Of a stretch of DNA of 50,911 bases, positions 1-50,911 are shown one piece after another. A program made the translations under genes and the position numbers. The stretch's first letter is position 1. Each line of letters opens with the position of its first letter. The stretch is from Pseudomonadales bacterium. GTDB taxonomy: Bacteria > Patescibacteriota > Microgenomatia > UBA1400 > PJMF01. The DNA lies in NCBI GenBank assembly GCA_020632265.1, contig JACKFW010000001.1:284981-335891 (forward strand), read 5' to 3'. Under the pieces are notes generated by a model, which did not search any database, was not told where the DNA came from, and saw only the letters and a program-made list of their open reading frames with translations.

Positions 1-1
1 C

Positions 2-799
2 ACGAATCCAACAAAAAATTTTACAAATCCTTCTATTTCAGAAATAATAACAGATGATGCTCCCGAAGCTCAAGATGACAATCAAGAAATTCCCCCAAAT
101 AGTCCTGTACCTACACCAGATTTTGTTGAAACTGTCTATCAAAATATGACTATTACGGAGATAATGGCCTGCCCATATTCAGAAGATCAAGAGTGGATTA
201 TATTAAACAACGAAGAAAATCATAATATAAATCTAAATGGATGGTATATAAAAGACAATGCTGAAAACAAAATTTTTTTGCCTAACAGTGACATTGCCAA
301 TTTATCATCAATCAAGATTTATTTAGAGAAAAATATTTTAAATAATTCTGGTGACTCAATATTTCTATTTAACCCAAATAATATACTTTCAGACCAATTT
401 ACATTTGAAAATTGTAATTTAGGTATATCACAACTTAGAACAAATAACCAAGAAAATAATGATCAAAATAGTAGCAGTATTCAATTTGAAAATACTTTAG
501 AACAAAAGTTAAATAATAAAAATAATGAAAGTTCAAATCAAATAGAATCTCAAATCAATGACAATGGATTTAATGAATCCATAAATCTATTACAAAAAAT
601 CCATAACTTGTTAAAAATTGTAAATAGTCATAAGGTATCAGTCTGGGATAACTCTGATTTTAAATCAGATAAAATAATTATAAAACATAAAATATTACCA
701 AAAAAGATAGTTTTAAGTGTTATAATTGGAGGAATCATTATTTCCTGCTCTGGATTATTTTTTATTAATATTTCGAAAGATTCCCTTGAAAAAGATTAA
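2..799 (+). CDS. Lamin-tail-domain (LTD) surface protein with C-terminal TM anchor, 5'-partial
   Basis: The frame is open from nt 2, upstream of the track's ATG at 146. ITEIMACP..EWIILNN..NINLNGWYIKD..ILNNSGDSIFL is an LTD-like pattern, followed by an Asn/Gln/Ser-rich linker and the hydrophobic C-terminus IVLSVIIGGIIISCSGLFFI. Confidence 0.7.
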   Translation, partial: TNPTKNFTNPSISEIITDDAPEAQDDNQEIPPNSPVPTPDFVETVYQNMTITEIMACPYSEDQEWIILNNEENHNINLNGWYIKDNAENKIFLPNSDIANLSSIKIYLEKNILNNSGDSIFLFNPNNILSDQFTFENCNLGISQLRTNNQENNDQNSSSIQFENTLEQKLNNKNNESSNQIESQINDNGFNESINLLQKIHNLLKIVNSHKVSVWDNSDFKSDKIIIKHKILPKKIVLSVIIGGIIISCSGLFFINISKDSLEKD

Positions 800-1160
800 A
801 TTATATATTAACGCCTTTTCCCCACCTATAATATGGGCAGCCATTATTTTCCTATTTTCCTCACAATCTAATTTACCTGGATTTGAACAATCTGCTTATG
901 ACTTTGTTCTTAAAAAAATTGCCCATATATTTGTTTATTTCGTTCTATACTTTTTAATCAAAAGAGCATTCGATATAATTTCAAAAAAATCAACCATTTA
1001 TAATCAAATATATTTTCCAATTTTAATTTGCTTTTTATACGCCATCAGTGATGAATTACATCAATCTTTAATTCCAGGAAGATATGCAACAATAAGAGAT
1101 GTGGGATATGATATGTTCGGCATTGGTTTAGCATTTTTAAAAAAATTTGATTTTATTTAA
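786..1160 (+). CDS. VanZ-family membrane protein
   Basis: Motifs WAAIIFLFSS, KKIAHIFVYFVL and SDELHQSLIPGRYATIRDVGYD. Probable start is the in-frame TTG at 786 overlapping the upstream stop; the track start at 726 is likely an over-extension. Confidence 0.85.
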   Translation: MKKIKLYINAFSPPIIWAAIIFLFSSQSNLPGFEQSAYDFVLKKIAHIFVYFVLYFLIKRAFDIISKKSTIYNQIYFPILICFLYAISDELHQSLIPGRYATIRDVGYDMFGIGLAFLKKFDFI

Positions 1161-1191
1161 AAAACTTTAAATTATTTCAAAAAAATGAAGG

Positions 1192-1219
1192 TTGACACTT
1201 GGAAAAAATAAGTGATAAT
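1192..1219 (+). promoter_or_regulatory. Putative sigma70 promoter for hup
   Basis: TTGACA (1192-1197), 16-nt spacer, GATAAT (1214-1219). Confidence 0.5.
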
Positions 1220-1350
1220 TATTCATCTAAGACTCAGTCTGCAATTTTATTGATAAAATAAACTATACATACGGCAAATATCTATAATCAGTATGTCGTA
1301 AATAATTATCAAAATAAAAATAGTATAAATTATTGAAAGGAATTTGGCTC

Positions 1351-1626
1351 ATGACTAAATCACAGTTAATTGCTGTTATCGCTAAAAAAGCGCATCTAAC
1401 AAAAAAGGCTTCATCGGATGCTGTCGAAGCATTATTCGAAGAAATTATTAGATCTTTAAAAAAGGGTGAGAAAGTAGTGATCTCTGGGTTCGGCACTCTT
1501 TATGTAAGTAAAGTTGGAGACAAACAAGTTGTACCGTTTGGCAATGAATCAAAAAGACAAACTATTAAAGGTCATAAAGTTGTTAATTTTAGAGTCGGCA
1601 AACCTCTAAAAAGACAAGTTTGGTAA
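1351..1626 (+). CDS. hup: Histone-like DNA-binding protein HU
   Basis: MTKSQLIAVIAKKAHLTKK..GEKVVISGFGTL..VVNFRVGKPLK is an HU/IHF pattern. SD-like GAAAGGA at 1335-1341 precedes ATG 1351. Confidence 0.93.
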   Translation: MTKSQLIAVIAKKAHLTKKASSDAVEALFEEIIRSLKKGEKVVISGFGTLYVSKVGDKQVVPFGNESKRQTIKGHKVVNFRVGKPLKRQVW

Positions 1627-1653
1627 ATTTATTTTTTACCTATTTTGATATTT

Positions 1654-1676
1654 AACCCCCATTTAAAATGGGGGTT
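1654..1676. terminator. Intrinsic terminator, probably bidirectional, between convergent hup and the 611-aa ORF
   Basis: Perfect 10-bp inverted repeat AACCCCCATT-TAA-AATGGGGGTT in an A/T-rich context. Confidence 0.8.
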
Positions 1677-1711
1677 TTAATTAAAAAAAACCTTCGGAAG
1701 ACAATTCTCTC

Positions 1712-3547
1712 TTACTTATCCCAAGCATTCCGCAAAAAGTCTGCTTTAATACTGATTCTTCTATTATGTTCGTATACATATTGAACCAAAACAATCATAT
1801 CGTCTCCCAAGACCGTCTGAGCATACCTTCCAGTCCAAGTTTGCCTGGCAGCAAGTTTCATTGCTCTCTGTTCCAAATTTCCAGTCTCACCTGATTCTGC
1901 TAAAGATCTCCATAAATCTGCCTTGGCTTGTTCAAATGTCCCATAAATTGTTGATGAGAGCGGGTACCAATTACTACTTACACCGTTAATTATCTCGCTC
2001 CCTCCAACTAATTGTATAAAATAATCTAAAAAACGACTGGCGTATAGGTCTGGATGCTGAGCCCCAACAGAACCAAAGGCACTGGTGACATCGCCTTTCG
2101 AATAAGGTGTTACTGTTGTAAACAAACTGGGATAGAGTATGCCTTCTTTTAAATTTACTGACATTTCCATAGATGGCACCAGTTTATCAATTATTCTAAG
2201 TGATGCCGTACTAACTTCTCCGTCTTGTTTTTTTACTATATCCCATGATGCTACTAAAGATCTATTAGAAGGTCCGACAAACTCTTGACTACCCTTGTTG
2301 ACTAATAAGCCATTTTGATCTTGATAATATCCGTTTCGTTCAATCATACTTGTGATATTACCGAAGTCTACTCCTGGACCAGAAATAACTATTCCTCGCT
2401 GTTCAATGAGGTTCTGAATCTCTGGAGTTAAGCTTTGCTGTCGAAGACGCTCTAGAATTGCATCAGCTGTTATATCTGGAGGAAGATTGGCAATTCTCAG
2501 CTGTATTGGAGGTGTGTCATTATCAATGGTTGGTGGCACCCAAATTTCAACGTCCAGTGGAGTCAAACCTTGAATGCTATCTTGTAAAATTCTCGCAACA
2601 ACTCCTTCCAATTGCACTCCAGCTTGATATAAGAGATATTGATTGGGATCAGATGGTGGCAAATCAACTCCAATTCTATTATCTGGATCTGGAGGCGAAA
2701 CTCGGAATTGTGCTGGATTGTTTAAAATTTCTTGAAAAGTCCCAACATAATCAGGGGATGGAAGCATTCTTGTAGTCAAATCATTTATCATATCAAGAAC
2801 ATAGTAAGCAACTCCACCAACCATGACAATAGCTAGTGCTACCTCTCCAAAAGGTGTGGGTTCTGTTCCAGCAACTGCGGCAATCAGCACCACTTGTTTC
2901 GATAATAAGCCGTTTACGTATTCTGGAGAATCCTGATTCTGCTCAGGAACATAGACTGTACAGCTTGTTTGATCACCAGTTGATGAATCTCGAGTAGGAG
3001 GAACGGAAATTCCATCTTGCGGCACCCGAACAAAAGTTTTGCTTCCAAAAACATAAGTCTCTTGAGTAGGTGATGAACTTGTCGTTGTTGTCTCAGGATC
3101 TTCTCCCTCCACCAGCCCTATTCTCGGACCTTCAGGAGTAACACCTGTTGTTTGGCTTGGTGCGCACCCTGCCAACATAAACTGGAGAAACATAAGTATT
3201 ACCAAAATCAATAAAAGAGGTTTCTGAAGTCCGCTTTCTCGACGATAAACGATTGGTTCTGATTGAACTCCAATGCGAGGAAAGCTCGCACTATTCTGTA
3301 ACGCAACATATGTATTAGTAAGTTTAAGCTTTAAATCCAATACAATTTCTAATTCATCTGGCTGTAATTCCCTGTCGTTTCTTTCCAAATAAAACGTGAT
3401 AATCTGCTGTTGTAATAAACGCAACCAATTTTCCAAACCTCTTTTTCTCCTTACTGCTTCAGAGTGACCACCAGAAAGATCTCTCCATTGTAATGGAATG
3501 TGAGGATTTTTAACGTACTGATTACCTACTATTTCGGCTATATTCAT
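1712..3547 (-). CDS. Hypothetical 611-aa membrane/lipoprotein-like protein with polymorphic-toxin-like motifs
   Basis: Long ORF with SD AGGAG before ATG 3547 and an upstream promoter. Hydrophobic stretch ending in LAGC at aa 111-128; second hydrophobic segment with EPTPFGE (aa 219-250); C-terminal AARQTWTGRYA motif. The CDS is well supported; the function is inferred. Confidence 0.6.
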   Translation of the reverse strand: MNIAEIVGNQYVKNPHIPLQWRDLSGGHSEAVRRKRGLENWLRLLQQQIITFYLERNDRELQPDELEIVLDLKLKLTNTYVALQNSASFPRIGVQSEPIVYRRESGLQKPLLLILVILMFLQFMLAGCAPSQTTGVTPEGPRIGLVEGEDPETTTTSSSPTQETYVFGSKTFVRVPQDGISVPPTRDSSTGDQTSCTVYVPEQNQDSPEYVNGLLSKQVVLIAAVAGTEPTPFGEVALAIVMVGGVAYYVLDMINDLTTRMLPSPDYVGTFQEILNNPAQFRVSPPDPDNRIGVDLPPSDPNQYLLYQAGVQLEGVVARILQDSIQGLTPLDVEIWVPPTIDNDTPPIQLRIANLPPDITADAILERLRQQSLTPEIQNLIEQRGIVISGPGVDFGNITSMIERNGYYQDQNGLLVNKGSQEFVGPSNRSLVASWDIVKKQDGEVSTASLRIIDKLVPSMEMSVNLKEGILYPSLFTTVTPYSKGDVTSAFGSVGAQHPDLYASRFLDYFIQLVGGSEIINGVSSNWYPLSSTIYGTFEQAKADLWRSLAESGETGNLEQRAMKLAARQTWTGRYAQTVLGDDMIVLVQYVYEHNRRISIKADFLRNAWDK

Positions 3548-3588
3548 TGTATTCTCCTAGATATTGATATTCATAACTAAAGCAAACT

Positions 3589-3617
3589 AGTCTACCATAA
3601 ATCTTATAATATTTCAA
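3589..3617 (-). promoter_or_regulatory. Putative sigma70 promoter for the 611-aa ORF
   Basis: Minus strand: TTGAAA, 17 nt, TAGACT, with TG extension (TGGTAGACT). Confidence 0.6.
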
Positions 3618-3760
3618 TATTGGATTATATTGGTAACACTATTTTACTGAAATTTCCCATAGACCACACATCACATTTAGCTTGAATGCAATTTTTCAAG
3701 TGAAATTGTACTACTAACTATATATAAGGCAAGTTGCTCTTCATTTATTGAAAAAACCCA

Positions 3761-3840
3761 ACAACTCCACTAGTTATTGTAGATACAACTCCACTAGTTA
3801 TTGTAGATACACCTCTACTGGTTATTGTAGATACACCTCT
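3761..3840. repeat. 24-bp tandem direct repeat, 3.3 copies
   Basis: ACAACTCCACTAGTTATTGTAGAT x2 (3761-3808), ACACCTCTACTGGTTATTGTAGAT (3809-3832), partial ACACCTCT (3833-3840). No spacers. Confidence 0.95.
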
Positions 3841-4225
3841 TTGATAATCAGGAAGGAAATCAATGATTTAACTTCCACCAAACCATTGAATTGAAGCAGA
3901 ATAACAAAACAAAGATGTTTCAGAAGCAAAATTGGATCTTTACCACTCAAATTTTGGATGAGGTGAATTAAAAGAATCTCTTACTATAACTCCCAGAGCT
4001 AGCACCTACTTTGATTGCAAATAAACTTCATTAGCTACCATACCCACATACACCACCATATTATATGATTGAATGCTATTGATACTAAATTTATTTTGTT
4101 TCATTTTGGAACACTGTCATCAGGACATTCAACCTGCGCCCTAATATTCCACACTCCCGGAGGATCGCTACAATTATGAACTTTAGAGCAACGCTTAATT
4201 AACAGAATACCTCTTGATCTAAAAG

Positions 4226-4234
4226 TGTTAAAAT
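4226..4234 (+). promoter_or_regulatory. Putative extended -10 promoter of the ABC operon
   Basis: TGTTAAAAT ending 8 nt before ATG 4243. Confidence 0.45.
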
Positions 4235-4242
4235 ACGTCTAG

Positions 4243-5043
4243 ATGCTTAAAAAATATTATTTAATCTTCAAATACATGCTTATCAGAACATTGCAATTCA
4301 GAGCTGAAATTGTAGTATATTCGTTTCTAGACATTATTCCTTTTTTTGTACTATTTTTTTTATGGAGCGCTGTTTATTCAAATCAACAAATAATTAATTC
4401 TTATTCATTTTCAGACATCGTTCAATATTATATTATTGTAATTCTTGTCCAGAGGTTTTCCTCCACCTATTTTGAAGTCTGGCGATCGCAAGAAATAAGA
4501 ATGGGTAAAATTGATTACTTCTTAACCAGACCTTTTTCATACATCAATGAAATTGTTTCAAAAGAAGTTGGGGGTAAAATTGTTAGCCTATTATTTTCAA
4601 TTCCAATACTCTATTTACTTTATCTTTTAACTATCAATATATTTAAATTATCCAATATATCTTTAAATTTTAATAACGTAATGATTTTTTTCGGTTTAAT
4701 CATAGCAGCGTATGCAATGCAAATTATGATTGCACTTTGGATTGTTTTACTAACTTTCTGGTTTGAAGGTTCAAGCGGTCTAGAGCATTTTAAATGGATT
4801 ATTTTATCTCTTTTTAGTGGTTCAACAATACCTTTTGAATTTATGCCTAACTGGTTACAAACAATATTTAATTATCTTCCATTTAAATATATGAGTTATA
4901 TACCAGTAAGAGTTATTCAGGGAAAAACAAATTTTACCAATAATGACGCCTTGGTTGTCATATCAACAATAATTTTTATGATATTAATTAGTAAAGTTCT
5001 TTGGACCAAAGCAAAGTATAAATATTCATCGGCTGGAGGTTAA
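4243..5043 (+). CDS. ABC-2 family permease (ABC2_membrane_6/DUF990, COG4587-like)
   Basis: About six hydrophobic segments; EIRMGKIDYFLTRPFS, LFSGSTIPFEFMP..LPFKY and C-terminal YSSAGG; in an operon with an ABC ATPase. Confidence 0.85.
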   Translation: MLKKYYLIFKYMLIRTLQFRAEIVVYSFLDIIPFFVLFFLWSAVYSNQQIINSYSFSDIVQYYIIVILVQRFSSTYFEVWRSQEIRMGKIDYFLTRPFSYINEIVSKEVGGKIVSLLFSIPILYLLYLLTINIFKLSNISLNFNNVMIFFGLIIAAYAMQIMIALWIVLLTFWFEGSSGLEHFKWIILSLFSGSTIPFEFMPNWLQTIFNYLPFKYMSYIPVRVIQGKTNFTNNDALVVISTIIFMILISKVLWTKAKYKYSSAGG

Positions 5044-5832
5044 ATGAAAAAGTATTGGAATTTGTTTTGGCATTTTAGAAAAATCCAATTAATGAAAATG
5101 ATGGAGTACCGAAGTGATTTTTTCTTTTGGATGATAGTTTCATTAATGTGGACTGCTTTTAATTATTTTTTTTATTCTTTAATAATTGGTAATAGTAAAA
5201 ACATTGCCGGCTGGAGTTATGATGAAGTCATGATCTTGCTTTCGTTTTTTACAATGATTGATGCATTTACCTGGTCGGTATTTTATCCAAATATGATTGA
5301 CTACACAGAATCAATTTACGATGGAACATTAAGTAAATTATTATTGTTACCCATCAGTAATGTATTTGTAATTCTGAATCAAAATACAACTTATCACAAT
5401 ATCCCAAGATTTTTTATTGGATTAATAGTATTAATCACAACAGTAGCAAAAATGAATATCAATGTAGATGTTTTTCAAATATTACTGGCCACTCTATTGT
5501 TCCTAACTTCAATAATATTTATTTATAGCGGGTGGTTTATTTTGGCCACTCTCGCCTTTTGGGTTGAAAAACTCAAGAACATTAATGAAATCATGCCGGG
5601 TTTTAGAAACGTTTATCAAATGCCAGTCTCAATCTACACTGGAATTACTAGTATTGCGGTAACTTTCATTTTTCCGTTGGGATTGGTAACAACTCTTCCT
5701 AGTGAAGTAATTTTAGGAAGAAGTAATTCTTTCAACATAATATATTTTATATTATTCACATTTATATTTGCTAGCCTAACTCTTCATTTTTTTAATTACT
5801 CAATTAAAAAATATTCTAGCGTGGGAAATTAA
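5044..5832 (+). CDS. ABC-2 family permease (ABC2_membrane_6/DUF990, COG3694-like)
   Basis: MEYRSDFFF, IAGWSYDEVMIL, DGTLSKLLLLPIS, YQMPVSIY and C-terminal KYSSVGN. Confidence 0.85.
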   Translation: MKKYWNLFWHFRKIQLMKMMEYRSDFFFWMIVSLMWTAFNYFFYSLIIGNSKNIAGWSYDEVMILLSFFTMIDAFTWSVFYPNMIDYTESIYDGTLSKLLLLPISNVFVILNQNTTYHNIPRFFIGLIVLITTVAKMNINVDVFQILLATLLFLTSIIFIYSGWFILATLAFWVEKLKNINEIMPGFRNVYQMPVSIYTGITSIAVTFIFPLGLVTTLPSEVILGRSNSFNIIYFILFTFIFASLTLHFFNYSIKKYSSVGN

Positions 5833-5857
5833 TTATTATTTAAGATACAATAGATTT

Positions 5858-6856
5858 ATGAAAAAAACTGTTATTAAGATTGAAAACTTAAAAAAATATT
5901 TCAAAGTTTATAAAAAAGAGCCAGGTTTAATAGGTTCAATTAAATCTCTTTGGAAAAGAAAATATGAAACTGTCAAAGCAGTCGATGATATTAGTTTTGA
6001 AATAACTCAGGGAGAAATAGTTGGCTTTATCGGACAAAATGGTGCTGGAAAAACCACCACTCTTAAAATGCTTTCAGGGTTGCTTTATCCAACAGCAGGA
6101 AAAATTGATGTGCTTGGCTTTAGACCCTGGGATCGAAAACCTGCATTTCAAAAACAATTCTCATTAGTGATGGGCCAAAAAAATCAACTTTGGTGGGATT
6201 TGCCAGCTATCGAATCATTCTATTTAAATAAAGCAATTTATGAAATTCCTGATAAAGAATTTGATATTACTCTTGAAAAGCTCGCAACAATCTTGGATGT
6301 CAAAGACATTTTACAAATTCAAGTTCGTAAACTTTCCTTGGGTCAAAGAATGAAGTGTGAAATTATTGCCGCCCTTTTGCATAGCCCAAAGGTTTTATTT
6401 TTGGATGAACCAACAATTGGTTTAGACGTTGTGATGCAAAAAATTCTTAGAGATTTTATTAAAATCTACAATAAGGAATTTGGCGCAACTATTATATTAA
6501 CAAGTCACTATATGGGTGATGTCAAAGAACTTTGTGAGAGAGTAATTATCATTGACAAAGGAAGTAAGATCTTTGATGGAAAACTAGACGACATTATCAA
6601 TAAATATGCTCGCAATAAAATCCTTTCCTTTACTTTAGGAAATGGCACTTCAGAAAATGATTTAAAAGAGTATGGAGAAATAAAATCTTTCGAAAATCAA
6701 AGAGCTACTTTAATAGTTCCACGTATCCAAGCTACTCAAATTGCTTCTAAAATTTTAAATAAGTTTAAAATTATTGATTTAAATATTGAAGAAGCCTCTA
6801 TTGAAGCCGTAATCAGAGAGATATTTGGTGATAAAAATAATAAACAAGAAAAGTAA
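5858..6856 (+). CDS. ABC transporter ATP-binding protein (COG4586-like)
   Basis: Walker A GQNGAGKTT, signature variant LSLGQRM, Walker B VLFLDEPT, H-loop LTSHYMGD. Confidence 0.95.
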   Translation: MKKTVIKIENLKKYFKVYKKEPGLIGSIKSLWKRKYETVKAVDDISFEITQGEIVGFIGQNGAGKTTTLKMLSGLLYPTAGKIDVLGFRPWDRKPAFQKQFSLVMGQKNQLWWDLPAIESFYLNKAIYEIPDKEFDITLEKLATILDVKDILQIQVRKLSLGQRMKCEIIAALLHSPKVLFLDEPTIGLDVVMQKILRDFIKIYNKEFGATIILTSHYMGDVKELCERVIIIDKGSKIFDGKLDDIINKYARNKILSFTLGNGTSENDLKEYGEIKSFENQRATLIVPRIQATQIASKILNKFKIIDLNIEEASIEAVIREIFGDKNNKQEK

Positions 6857-6865
6857 TATTGTCTT

Positions 6866-7657
6866 ATGACAAAATACTTAACTCTTCTTAAATTAAGTTG
6901 GCAAAATGGATTGGTCTATAGACTAAGTTTGTTTACTTGGAGACTGAGACAATTCTTATCAAGTCTGATGTCATTAACAGTTTGGACAGTTATTTTTACT
7001 TCAAACAATAATGCATTTGGCTATTCACAAGATAATATGATCACTTATATATTTTTAATTGCATTTTTACAAAGTATTATTATTGCTTCTTCATTAAATG
7101 GACTTGCTCAAAGAATATATTCGGGAGAAATAAGCAATCATTTATTAAAACCTTTTAATATTTTTGCTTTTTTCGCAATCGAAGAAATTGCCGATAAAGT
7201 CAAAAACACTTTTTTTTTAATTTTTGAAACATTCATATTATTTTTGTTATTTAAACCACTAATTTCTTTTCCAGATTTTAAAATATTTTCAATATTTTTA
7301 ATATGGTGTTTTGGAGGTTTAATCATGAACTTTTTCATTTCTCTATTATTTGGGAGTTTAGGTTTTTGGAGCCCACAAGTTTGGGGCCCAAAATTTTTGT
7401 TTTTTATGATCTTGGAATTCACTGCTGGAAAACTCTTTCCCCTCGATATTTTACCAAAAATATTGCAAAAAATTATTTATATTACGCCTTTCCCGTATCT
7501 CTCTTTTTTGCAAATTCAATTATTTTTGGGAAGATTAAACTCGAATGATATTCTTCACCATTCATTAATATTTATTACATGGATAATATTTTTAGGTCTA
7601 TCGACAAAATATATATGGGATAAAGGCTTAAGATCTTATGAAGCCACGGGCCAATGA
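6866..7657 (+). CDS. ABC-2 family permease (COG4587-like, second copy)
   Basis: LVYRLS, IYSGEISNHLLKPFN, AGKLFPLDILP..TPFPY and C-terminal YEATGQ. Confidence 0.85.
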   Translation: MTKYLTLLKLSWQNGLVYRLSLFTWRLRQFLSSLMSLTVWTVIFTSNNNAFGYSQDNMITYIFLIAFLQSIIIASSLNGLAQRIYSGEISNHLLKPFNIFAFFAIEEIADKVKNTFFLIFETFILFLLFKPLISFPDFKIFSIFLIWCFGGLIMNFFISLLFGSLGFWSPQVWGPKFLFFMILEFTAGKLFPLDILPKILQKIIYITPFPYLSFLQIQLFLGRLNSNDILHHSLIFITWIIFLGLSTKYIWDKGLRSYEATGQ

Positions 7658-7658
7658 T

Positions 7659-8450
7659 ATGAGACTAATAACATATTTTAAAGTTTGGAAAATTTTTGGC
7701 TTTAATGCATTACAAGAAACTTTAGTTAATCGAGGTTCTAACATACTTTTTATGATTGGTAAAACTCTAAGATTTTCTTTTGCTTTGTTGTTTCTATTTT
7801 TAATTAGATCATCGGTCAATAGTTTTGCTGGATATAACTCCGATCAAATTGTTGTTTTTTTTCTAACATATCAATTTATAGATTTAGTGAGCCAAATTTT
7901 CTATCGAGGAGTTTATTTGTTTAGTAATATGGTTAGAACCGGAGAATTTGACTTTCTACTTATTAAACCAATAAACCCATTATTCAGAGCTCTTACGGGA
8001 AAACCAGATATTAATGATGCAATCTTTTTAATTCCATCTCTACTAGTCAGTATCTATATATTTTCAAGATTAAATATTGCTATTTCTCTGGAATCATTTA
8101 TTTGGTATTTATTATTATTAATAAACAGTTTTCTGATAGTCACCGCAATTCATATTTTGGTATTAATTGTAGGAATACTAACAACCGAAGTGGATGGAAT
8201 AATTTGGATATATAGAGACTTAAATTATATGGGACGATTTCCTGCAACTATTTATATGGAGCCTCTCAGGTTCGTACTCTTTTTCATCATTCCAATTGGA
8301 ATGATGATTACCATTCCAACCGAGGTTTTATTGGGTTTAAAGCCCTCATACAGCATTCTTATTGCCTCATTGATTGGATTAGGCTCATTTTTTATCAGTT
8401 TGAAACTTTGGGACCTTTCACTAAAAAAATATTCTAGCGCAAGTAGCTAG
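7659..8450 (+). CDS. ABC-2 family permease (COG3694-like, second copy)
   Basis: FAGYNSDQ, VRTGEFDFLLIKPINPL, GRFPATIY and C-terminal KYSSASS. Probable start is ATG 7659, just after the upstream TGA. Confidence 0.85.
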   Translation: MRLITYFKVWKIFGFNALQETLVNRGSNILFMIGKTLRFSFALLFLFLIRSSVNSFAGYNSDQIVVFFLTYQFIDLVSQIFYRGVYLFSNMVRTGEFDFLLIKPINPLFRALTGKPDINDAIFLIPSLLVSIYIFSRLNIAISLESFIWYLLLLINSFLIVTAIHILVLIVGILTTEVDGIIWIYRDLNYMGRFPATIYMEPLRFVLFFIIPIGMMITIPTEVLLGLKPSYSILIASLIGLGSFFISLKLWDLSLKKYSSASS

Positions 8451-8464
8451 ATTTAAATATAATT

Positions 8465-8980
8465 TTAACGTTTTGGAGATTGTCTTTTTCTTCTTGCCTT
8501 ACCACCCATACCAATTTTTCTAGTTTCTTTCATTCTATCGTCTCTGGACATTAGACCTTCAGTTTTTAACAAGGTTTTGTAGGCTGGATCAAATTTAACT
8601 AAGGCTCGAGAAATTCCGTGAACCATTGCATCTAATTGTGCAGATTTGCCAGAACCAGAAACCTTTACTAATACTGAAAATTTTCCTTTAGTTCCAGTTA
8701 ATTCAAAAGGGTTGTTATATCTTAATGCAGCATCACTAATTGAATCAAAATATTTTCCTACTACCTTATCATTAACAATAAAATCACCAGTTGCCTCAAA
8801 TAATCTCACTCTTGCAGTAGCTACTTTTCTTCTTCCAACAGCTTCGTAATACTTTCCAGTTGGAATAGTTAAATCAGACAATGATTCTTCTTCCACTCGT
8901 GGAACAATCCTTTTTGCTAATCTAGATTTTTTAATAACTTTTTTAATAGTGTTTTTCTTTTTGCTTAATTTTAATGCCAT
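8465..8980 (-). CDS. rpsI: 30S ribosomal protein S9 (Lys-rich N-terminal extension)
   Basis: YYEAVGRRKVATARVRL, VSGSGKSAQLDA, KARRKRQSPKR. Confidence 0.97.
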   Translation of the reverse strand: MALKLSKKKNTIKKVIKKSRLAKRIVPRVEEESLSDLTIPTGKYYEAVGRRKVATARVRLFEATGDFIVNDKVVGKYFDSISDAALRYNNPFELTGTKGKFSVLVKVSGSGKSAQLDAMVHGISRALVKFDPAYKTLLKTEGLMSRDDRMKETRKIGMGGKARRKRQSPKR

Positions 8981-8986
8981 ATCTGA

Positions 8987-9421
8987 TTATGCTCCTAATT
9001 GACTTTGATGTTTATGATCTGAACCTGCGTAAACTTTCAAACGAGCCATTCTTGGATCTTGAAGTTTATTTTTTGGCAACATATTTTTTACTGCTTTTTC
9101 AATAATTCTTTCCGGAAATTGAACTCTTAAGTCAGATAAACTTCTCTTTTTAAAACCACCTGGAAAACCTGAGTGTCTATAATACATCTTGGTATCTTCT
9201 TTATTGCCAGTAACACTGACTTCTGAAGCGTTTATTACAACTACAAAATCTCCAGCATCAATATGAGGCGTGTATTCCTTTTTATTTTTACCAATTAACT
9301 TCGTAGCAATATCAGTTGCTATTCTACCAAGCACTTTACCTTTCGCATCAACAATATGCCATTTTCTTTCAATTTCGCTGGTTTTTTGCGAATAAGTTTT
9401 TTGTGAATAAGTTTTTTGCAT
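8987..9421 (-). CDS. rplM: 50S ribosomal protein L13
   Basis: WHIVDAKGKVLGRIAT, YTPHIDAGDFVVVINA, YYRHSGFPGG. Confidence 0.98.
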   Translation of the reverse strand: MQKTYSQKTYSQKTSEIERKWHIVDAKGKVLGRIATDIATKLIGKNKKEYTPHIDAGDFVVVINASEVSVTGNKEDTKMYYRHSGFPGGFKKRSLSDLRVQFPERIIEKAVKNMLPKNKLQDPRMARLKVYAGSDHKHQSQLGA

Positions 9422-9441
9422 TTTTTATCTTGACCTCTGGA

Positions 9442-9975
9442 TTACTTTTTCTCTTTCTTAGGCTTTGTTTTTGAAACAGTTTCTTTAACTAGCACTGATT
9501 TCTTGACAACTGCTTTCTTTGGAGCAACCTTTTTCGTCACAACTTTCTTTGAAGAAACTTTTTTGTTTTCAACCGGCTTAATAGTAGATTCGGCATTTTT
9601 AAGCGAATGCATTCTAACCGGCATTTTAACTAAAGAAAGTTTTGACAACTTTGTATTATCTCCTCTTCTTAAACCAACATCTTCTATTGAAGTAAAACCA
9701 GAGTTTCTATCTGAGAACTCAGGTGCAATTCTATCAACTAATGTATTTACCACATCTCTTCTTCCAAAAAATCTATGCAAAAGCCTTCTTGTTGCGACTG
9801 AATCAACTTTAGCTTTTGAAATAATTTTGTCAGAAATACGTTTAATTTCTTTTGCTTTACTTTCGGTGGTCACAATAAAACCATGCTCTACAAGAGAACG
9901 CACTAGATTTTTAAACAATGCTTTTCTGGCATTACTGTCTCTATTAAAATGTTTGGCTTTTATTCTATGTCTCAT
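9442..9975 (-). CDS. rplQ: 50S ribosomal protein L17 (Lys-rich C-terminal extension)
   Basis: MRHRIK, ALFKNLVRSL, ITTESKAKE-like segment, RNSGFTSI, RRGDN. Confidence 0.97.
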   Translation of the reverse strand: MRHRIKAKHFNRDSNARKALFKNLVRSLVEHGFIVTTESKAKEIKRISDKIISKAKVDSVATRRLLHRFFGRRDVVNTLVDRIAPEFSDRNSGFTSIEDVGLRRGDNTKLSKLSLVKMPVRMHSLKNAESTIKPVENKKVSSKKVVTKKVAPKKAVVKKSVLVKETVSKTKPKKEKK

Positions 9976-9976
9976 C

Positions 9977-10921
9977 TTACTCTCCTAAACTTACGCCCTT
10001 TTTCTGTAATGCAGCATCAATTAATACAACACTTTTGCCACCTAAATTTTTAACTTTAGAAACAATTTCTTTTGGTGCACCGGTTAAATCTCCAACAGTC
10101 TTAAAACCACCTTTTCGAAGTGCATTAGCAATTCTCGTAGGTAAATCTAGCTCTTCAACTGTTAATCTTAAAGTTTCAGCTTCCTCTGGAGATAAACTCA
10201 CTTCAAGCTCTACAACTTCAGGTATGATTGGGTTAAATATTTGCGTAAACTGTTTTGATAAAATCTGTGCTGATAAATTAACTGCATCCATTGGAGAAAT
10301 AGATCCATCTGTTTGTACATCCATAATTAATCTATCAAAATCAATTCTTCTTCCAACACGAGTTTGTTCAACTCTGTATGAAACTTTAATAACAGGTGTA
10401 AATAAAGCATCTAAAACAATATCACCAATAGAATCGGCTGTTTTTTCATCAGCTATTACGTAGCCAACTCCAGACTCAACACGCATTTCAACTTCAAGAG
10501 TCTTTCCTTTTGCAATAGTTGCAATCACTGCGTCTTTGTTGATTATTTCAAAACCTGCTTCACATTCAATATCTGCAGCTGTAACAATTTTTGGACCTTT
10601 CACAGCCAACTTCAAAATACCTGCTTCATGAGTTGTAGCAAAAACTTTAACTTGTTTAATGTTTAGTGCCATTTCCAAAATATCTTCTTTCAAACCTTCA
10701 ATTGTTGAAAATTGATGGTCAGCTCCAGCAATTCTAATTTGAGTAATTGCTGTACCTGGAAGCGAACTCAAAAGCACTCTTCTTAGAGCATTCCCTAGTG
10801 TATGACCATAACCATTCTCTAAAGGCTCAATTATTATAGTTGCGAATGTCGAACTAGCATGTTTCTCTTCAACTTGAAAGTTGGGATTCATACTGGTGAT
10901 CAAATTTATATTTTGATTCAT
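9977..10921 (-). CDS. rpoA: RNA polymerase alpha subunit
   Basis: IEPLENGYGHTLGNALRRVLLSSLPG, VEQTRVGRRIDFDRL, alpha-CTD VEELDLPTRIANALRKGG. Confidence 0.98.
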   Translation of the reverse strand: MNQNINLITSMNPNFQVEEKHASSTFATIIIEPLENGYGHTLGNALRRVLLSSLPGTAITQIRIAGADHQFSTIEGLKEDILEMALNIKQVKVFATTHEAGILKLAVKGPKIVTAADIECEAGFEIINKDAVIATIAKGKTLEVEMRVESGVGYVIADEKTADSIGDIVLDALFTPVIKVSYRVEQTRVGRRIDFDRLIMDVQTDGSISPMDAVNLSAQILSKQFTQIFNPIIPEVVELEVSLSPEEAETLRLTVEELDLPTRIANALRKGGFKTVGDLTGAPKEIVSKVKNLGGKSVVLIDAALQKKGVSLGE

Positions 10922-10992
10922 ATTTATTTTCCTTTGTTTCTCCTCCCTTAGATTTTTAATCTAAAGAATCTGTTTCTAGATTTGTACTTTTA

Positions 10993-11008
10993 TACACCCG
11001 AAGGCGTA
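10993..11008 (-). other. cUUCGg tetraloop hairpin in the rpsD-rpoA spacer
   Basis: mRNA sense UACGCC-UUCG-GGUGUA: 6-bp stem with one G-U pair and a C-G closing pair. Confidence 0.55.
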
Positions 11009-11024
11009 CATTAATTAATATTAA

Positions 11025-11630
11025 TTATCTACTGTAATACTCAACTATCAATTGTTCTTCAATCACTTCTGAAATATCAGTTCTCTCTGGAAGTCTTGAT
11101 ACTTTTGCAATTGTTCCTTTTTGTTCCAACCAACCTGACTCTGTTGAATTTTCTTTAATTGCTTGTGAAACCAAGGGTACTTTTGAACCCTTGCTTGTGA
11201 GTGAAATCACATCATTAACTTTCACACTATATGAAGGTACATCCATTTTTTTACCATTTATTCTGACATGAGCGTGTGAAACAAATTGTCTTGCTGCAGC
11301 TCTAGTTCCAGTCCAACCCAATCTATAAATTACATTATCCAAGCGTCGTTCCAATAAACTCAATAAAGCAGAACCAGTAGCAGTTGGATTTTTACTAGCT
11401 TCGATATACAACTTTCTCAATTGTTTTTCTAAAATACCATATAAATATTTAATTTTTTGCTTTTCCATTAATTGAACTCCGTAATCAGAGGTCTTTCTTT
11501 TTGATTTTGCACCATGCTGTCCAGGTTTAATAGTCAAACGTCTTGCAACTTTAAGTGCATTAGTTTTTAAACCTAGATCTTCACCGATTTTTCTTGCTAG
11601 TTTATTTTTTGGTCCAGTATATCTTGCCAT
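11025..11630 (-). CDS. rpsD: 30S ribosomal protein S4
   Basis: MARYTGPK, SDYGVQLMEKQK, LERRLDNVIYRLG, IEEQLIVEYYSR. Confidence 0.98.
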   Translation of the reverse strand: MARYTGPKNKLARKIGEDLGLKTNALKVARRLTIKPGQHGAKSKRKTSDYGVQLMEKQKIKYLYGILEKQLRKLYIEASKNPTATGSALLSLLERRLDNVIYRLGWTGTRAAARQFVSHAHVRINGKKMDVPSYSVKVNDVISLTSKGSKVPLVSQAIKENSTESGWLEQKGTIAKVSRLPERTDISEVIEEQLIVEYYSR

Positions 11631-11669
11631 ATTTTTTTATTAATACCAATTCAGGTATATTATTGTTAA

Positions 11670-12068
11670 TTATTTATTATGCTTTGCTTTTCTTGGTCTT
11701 GTTCCATTATGAGGATCAGGAGTCATATCTGCAATCATGTTGACTCTTATGCCTTGGGCTCTAAGAACTCTCAAAGTCACATCTCTTCCTGGACCAGGTC
11801 CTTTTATAAATATATCCATTGTATTCATTCCAAATGACTTTGCCTTATTCACAGCATTTTCTACTGTGATAGTAGCTGCGTATGGTGTTGATTTTCTAGA
11901 CCCTGAAAAACCTGCTTCACCAGCTGAAGACCAACAAATCACATTCCCATTTTCATCAGTAATACTTACTAGAGTACTGTTAAAAGTAGCGGTCACATAC
12001 ATTCTACCTTTAGCAACTGCTTTTGTTACTTTTTTTGGTTGTTTTGTATTTTTTCTTACTTGAGCCAT
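11670..12068 (-). CDS. rpsK: 30S ribosomal protein S11
   Basis: ATFNSTLVSITD, GFSGSRKSTPYAA, KGPGPGRD, PHNGTRP. Confidence 0.98.
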   Translation of the reverse strand: MAQVRKNTKQPKKVTKAVAKGRMYVTATFNSTLVSITDENGNVICWSSAGEAGFSGSRKSTPYAATITVENAVNKAKSFGMNTMDIFIKGPGPGRDVTLRVLRAQGIRVNMIADMTPDPHNGTRPRKAKHNK

Positions 12069-12105
12069 GATATTTTACCTATACCTCTTAAAGGATATCT
12101 CCTAA

Positions 12106-12516
12106 TTAATTTTTCTTTTTAGCTGCTTCTAATTTGGTTGCCATTTCTTTAGACATTGCTCCAACAGTCTTTCTCTTTGAACCGCCTCTAGCGTTTCTGG
12201 AATTTGTACGAGTTCTCTGACCTCTTGCTGGTAATTTTGCAATATGCCTTAAACCTCTATAACTTCTAATACGTTTTAAACGATCGATATTATCACTAAC
12301 ATGTCTTCTTAAGTCACCTTCTAATTCGAAACGATCTAAGATTCTTTGAATTTTATTAATTTCATCATTTGTTAAATCTTTTGCTCTTTTTTCAGGATCA
12401 ACTTGAGACTCTCTTAAAACAATTTCCGCAACATCAGGACCTACTCCATAAATTGATTGAATAGAAAAATAAATCTTTTTGTTTTCAGGTATATCAATAC
12501 CAATAATACGAGGCAT
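12106..12516 (-). CDS. rpsM: 30S ribosomal protein S13
   Basis: MPRIIGIDIP, IYGVG, YRGLRH..LPARGQRTRTNSR. Confidence 0.98.
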   Translation of the reverse strand: MPRIIGIDIPENKKIYFSIQSIYGVGPDVAEIVLRESQVDPEKRAKDLTNDEINKIQRILDRFELEGDLRRHVSDNIDRLKRIRSYRGLRHIAKLPARGQRTRTNSRNARGGSKRKTVGAMSKEMATKLEAAKKKN

Positions 12517-12522
12517 ATTTTA

Positions 12523-12636
12523 TTATCCTTGCTTTCCTTTGTGTTTTGGTTCTGTACAAATTCGTCTCAAAACTCCCTTGCGCTTTACAAGTTTGCAATG
12601 AATACAAATTATTTTTAAAGATGACTTTACTTTCAT
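12523..12636 (-). CDS. rpmJ: 50S ribosomal protein L36 (missed by the ORF track)
   Basis: Hand translation gives [37 protein letters not shown] (37 aa) with a CxxC...C....H zinc ribbon; canonical position between infA and rpsM. Confidence 0.95.
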
Positions 12637-12706
12637 TTTTTTCTCTTAATTATTTTCGACAGGGTTGAACTATACATCAATTTATCAAAATTGAAAAGAA
12701 TTAGTT

Positions 12707-13030
12707 TTACTGCGTATCCTTTTTGGTTGATCTATAGGTAATTTTACATTTTTTGAGGTCATATTTTGATACATATCCCTTGACCAAATCGCCCGGCATA
12801 ACTCTAATTCTATACAATCTCATTTTTCCAACTAAGGTTCCCAACAAAACTTTATCTATCATTGGAGTCACATCTGAGCCAGTTACCAACACTCTAAACA
12901 TTGTGTTTGGTAGACAACTTTCAACCACACCTTCGATTTCAAATCTATCTAAGCGCTCAGATTTTTTATCTGTAGTATCTTCTTGTCTTCTAGCTTTAGC
13001 TGCTCTTTTGTGATCTTGAACTTTACCCAT
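12707..13030 (-). CDS. infA: Translation initiation factor IF-1, divergent and N-terminally extended
   Basis: IEGVVESCLPNTMFRV, GKMRLYRIRVMPGDLV, YDLKKCKITYR; located between map and rpmJ. Confidence 0.9.
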   Translation of the reverse strand: MGKVQDHKRAAKARRQEDTTDKKSERLDRFEIEGVVESCLPNTMFRVLVTGSDVTPMIDKVLLGTLVGKMRLYRIRVMPGDLVKGYVSKYDLKKCKITYRSTKKDTQ

Positions 13031-13106
13031 AAAAATACTTGACTAACATTTTTTTACTTAAATACTTAATACGAAAATCATTTATAAAATGTAGTCAGAA
13101 CCTAGT

Positions 13107-13135
13107 ATTATACCAGATGAAAGCTATTTTGTCAG
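13107..13135 (-). promoter_or_regulatory. Putative promoter for the infA/alpha cluster, overlapping the map 3' end
   Basis: Minus strand: CTGACA, 17 nt, TATAAT with TG extension (TGGTATAAT). Confidence 0.6.
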
Positions 13136-13867
13136 TATTTCCGGTCCATTTTGAGTTATAAGCACTGTTTCCTCAAACATTCCTGAAATTGAACCATCTA
13201 TTGTCTTATATGTCCATCCATCTGAAGACTCTTCTAAAACAGGACTGCCCATAGTATACATATTCTCAATTGCGATTGTCTGTCCTTCATGTAACTTAAC
13301 ATTTTGATCAGATTTATTTGCTACACAGGGGATTGCTGGATTCATATGTAGTTCTTCACCCACTCCATGACCAGTAAGTTGGAAAACCACCCCATAGCCA
13401 CTTCTAGCGAGTGGTTTTTCCATTGCTCTACTAATATCATAGACTGAGTTGCCGATTCTTGCTTTTTCAATTGCATTCTTAAGTGATTTTTTGCCAACAT
13501 TAAGAAAATCCATGATTTTTTGATCAACATTGCCTACCGCAAAAGTTATTGTTGTATCCAAATGATAATTATTATTTATGAGTCCAACATCAATAGTAAT
13601 AACATCACCATCATTAATTTTTTTATTTTTTGGAACACCATGACAAACTTCATCATTTTTCATAATACAAGTGGCCCAATGATATCCGGGCACAGTCGAA
13701 AAACTTGGAGTTCTTCCTGACTTTTTAATCAATTTTTGCGCCTCTGCTTCAATCGCTTCAAAAGTTGTACCCAAAACTGAAAATTCAACAAGTTGTTTTT
13801 TAATGATTCCAAGGATTTTTCCACCTTCTCTCATAGAATCAATTTTATAATTTAAGTTTTTACTCAT
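13124..13867 (-). CDS. map: Methionine aminopeptidase type I
   Basis: VCHGVP, IDVG..HLDTT, LTGHGVG..LH, IAIENM, FEETV; the D, D, H, E, E metal ligands are present. Confidence 0.95.
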   Translation of the reverse strand: MSKNLNYKIDSMREGGKILGIIKKQLVEFSVLGTTFEAIEAEAQKLIKKSGRTPSFSTVPGYHWATCIMKNDEVCHGVPKNKKINDGDVITIDVGLINNNYHLDTTITFAVGNVDQKIMDFLNVGKKSLKNAIEKARIGNSVYDISRAMEKPLARSGYGVVFQLTGHGVGEELHMNPAIPCVANKSDQNVKLHEGQTIAIENMYTMGSPVLEESSDGWTYKTIDGSISGMFEETVLITQNGPEILTK

Positions 13868-13874
13868 AAAATGT

Positions 13875-13883
13875 ATTCTACCA
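13875..13883 (-). promoter_or_regulatory. Putative extended -10 promoter of map
   Basis: TGGTAGAAT ending 7 nt before the map ATG. Confidence 0.45.
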
Positions 13884-13991
13884 GAAAGAATGGTGGTTTA
13901 AGACATAGAGATTAGTAGTTTAAGGCTTATTAAGAGATTATAATATAATATGATATAATATGTGAGTTATAAATTACAACAATGAACTAAT

Positions 13992-14228
13992 ATGCCTAGA
14001 AGAAAAAAAGAAGCTGATACCGATGATCTTTTTAAAGAAAAAGTACGTATAAATATGAAAAAAGGTTCTGAAAGAACATATCAACAATTAAATCATATAA
14101 TTAAATTAGAACTTGACCATGACACAGTGGATCTAATTGAAGCTACTCTGAACACTGGAATTAATCCTAATTCAATTCTACGTGAAATAAATAGTGCTCT
14201 ACAAAATGATATAATAATAGACAACTAA
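13992..14228 (+). CDS. Hypothetical 78-aa protein, opposite orientation, between map and adk
   Basis: The ORF fills the adk-map gap and has an upstream TGATATAAT (13951-13959). No family recognised. Confidence 0.6.
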   Translation: MPRRKKEADTDDLFKEKVRINMKKGSERTYQQLNHIIKLELDHDTVDLIEATLNTGINPNSILREINSALQNDIIIDN

Positions 14229-14265
14229 TAAAATTTGAAGACAGGCAACAAATTAATACCACAAA

Positions 14266-14814
14266 TTAGTAATTCTTAGACTTCTCCAGCGCCCCAACAA
14301 TTTCTTTAAAAACTTCTGTTATATTCAGCTCACCATTTACAGTAATCAATTTGCCCTCCTGAGCATAAAAGTCAATCACGGGTTGAGTAAGAGAGTGAAA
14401 AAGAGCAATTCTTTTTTTAATAGCTTGAAGAGTTTCATCTTGTCTTTCGCCTTCTCTACCAGCAATTCTCCAAAGAGCCTCTTTATCAGAAACTTCTAAA
14501 AAAATTACTTTGTCTACACCACCATTAAATGCATCTGCTTGAACAACTGTTCTTGGAAAACCATCGAGAATGTAACCCTTTGCATATTCTGGTTTCTCCA
14601 AATAAGTTAAAATTATCTCTAGAGTTTTATCATCCGGAACTAAAGCTCCTGAATTGATAGTTTCTTTCAACCATCTACCCATTTGAGTTTTTTCTTTAGC
14701 CATCTCTCTGAAGATATGTCCTGATGATAGATATGGAATTTTATATTTTTCAGCTAAAAAACCACCCTGAGTAGATTTTCCAGCACCTTGAATACCTATT
14801 AAAACTAATTTCAT
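14266..14814 (-). CDS. adk: Adenylate kinase, short-LID type
   Basis: GIQGAGKSTQ, LSSGHIFRE, GALVPD, GYILDGFPRTVVQA; no long LID segment. Confidence 0.97.
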   Translation of the reverse strand: MKLVLIGIQGAGKSTQGGFLAEKYKIPYLSSGHIFREMAKEKTQMGRWLKETINSGALVPDDKTLEIILTYLEKPEYAKGYILDGFPRTVVQADAFNGGVDKVIFLEVSDKEALWRIAGREGERQDETLQAIKKRIALFHSLTQPVIDFYAQEGKLITVNGELNITEVFKEIVGALEKSKNY

Positions 14815-14861
14815 TTTTCCCTTCCAGGATTAATTAATTATTATTTTGCATACAAAACACA

Positions 14862-16148
14862 TTATATAAACCTATCGTAATTTTGTTCCACTAACATACT
14901 TTCAACTTGTTTATAAGTTTCAAGAATAACTGATACCACAATTAAAATACTTGTTCCACTAACTGATAATTGACCTATTCCAGTAAATAATTGTGCGATG
15001 GACGGCATAATAGCTATGAAACCTAAGAAAAATGCGCCGGCGATGGTAATCCTCGAAACTACATATTCTAAGAATTTTTTAGTTGCGCTTCCAGGCCTAA
15101 TCCCGGGTACAAAGGCACCGCTCTTTTTTAATTCATCTGATATGTCTCCAGCATTGAAAAAAATCATCGATGAAAAAAAGGTAAAAAAGAATACAATAAT
15201 AAAATATACTACCATATAAACAGTCGAGGTTTGTTGAAAATGAATTGTTAAGAAGTTGCCTATCTCAATAAATTTAGGGTTATTTGAAGCAATTAATAAC
15301 CTTGATAAAAATGAAGGAATTAGCATTATTGAAACAGCAAAGATAATTGGCATAACACCCGCAACATTTACTTTAACCGGAAGGTGAGTTGTCTGTCCTC
15401 CGTACGACCTTTTTCCCCTAGTTCTTTTCGCATACTGAATAGTAATTTTTCTGACTGCTTCATTCATAAAAACAATTAGACCAATTATTGCAAAAAACAC
15501 TGCAAAAAAAGACACAGCAACAAAAAATCGATTAGTTCCAGAAAGTAGAACTTCAGCAAGTGATCTTGGCAACTGACTCATAATTCCTGCAAAAAGAATC
15601 ATGGAAATTCCGTTGCCAATTCCATGCAATGAAATCAGCTCACCTAGCCAGGTCACAATTAAAGAACCAGCAACTAATGTAAGAATCATTGCCATAAATG
15701 AAAGTGGTGAAGTTGACTGAAGTAAACCTTGAGAACGCAGTAAAGCCAGCACTGAAATACTTTGACCAACTGCAAGCGGAACTGAAAGATATCGAGTATA
15801 TTGATTCAATCTCTCTCTTCCTGATTCTCCATCTTTTTGCATTTCTTTAATTTTTGGAATTACCATGCCGCCAAGCTGCATCACGATTGAAGCTGTAATA
15901 TAAGGGTTAATTCCCACAGCAAGAACTGAAAAATTTGAGAGTGTTCCACCAGAAAAAACATTTAATAAACTTAAAAATTGATTGGAATCGAATAAAGTTC
16001 TTAATTGCAATAAGTTTACAGATGGAAGAGGAATATGAGCGAAAAATCTAAAAATAAATAGTATTGCTGCCGTAAATAAGAGTTTCTTTTTTAACTCTGG
16101 AGTTGAATTAACTCTTTTTAAAAAGGCAGTTAGTTTATTCATAAACAC
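14862..16148 (-). CDS. secY: Preprotein translocase SecY
   Basis: IFRFFAHIPLP, NVFSGG, LGINPYITAS-like motif, GIGNGIS, FVPGIRPG, GTSILIVV. Start is GTG 16148 or ATG 16142. Confidence 0.98.
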   Translation of the reverse strand: MFMNKLTAFLKRVNSTPELKKKLLFTAAILFIFRFFAHIPLPSVNLLQLRTLFDSNQFLSLLNVFSGGTLSNFSVLAVGINPYITASIVMQLGGMVIPKIKEMQKDGESGRERLNQYTRYLSVPLAVGQSISVLALLRSQGLLQSTSPLSFMAMILTLVAGSLIVTWLGELISLHGIGNGISMILFAGIMSQLPRSLAEVLLSGTNRFFVAVSFFAVFFAIIGLIVFMNEAVRKITIQYAKRTRGKRSYGGQTTHLPVKVNVAGVMPIIFAVSIMLIPSFLSRLLIASNNPKFIEIGNFLTIHFQQTSTVYMVVYFIIVFFFTFFSSMIFFNAGDISDELKKSGAFVPGIRPGSATKKFLEYVVSRITIAGAFFLGFIAIMPSIAQLFTGIGQLSVSGTSILIVVSVILETYKQVESMLVEQNYDRFI

Positions 16149-16173
16149 CCTTTGGGGTATATATTATTTATAG

Positions 16174-16614
16174 CTAATTTTCAATTGTACCACCGGCTTT
16201 TTCAATTGCTTTTTTAGCAGCCTGGGAAGTTCTCAAACCTTTAATGGTAACTTTTCTTGTAATTTCTCCTGAAGCAATGATTTTTGCTTTTTTAAATTTC
16301 TTCTCAATTAATTTCTCAAGTTTTAAAGCATCTAAAGTAATAACATCTGCTTTCATTGCTTGGATTTCGGATAAAGAAATTTCTGCTGTTGGTCTAACAA
16401 CGGATAACTTCCCTTTACCTCTGAGCATTGGTAAACGCTTGATTAACGGCAATTGTCCGCCTTCAAACCATAGTGGGATTTTAGCTCCGCCTCTGGACTT
16501 TTGTCCTTTTTGGCCAGCAGATGATGTATGTCCACCTTTTCCAGAACCATAACCACGTCCAACTCTTTTTTTGGATGAACTTTTAATTTTGGATAAAGTA
16601 TTTAATAGTGACAT
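16174..16614 (-). CDS. rplO: 50S ribosomal protein L15
   Basis: RVGRGYGSGKGGHTS, GQKGQKSRGG, FEGGQLPLIKRLP. Confidence 0.98.
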   Translation of the reverse strand: MSLLNTLSKIKSSSKKRVGRGYGSGKGGHTSSAGQKGQKSRGGAKIPLWFEGGQLPLIKRLPMLRGKGKLSVVRPTAEISLSEIQAMKADVITLDALKLEKLIEKKFKKAKIIASGEITRKVTIKGLRTSQAAKKAIEKAGGTIEN

Positions 16615-16618
16615 TATA

Positions 16619-17269
16619 TTATTTCTTTACTATTTTAACAATTTTCTTATTTGCAGGTCTTTTTTCAACCTTATTGGTTTCCATTTTTCTGGAACTGGTT
16701 GGTTGGTCTCCCGCATTGCTAAGTTTAGCTTTTTCTTGAATTAATTTTATTTTCTCTGCCTCTTCAGCTTCAACTTGAGAAATTGATTTTAACTTAATCC
16801 CTTTGAGTTCAACGATTTTTTGAATTTGCTTGAGAGCTTCAAATGTTGCGTAAACACTAGAAGCTTGATTTTCAGAACCTAGAATTTTGCTAGAAATGTC
16901 TCTAACTCCAGCAGCTTCAACAACTGCACGAACTGGTCCGCCAGCAATAACTCCAGAGCCTTTTGGTGCTGGTTTTAACATTACAACTCCCGCACCTTTT
17001 TTAACAGTAATTGCAAAAGGAATTGTGGTGCCATCTAATGGAACGTCAATCATTTTCTTTTTAGCTTTTTTAATGCCTTTTTTAATTGCGCCAATAACGT
17101 CAGAAGCTTTGCCTAATCCAACGCCTACTCTTCCTTTTTTATCACCCACAACCATTAAAACTGAAAAACCAACATTATTACCTCCCTTTGTTTTTTTTGA
17201 AACACGAGAGATTCTGATTACTTTTTCATCAAATTCTTTTGGTTCGTTATTATTTGGATGTCTATTCAT
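16619..17269 (-). CDS. rpsE: 30S ribosomal protein S5 (C-terminal extension)
   Basis: RVSKKTKGG, VVGDKKGRVGVGLGKA, PAPKGSGVIAGG. Confidence 0.98.
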   Translation of the reverse strand: MNRHPNNNEPKEFDEKVIRISRVSKKTKGGNNVGFSVLMVVGDKKGRVGVGLGKASDVIGAIKKGIKKAKKKMIDVPLDGTTIPFAITVKKGAGVVMLKPAPKGSGVIAGGPVRAVVEAAGVRDISSKILGSENQASSVYATFEALKQIQKIVELKGIKLKSISQVEAEEAEKIKLIQEKAKLSNAGDQPTSSRKMETNKVEKRPANKKIVKIVKK

Positions 17270-17271
17270 GT

Positions 17272-17643
17272 TTATACCTTTATTCCACCATTTCTTAAAG
17301 TTTCAGCAATTGCTTTAACTCGGCCGTGATACTTGTATTGACCTCTATCAAAAACTACTGAAGCAATTTTTGCTTTTTTCATTTTGGCAATTAATTCTTC
17401 AGTTGCTTTAATAACTGATTGAGTTTTTGTTAATACTTCTGCCTTTTTCAATTCTTTTCTAATTAAAATATCACTAACAGTCATTAAAGTTTTTCCCTGA
17501 CTATCATCAATAACTTGAATGTACGAATATTTATTAGCGCGAAAAACAGAAACTCTAGGTTTTTGTGTTGTGCCAAAAATCTTTGAGCGCACTCTTTTTT
17601 TTCTATTTTCTGCTTTGGTTGTATGATGACTAATTTTTGACAT
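17272..17643 (-). CDS. rplR: 50S ribosomal protein L18
   Basis: KPRVSVFRANK, QVIDD, VVFDRGQYKYHGRVKA. Confidence 0.98.
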   Translation of the reverse strand: MSKISHHTTKAENRKKRVRSKIFGTTQKPRVSVFRANKYSYIQVIDDSQGKTLMTVSDILIRKELKKAEVLTKTQSVIKATEELIAKMKKAKIASVVFDRGQYKYHGRVKAIAETLRNGGIKV

Positions 17644-18179
17644 TATGCCGCTGCCTTTCCTTGCTTTCTTCTGACAACCTCATCTTCATATTTAATACCT
17701 TTGCCTTTGTAAGGTTCTGGTGGTCTAATTTTTCTAATATCAGCGGCCAATTGGCCTACTGCTTGCTTATCAATTCCTTCCAAATGAATTGTGTCATTTC
17801 CCTCAACTTTGATAATAACTCCAGCTAAAGCTTTTACTTCTACGGGATGAGAATATCCAACTGCTAAAGAAACTCCAGATCCTTGTGCTTTTGCTCTATA
17901 TCCTGTACCCACTAATTTTAAAGTTTTTTTATATCCATCAGTTACACCAACCACACAATTTTGAATTAAGCTTCTAATTAAACCATGAAATGATCTGGTT
18001 TGTTTTTCTTCATTTTTTCTAACTACAGTTAGCTCACTATCTTTTACTTCCACAACAATGTTAGGCAACAAATTAATCTTTAACTGACCTTTTGGACCTT
18101 TAACATCTACAACATTATTCATGACTGTAACTGTCACTCCAGCTGGCAATGTAATAGATTTTCTTCCAATTCTTGACAT
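17643..18179 (-). CDS. rplF: 50S ribosomal protein L6
   Basis: MSRIGRKSI, VKGPKGQL, GTGYRA, RPPEPYKGKGIKY. Confidence 0.98.
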   Translation of the reverse strand: MSRIGRKSITLPAGVTVTVMNNVVDVKGPKGQLKINLLPNIVVEVKDSELTVVRKNEEKQTRSFHGLIRSLIQNCVVGVTDGYKKTLKLVGTGYRAKAQGSGVSLAVGYSHPVEVKALAGVIIKVEGNDTIHLEGIDKQAVGQLAADIRKIRPPEPYKGKGIKYEDEVVRRKQGKAAA

Positions 18180-18193
18180 ATGTTTTTAACTTT

Positions 18194-18586
18194 TTACCAA
18201 ATTTGGCAAATCAGCTCTCCTCCTAAATTTGCCTTTCGAGCATCTTTATCTGTCATAATACCTTTACTAGTAGAAATTATAGTAATTCCATATCCACCCA
18301 AAGTTCTTGGTAGTTTGCTCACTGGAGCATATAATCTTCTTCCAGGCTTTGAAAGCCTTTTGACATCATTTACAGCTGGCAATTTTCCGATATATTTTAA
18401 TTTAATAACAATATAATCAAATGGCTGACTTTCCTTTATATCTACACCACTTACATAACCCTCTTTTAAAAGAATTTCTGCAATTGCCTTCTTCATTTTT
18501 GAATAAGGAACTTCAACTTTTTCATGGCGTGCCATGTGTGCGTTCTTTATTCTGATAATAATGTCTGCTATTGGATCGGTTGTCAT
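18194..18586 (-). CDS. rpsH: 30S ribosomal protein S8
   Basis: DPIADIIIRIKNA, SKPGRRLY, IISTSKGIMTD. Confidence 0.98.
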   Translation of the reverse strand: MTTDPIADIIIRIKNAHMARHEKVEVPYSKMKKAIAEILLKEGYVSGVDIKESQPFDYIVIKLKYIGKLPAVNDVKRLSKPGRRLYAPVSKLPRTLGGYGITIISTSKGIMTDKDARKANLGGELICQIW

Positions 18587-18622
18587 ACTTATTTCGCCTG
18601 CGCCCCTAAAGGCATAATACTT

Positions 18623-18853
18623 TTACTTACTAGATTTAACTACTCCAGGTAATTCTCCTTTTGAAGCTAATTCTCTAAATGTTAATCTACTTAAGCCAAA
18701 AAATCTCATATATCCTTTTGGTCTTCCGGTAAGCTTACATCGGTTAACACCTCTAGTTGATATTTTATTAGCCTTTTTAACTCCAAGCTTCTTTATAAGA
18801 TCATTTTGAGCAATTAGTTTTTTAGATTTTGCAATCTTTGATTTTTTAGCCAT
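18623..18853 (-). CDS. rpsN: 30S ribosomal protein S14, zinc-independent (C-) type, 76 aa
   Basis: [39 protein letters not shown]; only one Cys. Confidence 0.96.
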
Positions 18854-18858
18854 TTAAA

Positions 18859-19410
18859 TTATTCCTTTTTCTCAAAAGGCATTCCAAATAATTCCAATAA
18901 TTTGAATGCCTTTTCATCTGATTCTGTTGAAGTAACAAATACTATCTGGAAACTTCTTATACGTTCAATTTTATCGTAATTAATTTCAGGAAAGATAATT
19001 TGTTCTTCAATTCCCATACTATAATTTCCCGCATGATCAAAAGCTGTTGCTGACACACCTCTAAAATCTTTAACGCGAGGAAGAGCAACTGAAATTAGTT
19101 TTTCTAAAAATCCCCACATCCTTTTTCCTCTGAGTGTTACCTTAACACCAAGTGGATCACCTTGTCTTAACTTAAAGTTGGCAATTGATTTATGTGCTAA
19201 AGTTACCACTGGTTTCTGACCAGTTATAACTGCAAATTGATCAACGATGTTTGCAATCACTTGTTTTCTAGCTCTTGGGTCTGTTGGATCAGAAACACCA
19301 ATATTTACAATGATTTTATTTAATTTTGGAACATTAAAATCATTTGAAATACCAAACTCTTTTTTGAGTTCTGGCACAACTTTGCTAGTATATAATTGTT
19401 TTAATTTCAT
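18859..19410 (-). CDS. rplE: 50S ribosomal protein L5
   Basis: VPKLNKIIVNIGV, ITGQKP, SIANFKLRQG, RVKDFRG. Confidence 0.98.
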   Translation of the reverse strand: MKLKQLYTSKVVPELKKEFGISNDFNVPKLNKIIVNIGVSDPTDPRARKQVIANIVDQFAVITGQKPVVTLAHKSIANFKLRQGDPLGVKVTLRGKRMWGFLEKLISVALPRVKDFRGVSATAFDHAGNYSMGIEEQIIFPEINYDKIERIRSFQIVFVTSTESDEKAFKLLELFGMPFEKKE

Positions 19411-19413
19411 CTC

Positions 19414-19749
19414 TTATTTTTTATCTACACTCTTAGGCGTATTTTCTACGATCACTTTTCCAGTTTTTTTATAAATTCTTGTTTTTGAACCATCTTTCGC
19501 AATACTATATCCTACTCTATCTGGTTGATTTTTGTCATTGAGAATAGAAACGCTGGCTGTATGAAGAGGTCTTTCTGCTTTAATTTTATCACCAGCTCTC
19601 CCACTCATTGGTTTTATATGTTTGGTATATTTATTTGCTCCCTCAACTAGAACTTTTTCTAATTTTGGATATACCTTCAAGATAACTCCAGATTTTCCTC
19701 TGTCTTTTCCTGCTGTTACTAGTACTTTGTCATTTACTTTAAATTTCAC
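19414..19749 (-). CDS. rplX: 50S ribosomal protein L24
   Basis: DKVLVTAGKDRGKSG, VLVEGAN; GTG start. Confidence 0.97.
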   Translation of the reverse strand: MKFKVNDKVLVTAGKDRGKSGVILKVYPKLEKVLVEGANKYTKHIKPMSGRAGDKIKAERPLHTASVSILNDKNQPDRVGYSIAKDGSKTRIYKKTGKVIVENTPKSVDKK

Positions 19750-19779
19750 TTTTTGCCCTTTCAGGGTATAATCTTTAAC

Positions 19780-20154
19780 CTATAAAACCTCTTGAGCTAA
19801 GCTAGCAATTTTACTAAAACCTCTATTCTTAACTTCTCTGGCAATAGGACCAAATACGCGAGTTCCAATTGGAGTTGGACTTTTTCTTGATTCGACAATC
19901 ACCGCTGCGTTATCATCAAATCTCACATATTCACCCGAATTTCTTCTTATTTCTTTTCTTGTTCTGACAATTACTGCCTTAACAAGTTCTCCTTTTTTAA
20001 TTGTTCCAGTTGCGTCTGAAGCAATAACTGATGCAGCAACTATATCACCCACATGACCAAATCTTCTTTTTGATCCTCCATGTACTTGAATAACTCGTAT
20101 TTTTTTTGCACCCGAATTATCGGTAATATGCAAAACTGATCTTAATTGAATCAT
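19780..20154 (-). CDS. rplN: 50S ribosomal protein L14
   Basis: DNSGAKK, AVIVRTRK, RFDDNAAV, GTRVFGPIARE. Confidence 0.98.
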   Translation of the reverse strand: MIQLRSVLHITDNSGAKKIRVIQVHGGSKRRFGHVGDIVAASVIASDATGTIKKGELVKAVIVRTRKEIRRNSGEYVRFDDNAAVIVESRKSPTPIGTRVFGPIAREVKNRGFSKIASLAQEVL

Positions 20155-20393
20155 TATTCATTTCCTCCAACTTTTGAAACAACAACGAATCTCTTTGTTT
20201 TACTAATAGGTCTTGATCCTTCAATAATTACCTCATCTCCTACTTTTAAGTCAATGTTTTCATAATGACATGCATAAGATTTAGTACGTTTTACCGATTT
20301 AAGGTATAAAGGATGTTGCCATAATCTAACAACACTGACTTTTGCAGTTTTATTAGATTTCAATGATTCAACAATTCCTTTAATAGATTTCAT
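20154..20393 (-). CDS. rpsQ: 30S ribosomal protein S17
   Basis: KTAKVSV, HPLYLK, GDEVIIEGSRPISKTKRF. Confidence 0.96.
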   Translation of the reverse strand: MKSIKGIVESLKSNKTAKVSVVRLWQHPLYLKSVKRTKSYACHYENIDLKVGDEVIIEGSRPISKTKRFVVVSKVGGNE

Positions 20394-20395
20394 AT

Positions 20396-20614
20396 TTATT
20401 TCTCGACTTGTAAAGCCAACTCTTTATTTTTAATTATTGTTTTAACTCTTGCCACATCATCTGCTAACAAAGCGATGTGTGTATTTTTTAATTTACCTGC
20501 TCTTTTTTCTAATCTTGATTTTGCCAATAATACTAATAACTCATCAAGCTGAATTTTAAGTTCTGCTATAGTTTTATTATGTAGTTCTTTTATATCGTTT
20601 GTTTTCATTATCAT
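20396..20614 (-). CDS. rpmC: 50S ribosomal protein L29
   Basis: KELHNKTIAEL...LKNTH..DDVARVKT; canonical position between rplP and rpsQ. Confidence 0.92.
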   Translation of the reverse strand: MIMKTNDIKELHNKTIAELKIQLDELLVLLAKSRLEKRAGKLKNTHIALLADDVARVKTIIKNKELALQVEK

Positions 20615-21015
20615 TTCTTCACAAAAGTTGTTTGTATAGAAAGCTTGTGCCCAGCTTTAATAAAAGCTGAACGAGCTATCGTTTCAGTCACACCACTAAG
20701 CTCGAATAGTATCGTTCCAGGTCTAACAACGGCAACATGTTGATCAATTGCACCTTTTCCAGATCCCATTTTTACTCCCACTGGTTTGCTAGTGATTGGC
20801 TTGTGTGGAAAAATTCTAATCCAATACTTACCATCTCTTTTAGTCATAAAAGTGATTTTTTTTCTAGCAGCTTCAATTTGCCTTGCTGACACCCAGCCTC
20901 TAGTTGTTGCCTGCAATCCAAAACTTCCGAAAGCAATTGTTGTTCCTCTTTGAGCAACCCCTCTCATCTTTCCTCTAAATTCTTTGCGGTATTTTGATTT
21001 CTTTGGTTGCAACAT
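20611..21015 (-). CDS. rplP: 50S ribosomal protein L16
   Basis: MLQPKKSKYRK, QIEAARK, WIRIFPHKP, KMGSGKG. Confidence 0.98.
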   Translation of the reverse strand: MLQPKKSKYRKEFRGKMRGVAQRGTTIAFGSFGLQATTRGWVSARQIEAARKKITFMTKRDGKYWIRIFPHKPITSKPVGVKMGSGKGAIDQHVAVVRPGTILFELSGVTETIARSAFIKAGHKLSIQTTFVKK

Positions 21016-21022
21016 ATCTAAA

Positions 21023-21673
21023 TTAAACTAATTCACCTTTATAAATCCATACCTTTATACCAACATATCCAGAACGAGTTCTTGCTGGAATCTGAAAGTA
21101 ATCAATATTAGCTCTGATTGTTTGAGTCGGTACACTTCCCTGAAAATACTTTTCAGTTCTTCCAATTTCTGCACCATTAATTCTACCTGAGAGCTGAATT
21201 TTAATTCCATTTGCTCCAGCTTGAATACTTTTTTCTAATGCTTGCATGACTGCTCTTCGATGCGGAAATCTTTTTATCAATTGTCCAACAATTCTCTCAG
21301 CAACCAATTTTGCACTCAAATCAGGTTTCTTTACTTCTTCAACTCTTAAATCAATCTTAACTTTATCTTTTTTAAGTTTAGAAACATTAAGAATTCTCTC
21401 AATCTCATTTTTAATTAATTCAAGGTTTGACCCGCCTTTTCCAATCACCACACCTGGTCTTGATACAAATAAAATTACTTTTATTGCTTTAAGTGATCTC
21501 TCGATCTCAACTTTTGTTAAACCAGCACTATTTAATTTTTCATTTAAATAACTTCTAACTTTATAGTCTTCAACTAACTTGTCAGAATAATTATTGGAAT
21601 CAGCAAACCAACGAGACTTCCAAGTAAAGGTTGAACCTATTCTAAAGCCAGTTGGATGTACTTTTTGTCCCAT
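21023..21673 (-). CDS. rpsC: 30S ribosomal protein S3
   Basis: MGQKVHPTGFRIG, RPGVVIGKGG, SGRINGAEIGR, GIKVWIYKGE. Confidence 0.98.
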   Translation of the reverse strand: MGQKVHPTGFRIGSTFTWKSRWFADSNNYSDKLVEDYKVRSYLNEKLNSAGLTKVEIERSLKAIKVILFVSRPGVVIGKGGSNLELIKNEIERILNVSKLKKDKVKIDLRVEEVKKPDLSAKLVAERIVGQLIKRFPHRRAVMQALEKSIQAGANGIKIQLSGRINGAEIGRTEKYFQGSVPTQTIRANIDYFQIPARTRSGYVGIKVWIYKGELV

Positions 21674-21759
21674 ATATTTTTATCTTTAATTAATTTCTTT
21701 ATTCTTAATTACAGACTGTGTATTATACTACTTTTTCGTCTGATTTTCTTAACTGAAAT

Positions 21760-22269
21760 TTATTTGGTTTTTTTAATTTCAGTTTTCTTTTTTTCTTTCA
21801 AATTTTTACTTTTTTTACTAACATTTTTAACTGCTGAAACTTCTTCTTTCACTTTCTTGTCAGTTTTTGTCTTTATTTGAGTCTTTTCTTCATTAACTTT
21901 TGACTTTTCTACTGCACTTTTAATGTCTTTTTTTGACTCTCCTGCTTCAATTTCGACCGTAATATGGCAAGATCTTTTGACAATATTATGAGCTCTTCCT
22001 CTACTAACTGCTCTAAATCTTTTAAGCTGTGGACCTGGAGCAACAGTAATGTTTTTAATAGTAAGCTCTTCTATTTTAAATCCATGATTATGAACAGCAT
22101 TAGAGATTGCCTGCTTGAGAACTTTCAAAACAACTAACGTTGATCTTCTCTCAATCACAGCTAACTGTTTAACTGCATCAACTAAAGGCAATTTTTTAAC
22201 AGAATTTGCTATTAATCTAACTTTTCTTGCTGTTTGTCTAGTATTTTTTTGTGTTGCTTTTATTATCAT
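21760..22269 (-). CDS. rplV: 50S ribosomal protein L22 (Lys-rich C-terminal extension)
   Basis: TARKVRLIANSV, AISNAVHN, RAVSRGRA, RSCHITV. Confidence 0.97.
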   Translation of the reverse strand: MIIKATQKNTRQTARKVRLIANSVKKLPLVDAVKQLAVIERRSTLVVLKVLKQAISNAVHNHGFKIEELTIKNITVAPGPQLKRFRAVSRGRAHNIVKRSCHITVEIEAGESKKDIKSAVEKSKVNEEKTQIKTKTDKKVKEEVSAVKNVSKKSKNLKEKKKTEIKKTK

Positions 22270-22289
22270 TTTCGTTTAAGTTTACTGGT

Positions 22290-22574
22290 TTAAGTCTTAG
22301 TTAATGTACGTTTGACAATTTTACCGTGACCTCTAAATGTTCTTGTTGGCGCAAATTCACCAAGCTTGTGTCCAACCATACTTTCATTAACAAAAACTTC
22401 TATAAAGTTTTTTCCTTGATGTACTGAAAATGTATGCCCTACAAAATCAGGAGCAATAATACATTCTCTACTCCAAGTCTTGATAGCACTTTTGTCTCCA
22501 GATGCTTTTTGAACTAAAACTTTTTTTAAAAGTTTTGGATCAATGAATGGTCCTTTTTTACTTGATCTTGACAT
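22290..22574 (-). CDS. rpsS: 30S ribosomal protein S19
   Basis: [29 protein letters not shown]. Confidence 0.98.
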
Positions 22575-22601
22575 ATTAATTTTGCCCTTTAGGGTTTACT
22601 T

Positions 22602-23435
22602 TTATTTAACTCTCCTGTCTCTCAATATCCATTTATTAGTTCTGTGATTTTTCTTTCTAGTCTTTTTGCCAAGCGCATGTTTGCCCCACGGTGTTTTTGG
22701 ATATTTCATACCAACTCCAGATCTACCTTCACCACCACCATGTGGATGACTATCCGGATGTTGAGCTGTTCCACGTACTGTTGGGCGAATACCCATCAAA
22801 CGTTTTCTACCTGCTTTTCCAATTTTTCTATTTTTCCAATCTTGATTTCCAATCTGGCCAATTGTAGCGTAACACTCAATATTGATCAATCTTAACTCTT
22901 TCGAAGGCAATTGAATGGTTGCATATTTACCATCTTTGGCTTGAATAACTGCTGCTGTTCCTGCTCCTCTCACCATCTGAGCTCCTTTTCCAACTCTCAA
23001 CTCAAGATTATGAATAAACATTCCAATTGGAATATTTTTAAGAGGTAATGCATTACCAACTTTAACTTCAACGGTTGGACCCGAAACAACAAGATCATCA
23101 ACTTTTAGACCTTGTGGAGCCAATATATATCCCTTACTACCATCTTTATAATAAATAAGAGCTAAATTAGCACTTCTCATTGGATCATATTCAAATCTAA
23201 TAACAACACCTTCTACTCCATAATTCTTTCTTTTCCAATCGATGATACGCATTTTTTTCTTAACACCCGCACCTCTATGTCTAACAGTGATTCTACCTTG
23301 AAAACCTCTACCTTGTCGTTTTTTATGTCCTGAAGCTAACAATGATTTTTCTGGTTTACCTTTGTAAAGTTCAGAACGATCAGTTGTTATTTGATGTCTT
23401 CTTCCGCTAGTGGTTGGATTTTGTGTTATTAACAT
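22602..23435 (-). CDS. rplB: 50S ribosomal protein L2
   Basis: GRITVRHRGAG, EYDPMRSANLAL, RPTVRGTAQHPDSHPHGGGEG. Confidence 0.98.
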   Translation of the reverse strand: MLITQNPTTSGRRHQITTDRSELYKGKPEKSLLASGHKKRQGRGFQGRITVRHRGAGVKKKMRIIDWKRKNYGVEGVVIRFEYDPMRSANLALIYYKDGSKGYILAPQGLKVDDLVVSGPTVEVKVGNALPLKNIPIGMFIHNLELRVGKGAQMVRGAGTAAVIQAKDGKYATIQLPSKELRLINIECYATIGQIGNQDWKNRKIGKAGRKRLMGIRPTVRGTAQHPDSHPHGGGEGRSGVGMKYPKTPWGKHALGKKTRKKNHRTNKWILRDRRVK

Positions 23436-23454
23436 TTTATTTAATCAAAATTAT

Positions 23455-23751
23455 TTATTCTTCCGATATATCAAATAAATCTATTGTTTGTCCAGATTTA
23501 ATAGTTACTAATGCTTTTTTTGTTTTTCCAGTTTGAACGATCATTCTCTTTTTCCCAGTTCTCTTTTTTTCTCTTTGGGAAACAATTGTACGAATTTTTT
23601 CAACATTAACATTAAATAGTTTTTCAACAGCTTCTCTAACTTGATTCTTATTAGAAGTCATTCTGACTTGAAAAACATAAGTATTCTCGCTATTGGCGAG
23701 TCTTAAAGACTTTTCTGTAATAATAGGTTTAATAACTGTATATGGATTCAT
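23455..23751 (-). CDS. rplW: 50S ribosomal protein L23
   Basis: IKPIITEKS, YVFQV..NKNQVREAVEKLFNV, KKALVT. Confidence 0.97.
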   Translation of the reverse strand: MNPYTVIKPIITEKSLRLANSENTYVFQVRMTSNKNQVREAVEKLFNVNVEKIRTIVSQREKKRTGKKRMIVQTGKTKKALVTIKSGQTIDLFDISEE

Positions 23752-23757
23752 GTCTAA

Positions 23758-24624
23758 TTATGCCTTCTTTACTTCTTTTGCAAGAACCTTAACTTTGGGT
23801 TTAACTATTTTGGGTTTAACTACTATAGTTTTTTTAACTTTTGTGACTTTTACTTCTTTAGCTACTAATAATTTTGATTTGGTTTCTTTGGGTGCCGAAA
23901 CTATTTTACTTTTAGTTTCAACCTTTGTTTTTTCAGCAACTTTTTTGACAACTTTCTCTACTTTTTTGACAACTTTTTCAATTTTTTTGCTAGTTAGTCT
24001 TTTTTCTAAAAAGCCCACTGCGTCTTTACTAATAATAAGTGCATCAGCTGAAGCAATATTTAAAGCATTTACGAGCGAATATTCAATAACTTCAACTCTT
24101 TGAATATTTCCAAAAGCTCTTCTTACTAATTCATTATCAACACCAGTCACTATCAAAACTTTTTTATCACTTATCTTTAAACCATTGAGTAAATTTACTG
24201 CTAATTTTGTTTTTCCATTAAGATCAACTAAATTTTCTGAAACAAAAATATTAGATGCTTGCATACTCAGAGCTGAAATTAGTGCTTTTCTTTTCATTAC
24301 CTTCGATAATTTTAAAGTCCAATTTTCTAGTCCTGTAGGTCCGTGCGCAACTCCTCCACCAACAAAAATTGGAGCAGATTTTGCACCATGACGAGCATTA
24401 CCTGTACCTTTTTGTTTCCAAATTTTTCTTCTTGAGCCAGTAACTTCTCCTCGAGTTTTTACCTTACTTGTACCCTGTCTTTTATTTGACAAATAAACTC
24501 TAACTGCCTGACTTAATAAGCCATTGTTAGTAGTTACTCCAAACACCTCATCATTGACAGTAATAGTTGAAAGTTTGATTGGGCTATTTGCTGCAGTAGA
24601 TTTTATAATACTTGTAAGTTTCAT
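23758..24624 (-). CDS. rplD: 50S ribosomal protein L4 (long Lys/Val-rich C-terminal extension)
   Basis: RQGTSKVKTRGEV, WKQKGTGNARHG, PIFVGGGVAHGP. Confidence 0.97.
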   Translation of the reverse strand: MKLTSIIKSTAANSPIKLSTITVNDEVFGVTTNNGLLSQAVRVYLSNKRQGTSKVKTRGEVTGSRRKIWKQKGTGNARHGAKSAPIFVGGGVAHGPTGLENWTLKLSKVMKRKALISALSMQASNIFVSENLVDLNGKTKLAVNLLNGLKISDKKVLIVTGVDNELVRRAFGNIQRVEVIEYSLVNALNIASADALIISKDAVGFLEKRLTSKKIEKVVKKVEKVVKKVAEKTKVETKSKIVSAPKETKSKLLVAKEVKVTKVKKTIVVKPKIVKPKVKVLAKEVKKA

Positions 24625-24626
24625 GA

Positions 24627-25421
24627 TTATGCCTCAATGTCCTCTTTTGGTGTTTCTTCATCTAAAACAACTTCATTTTGAGGAATTTCTTTAACCTCAA
24701 TATTTGATGCTTTATAATCAATTTCAATATTTTTCTTTTTACCCATTTTAGTAATTTTAACTCCAGACATTAAAGATCCTGGAATTGGACCACTTAGCCA
24801 AATCTCACCATTTTCATGATCAATGTGTAAGACAACTAAGCCGGTTACTGATTTTGTTTCAACGCCATAATGTCCCGGCATTTTCTTTCCCTTCCAAACT
24901 CTTCCTGGAGTGGTACCTGCACCGATTGAACCAACAGCACGGGATCTATCTGACTGTCCATGAGTTTTTGGACCTCCATGGAATCCATGTCGTTTCATTG
25001 CTCCAGCAAATCCTCGACCTTTTGAAATACCTTGAGCCTTAACAACATCACCAACTTCTAAAACTTGATCGATAGTAATGTTATCGCCAACTTTAATTTC
25101 AGTTTCCGTTGATGGTTTAAATTTATCATCGCAAACTCTCACCCCTTTGATGGATTTAATTCCAAAAGAAAAACCACCCTTTTCCATTTTGGTTTTGAGT
25201 GGTTTAGTCATGTTTTTCAATTTTTTCTTACCAAATCCGATTTCTAAAATTGAACATGTGTTTGTTTGTCTTGATTTTGAATTTTTATCGAGAACCTCTA
25301 CGTCCTGTTTACCAATTACTGGCATGTTTGAAACCTTACAAAGAGTGACAGCAAAACGCTTACCTGATGTGGACCAAGCTTGTGTCATTCCGGATTTGGT
25401 GGCAAAAATGTCTAATATCAT
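24627..25421 (-). CDS. rplC: 50S ribosomal protein L3
   Basis: KSGMTQ, SKGRGFAGAMKRHGF, PGRVWKGKKMPGHYG. Confidence 0.97.
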   Translation of the reverse strand: MILDIFATKSGMTQAWSTSGKRFAVTLCKVSNMPVIGKQDVEVLDKNSKSRQTNTCSILEIGFGKKKLKNMTKPLKTKMEKGGFSFGIKSIKGVRVCDDKFKPSTETEIKVGDNITIDQVLEVGDVVKAQGISKGRGFAGAMKRHGFHGGPKTHGQSDRSRAVGSIGAGTTPGRVWKGKKMPGHYGVETKSVTGLVVLHIDHENGEIWLSGPIPGSLMSGVKITKMGKKKNIEIDYKASNIEVKEIPQNEVVLDEETPKEDIEA

Positions 25422-25540
25422 ACCAATAAAATCTATTCAAATTAATTATTCTATTTAATTTAAGGTTGCAGCAACTTAAATTTTGCAACTTTACTCCTTT
25501 ATATATCTAAAATTCAATGATTTTAGAAGTTATTTTACAA

Positions 25541-25873
25541 CTACATTTTAATCTGTATCGAAACTCCAGCAGGGAGCTCCAAATGCATCAATGAATCAAT
25601 AGTTTTGCTGGTTGGATTGATGATATCAATCAACCTCTTATGAGTCTTAATATGGTAATGCTCTTGAGCATTTTTATCACTATGAGGTGATACTAAAACT
25701 GCAAATTCTCTTTTATGAGTAGGTAGTGGCACTGGACCTACAACCTTTGCGCCCGTAGAAAGAGCAGTCTCTAAAATCTTTTGACTAGCACTATCAATTA
25801 CTCGATGATCGTAAGACTTTAATCTTACACGAATTTTATATCCAGCTCTAGTTTTTTGATCTTGTTTAGCCAT
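25541..25873 (-). CDS. rpsJ: 30S ribosomal protein S10
   Basis: [33 protein letters not shown]. Confidence 0.98.
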
Positions 25874-25936
25874 TTTAAAACTACTTAATTAATTACCTTC
25901 TAAATTATGGTCTTATTGAATAAACCATAGGACGAG

Positions 25937-25965
25937 ATTATACATAAAATTCCTCAAGAAGTAAA
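25937..25965 (-). promoter_or_regulatory. Putative S10-operon promoter
   Basis: Minus strand: TTTACT, 17 nt, TATAAT, downstream of the tuf terminator. Confidence 0.6.
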
Positions 25966-26053
25966 CCCCAATCTCTTTTTTGTATTTTTTAACACATTAA
26001 TACATTAATTTTCAGATTTATTACATTAATTTATTAAAAAACCCCTAAAAACT

Positions 26054-26084
26054 TTTCACCCCGCATACTAAATGCGGGGTGAAA
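26054..26084 (-). terminator. Intrinsic terminator after tuf
   Basis: Perfect 13-bp stem TTTCACCCCGCAT / ATGCGGGGTGAAA with a 5-nt loop and a U-rich tail nearby on the minus strand. Confidence 0.85.
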
Positions 26085-26101
26085 TCAAATTCAAAAATCA
26101 A

Positions 26102-27298
26102 TTACTTAAGAATCTTAGTAATTGCACCTGCTCCAATTGTATGTCCGCCTTCTCTTATTGCAAAACGCAATCCTTCAGAAGCTGCGACTGGAACAATTAA
26201 TTTTACAATCATTTTTGCATCATCTCCAGGCATAACCATTTCAACACCATCAGGTAATTTAATTTCACCTGTAACGTCTGTGGTTCTGATATAGAACTGT
26301 GGTCTATAACCAGTGAAAAATGGCTTGTGTCGTCCACCTTCTTCTTTGGTTAAAATATAGACCTGTGCTTCAAATTCTGTGTGAACAGTTGTTGTTCCTG
26401 GTTTAGCTAGAACTTGACCTCTTTCAACATCATCTTTACCTACACCTCTTAAAAGAATTCCAACGTTATCACCTGCTTCACCTTGGTCAAGCATTTTTCG
26501 AAACATTTCAACACCAGTGACAGTTGATTTTCTAGTATCTTTAATACCAGCGATTTCAACATCTTCGCCGACTTTAATAATTCCAGATTCTATTCGTCCA
26601 GTAACAACTGTGCCTCTACCTTTGATAGAAAAAACATCTTCAACAGGCATTAAGAATGGTTTATCCAGATCTCTAATTGGATCAGGAATATATGAATCTA
26701 CAGATGCCATTAATTCCATAATTTTGTCTTGTTCTGCAGAATCACCTTCCAAAGCTTTGAGAGCTGAAACTCTATGAACAGGTACATCATCGCCATCAAA
26801 ACCATATTTTGTTAATAATTCTCTAACTTCCATTTCAACTAAGTCTAATAATTCAGCATCATCGACCATGTCACATTTATTTAATGCAACAACTAATTTT
26901 GGAACATTAACTTGTTTTGCCAATAGAATATGCTCCCTGGTTTGTGGCATAGGACCATCTGTAGCTGCAACAACTAAAATTGCACCATCCATTTGCGCAG
27001 CGCCTGTAATCATATTTTTAATATAGTCAGCATGTCCTGGAGCATCAATGTGAGCATAATGCCTCTTTGAAGTTTCATACTCAATGTGAGAAATATTAAT
27101 AGTAACACCACGAGCTGCCTCTTCTGGAGCGTTATCAATATCTAAATATCCCATTGCTTTATTAATACTACTTGGAAATTTTGATGCTAATGTTGTAGCA
27201 ATAGCTGCAGTAAGAGTTGTTTTACCATGATCAACATGACCAATTGTACCAATATTTACGTGCTTTTTGTCACGATTGAATTTTTTTGCATCTGCCAT
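26102..27298 (-). CDS. tuf: Elongation factor Tu
   Basis: [32 protein letters not shown]. Confidence 0.99.
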
Positions 27299-27362
27299 AA
27301 GGCCTCCTAATATAATTTATCTAACTACTTATTTTCTAATACCAAGTCTAACATTGTAAACT

Positions 27363-27384
27363 TTCTCGAGCTAATTGTCGAGAA
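27363..27384 (-). terminator. Hairpin in the fusA-tuf spacer (weak terminator or processing site)
   Basis: Inverted repeat TTCTCGA..TCGAGAA about 20 nt after the fusA stop. Confidence 0.4.
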
Positions 27385-27403
27385 GTATTTTTCTTTTTAA
27401 CTT

Positions 27404-29533
27404 TTACCTTTCACCTGTTTTTCTCTCTGCAATTAACTTCTCAGTTATATTGCTTGGAACAATTTCATAATGACTTGGAAGCATCACTGACGAAGCTCTT
27501 CCTTTTGTCATACTTCTTAGAATTGTAACATAACCTTGCATCTCAGCTAAAGGTGAAAGTGCGGTAATAATTGTTGCAGTTCCTCTTGAAGTTGTACCCT
27601 GAATTTGAGCTCTTCTAGAACCTAAATCTCCAATCACGTCTCCCATATATTCATCAGGGGTTGAAACTTCAACTTTCATCACAGGTTCTAATAAAACCAT
27701 TCCTGCCTTTGCGGTAGCATTTCTCATGGCAAGCGAACCAGCCATTTTAAATGCAATTTCACTTGAATCAACATCATGATATGTACCGTCATAAAGTGTA
27801 ACCTTAATATCGGTCATTGGAAAGCCTGCTAAGAATCCACGCTCGAGTGATTCTTGAACACCTTTATCAGTTGGCTTAATGAATTCTCTTGGAACAGCTC
27901 CACCCTTAATATCATTGACAAACTCATATCCTGTGCCTCTATCCGTTGATTCTATTCTCAAGAAAACATGTCCATACTGACCTCTACCACCAGATTGTTT
28001 GATATATTTACCTTCTGCTTCTGCAGATTTGGTTATTGTCTCTCTATATGCAACCTGAGGTGTTCCAACATTTGCGCCAACGCCAAACTCCCTTTTCATA
28101 CGATCAACAATTATCTCTAGATGTAACTCGCCCATACCACCAATAATAGTTTGTCCTGTATCAGGATTTGATTTTATTGAAAAAGTTGGATCCTCTTCAC
28201 TTAATTTAGCAAGAGCTAAGCCCATTTTTTCTTGGTCAGATTTTGTTTTTGGTTCGATTGCTAAAGAAATAACTGGCTCTGCGAATGTAATTCCTTCCAA
28301 AACTATTGGGTTGGCATCATCACACAAAGTATTACCAGTTTTTGTATTTTTCAAACCAACAACCGCGACAATTTCTCCAGCCTTTGCCTCTTGAATTTCT
28401 TCTCTTTCATTAGCATGCATTAATAATAAGCGCCCAATTCTCTCTTTTTGTTTTGTGCTTGAGTTATAAATATAACTTCCTGCTTTTAATATTCCCGAAT
28501 ATACTCTAGTGTATGTAATTTTTCCAACATGAGGATCAGTTTGAATTTTAAATGCCAAAGCACAAAATCTTTCGTTTGGAATTAATTTTCTTGTTTCTTC
28601 TTCTTTAGTTTTTGGATTGATGCCGGTAATATGGTCGATATCTACTGGAGATGGAAGATAATCAACAACAGCATCGAGCATAGGTTGTACACCAGTGTTC
28701 TTTAATGAAGATCCTGCATAAACCGGAACTAGTTTGTACCCAATAACTGCTTTTCTAAGAGCTTTTTTCAAATCATTTAATGAAATTTCTTCTCCGTCAA
28801 AATATTTTTGAAGTAGGACATCGTCTGTTTCAGCAATTTGTTCAATTAAAGCAGATCTTAATTCTGCAACTTTTTCTTTATATTCTTCAGGAATAGCCAT
28901 TACTTCTGGTTCTGTATCTGCCGCATTATCTTTCCAAAATAATGCTTTTTGTTCTAAGATTTGAATAACTCCTCTAAAATCATTTTCTGCTCCCATTGGC
29001 AAAACCATAATCGCAGGATTAACTCCAAATTTTTCTTTAATATCCGTCACAGTTGCGAAAAAATCTGCTCCTAATTTGTCCATTTTATTTATAAAACAAA
29101 TTCTTGGAATATTATACTTATCTGCTTGTCTCCAGACTGTTTCTGATTGAGATTGAACTCCTTCACTTGCATCTAAAACAGTAATACCACCATCTAGAAC
29201 ACGTAAAGATCTTTCTACTTCTGCAGTAAAATCAACGTGACCCGGTGTATCAATAATATTAAACCTATAAAGTGCTTTTTCTAAATGAACTTCGAAATGA
29301 GGCTTCCAAAAACAAGTTGTTGCGGCTGACACAATTGTAATGCCTCTTTCTTGTTCTTGTTCCATCCAATCCATTGTGGCTGCACCTTCATGAACTTCTC
29401 CGATTTTATATGTTCTTCCAGTAAAATATAGAATTCTTTCTGAAGTAGTGGTTTTACCTGCGTCAATATGAGCAATAATTCCAATATTTCTAATTCTTTC
29501 TAATGGAACTTTTTGTGAATTTATATCAGCCAT
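27404..29533 (-). CDS. fusA: Elongation factor G
   Basis: [42 protein letters not shown]. Confidence 0.99.
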
Positions 29534-29564
29534 ATTTTCTCACTTACTTTATAAATATATATTA

Positions 29565-30041
29565 TTACCATCTGAAATGAGCAAATGCTTTATTAGCATC
29601 AGCCATTCGATGAGATGTATTTTTCTTATTAATTGAACCACCCGAGCCTTGAAGAGAATCAAGCATTTCTGCCACCAATTTTTCTGCAAATGTATGAAAT
29701 TGTTTATTAGGTCTTTTGTTTGCTGATTCTACTAACGCTCTTAATGCCAATGAAAAACCTCTTGTAGATCTAACTGGCATAGGCACTTGATAAGAAGCAC
29801 CTCCAACACGTCGCGACCTTACTTCCATCTGAGGAGTAACAGCTTTAATAACATCTTCAAAAGCCTCAATTGGCTTTTTGCCTGTTTTAGCTGCTAATTG
29901 TTCTAAAGCAGCATAAACTTGTTTTTGAGCAACGGATTTTTTACCATCACGCATAACATAGTTAATTAGTTTTGCAATTCTAATAGAATTGTATTTCCCA
30001 TCTGGGCGAATTTCTCTAACTGGAGCTTTTTTAGTTCTCAT
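29565..30041 (-). CDS. rpsG: 30S ribosomal protein S7
   Basis: MRDGKKSVAQK, EVRSRRVGGASYQVP, HRMADANKAFAHFRW. Probable start is ATG 30041. Confidence 0.98.
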   Translation of the reverse strand: MRTKKAPVREIRPDGKYNSIRIAKLINYVMRDGKKSVAQKQVYAALEQLAAKTGKKPIEAFEDVIKAVTPQMEVRSRRVGGASYQVPMPVRSTRGFSLALRALVESANKRPNKQFHTFAEKLVAEMLDSLQGSGGSINKKNTSHRMADANKAFAHFRW

Positions 30042-30095
30042 GATAATTTCTTCTCTGCTAATTATTAGCAAATACTTTCATTTATTCTTATACTA

Positions 30096-30509
30096 TTATA
30101 CGACTTTCTTTACACCATATTTACTTCTTGAAGTTTTTCTACCTTCGACTCCGGTAGCATCGTACTTACCTCTAATGACGTGATACTTAACACCAGGTAA
30201 ATCTTTAACTCTTCCACCTCTGACCAAAACAATGCTATGTTCTGCCAAAGAATGACCCTCACCCATAATGTAAGCGGTAACTTCCATTTTATTTGAGAGT
30301 CGAACACGAGCAACTTTACGAAGGGCCGAATTAGGTTTCTTTGGAGTCATGGTTTTGACTACAGTACAAACTCCACGTTTCTGTGGATTAGTTGTTTGAA
30401 CTTGTTTACCAGTATTAGAATTATAGCTCCTGCGTAAAGCGGTTGCTTTAATCTTCTTTGGCTTGTCTTTACGACCACCTTTTCTAATTAACTGATTAAT
30501 TGTAGGCAT
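30096..30509 (-). CDS. rpsL: 30S ribosomal protein S12
   Basis: MPTINQL start at 30509, [26 protein letters not shown]. The track start at 30584 is an over-extension. Confidence 0.99.
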
Positions 30510-30563
30510 ATTCAAAATACTTTCTTTAATTTTCTTGACTTCAATAAAATTACATGAGTAGAG

Positions 30564-30572
30564 ATTATAACA
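30564..30572 (-). promoter_or_regulatory. Putative extended -10 promoter of rpsL
   Basis: TGTTATAAT on the minus strand in the rpoC-rpsL spacer. Confidence 0.55.
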
Positions 30573-30591
30573 TAAAAATGTCAATTATTCT

Positions 30592-33500
30592 CTAAATCTC
30601 AATACTTGCTCTTTCTTTACTAGTTGGAATCAATCTTCCAATGATCACATTTTCTTTCAATCCATCAAGATAATCAATCTTACCAGCAGAAGCTGCATCT
30701 GTAAGAACATTCTTAGTGTGTTGGAAAGAAGCTGCTGATAACCAAGAAGCTGTAAATAATGATGATCTTGTAATACCCAAGAAAAGAACAACCGCTGTTG
30801 CTGGTTCACCACCGGCAGCCATAGTTTCATCATTTTCCTCAATAAACTTCGTCTTTTCAACTATTTCACCGGTCAAGAAATCCGTATCTCCAACTGATTC
30901 AATTCGAAGTTTATCACACATCTTCCTAATAATTGTTTCAAAATGTTTATCATGAATAGGAATTCCTTGGGATTCATAAACAGCTTGAACTTGATCAATT
31001 GTATATAATTGAGCAAACAATAAACCTTTAACAAGAACCAATTCTTTAACATTTACTGATCCAGCAGTTAGCTGTTGACCAACATGAACTAAGTCACCAT
31101 CTTTTACTAATACTTCAGAATTTGCTGTAAGTTTATATTCAACTTCTTCTGAAGGAGAGGATGAAGTTCTAACTGTAACAATAATTTCTTTTTCACCTTC
31201 TTCAATTGAAACTTTTCCAGCAACTTCGCTAATAATTGCTTGATTCTTTGGATTTCTGGCTTCAAGTAGTTCTTCAACACGAGGCAAACCCTGGGTCACA
31301 TCTTGACCAACAATTCCACCACTATGCTTGGTTCTCATAGTAAGCTGTGTTCCTGGTTCTCCAATAGACTGTGCAGCAACTATTCCTACCGGAACACCCA
31401 ACTCAATCATCTTTGAAGTTGAAAAATCAATTCCATAACATTTAGCACATAAACCTTTAACAGATTCGCAAACTAAAGGAGATCTCACATCTGCGCTTAT
31501 CAAACCTGCCTCAACTAATTGAATTGCACTTTCCAAGTTAAGTAGAGTTCCTTTTTCAGCAACAACTTTTTTGTTGATAATAAGGTCATTAGCTAAAATT
31601 CTACCAGCAATTCTTGTTGCAAAAACATCAGCTCTAGTTTGGTTAGTGATCGTAATGAATTGATCTGTTCCGCAATCTTCCATTCTGATAATTGCATCAT
31701 GAGAAACATCACACAAACGACGTGTTAAGTAACCGGCATCGGCTGTTTTAATTGCTGAATCAGTTAATCCTTTACGAGATCCTCTTGCAGAAGTTACGTA
31801 TTCAAAAATTGTTAAACCTTCTCTAAAGTTTGATTTTGTAGGCATTTCCACGATGTTTCCATTTGGATCAACAACCAAACCACGCATTGCAGCTAATTGT
31901 TTCACTTGATCTTTTGAAGCACGTGTTCCACCTGATTCAATCATGATCTTGACAGCATTATCCTCAGAATAAGTATTCCAAGTTTTTTCCGCAATATCTT
32001 CGGTTGTATCAATCCAAACATCAAAAGAAAGTCTTTTTCTTTCTTCTAAGGAAATCATACCCTCATTAAATTGATCTTGAATTTCCTCAACTTTCTTATT
32101 TGCAGCCTTAATAATGATATTTTTGTCCTCAATCATTTCACAGTCACTTACTGAAACTGAAATTCCAGATATTGTAGCAGCTGCAAATCCTAAATTCTTA
32201 ATATCATCAATTAACTTGGTAATGCGATCTTTCTCCAAACTTTTGATTGCTTTTGTAACCAATTGTTTGATCTTTTTTGCACCCACACTTTCATTCATAA
32301 AACCAAATTCTTCTGGAAGCAAATCATTAAACTGAAGTCTGCCAACAGTTGTTTCAACAATTGAATTTTCACCACCAAAAGTTATTCTAACTTTTATTAA
32401 TTGTCTCAAACCAAGTCTTTTAACTTGATAAGCATGATAAGCCTCATCTTTTGAAGCAAATATTCCTGGATATAAATCTAATTTATTATCCACAACAGTA
32501 TGATAATAAACACCCATAGCCATTTCTTTGTTAGGAATGGTAATAGGTTCTCCATTTGCAGGTTTCAAAAGATTGTTTGTTGCCATTAATAAATCAATAG
32601 CTTCCTGCTGTGCTTTTTTAGTTAATGGAACATGTACCGCCATTTGATCGCCATCAAAATCGGCATTGTATCCTGAACATACGCAAGGATGCAATCTAAT
32701 AGCATTACCCTCAATTAAGATAGGATAAAATGCCTGCATACCAAGCTTATGAAGAGTTGGTGCACGATTCAAAATAACTGGATGATTTTTGGTAACTTCT
32801 TCCAAGATATCGTATACTTCTGGCTCATGTCGCTCAATCAAGTGTTTAGCACTTTTTACATTAGGAGCAATTCCGTTTACAATCAATTCTCTTAAAACAT
32901 ATGGCTTAAACATTTCTAGAGCCATATCTTTTGGCAAACCACATTCATTAAGTTTTAATTCTGGACCAACAACAATTACTGAACGTCCTGAATAATCTAC
33001 ACGTTTACCCAAAAGATTCTGTCGAAAACGACCTTGTTTTCCTTTCAGCATTTCTGATAAAGATTTTAGAGGTCTTCTTGTTTGTCTTCTTCTCGTTTGA
33101 CGTGCACTCGAACCATCAATCAATGAGTCAACTGCTTCCTGAAGCATTCTTTTCTCATTTCTCAAAATAATTTCAGGAGCACCTAAATCAATCAGATGTT
33201 TAAGACGATTATTTCTATTGATGACTCTTCTATATAAATCATTAAGATCGGAAGTAGCGAATCTACCACCAGAAAGTTGAACCATAGGTCTTAGATCTGG
33301 AGGAATGACAGGTAAAATGGTCATAAACATCCAAGATGGTTTGATCTTAGCTTTTCTAAGTCCTTCAGCCACTCTCAAACGTTTGATAGCTTTCAGAAGT
33401 TTTGCACCTTTTGACTCAAGAATTTCTTCTCTCAATTTCACAACCAATTTATCTAAATCAATTGCAGTTGCTAATTCCAAAATACTTTCTGCACCCATGC

Positions 33501-34287
33501 CTACTCTTAAATGAGATGCTGCATTATATTCATCAAGCTTCAAATATTCGTCTTCGGTCAAAATAGTACCTCTGGTAATTTTTTTAACCATTTGCTTGAT
33601 TGTTTTGAAAATTTCTTCAGTTTGATCTAATTTGACTTCTAATTGTTTCTTTAAAGAAATTAATTTATTTTTTGCTTTTAAATCAATTTCAGCAAGTTTA
33701 AGTTGTAAGGTTTCTTTATTGGTAACTTTCTCTTTAAGATTAGCTTTTTCTTCAATTAATGTTGTCTGAACAGCCTCCATTTCAATCTTAATATTTTCCT
33801 TCAACTCATCCTGTGCTGCAACTAAATCAACACTTAATCTGTCAGATACTTCTGTTTTTTCATCGCTATCAATTTCCAAAACTAAATATTTAGAAAAATA
33901 AATAATTGAACTTAAATTTCTTGGAGAAATATCTAGTAATAACGATAACTTTGAAGGAGCTCCTTTAAAGAACCAAATATGACAAACTGGAGAAGCTAAA
34001 GTTATGTGAGCCATTCTCTCACGTCTAACTTTAGATTGTGTTACTTCAACACCACATTTGTCACAAACTATTCCTTTATATCTTATTCTTTTATATTTTC
34101 CACAATAACATTCATAATCTTTGATAGGTCCAAAAATCTTTTCATCAAATAAGCCATCTTTTTCAGCCTTAAGTGAACGATAATTGATTGTCTCTGGTTT
34201 CTTAACTTCGCCATGTGACCAAGATTTAATTGTATCTGGCGAAGCAATTCTAATTTCTAGAGCAGAGAAGTTAATAATATTTTTCAT
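30592..34287 (-). CDS. rpoC: RNA polymerase beta' subunit
   Basis: KPETINYR, zinc-binding [15 protein letters not shown], catalytic [24 protein letters not shown]. Confidence 0.99.
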
Positions 34288-34332
34288 AAAATCCTTTGGT
34301 TTGTCTATTACTTATCCTTGATTCATTAACTA

Positions 34333-37300
34333 TTACTCTTCGATTTTATTAATTTCTTCTTCAGAAATATCTAAATCACCAATTTCATCTTCAACATCAT
34401 CAATTTCAACTTCTAACATCTCATCATCATCTTCCATGTTTGAATCAACTTCGATATCTGTATCAATCTCAGCTTCAACTGCGCTTTGATCTACTTCAGC
34501 TACATCTTCAGGCTCAATATTAATACCTGGAGATACTTCTTCTAAAACAATTTCCTCTTCTTCAATTACTTCATGAGGAACAACATCAATGCCAAGTGAA
34601 TTCAACTCTCGCATTAAAACTCTAAAAGATTCTGGAACAGTTGGTTCTGGAATATCTAAACCTTTAACAATAGATTCAAATGCTTTAGCTCTACCCATAA
34701 CATCATCAGATTTTATGGTTAACATTTCCTGTAATGTATGAGCGGCCTTATGTGCTTCAAGTGCCCAGACTTCCATTTCTCCAAGACGCTGTCCACCCAT
34801 TTGAGCTTTACCACCCAAAGGTTGTTGCGTAACTAAAGAATAAGGACCGGTTGATCTAGCATGCATCTTATCTTCAACCATGTGAGACAGTTTTAGAATA
34901 TATCCAATTCCAACTGTAGTTGTTTCACTAAATGGTTCACCTGTTCTACCGTCAATAAGCTGAGCTTTACCTGTTACAGGTAAACCAGCTCTTTCCAATT
35001 CCTGCCAAATTTTCTTTTCATCAAAACGCTCAAATGCTGGAATTGCGATTTTATAACCCAATTTCTGAGCAGCCCAACCAGCATGTGACTCAAGCAACTG
35101 ACCTAAATTCATACGAGCCAAAACTGAAAGCGGTGAGATAATAATATCCACTGGTGTGCCATCTTCTGTGTGTGGCATATCTTCAATAGGAACTATTTTT
35201 GAGATAACACCTTTATTTCCATGTCGACCAGCTAATTTATCACCAACAGTAATTTTTCTAATTTGTGCAACTTTAACAACAACTTCTTTTAAAGTTCCCG
35301 GGTCAAGCTCATCACCCAATTCGCTATCTAAAACAGCCACATCAATGACAGTTCCAGATTGACCATGAGGAATTCTTAAAGATGTATCTCTAACTTCTCT
35401 GGATTTTTCACCAAAAATTGCTCTAAGCAATCTTTCTTCTGGCGATAACTCAGTTTCACCTTTTGGAGCAATTTTACCGACTAAAATATCTCCCGATCCA
35501 ACGATACTTCCAACTCGAATAATACCGTCTAAAGTTAAGTTACTTAAATATATTTCAGATACATTTGGAATATCGTTAGTTAGTTCCTCAGCGCCAAGTT
35601 TTGTATCCATCACTTTTGCTTTGAACTCATTAATTTGGACTGATGTAAGTACATCTTCTTTAACTAATCTATCAGAAATAACAATAGCGTCTTCGTATCC
35701 CAAGCCTTCAAAAGAAGCGTATGCAATTACTAAATTGCTGCCAAGCGCTAATTCACCACCATCTGCTGCCGGTCCATCAATTATGATATCACCTGCATTA
35801 ATTTTATCTCCAATATTTACAATTGGTTTTTGTGAATAACAAGTGCTTTGTGAAGTTCTAACAAATTTTGTAATGGTATAAATATCTTTTCCGTCTGAAT
35901 GAGTATAGAGTTCATCAAAGTTTTCACTTTGTTTACTTGCCAACTTTGCATCAGTTTTTGATAAAGTTACCTCAATTTTATCTGCATCAACATAAGTCAC
36001 TTCTCCACCATTGAAAGCCTTGACGGTTCTTCCCATAGCAGTTGCAACTGCAGATTCCATTCCTGTTCCAACAATTGGGGCTTGTGGTTTTACCAAAGGA
36101 ACTGCTTGACATTGCATATGAGTGCCCATAAGTGCACGATTTGCTTCGTCATTAGCAATAAAAGGAATCAATGATGCTGAAGTACCAACCACCTGGTTAG
36201 GAATAACATCAATATATTGTGCTTCTTCAACTGGACCTTCTGTAAAAGTATTCATGTGACGTATAGCAACCCACTCGTCTTGAATAATACCCTTATCATT
36301 AATATTTATACTTGCATGAGTAATTTTATAATCTTCTTCTTCATCGGCAGATAAATAAGTGATCGAATTCTCAACTTTCATTTTTCCACCAACATTATTA
36401 ATTTTTCTATATGGAGCTTCTAAAAATCCAAAATCATTAACATGTGCGTATAAAGAAAGATAAGTAACTAAACCAATATTTGGACCTTCAGGAGATCTAA
36501 CTGGATCAATACGTGAATATTGAGATGCGTTGATATCACGCATTGAGAATGATGCACGTTCTCTAGTAACACCTCCCGTACCCATAACTGATAAACGTCT
36601 TAAGTTATCAATTTCTGATAAAGGATTGGTTTGATCCAATATTGTTGATAATCTGTTTCTTCTAAAAAATTCTGAAATAGTTGCAATAAGTGGTCTTGCA
36701 TTTACTAATGCTGAAGGAGTCAATATCTCTTCAGTCTTTGTTAATGACATTTTTTCACGAATTGATTTTTCTAATCTGATCAATCCAATTCTGAAGGCTG
36801 ATTCTTTAACCAACTCGCCAATTTGGCGTACTCTGCGGTTACTAAGATGATCAATATCATCAACCTTACCCTGACCATTTTGAAGTTTGATTAAATATTT
36901 TACAGTTGCAACAATATCTTCTTTTGTTAAAACCACTGTATCTTTATCAACATTTACACCCAATCTTCGATTGAGTTTGTATCTACCAACACCTGCTAAA
37001 TCATATCTCCTTGAATCAAAAAATAATTGTTTTAAGTATTCTCTTGAAGTTTCTAAAACAGCAGGCTCTCCTGGTCTCATTTTTTCATAAATTTCAATTA
37101 ATGCTTCCTCTTGAGTTTTTGTAGCATCCTTATCAATGGTTCTTTGAACTAAATCAAGTTCATCGATAGCAATCTCGTTTTTGAATAATTTTAAAATTTC
37201 CTCGTCAGTTCCATAACCTAATGCTCTAAGTAAAACTGTGACTGGCATTTTACGTCTACGGTCGATTTTGACAGTTATTACATCTCTTTTTCCTACCGAA

Positions 37301-37806
37301 ACCTCAATCCAAGAGCCTCTTTTTGGTCTAAGTTCTGCGTTAAATAATTGTCTACCTTGAGATCTTTCGATATCACCACTGAAAAATACCCCAGGAGATC
37401 TTACTAATTGAGTAACAACTGCGCGTTCAATACCATTAATAATAAAGGTACCAATTTTAGTCATTTTAGGAATATCACCTAAAAATACTTCTTGGGTTTT
37501 TTCTTCACCAGTTCGTTTATTAAATAAAGTTGCCTCTACATAGAGAGGCATATCGAAAGTTACTCCTTTATTTTTTGCTTGGGTAACTGTGTATTTTGAT
37601 TTTCCAAACCTGTATTCTCCAAATTTTAGCGTCCAATTCTTACCCGTGTAATCTTCTATTCCTTTTTCTGAATTAACTTCATTCAATGATTGTCTAATTC
37701 CAGTTTCCAAAAAAATCTTGTAACTATCTTTTTGTAACTTTATCAAATCTAATTCTGGAAGAATTGAATGTGTTTGACCCCAATTTTGACGCTTAATTTG
37801 TGACAT
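34333..37806 (-). CDS. rpoB: RNA polymerase beta subunit with acidic C-terminal tail
   Basis: GTFIINGIERAVVTQLVRSPG, PEGPNIGL, GDKLAGRHGNKG, GGQRLGEMEVWALEA. SD AAGGAG 4 nt before ATG 37806 favours this start over TTG 37842. Confidence 0.99.
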   Translation of the reverse strand: MSQIKRQNWGQTHSILPELDLIKLQKDSYKIFLETGIRQSLNEVNSEKGIEDYTGKNWTLKFGEYRFGKSKYTVTQAKNKGVTFDMPLYVEATLFNKRTGEEKTQEVFLGDIPKMTKIGTFIINGIERAVVTQLVRSPGVFFSGDIERSQGRQLFNAELRPKRGSWIEVSVGKRDVITVKIDRRRKMPVTVLLRALGYGTDEEILKLFKNEIAIDELDLVQRTIDKDATKTQEEALIEIYEKMRPGEPAVLETSREYLKQLFFDSRRYDLAGVGRYKLNRRLGVNVDKDTVVLTKEDIVATVKYLIKLQNGQGKVDDIDHLSNRRVRQIGELVKESAFRIGLIRLEKSIREKMSLTKTEEILTPSALVNARPLIATISEFFRRNRLSTILDQTNPLSEIDNLRRLSVMGTGGVTRERASFSMRDINASQYSRIDPVRSPEGPNIGLVTYLSLYAHVNDFGFLEAPYRKINNVGGKMKVENSITYLSADEEEDYKITHASININDKGIIQDEWVAIRHMNTFTEGPVEEAQYIDVIPNQVVGTSASLIPFIANDEANRALMGTHMQCQAVPLVKPQAPIVGTGMESAVATAMGRTVKAFNGGEVTYVDADKIEVTLSKTDAKLASKQSENFDELYTHSDGKDIYTITKFVRTSQSTCYSQKPIVNIGDKINAGDIIIDGPAADGGELALGSNLVIAYASFEGLGYEDAIVISDRLVKEDVLTSVQINEFKAKVMDTKLGAEELTNDIPNVSEIYLSNLTLDGIIRVGSIVGSGDILVGKIAPKGETELSPEERLLRAIFGEKSREVRDTSLRIPHGQSGTVIDVAVLDSELGDELDPGTLKEVVVKVAQIRKITVGDKLAGRHGNKGVISKIVPIEDMPHTEDGTPVDIIISPLSVLARMNLGQLLESHAGWAAQKLGYKIAIPAFERFDEKKIWQELERAGLPVTGKAQLIDGRTGEPFSETTTVGIGYILKLSHMVEDKMHARSTGPYSLVTQQPLGGKAQMGGQRLGEMEVWALEAHKAAHTLQEMLTIKSDDVMGRAKAFESIVKGLDIPEPTVPESFRVLMRELNSLGIDVVPHEVIEEEEIVLEEVSPGINIEPEDVAEVDQSAVEAEIDTDIEVDSNMEDDDEMLEVEIDDVEDEIGDLDISEEEINKIEE

Positions 37807-37894
37807 GAAGCTCCTTGCTATTTGCTTTTTTCCAACGATCAAAAGCTATCTATAATTTTTTATGTAATCAGACTAATATCAGATCAACAGCACT

Positions 37895-37928
37895 AAAAAA
37901 TGGAGAGCTTTACAAAAGTCACTCTCCC
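37895..37928 (-). terminator. Terminator-like hairpin in the rpoB leader (candidate attenuator)
   Basis: mRNA sense GGAGAG..CUUU-UGU-AAAG-CUCUCC followed by AUUUUUU. Confidence 0.5.
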
Positions 37929-38018
37929 TTTTATTTTTAGAGTATTGAACTTGAAGTATCGTACTTAACTGTACTCAAGAAATTTAGCCTCATTATTATT
38001 TAGTACACTGAACTGAGG

Positions 38019-38047
38019 ATTATAACAATAATTCAGCCCTAACGCAA
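38019..38047 (-). promoter_or_regulatory. Putative rpoB promoter overlapping the mltG stop
   Basis: TTGCGT, 17 nt, TATAAT with TG extension (TGTTATAAT). Confidence 0.6.
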
Positions 38048-39022
38048 GTATTTGTTTATATTCGCATTATGTCCGTCTAATGTTTTAGAATAATACATGT
38101 TGCCATCGTTTGAATGAATATAAAATAAATCGTCAGATTCAATAGGATTAAGTGCCGCATTAATTGCATTTAAACCTGGATTTGAAATTGGAGCCGGTGG
38201 TAAACCACTATTTATATAAGTGTTGTAAGGAGACTTAATTATTTTATCCTCTACAGTTGGTGGTGCCCACCAAGTTTGTTGAGCCTCATTATATCCTTTA
38301 GCATATTGAAGTGTAGCATCCACTTGAAGCGCCATACCAATATCAATTCTGTTTAACAATATTCCAGCAACTCTTCTCATTTGTTCATAATTATTTGCTT
38401 CTCTCTCAAGAATTGATGCTAAAATGAGTACTTGATCAAAATCTCGATCTACTTGTTCAAATTCCTCAGATAATCCTTGTGTAATTTTTCTTTTAAATGT
38501 ACTAATTAATAAATTATAAATTTGTTCTGCTGAAATCTCTCTTGGAATCAAGTAAGTATCTGGATATAACATACCTTCGCTTTTAATTGCCAAACTTAAA
38601 AACTCTTCATTATTAAAGTTTGATAGATTTTGTAAGGATAAACTCTCGGCAATTTCTTCTGCCCTCCAACCCTCAAGGAGAGTTATCCATATATCTTCTG
38701 TTCCGATAGTTAACAATTTTGCAATTTCGCTTACACTCATATTTGGCGAAATATCAAATGATCCTGCCTGAATATTTTTGGCAAGATTATCCCTTATAAC
38801 TACATATCTAAATGCCTGAGCACTTCTTATCAGATTTTCTTCTTTAAGTCTTTTAGCAATTACTGAAATCGCCTGACCTTTAGGAATAATAAATCGTTTT
38901 GTTTCTGTAACATCACTACTTAAAGGTTGTAATAAATAAAAAAAATAAAAAAGTGTCAAAATCAAGAGAATAATAATTGATAAAAAAAACATTGCTATCT
39001 TAGTGTTAATTTTGTTTTTCAT
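38039..39022 (-). CDS. mltG: Endolytic transglycosylase MltG (YceG family)
   Basis: N-terminal TM, LEGWRAEEIA, EGMLYPDTY, LASILERE, LQVDAT, SPYNTY..GLPPAPISNPG. Confidence 0.96.
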   Translation of the reverse strand: MKNKINTKIAMFFLSIIILLILTLFYFFYLLQPLSSDVTETKRFIIPKGQAISVIAKRLKEENLIRSAQAFRYVVIRDNLAKNIQAGSFDISPNMSVSEIAKLLTIGTEDIWITLLEGWRAEEIAESLSLQNLSNFNNEEFLSLAIKSEGMLYPDTYLIPREISAEQIYNLLISTFKRKITQGLSEEFEQVDRDFDQVLILASILEREANNYEQMRRVAGILLNRIDIGMALQVDATLQYAKGYNEAQQTWWAPPTVEDKIIKSPYNTYINSGLPPAPISNPGLNAINAALNPIESDDLFYIHSNDGNMYYSKTLDGHNANINKYLR

Positions 39023-39054
39023 AAGGGTAATAGATTATAACAAATAATAAATGT

Positions 39055-39462
39055 TTAATAGTGCAGATCTAGCCATTCCTGTAGAAATTCTGCTGCCGCA
39101 TAATGATCAATTGGGGCTTCTCTTTTAGATTTCTTTGCAGTTCTAAGTTTTTGATGAACAGAATTTGAACTTAATGTTTCGTCCATGTACTCAATTGAAA
39201 CCTGTGATGACCAATTAGCTTTAAGATATTTTTTTAGTTCAAGCACAAAATGTTCTGTTTTTATTGCCATTGTATTTTCAGATATACCAATAATAATTTT
39301 CTTTATGTGATTATTTTCACAAACTTCCTTAATTTTAGAAAATTTAAATTTATCATTGGCAACAATCATCAGTGGTTCAGCCAAAGTATGTCTAGAAATC
39401 GCTAATCCAATTCGTACGGTACCATAATCTATAGCCAAGACATTAATTATATTTGAGTTCAT
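39055..39462 (-). CDS. ruvX: YqgF/RuvX family nuclease (Holliday-junction-resolvase-like, pre-16S rRNA maturation)
   Basis: LAIDYGTVRIGLAIS, MDETLSS, IDHYAAAEFLQEWLD. Confidence 0.93.
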   Translation of the reverse strand: MNSNIINVLAIDYGTVRIGLAISRHTLAEPLMIVANDKFKFSKIKEVCENNHIKKIIIGISENTMAIKTEHFVLELKKYLKANWSSQVSIEYMDETLSSNSVHQKLRTAKKSKREAPIDHYAAAEFLQEWLDLHY

Positions 39463-39519
39463 ATCAACTTACATTATAAATCATAATTGCTGAAAAATTT
39501 TTCTTTGATGTTCTAATTC

Positions 39520-39615
39520 GATTTGTTTCTAGGATTTTTTTAGGATTTGTTTCCAGGATTTCTTTAGGATTTGTTTCCAGGATTTGTTTAGGATTTGTTT
39601 TCAGGATTTGTTTCC
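39520..39615. repeat. Array of 8 copies of an 11/13-nt unit (core AGGATTTGTTT), with a higher-order 24-bp period
   Basis: Minus-strand units GGAAACAAATCCT, GAAAACAAATCCT, AAACAAATCCT, GGAAACAAATCCT, AAAGAAATCCT, GGAAACAAATCCT, AAAAAAATCCT, AGAAACAAATC; intergenic between the sortase and ruvX genes. Confidence 0.95.
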
Positions 39616-39651
39616 ATAAATTGATTTTCGGATATGTTTTACGAAACCAAT

Positions 39652-40605
39652 TTATTCTTCCGTATTCTCAACTAATTGAGCAGTAACTACGCCTCTTCTC
39701 AAATATGTGCCTTCTGGAGTACAAGTTACTAACTTTAATTGTTTTGAATCATATTTTTGTGTCAAAATATACACATCTTCTGGTTTTACTTCTTTTTTTA
39801 AAGTAACAACATACGTATATTTAACACCTCCAGAAGTTACAAATATTTTATCGCCAGTAGTCAAGGTCATAATGGTACTAAAAATTGAATTATATCTTCT
39901 AGGATTCTTTTCATTTGGATTATAAAATTGTCTTAAAACTGAGTGACCAAAAATTACTGGCGATCCTGGATTTCCAGGAAGTGCTGTACCTTGAAAAGCA
40001 ATTAAGCTTTTATTAAGATCAGTTCCTCCAACAACCACAGATGCATTAGCAATATTTATTTTTGGAATATCAATTGAATATTCTTTGATGTCATAATCTA
40101 ATTCAGGTAGTCCAACTTCGGGTAAAGCAGCTGAACTAAACCAATTAGATAAGTTGGTGTAATCTAATTCTTCATTCACAATTTTTAATTCTCTATTTGA
40201 TTTTGTATAACTATCATTTTGAGTAATAACCAAAGGAGTAACATCCATAACCTCTTCTTGTGGAATCGGGGAAGTTAAAGTTGTAGTTTGAACATCTTTT
40301 GCCACAACAATATAAGATCCAATTATTGGAATCACTGCACTTCCAACCAAATAAAAACCTATTGATAAAAAAAATATTGGTAAAATCATTGCGCCAACTC
40401 TTATTATTTTTGGCAATTTCCTTTTTTGAACATTTTCCCTAATTTCATCTTCTTGTGTTTCAATATTTTCGCTAACACTCATGCGTTGCAAATGTAGGTT
40501 TATTTTTTTTTCAACTTGCGATATTTCAATACCCTGACGCAGAGCATTTCTATAAAGCTCTACAATATCACTCTGCATTACTTTACTTTTTTGTTGTTTA
40601 CTCAT
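39652..40605 (-). CDS. Sortase
   Basis: TM anchor at about aa 70-95; catalytic His-Cys-Arg pattern VIFGHS, LKLVTCTPEG, YLRRGVV. Confidence 0.9.
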   Translation of the reverse strand: MSKQQKSKVMQSDIVELYRNALRQGIEISQVEKKINLHLQRMSVSENIETQEDEIRENVQKRKLPKIIRVGAMILPIFFLSIGFYLVGSAVIPIIGSYIVVAKDVQTTTLTSPIPQEEVMDVTPLVITQNDSYTKSNRELKIVNEELDYTNLSNWFSSAALPEVGLPELDYDIKEYSIDIPKINIANASVVVGGTDLNKSLIAFQGTALPGNPGSPVIFGHSVLRQFYNPNEKNPRRYNSIFSTIMTLTTGDKIFVTSGGVKYTYVVTLKKEVKPEDVYILTQKYDSKQLKLVTCTPEGTYLRRGVVTAQLVENTEE

Positions 40606-40616
40606 TTTTGATTAAT

Positions 40617-42908
40617 TTATTCACTAATAAAGTTAACTTCAATCCTCCCAGATTTTCCTGGGATTTTTTTCACAAAAATTCTTGAGATACTTGGTTGCAA
40701 AACTATTTCTACAGAATCGATTTCATCTTTTGATGAGAGAATTGAACTAATTTCACTGATATTTTTACCCATAATTTCATTTTTAATAAAATCTGCGGAA
40801 ATATCCGGAATTGCAAATGAGCTGATATTTGCGGACAAAGTTACTGGTTGATCGCCATCTAACTCATCTAAATTACTTTCTGTTGGCGCAGATAAAATTT
40901 GCGGATCTCCCTCAAATAACTTGTAATTCTCTGGAATCTGAGAGTCTAAAACTTTAGTTGCAATCGGCTTCAAATCTTCTGCAGTATATGTAATTGCTTC
41001 CAATTCAACCTTCAAAACTAAAGATAATTCTTCCGCTTCATCCCCAACCTCATAATTGAATGTGGCCTCTTCAGAAACAATATTATTGGATGGCAAAATA
41101 TACACACCATCTCCAGCACTTTTTTCAAGCTCTTGATTAATATCTTTGACCAACTCTTTTCTTAAATCTGTAAGTAGTTCAAGTTTATCTTCTGCAGAAA
41201 CAACTTTTACTTCTCTACTAGCACCTCCAGAAAAATCTTCATCTATTGAATATGCGTAAAAAGAACTTTTATCAAAAGGTAATACTAATAATTCAGTGTC
41301 TTTTTTAAGGTTACTATCTGCGCCAATCTGGAGAGCAGTAACATTCGCATCTTTCTTACCATGCTCAGTAACTCCAGGTTTAGGAGAACTTGCTGAAGCG
41401 ATAAGAACATCATCATCTAATTCAAATTTAAGTTCGCCAACACTTAAAACAGTCCCTTTCGTAAGTAGTTTTTCAGCAACAGTACTGTTGTAAATAGTAA
41501 CCCTACCTTTTGCCTTTTCTCCAACAACTTTTATACCAGTTGTTTGCATAACACTCTCGGATTCTTTAGATTTTGAAATCTTATCTGCGGCCAATATAAG
41601 TTTATCAATATCAGTTTCTTTTATCGAGGTGTCCAAAATTATTTCCAAATCCTTAGAAATTGCTTTCGTTTTAAGATCAACAGTTACCAGCGCTTTCGTC
41701 GAAACAAAAAGAGTAAAAAATCCAATCAAAATTAAAGCTATGATTCCCGATACAAAACCCACTAGGGCATAGAGTCTAAAATTTTTATAGTGTTTATCCT
41801 CTTTCTTTATTTTTTTTCGATTTGGATCAAATAAATCTTTTTTCTCAATAATTTCCTGATTTTTTGAAGTCTCCTTGTCAGAAAAATCAACCGCGAGCTC
41901 ACTATCATCTTCGAAATCTGGCTCCTTTAAATTACTTTCAGCTTCAGATATCAACTCATTATCAAATTCTTCACTTGAAATTGGAACTCCAAATGAAGAT
42001 TGTGTGGAAACAGCCTTGTCAATACTAACATCATCAAAACCGAATTCCTCACTATCTAGCTTATTAGTCTGATCAACTTCATCCACCAATTCATCATCGG
42101 GATTTTTTTCAACGCTCACTGAAGCTGCTATTGCTGCCTCCGTCATACCTTTTTGTAAAGCCACAGCTTTAGCAGCTTCATTAGTAATCATCAACTCAAA
42201 TTCCTTGGCCAACATCACTTCAACAGTAGGTGGTTGTAAAAATTGTGATTGAGCCTTCCAATCAGAATTATAAATTAGCTGTTGTTGCTTTCTTAACTCA
42301 ACTTCATCTAAATCTAGTGATGCTAATATTATGCGATTTGGTAAATAGAAACCTTCTTTAATAGATTTAGATGAAAATCTAGCTAAGCCCTCTAAAAAAT
42401 CTCCTTTACTATCTTGAGACCTACCAACACTTTCTACCTCTTTGATTTTACCTTGATGAACTAGATTTAAAGTAATATTATTTTTACCTAAAACAACAAT
42501 AATTCCAGAAAAAAGCGAGTTTCCTGAAATTTTTTGCTGAACAAGTGCCTCAGAAATTACTATAAATCCCAATGGTTCGAGTGATAAATCGTCGGTTAGT
42601 TTCTTTAATAAAGGTTTTTTTTCATCAACCACATCACCTTTTGTAACCCAACTATGATTTAATCCAAAAATTACAGAGTTTACATTTTCTGATTTATCTC
42701 CCAATTGTTGTAGACTTTCGTCTACTTTTATTAAGCAGTTGCTTACTCCATCGTAATCAGAAATATCGGATTTAGCTAAAACATCAATGCCGTCTCCAGA
42801 TATGGATAATAAAAATGACTGAATTTTAATATCAGTTAAATGAATAAAAATTACCATTGCATGATTTTTTTGATCTTGTTTTGAAGAAAATAGATTGGGC
42901 AAGTCCAT
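40617..42908 (-). CDS. Membrane protein with N-terminal degenerate FtsA/actin-like region and C-terminal baseplate-J/gp47-like region
   Basis: Single TM at about aa 380-405 after an acidic linker. Distal motifs KAKGRVTIYN, TKGTVL, VTALQIGADSNL and FSGGASREVKVVSAED match my recollection of CPR baseplate-J-like proteins. The N-terminal alternating beta/alpha pattern is only suggestive of an actin-like fold. Confidence 0.6.
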   Translation of the reverse strand: MDLPNLFSSKQDQKNHAMVIFIHLTDIKIQSFLLSISGDGIDVLAKSDISDYDGVSNCLIKVDESLQQLGDKSENVNSVIFGLNHSWVTKGDVVDEKKPLLKKLTDDLSLEPLGFIVISEALVQQKISGNSLFSGIIVVLGKNNITLNLVHQGKIKEVESVGRSQDSKGDFLEGLARFSSKSIKEGFYLPNRIILASLDLDEVELRKQQQLIYNSDWKAQSQFLQPPTVEVMLAKEFELMITNEAAKAVALQKGMTEAAIAASVSVEKNPDDELVDEVDQTNKLDSEEFGFDDVSIDKAVSTQSSFGVPISSEEFDNELISEAESNLKEPDFEDDSELAVDFSDKETSKNQEIIEKKDLFDPNRKKIKKEDKHYKNFRLYALVGFVSGIIALILIGFFTLFVSTKALVTVDLKTKAISKDLEIILDTSIKETDIDKLILAADKISKSKESESVMQTTGIKVVGEKAKGRVTIYNSTVAEKLLTKGTVLSVGELKFELDDDVLIASASSPKPGVTEHGKKDANVTALQIGADSNLKKDTELLVLPFDKSSFYAYSIDEDFSGGASREVKVVSAEDKLELLTDLRKELVKDINQELEKSAGDGVYILPSNNIVSEEATFNYEVGDEAEELSLVLKVELEAITYTAEDLKPIATKVLDSQIPENYKLFEGDPQILSAPTESNLDELDGDQPVTLSANISSFAIPDISADFIKNEIMGKNISEISSILSSKDEIDSVEIVLQPSISRIFVKKIPGKSGRIEVNFISE

Positions 42909-42996
42909 AAATATTAGTCCAATAAAAAATTGACTACTCTCTGGCAGTTTAACTATAATTAAAGCAAATTATTGACAAAAATAGAAGAGCAACTTC

Positions 42997-44862
42997 TTAT
43001 CTGAGATAAATTCTTCTAATTCCATTTGAAATTGCTTGCTCTTTAAAGATTTGAATATGACCAATCTGAGAAGTATTTTCTACATGAGGTCCGCCACATA
43101 ATTCTCTTGAAACCCAGCTTGTATCAGTTCCGTTTCCAATTGTATAAACAGTAACGTCTTCAGGATATTTTTCCACAAAAAATGCAATTGCACCAGACTT
43201 AAGAGCTTCACTTTTTTTCATATATTTCACACTGACTGTCAAAGATTCTGTTATCCAGGCATTAATTTGGTTTTCGACCTCAATAATTTCTTCTTTTGTT
43301 AAAGCTTTTGGGTGTGAAAAATCGAATCTTAATCTATTAGCAGTAATATTTGAGCCTTTTTGCTCAACATGTTTTCCCAAAATCTTTCTTAATGCTGCAT
43401 GTAATAAATGAGTAGCGGTATGATATCTAGTGGTTTCTACACTACTATCTTGCAAACCACCTTTAAATTTCTGTGATGACGAACTTCTTGACAGATCTGC
43501 ATGAGCTTTTTGTGCTTTTTGAAAAGATTCTAAAGAAACTGTCTGCCCTTTTTCTTGAGCAATTTCTTTGGTAAGTTCAAAAGGAAACCCATGTGTTTCA
43601 TACAATTTAAATGCGATCTCACCATTCAAAACACTATGCTTTTCGATCTCTTTTAACCCTTTTTGAATTGTTTGAGCGAACTTCTTTTCTTCTTGGGATA
43701 AAACATTTTGAATCTCATTTGATTTACTTAATAAATCTGGGTAAAAATCTTGATACAAGCCAATAATTAGAGGAACTAAATCTTTTATAAATAAATCGTT
43801 TATTCCAATCATTTTTGCATATCTGACCGATCTTCTAACCAATCTTCTTGAAAAATAGCCTTGTTCTTTATTTGAAGGATAGACGCCGTCTGCAGCCAGC
43901 ATTACAGCTGCCCTTAAATGATCTGCGACCACTCTAAAAGATCTTTTATTTTTTTCACTCTCTGAATACTTCTTGTTAGAAATCATTTCTAAATACTCAA
44001 TAATATCTTTGAAAATAGATGTCATAAAGACATCATTAACATCGTTAATTGCTGCCAAAATCCGCTCAAATCCACCTCCAAAATCAACATTTCTTTGAGA
44101 AAGTTCTATAAATCCACCATCATTTTGTTTGCGATATTGCATAAAAACACTATTACAAATTTCCAAAAATCTTCCGCAATCACAATTAACATGACAAACT
44201 TGATTTTTAAATAATGAATTTTCATGAATTTTTTTATCGGCTCCAAAATCATAAAAAACTTCACTATCGGGTCCACCCGGTTCCCCCGCTGGCATGTTGT
44301 CTGGAACTCCTGCTCTCGACCACCAGTTATATTTTTCATCGAAATAAAAAATTCTGCCGGCCTGCATACCATTGATTTGAGAATGATCAATGTCGATTGC
44401 CTCAATGCCAACTTTGGAAAATAACTTTTTCCAAATTTCAACAGAATCCAGATCTTTATCAATATTTAATTTTATATTTCCACTAAAAACAGTAACAAAT
44501 AATTTTTTTGGATCTAAATTGATTTTATTAACCAAGAAATCAAAAAGCCATTCAAGCTGTTCATTTTTAAAATAATCACCAAATGACCAATTTCCTAACA
44601 TTTCAAAAAATGTGATGTGTCTGTTATCGCCAATTTCCTCAATATCTTGAGATCTAAAACATTTTTGAATATCAACGATTCTAGAACCCTTGGGATGGGG
44701 AACTCCCAAAAAATATTCCATCATAGGTTGCATACCCGAACCCGTAAACAAAGTTGTGGGATCATTTTCAGGAACTATCGAGGATGAAGGAACTATTTGA
44801 TGATTCTTATTTTTATAAAAATCTAAATATAGTTGTTTTAATTTATTAGCTTGCATAATCAA
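42997..44862 (-). CDS. alaS: Alanyl-tRNA synthetase, short form lacking the C-Ala domain
   Basis: DPTTLFTGSGMQP, QKCFR..DIEEIG, HITFFEMLGNWSFGDYFK, editing motifs HTATHLLH and ELCGGPHV; ends at GIRRIYLR (621 aa). Confidence 0.96.
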   Translation of the reverse strand: MIMQANKLKQLYLDFYKNKNHQIVPSSSIVPENDPTTLFTGSGMQPMMEYFLGVPHPKGSRIVDIQKCFRSQDIEEIGDNRHITFFEMLGNWSFGDYFKNEQLEWLFDFLVNKINLDPKKLFVTVFSGNIKLNIDKDLDSVEIWKKLFSKVGIEAIDIDHSQINGMQAGRIFYFDEKYNWWSRAGVPDNMPAGEPGGPDSEVFYDFGADKKIHENSLFKNQVCHVNCDCGRFLEICNSVFMQYRKQNDGGFIELSQRNVDFGGGFERILAAINDVNDVFMTSIFKDIIEYLEMISNKKYSESEKNKRSFRVVADHLRAAVMLAADGVYPSNKEQGYFSRRLVRRSVRYAKMIGINDLFIKDLVPLIIGLYQDFYPDLLSKSNEIQNVLSQEEKKFAQTIQKGLKEIEKHSVLNGEIAFKLYETHGFPFELTKEIAQEKGQTVSLESFQKAQKAHADLSRSSSSQKFKGGLQDSSVETTRYHTATHLLHAALRKILGKHVEQKGSNITANRLRFDFSHPKALTKEEIIEVENQINAWITESLTVSVKYMKKSEALKSGAIAFFVEKYPEDVTVYTIGNGTDTSWVSRELCGGPHVENTSQIGHIQIFKEQAISNGIRRIYLR

Positions 44863-44930
44863 TTCATTTTATTATTAAGTTTTTCTAACTTTCAGATTTT
44901 ACAATTATTTTTTGGATTGAAACAAATTTA

Positions 44931-44939
44931 ATTATAACA
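44931..44939 (-). promoter_or_regulatory. Putative extended -10 promoter of alaS
   Basis: TGTTATAAT on the minus strand in the divergent spacer. Confidence 0.45.
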
Positions 44940-44986
44940 TCTTGATAAAACATTCCTCTTTCACATATGTAGTCTAATGAAGTAAA

Positions 44987-45385
44987 ATGGAAAGCAGAAT
45001 GCAGGAAAATAAAGACTTACAGGGTGAAATTAACAATATTCTAGGTAGTTCCGATACGCTGCCAGAGCCAAATGTTGTTGCGCCTGTACAAATTAATAAT
45101 CCTAACGGACTCAACAATAGTAATTTAAACACATCATATGATCCTCAACAAAATTTATCATTTGAAGCACATAAATATTCTCCAAATAATGAAAAATTTA
45201 AAAAACTAATTATTATTGTTCCTTTGGTTTTTTTTGGAATTTTATTATTACTAAAATTTTCCGATCATTTATCTTATCAAGCATGTATCAGGGCAACAGG
45301 TAGTACAATTGTCAGATTAGAGCCCGCTTTTTGTAAAACAGAGAATGGGAAAATATTTCAAAAAAATCCTAAAATGATAAAATAA
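44987..45385 (+). CDS. Hypothetical single-TM protein with a C-terminal two-Cys motif
   Basis: Low-complexity N-terminus, TM IIIVPLVFFGILLLL, then YQAC...G.......PAFC....GKIF. Confidence 0.7.
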   Translation: MESRMQENKDLQGEINNILGSSDTLPEPNVVAPVQINNPNGLNNSNLNTSYDPQQNLSFEAHKYSPNNEKFKKLIIIVPLVFFGILLLLKFSDHLSYQACIRATGSTIVRLEPAFCKTENGKIFQKNPKMIK

Positions 45386-45472
45386 CTTTAAAATAGTACT
45401 AAGTCACAAAAATAAATATTATAATTCTAATCGGAATCTGTAAACAATATTATAAAAAGTAATTAAATAAAT

Positions 45473-45646
45473 ATGACAAATACCTCAAATGAATTAAAAA
45501 ATATTTTAAACTCTGCTGAATTTAAAAAAAGATCGAGCTATGCCGCAGATGACGCACTAAAATTTTCATTCAAATGGATAGGAATATCTCTAAAAGCTGT
45601 AATTGATTTCATCAAGTCAATGATCCAAATGACTTTAGGAAAATAA
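45473..45646 (+). CDS. Small hypothetical protein, 57 aa (below the ORF-track cutoff)
   Basis: Hand translation MTNTSNELKNILNSAEFKKRSSYAADDALKFSFKWIGISLKAVIDFIKSMIQMTLGK fills the intergenic gap; the C-terminal half looks like an amphipathic helix. Confidence 0.65.
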   Translation: MTNTSNELKNILNSAEFKKRSSYAADDALKFSFKWIGISLKAVIDFIKSMIQMTLGK

Positions 45647-45680
45647 TCAGCAAATCATTCAAATCTAAATGACCCTAATT

Positions 45681-46043
45681 CTAAATTCCTTTAAACATCT
45701 TTTTCTTGATTAAAGTTGTCTTATTATCACTTTTTGAATTTTTATTAGTTGCCAACTTACGTTTATTTTTTCCAACATTTTTGCTAATTTTTTTAGAACT
45801 ATCATCTGCGACAAAGTCAGTAATCTTAAATTTAAGAGTATTAACAATATCAACTAGACTCGGTTCTTGACCGGTTATCAGTCCTTCTTCTTCAAGTTTT
45901 TTTTTGATTTTATCCCATTGAAAAAATATTTGATCCTTAATTTCACGACCTTCTTTTGTTTTCGTCAGGAAAAAACCAGCAACTCCCGCAAGAGCTCCAA
46001 CAACAAAGCCTAAAAAGAAGTTATCGCGATCATTGGTTGTCAT
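45681..46043 (-). CDS. YtxH-domain protein
   Basis: FFLGFVVGALAGVAGFFLTKTKEGREIKDQI; follows a DUF948 gene, as in the Bacillus ytxG-ytxH arrangement. Probable start is ATG 46043. Confidence 0.8.
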   Translation of the reverse strand: MTTNDRDNFFLGFVVGALAGVAGFFLTKTKEGREIKDQIFFQWDKIKKKLEEEGLITGQEPSLVDIVNTLKFKITDFVADDSSKKISKNVGKNKRKLATNKNSKSDNKTTLIKKKMFKGI

Positions 46044-46320
46044 TTTTTTTCTTGGTTTTTTCGCCACCTTTATTTAACCAAGTTGTAAATGCTTCAAAAA
46101 ATTGCATTCCAGTTTTGATTCCAGCCAAAGCGCCCCCAAGGTTTTGAAAGGGATTTGTAATTACATGAATTTTTTCTTCTACAACATCCAATGTATCGTT
46201 AACTTTTCTCAAAGTTCGTTTGATTTCAATCAAAACCATCATCACTTGAACTCCAACGACACTCAAGACTATTGTGAGAATCACTAATACGACTGCAAAA
46301 ATTACGGGTAAAATATCCAT
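46030..46320 (-). CDS. DUF948 (YtxG/YoxC-like) membrane-anchored coiled-coil protein
   Basis: N-terminal TM then EIKRTLRKVNDTLDVVEEK; SD AAAGGA. Confidence 0.75.
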   Translation of the reverse strand: MDILPVIFAVVLVILTIVLSVVGVQVMMVLIEIKRTLRKVNDTLDVVEEKIHVITNPFQNLGGALAGIKTGMQFFEAFTTWLNKGGEKTKKKNDNQ

Positions 46321-46411
46321 ATAATCCTTTTTGTTTTATGTTTATATAATACAACATTCTTTTAATATTTTCTTTATGTTTTCCTAATTACATCCTGTCT
46401 AATTCATAAAA

Positions 46412-47056
46412 CTAAAATTGAACATTCACTGATCTCTGAACTAGATTGGTTTTTCCTCTTCTATCCTCAGTTTGAACAGTAATTATTGCAATTCCTTCAT
46501 TTGGAATTAAAATTTCAGTTTTAAAATTTCCCGAAGTTTGCAATGATACCGGTTGTTCATTAATTGTAAGCATTGCATCTGGAGTTGTTTTACCTTCCAC
46601 AATCACCTTTGAAGATACTATATCTTGTTCTTTTGGTGAGGATACCTCAAGCAACGGTGGTTTATTTAAGTTATGCCACTGAAAACCAATATAGCCAAGT
46701 AAACTTGAAAAAATACTGATTAAAATGACCACAACTAAAGTAATATTATTATTTGAAGACCTTTGCTTCATTACGGGCTTGATAAATTCTCTTGGTACCA
46801 ATCTTCCCTTTGCGCTTTCTTTATAATCACGCCTTAACATTGCAATCAAGGGAGCGTGATCAAATCCAAAAATATTTGCATAGGTTTTTATATAACCCTT
46901 AACAAAAGTTGTTGACGGTAATTCAACAAAATTGTTTTCCTCAAGTGCAATTAGATAGTTTACTCTAATTCTTGTTTTTTTGGAAAGATCTTCAATTCTA
47001 AGGCGATGACTGACCCTTTCTTCTTTTAGAGCTTCACCGATTGTCTTAGTTCGCAT
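46412..47056 (-). CDS. RodZ-like protein: HTH (HTH_25), TM, Ig-like beta domain
   Basis: TIGEALKEER..LSKKTRIRVNYLIALEENNFVELPSTTFVKGYIKTYANIFG, then a TM, then PPLLEVSSP..VIVEGKT..LTIN..GNFK..ITV. Confidence 0.85.
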   Translation of the reverse strand: MRTKTIGEALKEERVSHRLRIEDLSKKTRIRVNYLIALEENNFVELPSTTFVKGYIKTYANIFGFDHAPLIAMLRRDYKESAKGRLVPREFIKPVMKQRSSNNNITLVVVILISIFSSLLGYIGFQWHNLNKPPLLEVSSPKEQDIVSSKVIVEGKTTPDAMLTINEQPVSLQTSGNFKTEILIPNEGIAIITVQTEDRRGKTNLVQRSVNVQF

Positions 47057-47071
47057 AGATTATTTTTTATA

Positions 47072-47503
47072 TTATTGCAACTTATTTCTAATCATGGCAG
47101 AAATTCGACTACCGTCTGCTTTTCCTGCAACAGCTTTTACTGATTCGCCAATCAATTTTCCCATATTCTTTTCTTCAGATTGTGAAATTACTTTAGAAAC
47201 AATTTCTTCTAATTCAGCATCAGTTAATTGCTTTGGTAAATAAGAATCCATAATCATAATTTTTTCTTCTTCTTGAACAACCAAATCATCTCTTCCAGCT
47301 TCTTTGAATTCTAAAATAGCATCTCTCATCTTTTTTGCTTGAGAAGAAATTATTTTAATAACTCCTTCATCATTCTGTTCTCCGTTATCAATTTCAAAAT
47401 TTTTGATTTCAGAACGCAAATATCTCACTACTCCTAACTTAACAGCATCTCTGGCCTTCATTGCAGATTTCATATCTTCGATAAGTTGATCTTTTAAGTT
47501 CAT
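47072..47503 (-). CDS. GatB/YqeY domain protein
   Basis: LKDQLIEDMKSAMKARD, FKEAGRDDL, YLPKQLTDAEL, MGKLIG, GKADGSRIS. Confidence 0.93.
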   Translation of the reverse strand: MNLKDQLIEDMKSAMKARDAVKLGVVRYLRSEIKNFEIDNGEQNDEGVIKIISSQAKKMRDAILEFKEAGRDDLVVQEEEKIMIMDSYLPKQLTDAELEEIVSKVISQSEEKNMGKLIGESVKAVAGKADGSRISAMIRNKLQ

Positions 47504-47606
47504 ATTTCTCCTAAATTATTTTCTATAAAAAAATTATACACATAGTATTTTTGTACGAATCTGTAATATTCCAGCTAATTGTAACATAGGCTCATACATA
47601 AAATAA

Positions 47607-47635
47607 TTTAGGCAGTCGACTAGCAACTGCCTAAA
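47607..47635 (-). terminator. Intrinsic terminator after the DsbA-like gene
   Basis: Inverted repeat TTTAGGCAGT..ACTGCCTAAA (10 bp, extendable by G-U and G-C pairs on the minus strand), followed by TTATTTT. Confidence 0.75.
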
Positions 47636-47658
47636 TATAAATTACTTAACTAGAAAAA

Positions 47659-48456
47659 TTAATTGAATAACAAATCAGAATATTCCCAAAATGCATCATT
47701 TCCTTCAAGTTCAGCTACACATTCAGCTGCTTCAGCTGCTTTTTGTGCACTTGCATGAAAAGATAATGGATAATTTCTGTAAACCCAAGCAACGTCGGTT
47801 TTATATTCTTCTAAAATTTGAAGCATCGTTGGATGAAAAGTTTGGCAAAAAGGACATTCATAATCAGAATATTCCACTAATACAATTTTTGCAGTTTCTG
47901 AACCCTTATAATGATCTTGAGAAGTTACTGCTGGCGTATTAGCAACTTCAGCCTTTTTGACGGGATCTATGGCTCCACCATTAACATATACATCTATCAT
48001 GGCTTTGACTTGAGCATATGGTAAAGCTCCTGGAATCAACTCTGCTGGCTCACCATTTACAATAATGATAGTACCTGGAGTTCCCGTTACACCTGCTGTT
48101 TGACCGCCATTAAAATCATTTGTAATTTTTTCTACCATTTCTCCACTATCTATACATTTTTGTAACTCAGATTCATTGGCACCAACTTGAACCCCTTTAG
48201 CAACTAATGCTGGAATTGATAAATCTCGTGCTCCTGGAACTGGTGCTGTATCTCCTGGCACAACTGCGGTTGGAGCTGCAGGTTTGCTACCAGAACCTGT
48301 CTTTAACATTTTATTTTCAGTCCAAAGTGATCCGAAAAAGAATCCTCCTAAGAAAAATGACAAAATGATAACTATTAATACAAAGTTTTCAGAAACGAAG
48401 CTTAACAAATTGCCAAGAGAAAACAAGCCGTTTCCTTCAGAATTACTTTTTGACAT
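47659..48456 (-). CDS. Membrane-anchored DsbA/Thioredoxin_4-family oxidoreductase, circularly permuted
   Basis: Contains DHYKG..AKIVLVEYSDYECPFC..WVYRNYPL..HASAQKAAEAAEC and KCIDSG..GVTGTPGT..IPGALPY..KAMID, in the reverse of the canonical order. Confidence 0.85.
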   Translation of the reverse strand: MSKSNSEGNGLFSLGNLLSFVSENFVLIVIILSFFLGGFFFGSLWTENKMLKTGSGSKPAAPTAVVPGDTAPVPGARDLSIPALVAKGVQVGANESELQKCIDSGEMVEKITNDFNGGQTAGVTGTPGTIIIVNGEPAELIPGALPYAQVKAMIDVYVNGGAIDPVKKAEVANTPAVTSQDHYKGSETAKIVLVEYSDYECPFCQTFHPTMLQILEEYKTDVAWVYRNYPLSFHASAQKAAEAAECVAELEGNDAFWEYSDLLFN

Positions 48457-48616
48457 CAGTATTACCTTTCAATTGGTATAATAAATAAATAATAAAATAA
48501 ATTACAACTCAAATACTTTAACATCTTCATATAAATAATCAAAAAAAACAAGTACTATTTGTTGTAGTATTTATATTTAAGATTAACTTAAAAATAATTA
48601 TTAATCACATTATCAC

Positions 48617-49474
48617 ATGAACAATAAAAATATAAGGGTATTAAGCCCATACGAAAAAAATCAATTGCTCTTTCATGGGATAGATCAAGAAGTATTGTTA
48701 AATACTGCTGCTCCAGTTGAATATGTTACCGGTCACGTAAATTTTTGCAATTCTGATTTTTTAGTAAATAAGAAAGTATTAATACCCAGAATTGAAACTG
48801 AAGAACTTGTTTCCCTTGCAGTAGATGAAGCTGAAAAAATATTTAAAGCAAATGGAAACAAAAAAATTAAAATTGTAGATGTTGGAAGTGGCAGTGGCGC
48901 CATAGCAATCTCGGTTGCAAAATACTTAATAAATCGTAATATTAGTTTTGAGCTCACTGGTTTGGAAATCTCCAGAGAAGCAATTTCATTAGCAAAAAAA
49001 AATCTCTCAATTATAAATCCAAAACTCCCTGTTTCCTTTGTAAAATCAAATCTTCTTGAAGCAATCAATGTTAAAGTTAAGTCAAATAGACAGGGTGAAA
49101 TCGGTCGCAAAGCTACAATTAATCAACAAGATATAATCAATCGACAAAGTGCAACAAATTCTCAAAGTAAAATTGATCTAATCATCGCGAACTTACCCTA
49201 TATTCCTTCTGATAGAATCCAAAAATTGGATGCATCCGTAAAAAATTTTGAACCCCTATTAGCTTTAGATGGTGGCAAAGATGGTTTGGAGTTAATTAGA
49301 AAATTGCTATCACAAGCTAAACCATTGTTAAAAATGAAGGGAGTAATGCTTTTAGAATTAGATATAACTCATGATTTTAATACCATGCAACAATTCAGTA
49401 ACGATTGGAAAATCAAAATAAATGAATCTCTATTTTCAGGCGTTAATTTTGGAATTATTTATTTTCTGAAATAA
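48617..49474 (+). CDS. prmC: Release factor glutamine methyltransferase (HemK/PrmC)
   Basis: PVEYVTG, VLIPRIETEELV, SAM motif VDVGSGSGAIA, IIANLPYIP (NPPY variant), EPLLALDGGKDGL. Confidence 0.9.
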   Translation: MNNKNIRVLSPYEKNQLLFHGIDQEVLLNTAAPVEYVTGHVNFCNSDFLVNKKVLIPRIETEELVSLAVDEAEKIFKANGNKKIKIVDVGSGSGAIAISVAKYLINRNISFELTGLEISREAISLAKKNLSIINPKLPVSFVKSNLLEAINVKVKSNRQGEIGRKATINQQDIINRQSATNSQSKIDLIIANLPYIPSDRIQKLDASVKNFEPLLALDGGKDGLELIRKLLSQAKPLLKMKGVMLLELDITHDFNTMQQFSNDWKIKINESLFSGVNFGIIYFLK

Positions 49475-49524
49475 GCCAAGACTTTATGCGAATTTTTTTA
49501 TAAGTATGCTAGGATTAATTTATT

Positions 49525-50454
49525 ATGAATACAAAAGTACCTACCACAGTTTTTTCAGGATTCCTTGGATCGGGAAAAACTACAATTATTTCAAATCTTA
49601 TTGATGATCTTCAATCACAAAACCAACAAGTAGTTTATATCAAAAATGAAATTGGTAGTGCTGATGTCGATACTAAAATATTAAAAGGCAGAGGAATTGA
49701 AACAAAAGAATTGTTAAATGGATGCATTTGCTGTACTTTAGTTGGTCCTTTTGCTAATGCAGTAAATGAATTAATTGAAGATTTCAATCCAGATAGAATT
49801 ATCATTGAAGCTTCGGGTGCAGCTGACCCTTCTGCTCTAGCTTTAATGATTTCTTCTCATCCAAAACTTGAGCGTGACGGCATCATTGGAATAATTGATG
49901 TTGTAAATTTTCAAGGTTATAAAGATTTGAGTATCACTGCTCAAAATCAAACTAAATTCACCGATCTACTTGTCTTTAACAAAGTTGAACTTGCTGACGA
50001 TGATCAAAAACGCGCAGTTGTAGGCTATGTTAGGGAACTCAACACGCATTCTCCAATTATTGAGGCTCATAATGGTAAAATTTCTAGCGAATTAATCTTT
50101 GGATTAAGCCAGACTGAACTCAATTCCATATTAGAAAAAACCACTATCATTAAATCGGACCATATAAACAAAGATGAGATTCAAACTTTTAATCTGAAAC
50201 CAGCTGGTAAATTTGATCAGAAAACGCTTGAAAAAACTTTAAGTGAATGCCCAAAAAACATTTTTAGAATTAAGGGCTTTGTAAAACTTAATAATGATAT
50301 TTATTATTTATTTAACACAGTTGGAAAAAGAACCGACTTTAAATTAATTGAAGATGCAAATATTAGTGAAAACCTATTTATTTTTATTGGCTTTCTTGCA
50401 CATGAACATGAAGCAGAAATTAAAGTTGCACTAGAAAAGATTGCTATATTTTAA
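49525..50454 (+). CDS. COG0523/CobW-family G3E GTPase (putative metallochaperone)
   Basis: SGFLGSGKTT, NEIG..VD, metal motif GCICCT, IIIEASG, NKVEL, and C-terminal CobW_C-like IFRIKGFV. Confidence 0.92.
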   Translation: MNTKVPTTVFSGFLGSGKTTIISNLIDDLQSQNQQVVYIKNEIGSADVDTKILKGRGIETKELLNGCICCTLVGPFANAVNELIEDFNPDRIIIEASGAADPSALALMISSHPKLERDGIIGIIDVVNFQGYKDLSITAQNQTKFTDLLVFNKVELADDDQKRAVVGYVRELNTHSPIIEAHNGKISSELIFGLSQTELNSILEKTTIIKSDHINKDEIQTFNLKPAGKFDQKTLEKTLSECPKNIFRIKGFVKLNNDIYYLFNTVGKRTDFKLIEDANISENLFIFIGFLAHEHEAEIKVALEKIAIF

Positions 50455-50478
50455 ATAAAAATTGCTCAAAAAAGTATC

Positions 50479-50910
50479 TTAAATTTTAGGGAAAATAAAC
50501 TTCTTAATTTTCTCTATCTCTCCTTCAATCTGCATTGCTTTTAAAAATTTTAATGAAATTTCTGTGTCTCGAAAATTGTCTTGTTTGACAACTTCAAGAA
50601 ACTCGTCCCAATTAACATATTTTAATTCAATTTTTTCGCCTGAATCTAAATTTTGTTTTGCAACTACTTGACAATCGCGAGCAATAAAAATATATATTGG
50701 CCATTCAATTTTTGTCACTGGTTGAATAGAATACCAGAAATCAATTCGATTAGCTCTTAAGCCGGCTTCCTCAAGCAATTCCCTCTCGGCTGAGTCTTTA
50801 ACATCCTCACCATCATCTGTTACGCCCCCAATTAAACTAATAAAAGGATCCATAGATGGCTGAGACTGGATTGTTAACACAATTTTATTATCAGCAGTAA
50901 CTGGAAATAC
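50479..50910 (-). CDS. Nudix hydrolase (ADP-ribose pyrophosphatase-like), 5'-partial
   Basis: Nudix box GGVTDDGEDVKDSAERELLEEAGL; the frame stays open to the window edge (VFPVTADNKIVLTIQ). Confidence 0.9.
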   Translation of the reverse strand, partial: VFPVTADNKIVLTIQSQPSMDPFISLIGGVTDDGEDVKDSAERELLEEAGLRANRIDFWYSIQPVTKIEWPIYIFIARDCQVVAKQNLDSGEKIELKYVNWDEFLEVVKQDNFRDTEISLKFLKAMQIEGEIEKIKKFIFPKI

Positions 50911-50911
50911 A

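Follow-up and report, generated by a model that had tools for sequence, protein, structure and literature searches.

Apparent natural circular permutation of a membrane-anchored, DsbA-like thiol:disulfide oxidoreductase in Patescibacteria

Introduction

Natural circular permutation and the DsbA family are both well known, and DsbA, the textbook disulfide-forming enzyme, has been a classic target of engineered circular permutation. The nearest structural counterpart of the protein considered here is man-made: cpDsbA_Q100T99 (1UN2) is traced to the study in which Hennecke, Sebbel and Glockshuber (1999; cited in PMC3281007) permuted DsbA at random. Its chain reads Q100..K189-GGGTG-A1..T99 of E. 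coli DsbA, a class I, soluble periplasmic enzyme with a CPHC motif and without a second disulfide. DsbAs with two disulfides include PaDsbA2 (4N30), Wolbachia alpha-DsbA1 (3F4R), M. tuberculosis DsbA (4K6X) and C. trachomatis DsbA. In the alpha-DsbA class four cysteines are conserved and the residue before the cis-Pro is always Thr (PMC3870256), and the second disulfide of the DsbA-II enzymes connects helices H2 and H5 (PMC5193440). These DsbA-II/alpha-DsbA enzymes are all canonical in order, with the CXXC first and the cis-Pro last.

Searches of the literature yielded only engineered DsbA permutants and general circular-permutation methods and surveys. No published natural permutant of DsbA, or of another thioredoxin-fold protein, was found in the searched literature (the 2026 CIRPIN survey being taken without its supplements), and the searches returned no literature on DsbA in Patescibacteria. 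The present analysis concerns one gene in a stretch of 50,911 nucleotides (the window; G+C 32.6%), which an earlier sequence-only reading had described as an apparent natural circular permutation of a DsbA-family oxidoreductase. The window also holds ORFs of 1231 and 1169 aa and a series of short ORFs, and resembles a core chromosomal region.

Gene structure and order of the two halves

The features of the gene are collected in Table 1. A codon check on the DNA placed the ORF and the named residues where the sequence-only reading had put them (CPFC at aa 201-204, G-T-P at aa 125-127, C101 and C246), and the impression of an intact gene with a Shine-Dalgarno site and a terminator was likewise borne out: an SD-like GAAAGG sits 8 nt 5' of the ATG, and a 13-bp hairpin with a T-run follows the TAA. 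Within the transmembrane (TM) motif, residues G38, G42, S43 and E47 are invariant, and the chain ends in ...FWEYSDLLFN.

Table 1. Features of the permuted DsbA-like gene and its flanks (window coordinates; residue numbers refer to the encoded protein)
Feature	Position	Strand	Description
Whole ORF	47659..48456	-	265 aa + TAA stop; predicted circularly permuted, membrane-anchored DsbA-like thiol:disulfide oxidoreductase
aa 1-52	48301..48456	-	Short N-terminal tail and single TM helix (model helix 25-52), motif GGFFxGSxWTEN
aa 53-75	48232..48300	-	Flexible Pro/Ala/Gly-rich tether, low pLDDT (<50 for aa 55-70)
aa 76-160, former C-terminal half	47977..48231	-	H4-H5-H6, strand, strand, H7; Thioredoxin_4 106-164/165, DSBA 131-188/191
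aa 161-169 NGGAIDPVK, new linker	47950..47976	-	Leads from old C-terminus (end of H7) to old N-terminal segment
aa 170-265, former N-terminal half	47662..47949	-	Pre-strand segment, strand 1, strand 2, H1, strand 3, H2, H3
C201-P-F-C204 (CPFC)	47845-47856	-	In H1; codons verified on DNA
G125-T126-P127, Thr-cisPro loop	48076-48084	-	Codons verified on DNA
C101	48154-48156	-	Former C-terminal half; codon verified on DNA
C246	47719-47721	-	H2, former N-terminal half; codon verified on DNA
Intrinsic-terminator-like hairpin	47606..47636	-	13-bp stem, then TATTTTAT (T-run); begins 22 nt past the stop
Weak sigma-70-like promoter match TTGTAA-18-TATTAT	48478..48507	-	5' of the gene; number of matches not above that in shuffles

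Membership of the family is clear from Pfam, in which the protein passes the cut-offs of both Thioredoxin_4 (66.4 bits; cut-off 23.2) and DSBA (44.1 bits; cut-off 25.6); the NCBIfam scan of the protein gave sub-threshold matches only. The canonical order of a DsbA domain (CXXC half, helical insertion, cis-Pro half) is not what the profiles find. Residues ~91-154 (residues 39-102 of the scanned fragment) correspond to positions 106-164 of 165 in Thioredoxin_4 and also to positions 131-188 of 191 in DSBA (PF01323; E 4.5e-5), and they stand ahead of aa 179-263, which match Thioredoxin_4 (PF13462) positions 3-87 of 165 with an E-value of 2e-14 when scanned alone. The native order gives its 66.4 bits in two stretches, whereas the re-permuted sequence gives a single collinear Thioredoxin_4 match (3-164/165) of 78.1 bits. 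The same picture emerges from tblastn of the closest canonical protein (P0059) against the window, with three blocks in the order TM plus tether (55% identity), C-terminal half (52%) and N-terminal half (68%). By Pfam, by tblastn and by the comparison of two relatives described below (P0060 and L062), the two segments together cover the canonical domain once, in swapped order. The placing of the C-terminal half before the N-terminal half, with which the sequence-only reading began, is thereby confirmed far beyond chance.

The further proposal that the break lies inside the helical insertion also stands, the break being placed between H3 and H4. The suggestion that a new linker joins the old termini held for aa 161-169 (NGGAIDPVK) only; from aa 170, homology to the canonical P0059 restarts, in the stretch that canonical relatives carry ahead of their first strand. 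The stretch between the two halves is thus mostly this pre-strand segment, and ~9 residues of it are new in the window protein.

Predicted fold and connectivity

The AlphaFold2 model of the full-length protein, built with 63 permuted homologs as input, has a pLDDT of ~98 over aa 80-265 and runs through H4, H5, H6, strand, strand, H7, a short linker helix, strand 1, strand 2, the CPFC helix, strand 3, H2 and H3. The ectodomain alone (aa 76-265) reaches a pLDDT of 96.4 and a pTM of 0.92, a value at which it is predicted to form one compact domain. The models thus bear out one complete DsbA-type domain in which the fold is kept, the former termini are linked and the chain opens at a single new place. 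In the full-length model, C201-C204 lie at the start of helix 202-217, the putative cis-Pro loop G125-T126-P127 directly precedes the strand 128-133, H2 (helix 237-251) holds C246 and H5 (helix 95-104) holds C101.

All Foldseek matches are of DsbA/ScsC type. For each of the two models 1UN2 ranks first in the whole PDB, with 203 aligned columns that span the full domain; the superposition is loose (TM 0.54-0.55, rmsd 5.6 A), 1UN2 being of a different DsbA class. Canonical structures (PaDsbA2, Wolbachia alpha-DsbA1/2, ScsC) align over ~82-92 columns only, at 1.7-2.7 A, with PaDsbA2 and Wolbachia alpha-DsbA1 at 87-92 columns and 1.7-2.2 A, since a sequential aligner sees one half of the domain only. 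With 1UN2 as the best match, and from its chain order, the predicted connectivity of the natural protein is that of the laboratory permutant, with the cut after H3: both chains start after H3 of the helical domain and both carry a short linker between the old termini. Apart from this they differ: the window protein occurs in nature, is anchored by a TM helix, belongs to the DsbA-II type and has CPFC together with an additional pair of cysteines, and the two sequences are only ~14% identical.

Taken with the occurrence of the same order in many CPR genomes (see below), the swapped profile coordinates and the one-domain model support the reading of this ORF as a natural circular permutant of a DsbA domain.

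Distribution and genomic context

Among the best 120 database matches, all of which are 237-307 aa long and carry generic names, 63 clusters have the cis-Pro before the CXXC (45-69% identity), and the remaining ones are of canonical order and align locally over one half only, at 60-68% identity. Across the 63-sequence alignment of the permuted proteins, C101, C201, C204, C246, G125, T126 and P127 are invariant along with several other residues, and in all 63 the C-terminus lies no more than a few residues from '...LF'. When one genome per GTDB species was scanned, 20 of the 80 best loci proved to have the permuted order. Five of these 20 belong to the window's own group, among them a locus in a Candidatus Woesebacteria MAG; its flanking genes group as sister to those of the window (bootstrap 1.0). 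The other 15 are much more divergent (34-42% identity) and lie in genomes that bear the labels WWE3, Colwellbacteria, Peribacteria, Paceibacterota and others; their break nevertheless lies in the same H3-H4 loop and all four Cys are kept. A profile search of 1.84 billion representatives found at least 8 permuted single-domain clusters at the 50% level. The expectation that other CPR genomes would hold the same order is therefore amply met by at least 63 protein clusters and by a quarter of the 80 best genome loci, every one of which retains CPxC, Thr-cisPro and both cysteines of the helical domain.

The gene occupies a recognisable slot (cobW <- methyltransferase <-, then DsbA -> YqeY -> HTH_25 ... 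AlaRS ... large protein, sortase). This slot is filled by a permuted gene in the window, in three further loci (L001, L088 and L089) and in the gene table of P0039, and by a canonical-order gene in locus L004, which encodes P0059. The unusual TM motif GGFFxGSxWTEN is likewise common to the window protein and its canonical Patescibacteria relatives (P0059/L004; L062), which are ~58-62% identical to it over the re-ordered domain. Given the common slot and the common motif, the permuted gene and an ordinary canonical DsbA gene are positional orthologs. The canonical orthologs differ from it in their order (TM, N-terminal half, C-terminal half), in an intact H3-H4 loop of the 'ELGGQ' type and in a C-terminus that reads ...YL.

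Origin of the permutation

The most likely origin, as judged from the sequences, would be an in-frame duplication or fusion of domains, followed by loss of the first N-terminal half and the last C-terminal half, each intermediate of duplication and trimming keeping one working domain. This model fits the linker, which carries the pre-domain segment, the commonness of tandem proteins and the pairs of adjacent DsbA genes that several CPR loci carry. Tandem proteins with 2-5 canonical DsbA domains are abundant (the range extends to 5 or more domains and ~400-1400 aa); their chains contain the junction of C-terminal half, linker and N-terminal half, and the permuted profile spans such domain junctions in one stretch. 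They differ from the window protein in that they begin with an N-terminal half and finish with a C-terminal half, i.e. they consist of complete canonical domains, and in that they are without the TM motif of the window lineage; some are from other phyla (for example, Myxococcota). As to the tandem intermediates that the sequence-only reading would look for, many multi-domain DsbAs exist, but none is from the window lineage, with no two-domain intermediate bearing its TM motif among the best 120 homologs and no WTEN motif in multi-domain proteins among the best 150 representatives. A permutation of this kind probably happened more than once in Patescibacteria.

The strongest material on recurrence comes from pairs of permuted and canonical genes. 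A tree of YqeY, HTH_25 and methyltransferase (500 columns) joins the permuted locus L089, which encodes P0060, and the canonical locus L062 as sisters with a bootstrap of 1.0. The DsbAs of the two have a near-identical N-terminus (MKQESPYS...) and are 81% identical in the N-terminal half and 57% in the C-terminal half. P0060 can be written as L062 re-ordered, with residues 1-71 followed by 181-260, then NGTGATTVPAG, then 72-175; it lacks only the five loop residues 'ELGGQ', its linker resembles the low-complexity tether of L062, and the similarity of the DNA extends to the new stop codon. That L062 might be a revertant was considered and rejected, its ancestral 'ELGGQ' loop being common to other canonical proteins. 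The sister pair suggests recurrent permutation at the same loop. In Peribacteria, the permuted genes of L017 and L024 share their synteny with the canonical gene of L071, and the proteins they encode are most similar to canonical proteins of Peribacteria.

Trees of the DsbA proteins themselves (neighbour-joining with Kimura distances, 176-190 columns, re-ordered or HMM-aligned halves) have short backbone branches. They gather 61 of the 63 close permuted homologs into one clade and scatter the other two (P0060 and P0102), together with the divergent permuted groups, among canonical sequences; no bootstrap replicate (0 of 97 and 0 of 100) united all permuted proteins in one clade. With such short backbone branches and possible rate effects, this non-monophyly is weak evidence for several origins.

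At least two or three independent permutation events are favoured on these grounds, and the balance inclines slightly towards the same H3-H4 permutation having arisen independently several times in Patescibacteria: in the main Woesebacteria-like clade, in the P0060 lineage, in Peribacteria and possibly in WWE3 and Paceibacteria, with 'before' and 'after' genes at the same locus in sister genomes. A single ancient origin in early Patescibacteria, with spread by descent and horizontal transfer and with the canonical sisters explained by gene replacement, appears unlikely, though it has several points in its favour. The break of every permuted protein falls in the H3-H4 loop, at sites no more than a few residues apart; 61 clusters, the main group, form one clade; the DsbA tree has a poorly resolved backbone; and the junction after H7 is often x-N/x-G in both the main clade and P0060. 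This last likeness is offset by the Gly after H7 that is general in tandem-domain linkers too. Against a single origin also stand the bootstraps without all-permuted monophyly, the sister relationship of L089 and L062 with their closely similar N-terminal halves, the ancestral loop that marks L062 as no revertant, and the synteny and Peribacteria affinities of L017 and L024. A further alternative is a long-lived two-domain ancestor that was resolved differently in different lineages.

Enzyme class and probable function

Among solved structures, P. aeruginosa DsbA2 (4n30) comes closest in sequence to the re-ordered domain; it too carries CPFC, and both non-catalytic residues, C101 and C246, align with cysteines of this enzyme. 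Each half of the modelled window protein superposes on DsbA-II/alpha-DsbA structures at 1.7-2.2 A, and the protein has in common with these enzymes the CPFC of PaDsbA2, the Thr before the cis-Pro, four conserved Cys and an extra pair in H2 and H5; it departs from them in the reversed order of CXXC and cis-Pro. On the evidence of CPFC, of the Thr and of the four cysteines, the protein is taken to be a natural permutant of the DsbA-II/alpha-DsbA type, and this main explanation as a whole is given a probability of about 0.85.

Retention of the two non-catalytic cysteines, as proposed from the sequence, is upheld (C246 in H2, C101 in H5). Unlike the situation in DsbA-II enzymes, this pair would bridge both ends of the chain: a C101-C246 disulfide would tie the H2-H3 segment to the H4-H6 segment across the break. 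The chain is envisaged as a TM anchor and a flexible tether, followed by the start of H4, H5, H6, the last two strands and H7; the linker of ~9 residues would then lead into the old N-terminal segment, i.e. strands 1-2, the CPFC helix, strand 3 and H2, and the chain would end after H3. The thioredoxin core would in this way become one contiguous stretch, with the helical domain split between the chain ends and the conserved C246 and C101 as a staple holding these across the break.

The positively charged N-terminal tails of homologs point to an N-in/C-out topology, and the protein would be a membrane-tethered, extracytoplasmic thiol:disulfide oxidoreductase acting on exported proteins. A role as a disulfide oxidase is most likely in view of CPFC and the similarity to PaDsbA2. 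Catalysis would be expected to proceed as in an ordinary DsbA, with the CPFC disulfide passed to the cysteines of exported proteins and the enzyme then recycled by a putative membrane partner. A search of the 51-kb window for a multi-TM ORF with CxxC found no VKOR, DsbB or CcdA partner, and genes for these three are absent beside the gene in the syntenic loci of the window lineage. Elsewhere, some relatives, including the permuted L014, adjoin a CcdA/DsbD_TM gene, and in other CPR lineages the DsbA gene lies beside an unannotated small protein of 4-5 TM segments with an intramembrane CxxC.

ScsC is a DsbA-like protein that is kept reduced by ScsB. By analogy, a reducing or isomerising pathway, in which a CcdA/DsbD-like membrane protein would keep the window protein reduced, can be entertained; it draws on the ScsC proteins among the closest solved relatives in both sequence and fold, and on the DsbD_TM/CcdA neighbours just described. 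It is nonetheless rather improbable, a shade more so than a single origin of the permutation, as the CPFC dipeptide and the best sequence match both belong to PaDsbA2, reported to be strongly oxidising (PMC3870256, PMC5193440), and as the window and the syntenic loci of the lineage have yielded no CcdA gene.

Far less probable is a domain-swapped dimer or oligomer, in which the C-terminal half of one chain pairs with the N-terminal half of another. Half-domains with long linkers can swap, tethering to the membrane raises the local concentration, and the structure prediction covers the monomer only; against this, the monomer model is very confident, ~23 residues (aa 159-181) join H7 to strand 1, and the engineered cpDsbA managed the same connection with a GGGTG insert.

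Finally, an assembly chimera or decaying pseudogene, i.e. a mis-joined or truncated remnant of a C-terminal half and the N-terminal half of the next copy, without function, was ruled out as extremely improbable: although a piece cut from across the boundary between two tandem DsbA domains would show exactly this order of a C-terminal half followed by an N-terminal half, and tandem DsbA proteins do match the family profile across their junctions, the 798-nt gene and its flanks recur with identical DNA in contigs from three other sequencing runs (at least three independent ones), the same start, end and invariant catalytic residues are conserved across the diverged clusters and the loci of 20 GTDB species, a TM anchor, an SD-like site and a terminator all belong to the gene itself, the ectodomain is modelled as a single domain, and remnants of the missing DsbA halves were sought downstream of the stop in the window and in L089 and none were found.

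Significance and perspectives

Evolution has apparently cut the chain where the crystallised laboratory permutant 1UN2 is cut, and the permuted form has been fixed as the resident DsbA in many ultra-small CPR bacteria. The interest of the finding is raised by this breadth, by the probable recurrence and by the exact match to a laboratory design. Annotation that is sensitive to domain order returns only 'thioredoxin domain-containing' or 'DsbA family' for such proteins; with annotation so generic and sequential structure searches seeing half of the domain, permutants of this kind are easily missed.

The matched pairs of permuted and canonical proteins are well suited to studying what the connectivity does to stability, to redox properties and to folding in the course of secretion, and whether the H2-H5 disulfide makes the break tolerable. 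The pairs could further reveal whether permutations come from duplication and trimming. If true, repeated permutation at a single site would imply that selection favours it, the candidate benefits being a contiguous thioredoxin core that folds earlier in export, an altered order in which the four cysteines emerge, and a membrane tether attached at another point. The permuted DsbAs of Patescibacteria would then offer a rare natural system in which the evolution of circular permutations can be tested.

Candidate redox partners of the DsbA-like proteins

In many loci of Patescibacteria (CPR), an ORF of ~170-190 aa was observed close to a DsbA-like gene, the two being immediate neighbours at several of the loci. 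These small ORFs harbour 4-5 predicted transmembrane (TM) helices and an intramembrane CxxC (for example, 'GSVTCIACAST' and 'GTGCAACGSF'). At locus L036, the DsbA neighbour is circularly permuted, i.e., the C-terminal half of the domain precedes the N-terminal half. Pfam scanning of the ORFs from L070, L036 and L087 yielded a match for none of the three, and VKOR, DsbB and DsbD_TM were therefore ruled out as their identity. The small TM protein could be an undescribed membrane redox partner for the DsbA of CPR bacteria. Other DsbA relatives, including the permuted gene of locus L014, adjoin a CcdA/DsbD_TM gene, which hints that certain members of the family may be kept reduced and not act as oxidases.

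Membrane anchor and gene neighbourhood

The TM anchor of the window DsbA (48301-48390, aa 23-52) carries the motif GGFFxGSxWTEN, with G38, G42, S43 and E47 invariant. Since this motif is unusually conserved and common to permuted as well as canonical orthologs, it suggests that the segment is more than a passive anchor and engages in a specific contact, either intramembrane or juxtamembrane.

Gene order across window positions 39652-50454 is conserved with relatives at 50-65% protein identity. By analogy with actinobacterial pilus assembly, the sortase and the large protein might speculatively be considered as clients of the DsbA. Elsewhere in the window, a run of four ORFs of 262-270 aa on the plus strand (4243-8450), with 4-6 predicted TM segments each, has a permease-like look. 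Patescibacteria-type genes and synteny are also clear in many contigs titled as other taxa (such as 'uncultured Pseudomonadales', 'Gammaproteobacteria', 'Vitreimonas', 'Limisphaerales' or 'Woesearchaeota'; L011, L013, L016, L021, L027, L036, L062 and others); mis-binning or mislabelling of these MAG records is the probable cause.

Features of the window and of related loci (small ORF, 4-5 TM CxxC ORF near a DsbA-like gene; CcdA, DsbA relative adjoining a CcdA/DsbD_TM gene; pair, side-by-side DsbA genes)
Locus	Position	Feature	Remark
Window	39652-40605	Sortase-like ORF	
Window	40617-42908	763-aa ORF	
Window	42997-44862	621-aa ORF	AlaRS here in related loci
Window	46412-47056	HTH_25/RodZ-like	
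Window	47072-47503	YqeY	
Window	47659-48456 (-)	DsbA	Between YqeY and PrmC-like
Window	48617-49474	PrmC-like methyltransferase	
Window	49525-50454	CobW	
L070	4582-5106	Small ORF	
L038	1643-2185	Small ORF	
L087	4549-5112	Small ORF	
L056	5508-6074	Small ORF	
L047	1940-2536	Small ORF	
L048	2059-2598	Small ORF	
L050	3474-4019	Small ORF	
L036	2677-3204	Small ORF	
L006	6887-7642	CcdA	
L073	1740-2519	CcdA	
L039	4573-5454	CcdA	
L059	4616-5377	CcdA	
L068	5010-5795	CcdA	
L037	4619-5329	CcdA	
L014	2510-3283	CcdA	
L058	3746-5270	Pair	
L078	3770-6170	Pair	
L043		Pair	
L050		Pair	
L075		Pair	

Tandem and paired DsbA genes

Tandem canonical DsbA domains, numbering 2 to 5 or more, occur in very many proteins of ~400-1400 aa (proteins P0121-P0269), as exemplified by P0121 (974 aa, 5 CxxC) and, from Myxococcota, P0270 (1423 aa); the CxxC has been lost from some tandem domains (for example, in P0131 and P0170). 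Several CPR genomes carry two same-strand DsbA genes side by side, an arrangement that could give rise to a fused two-domain gene.
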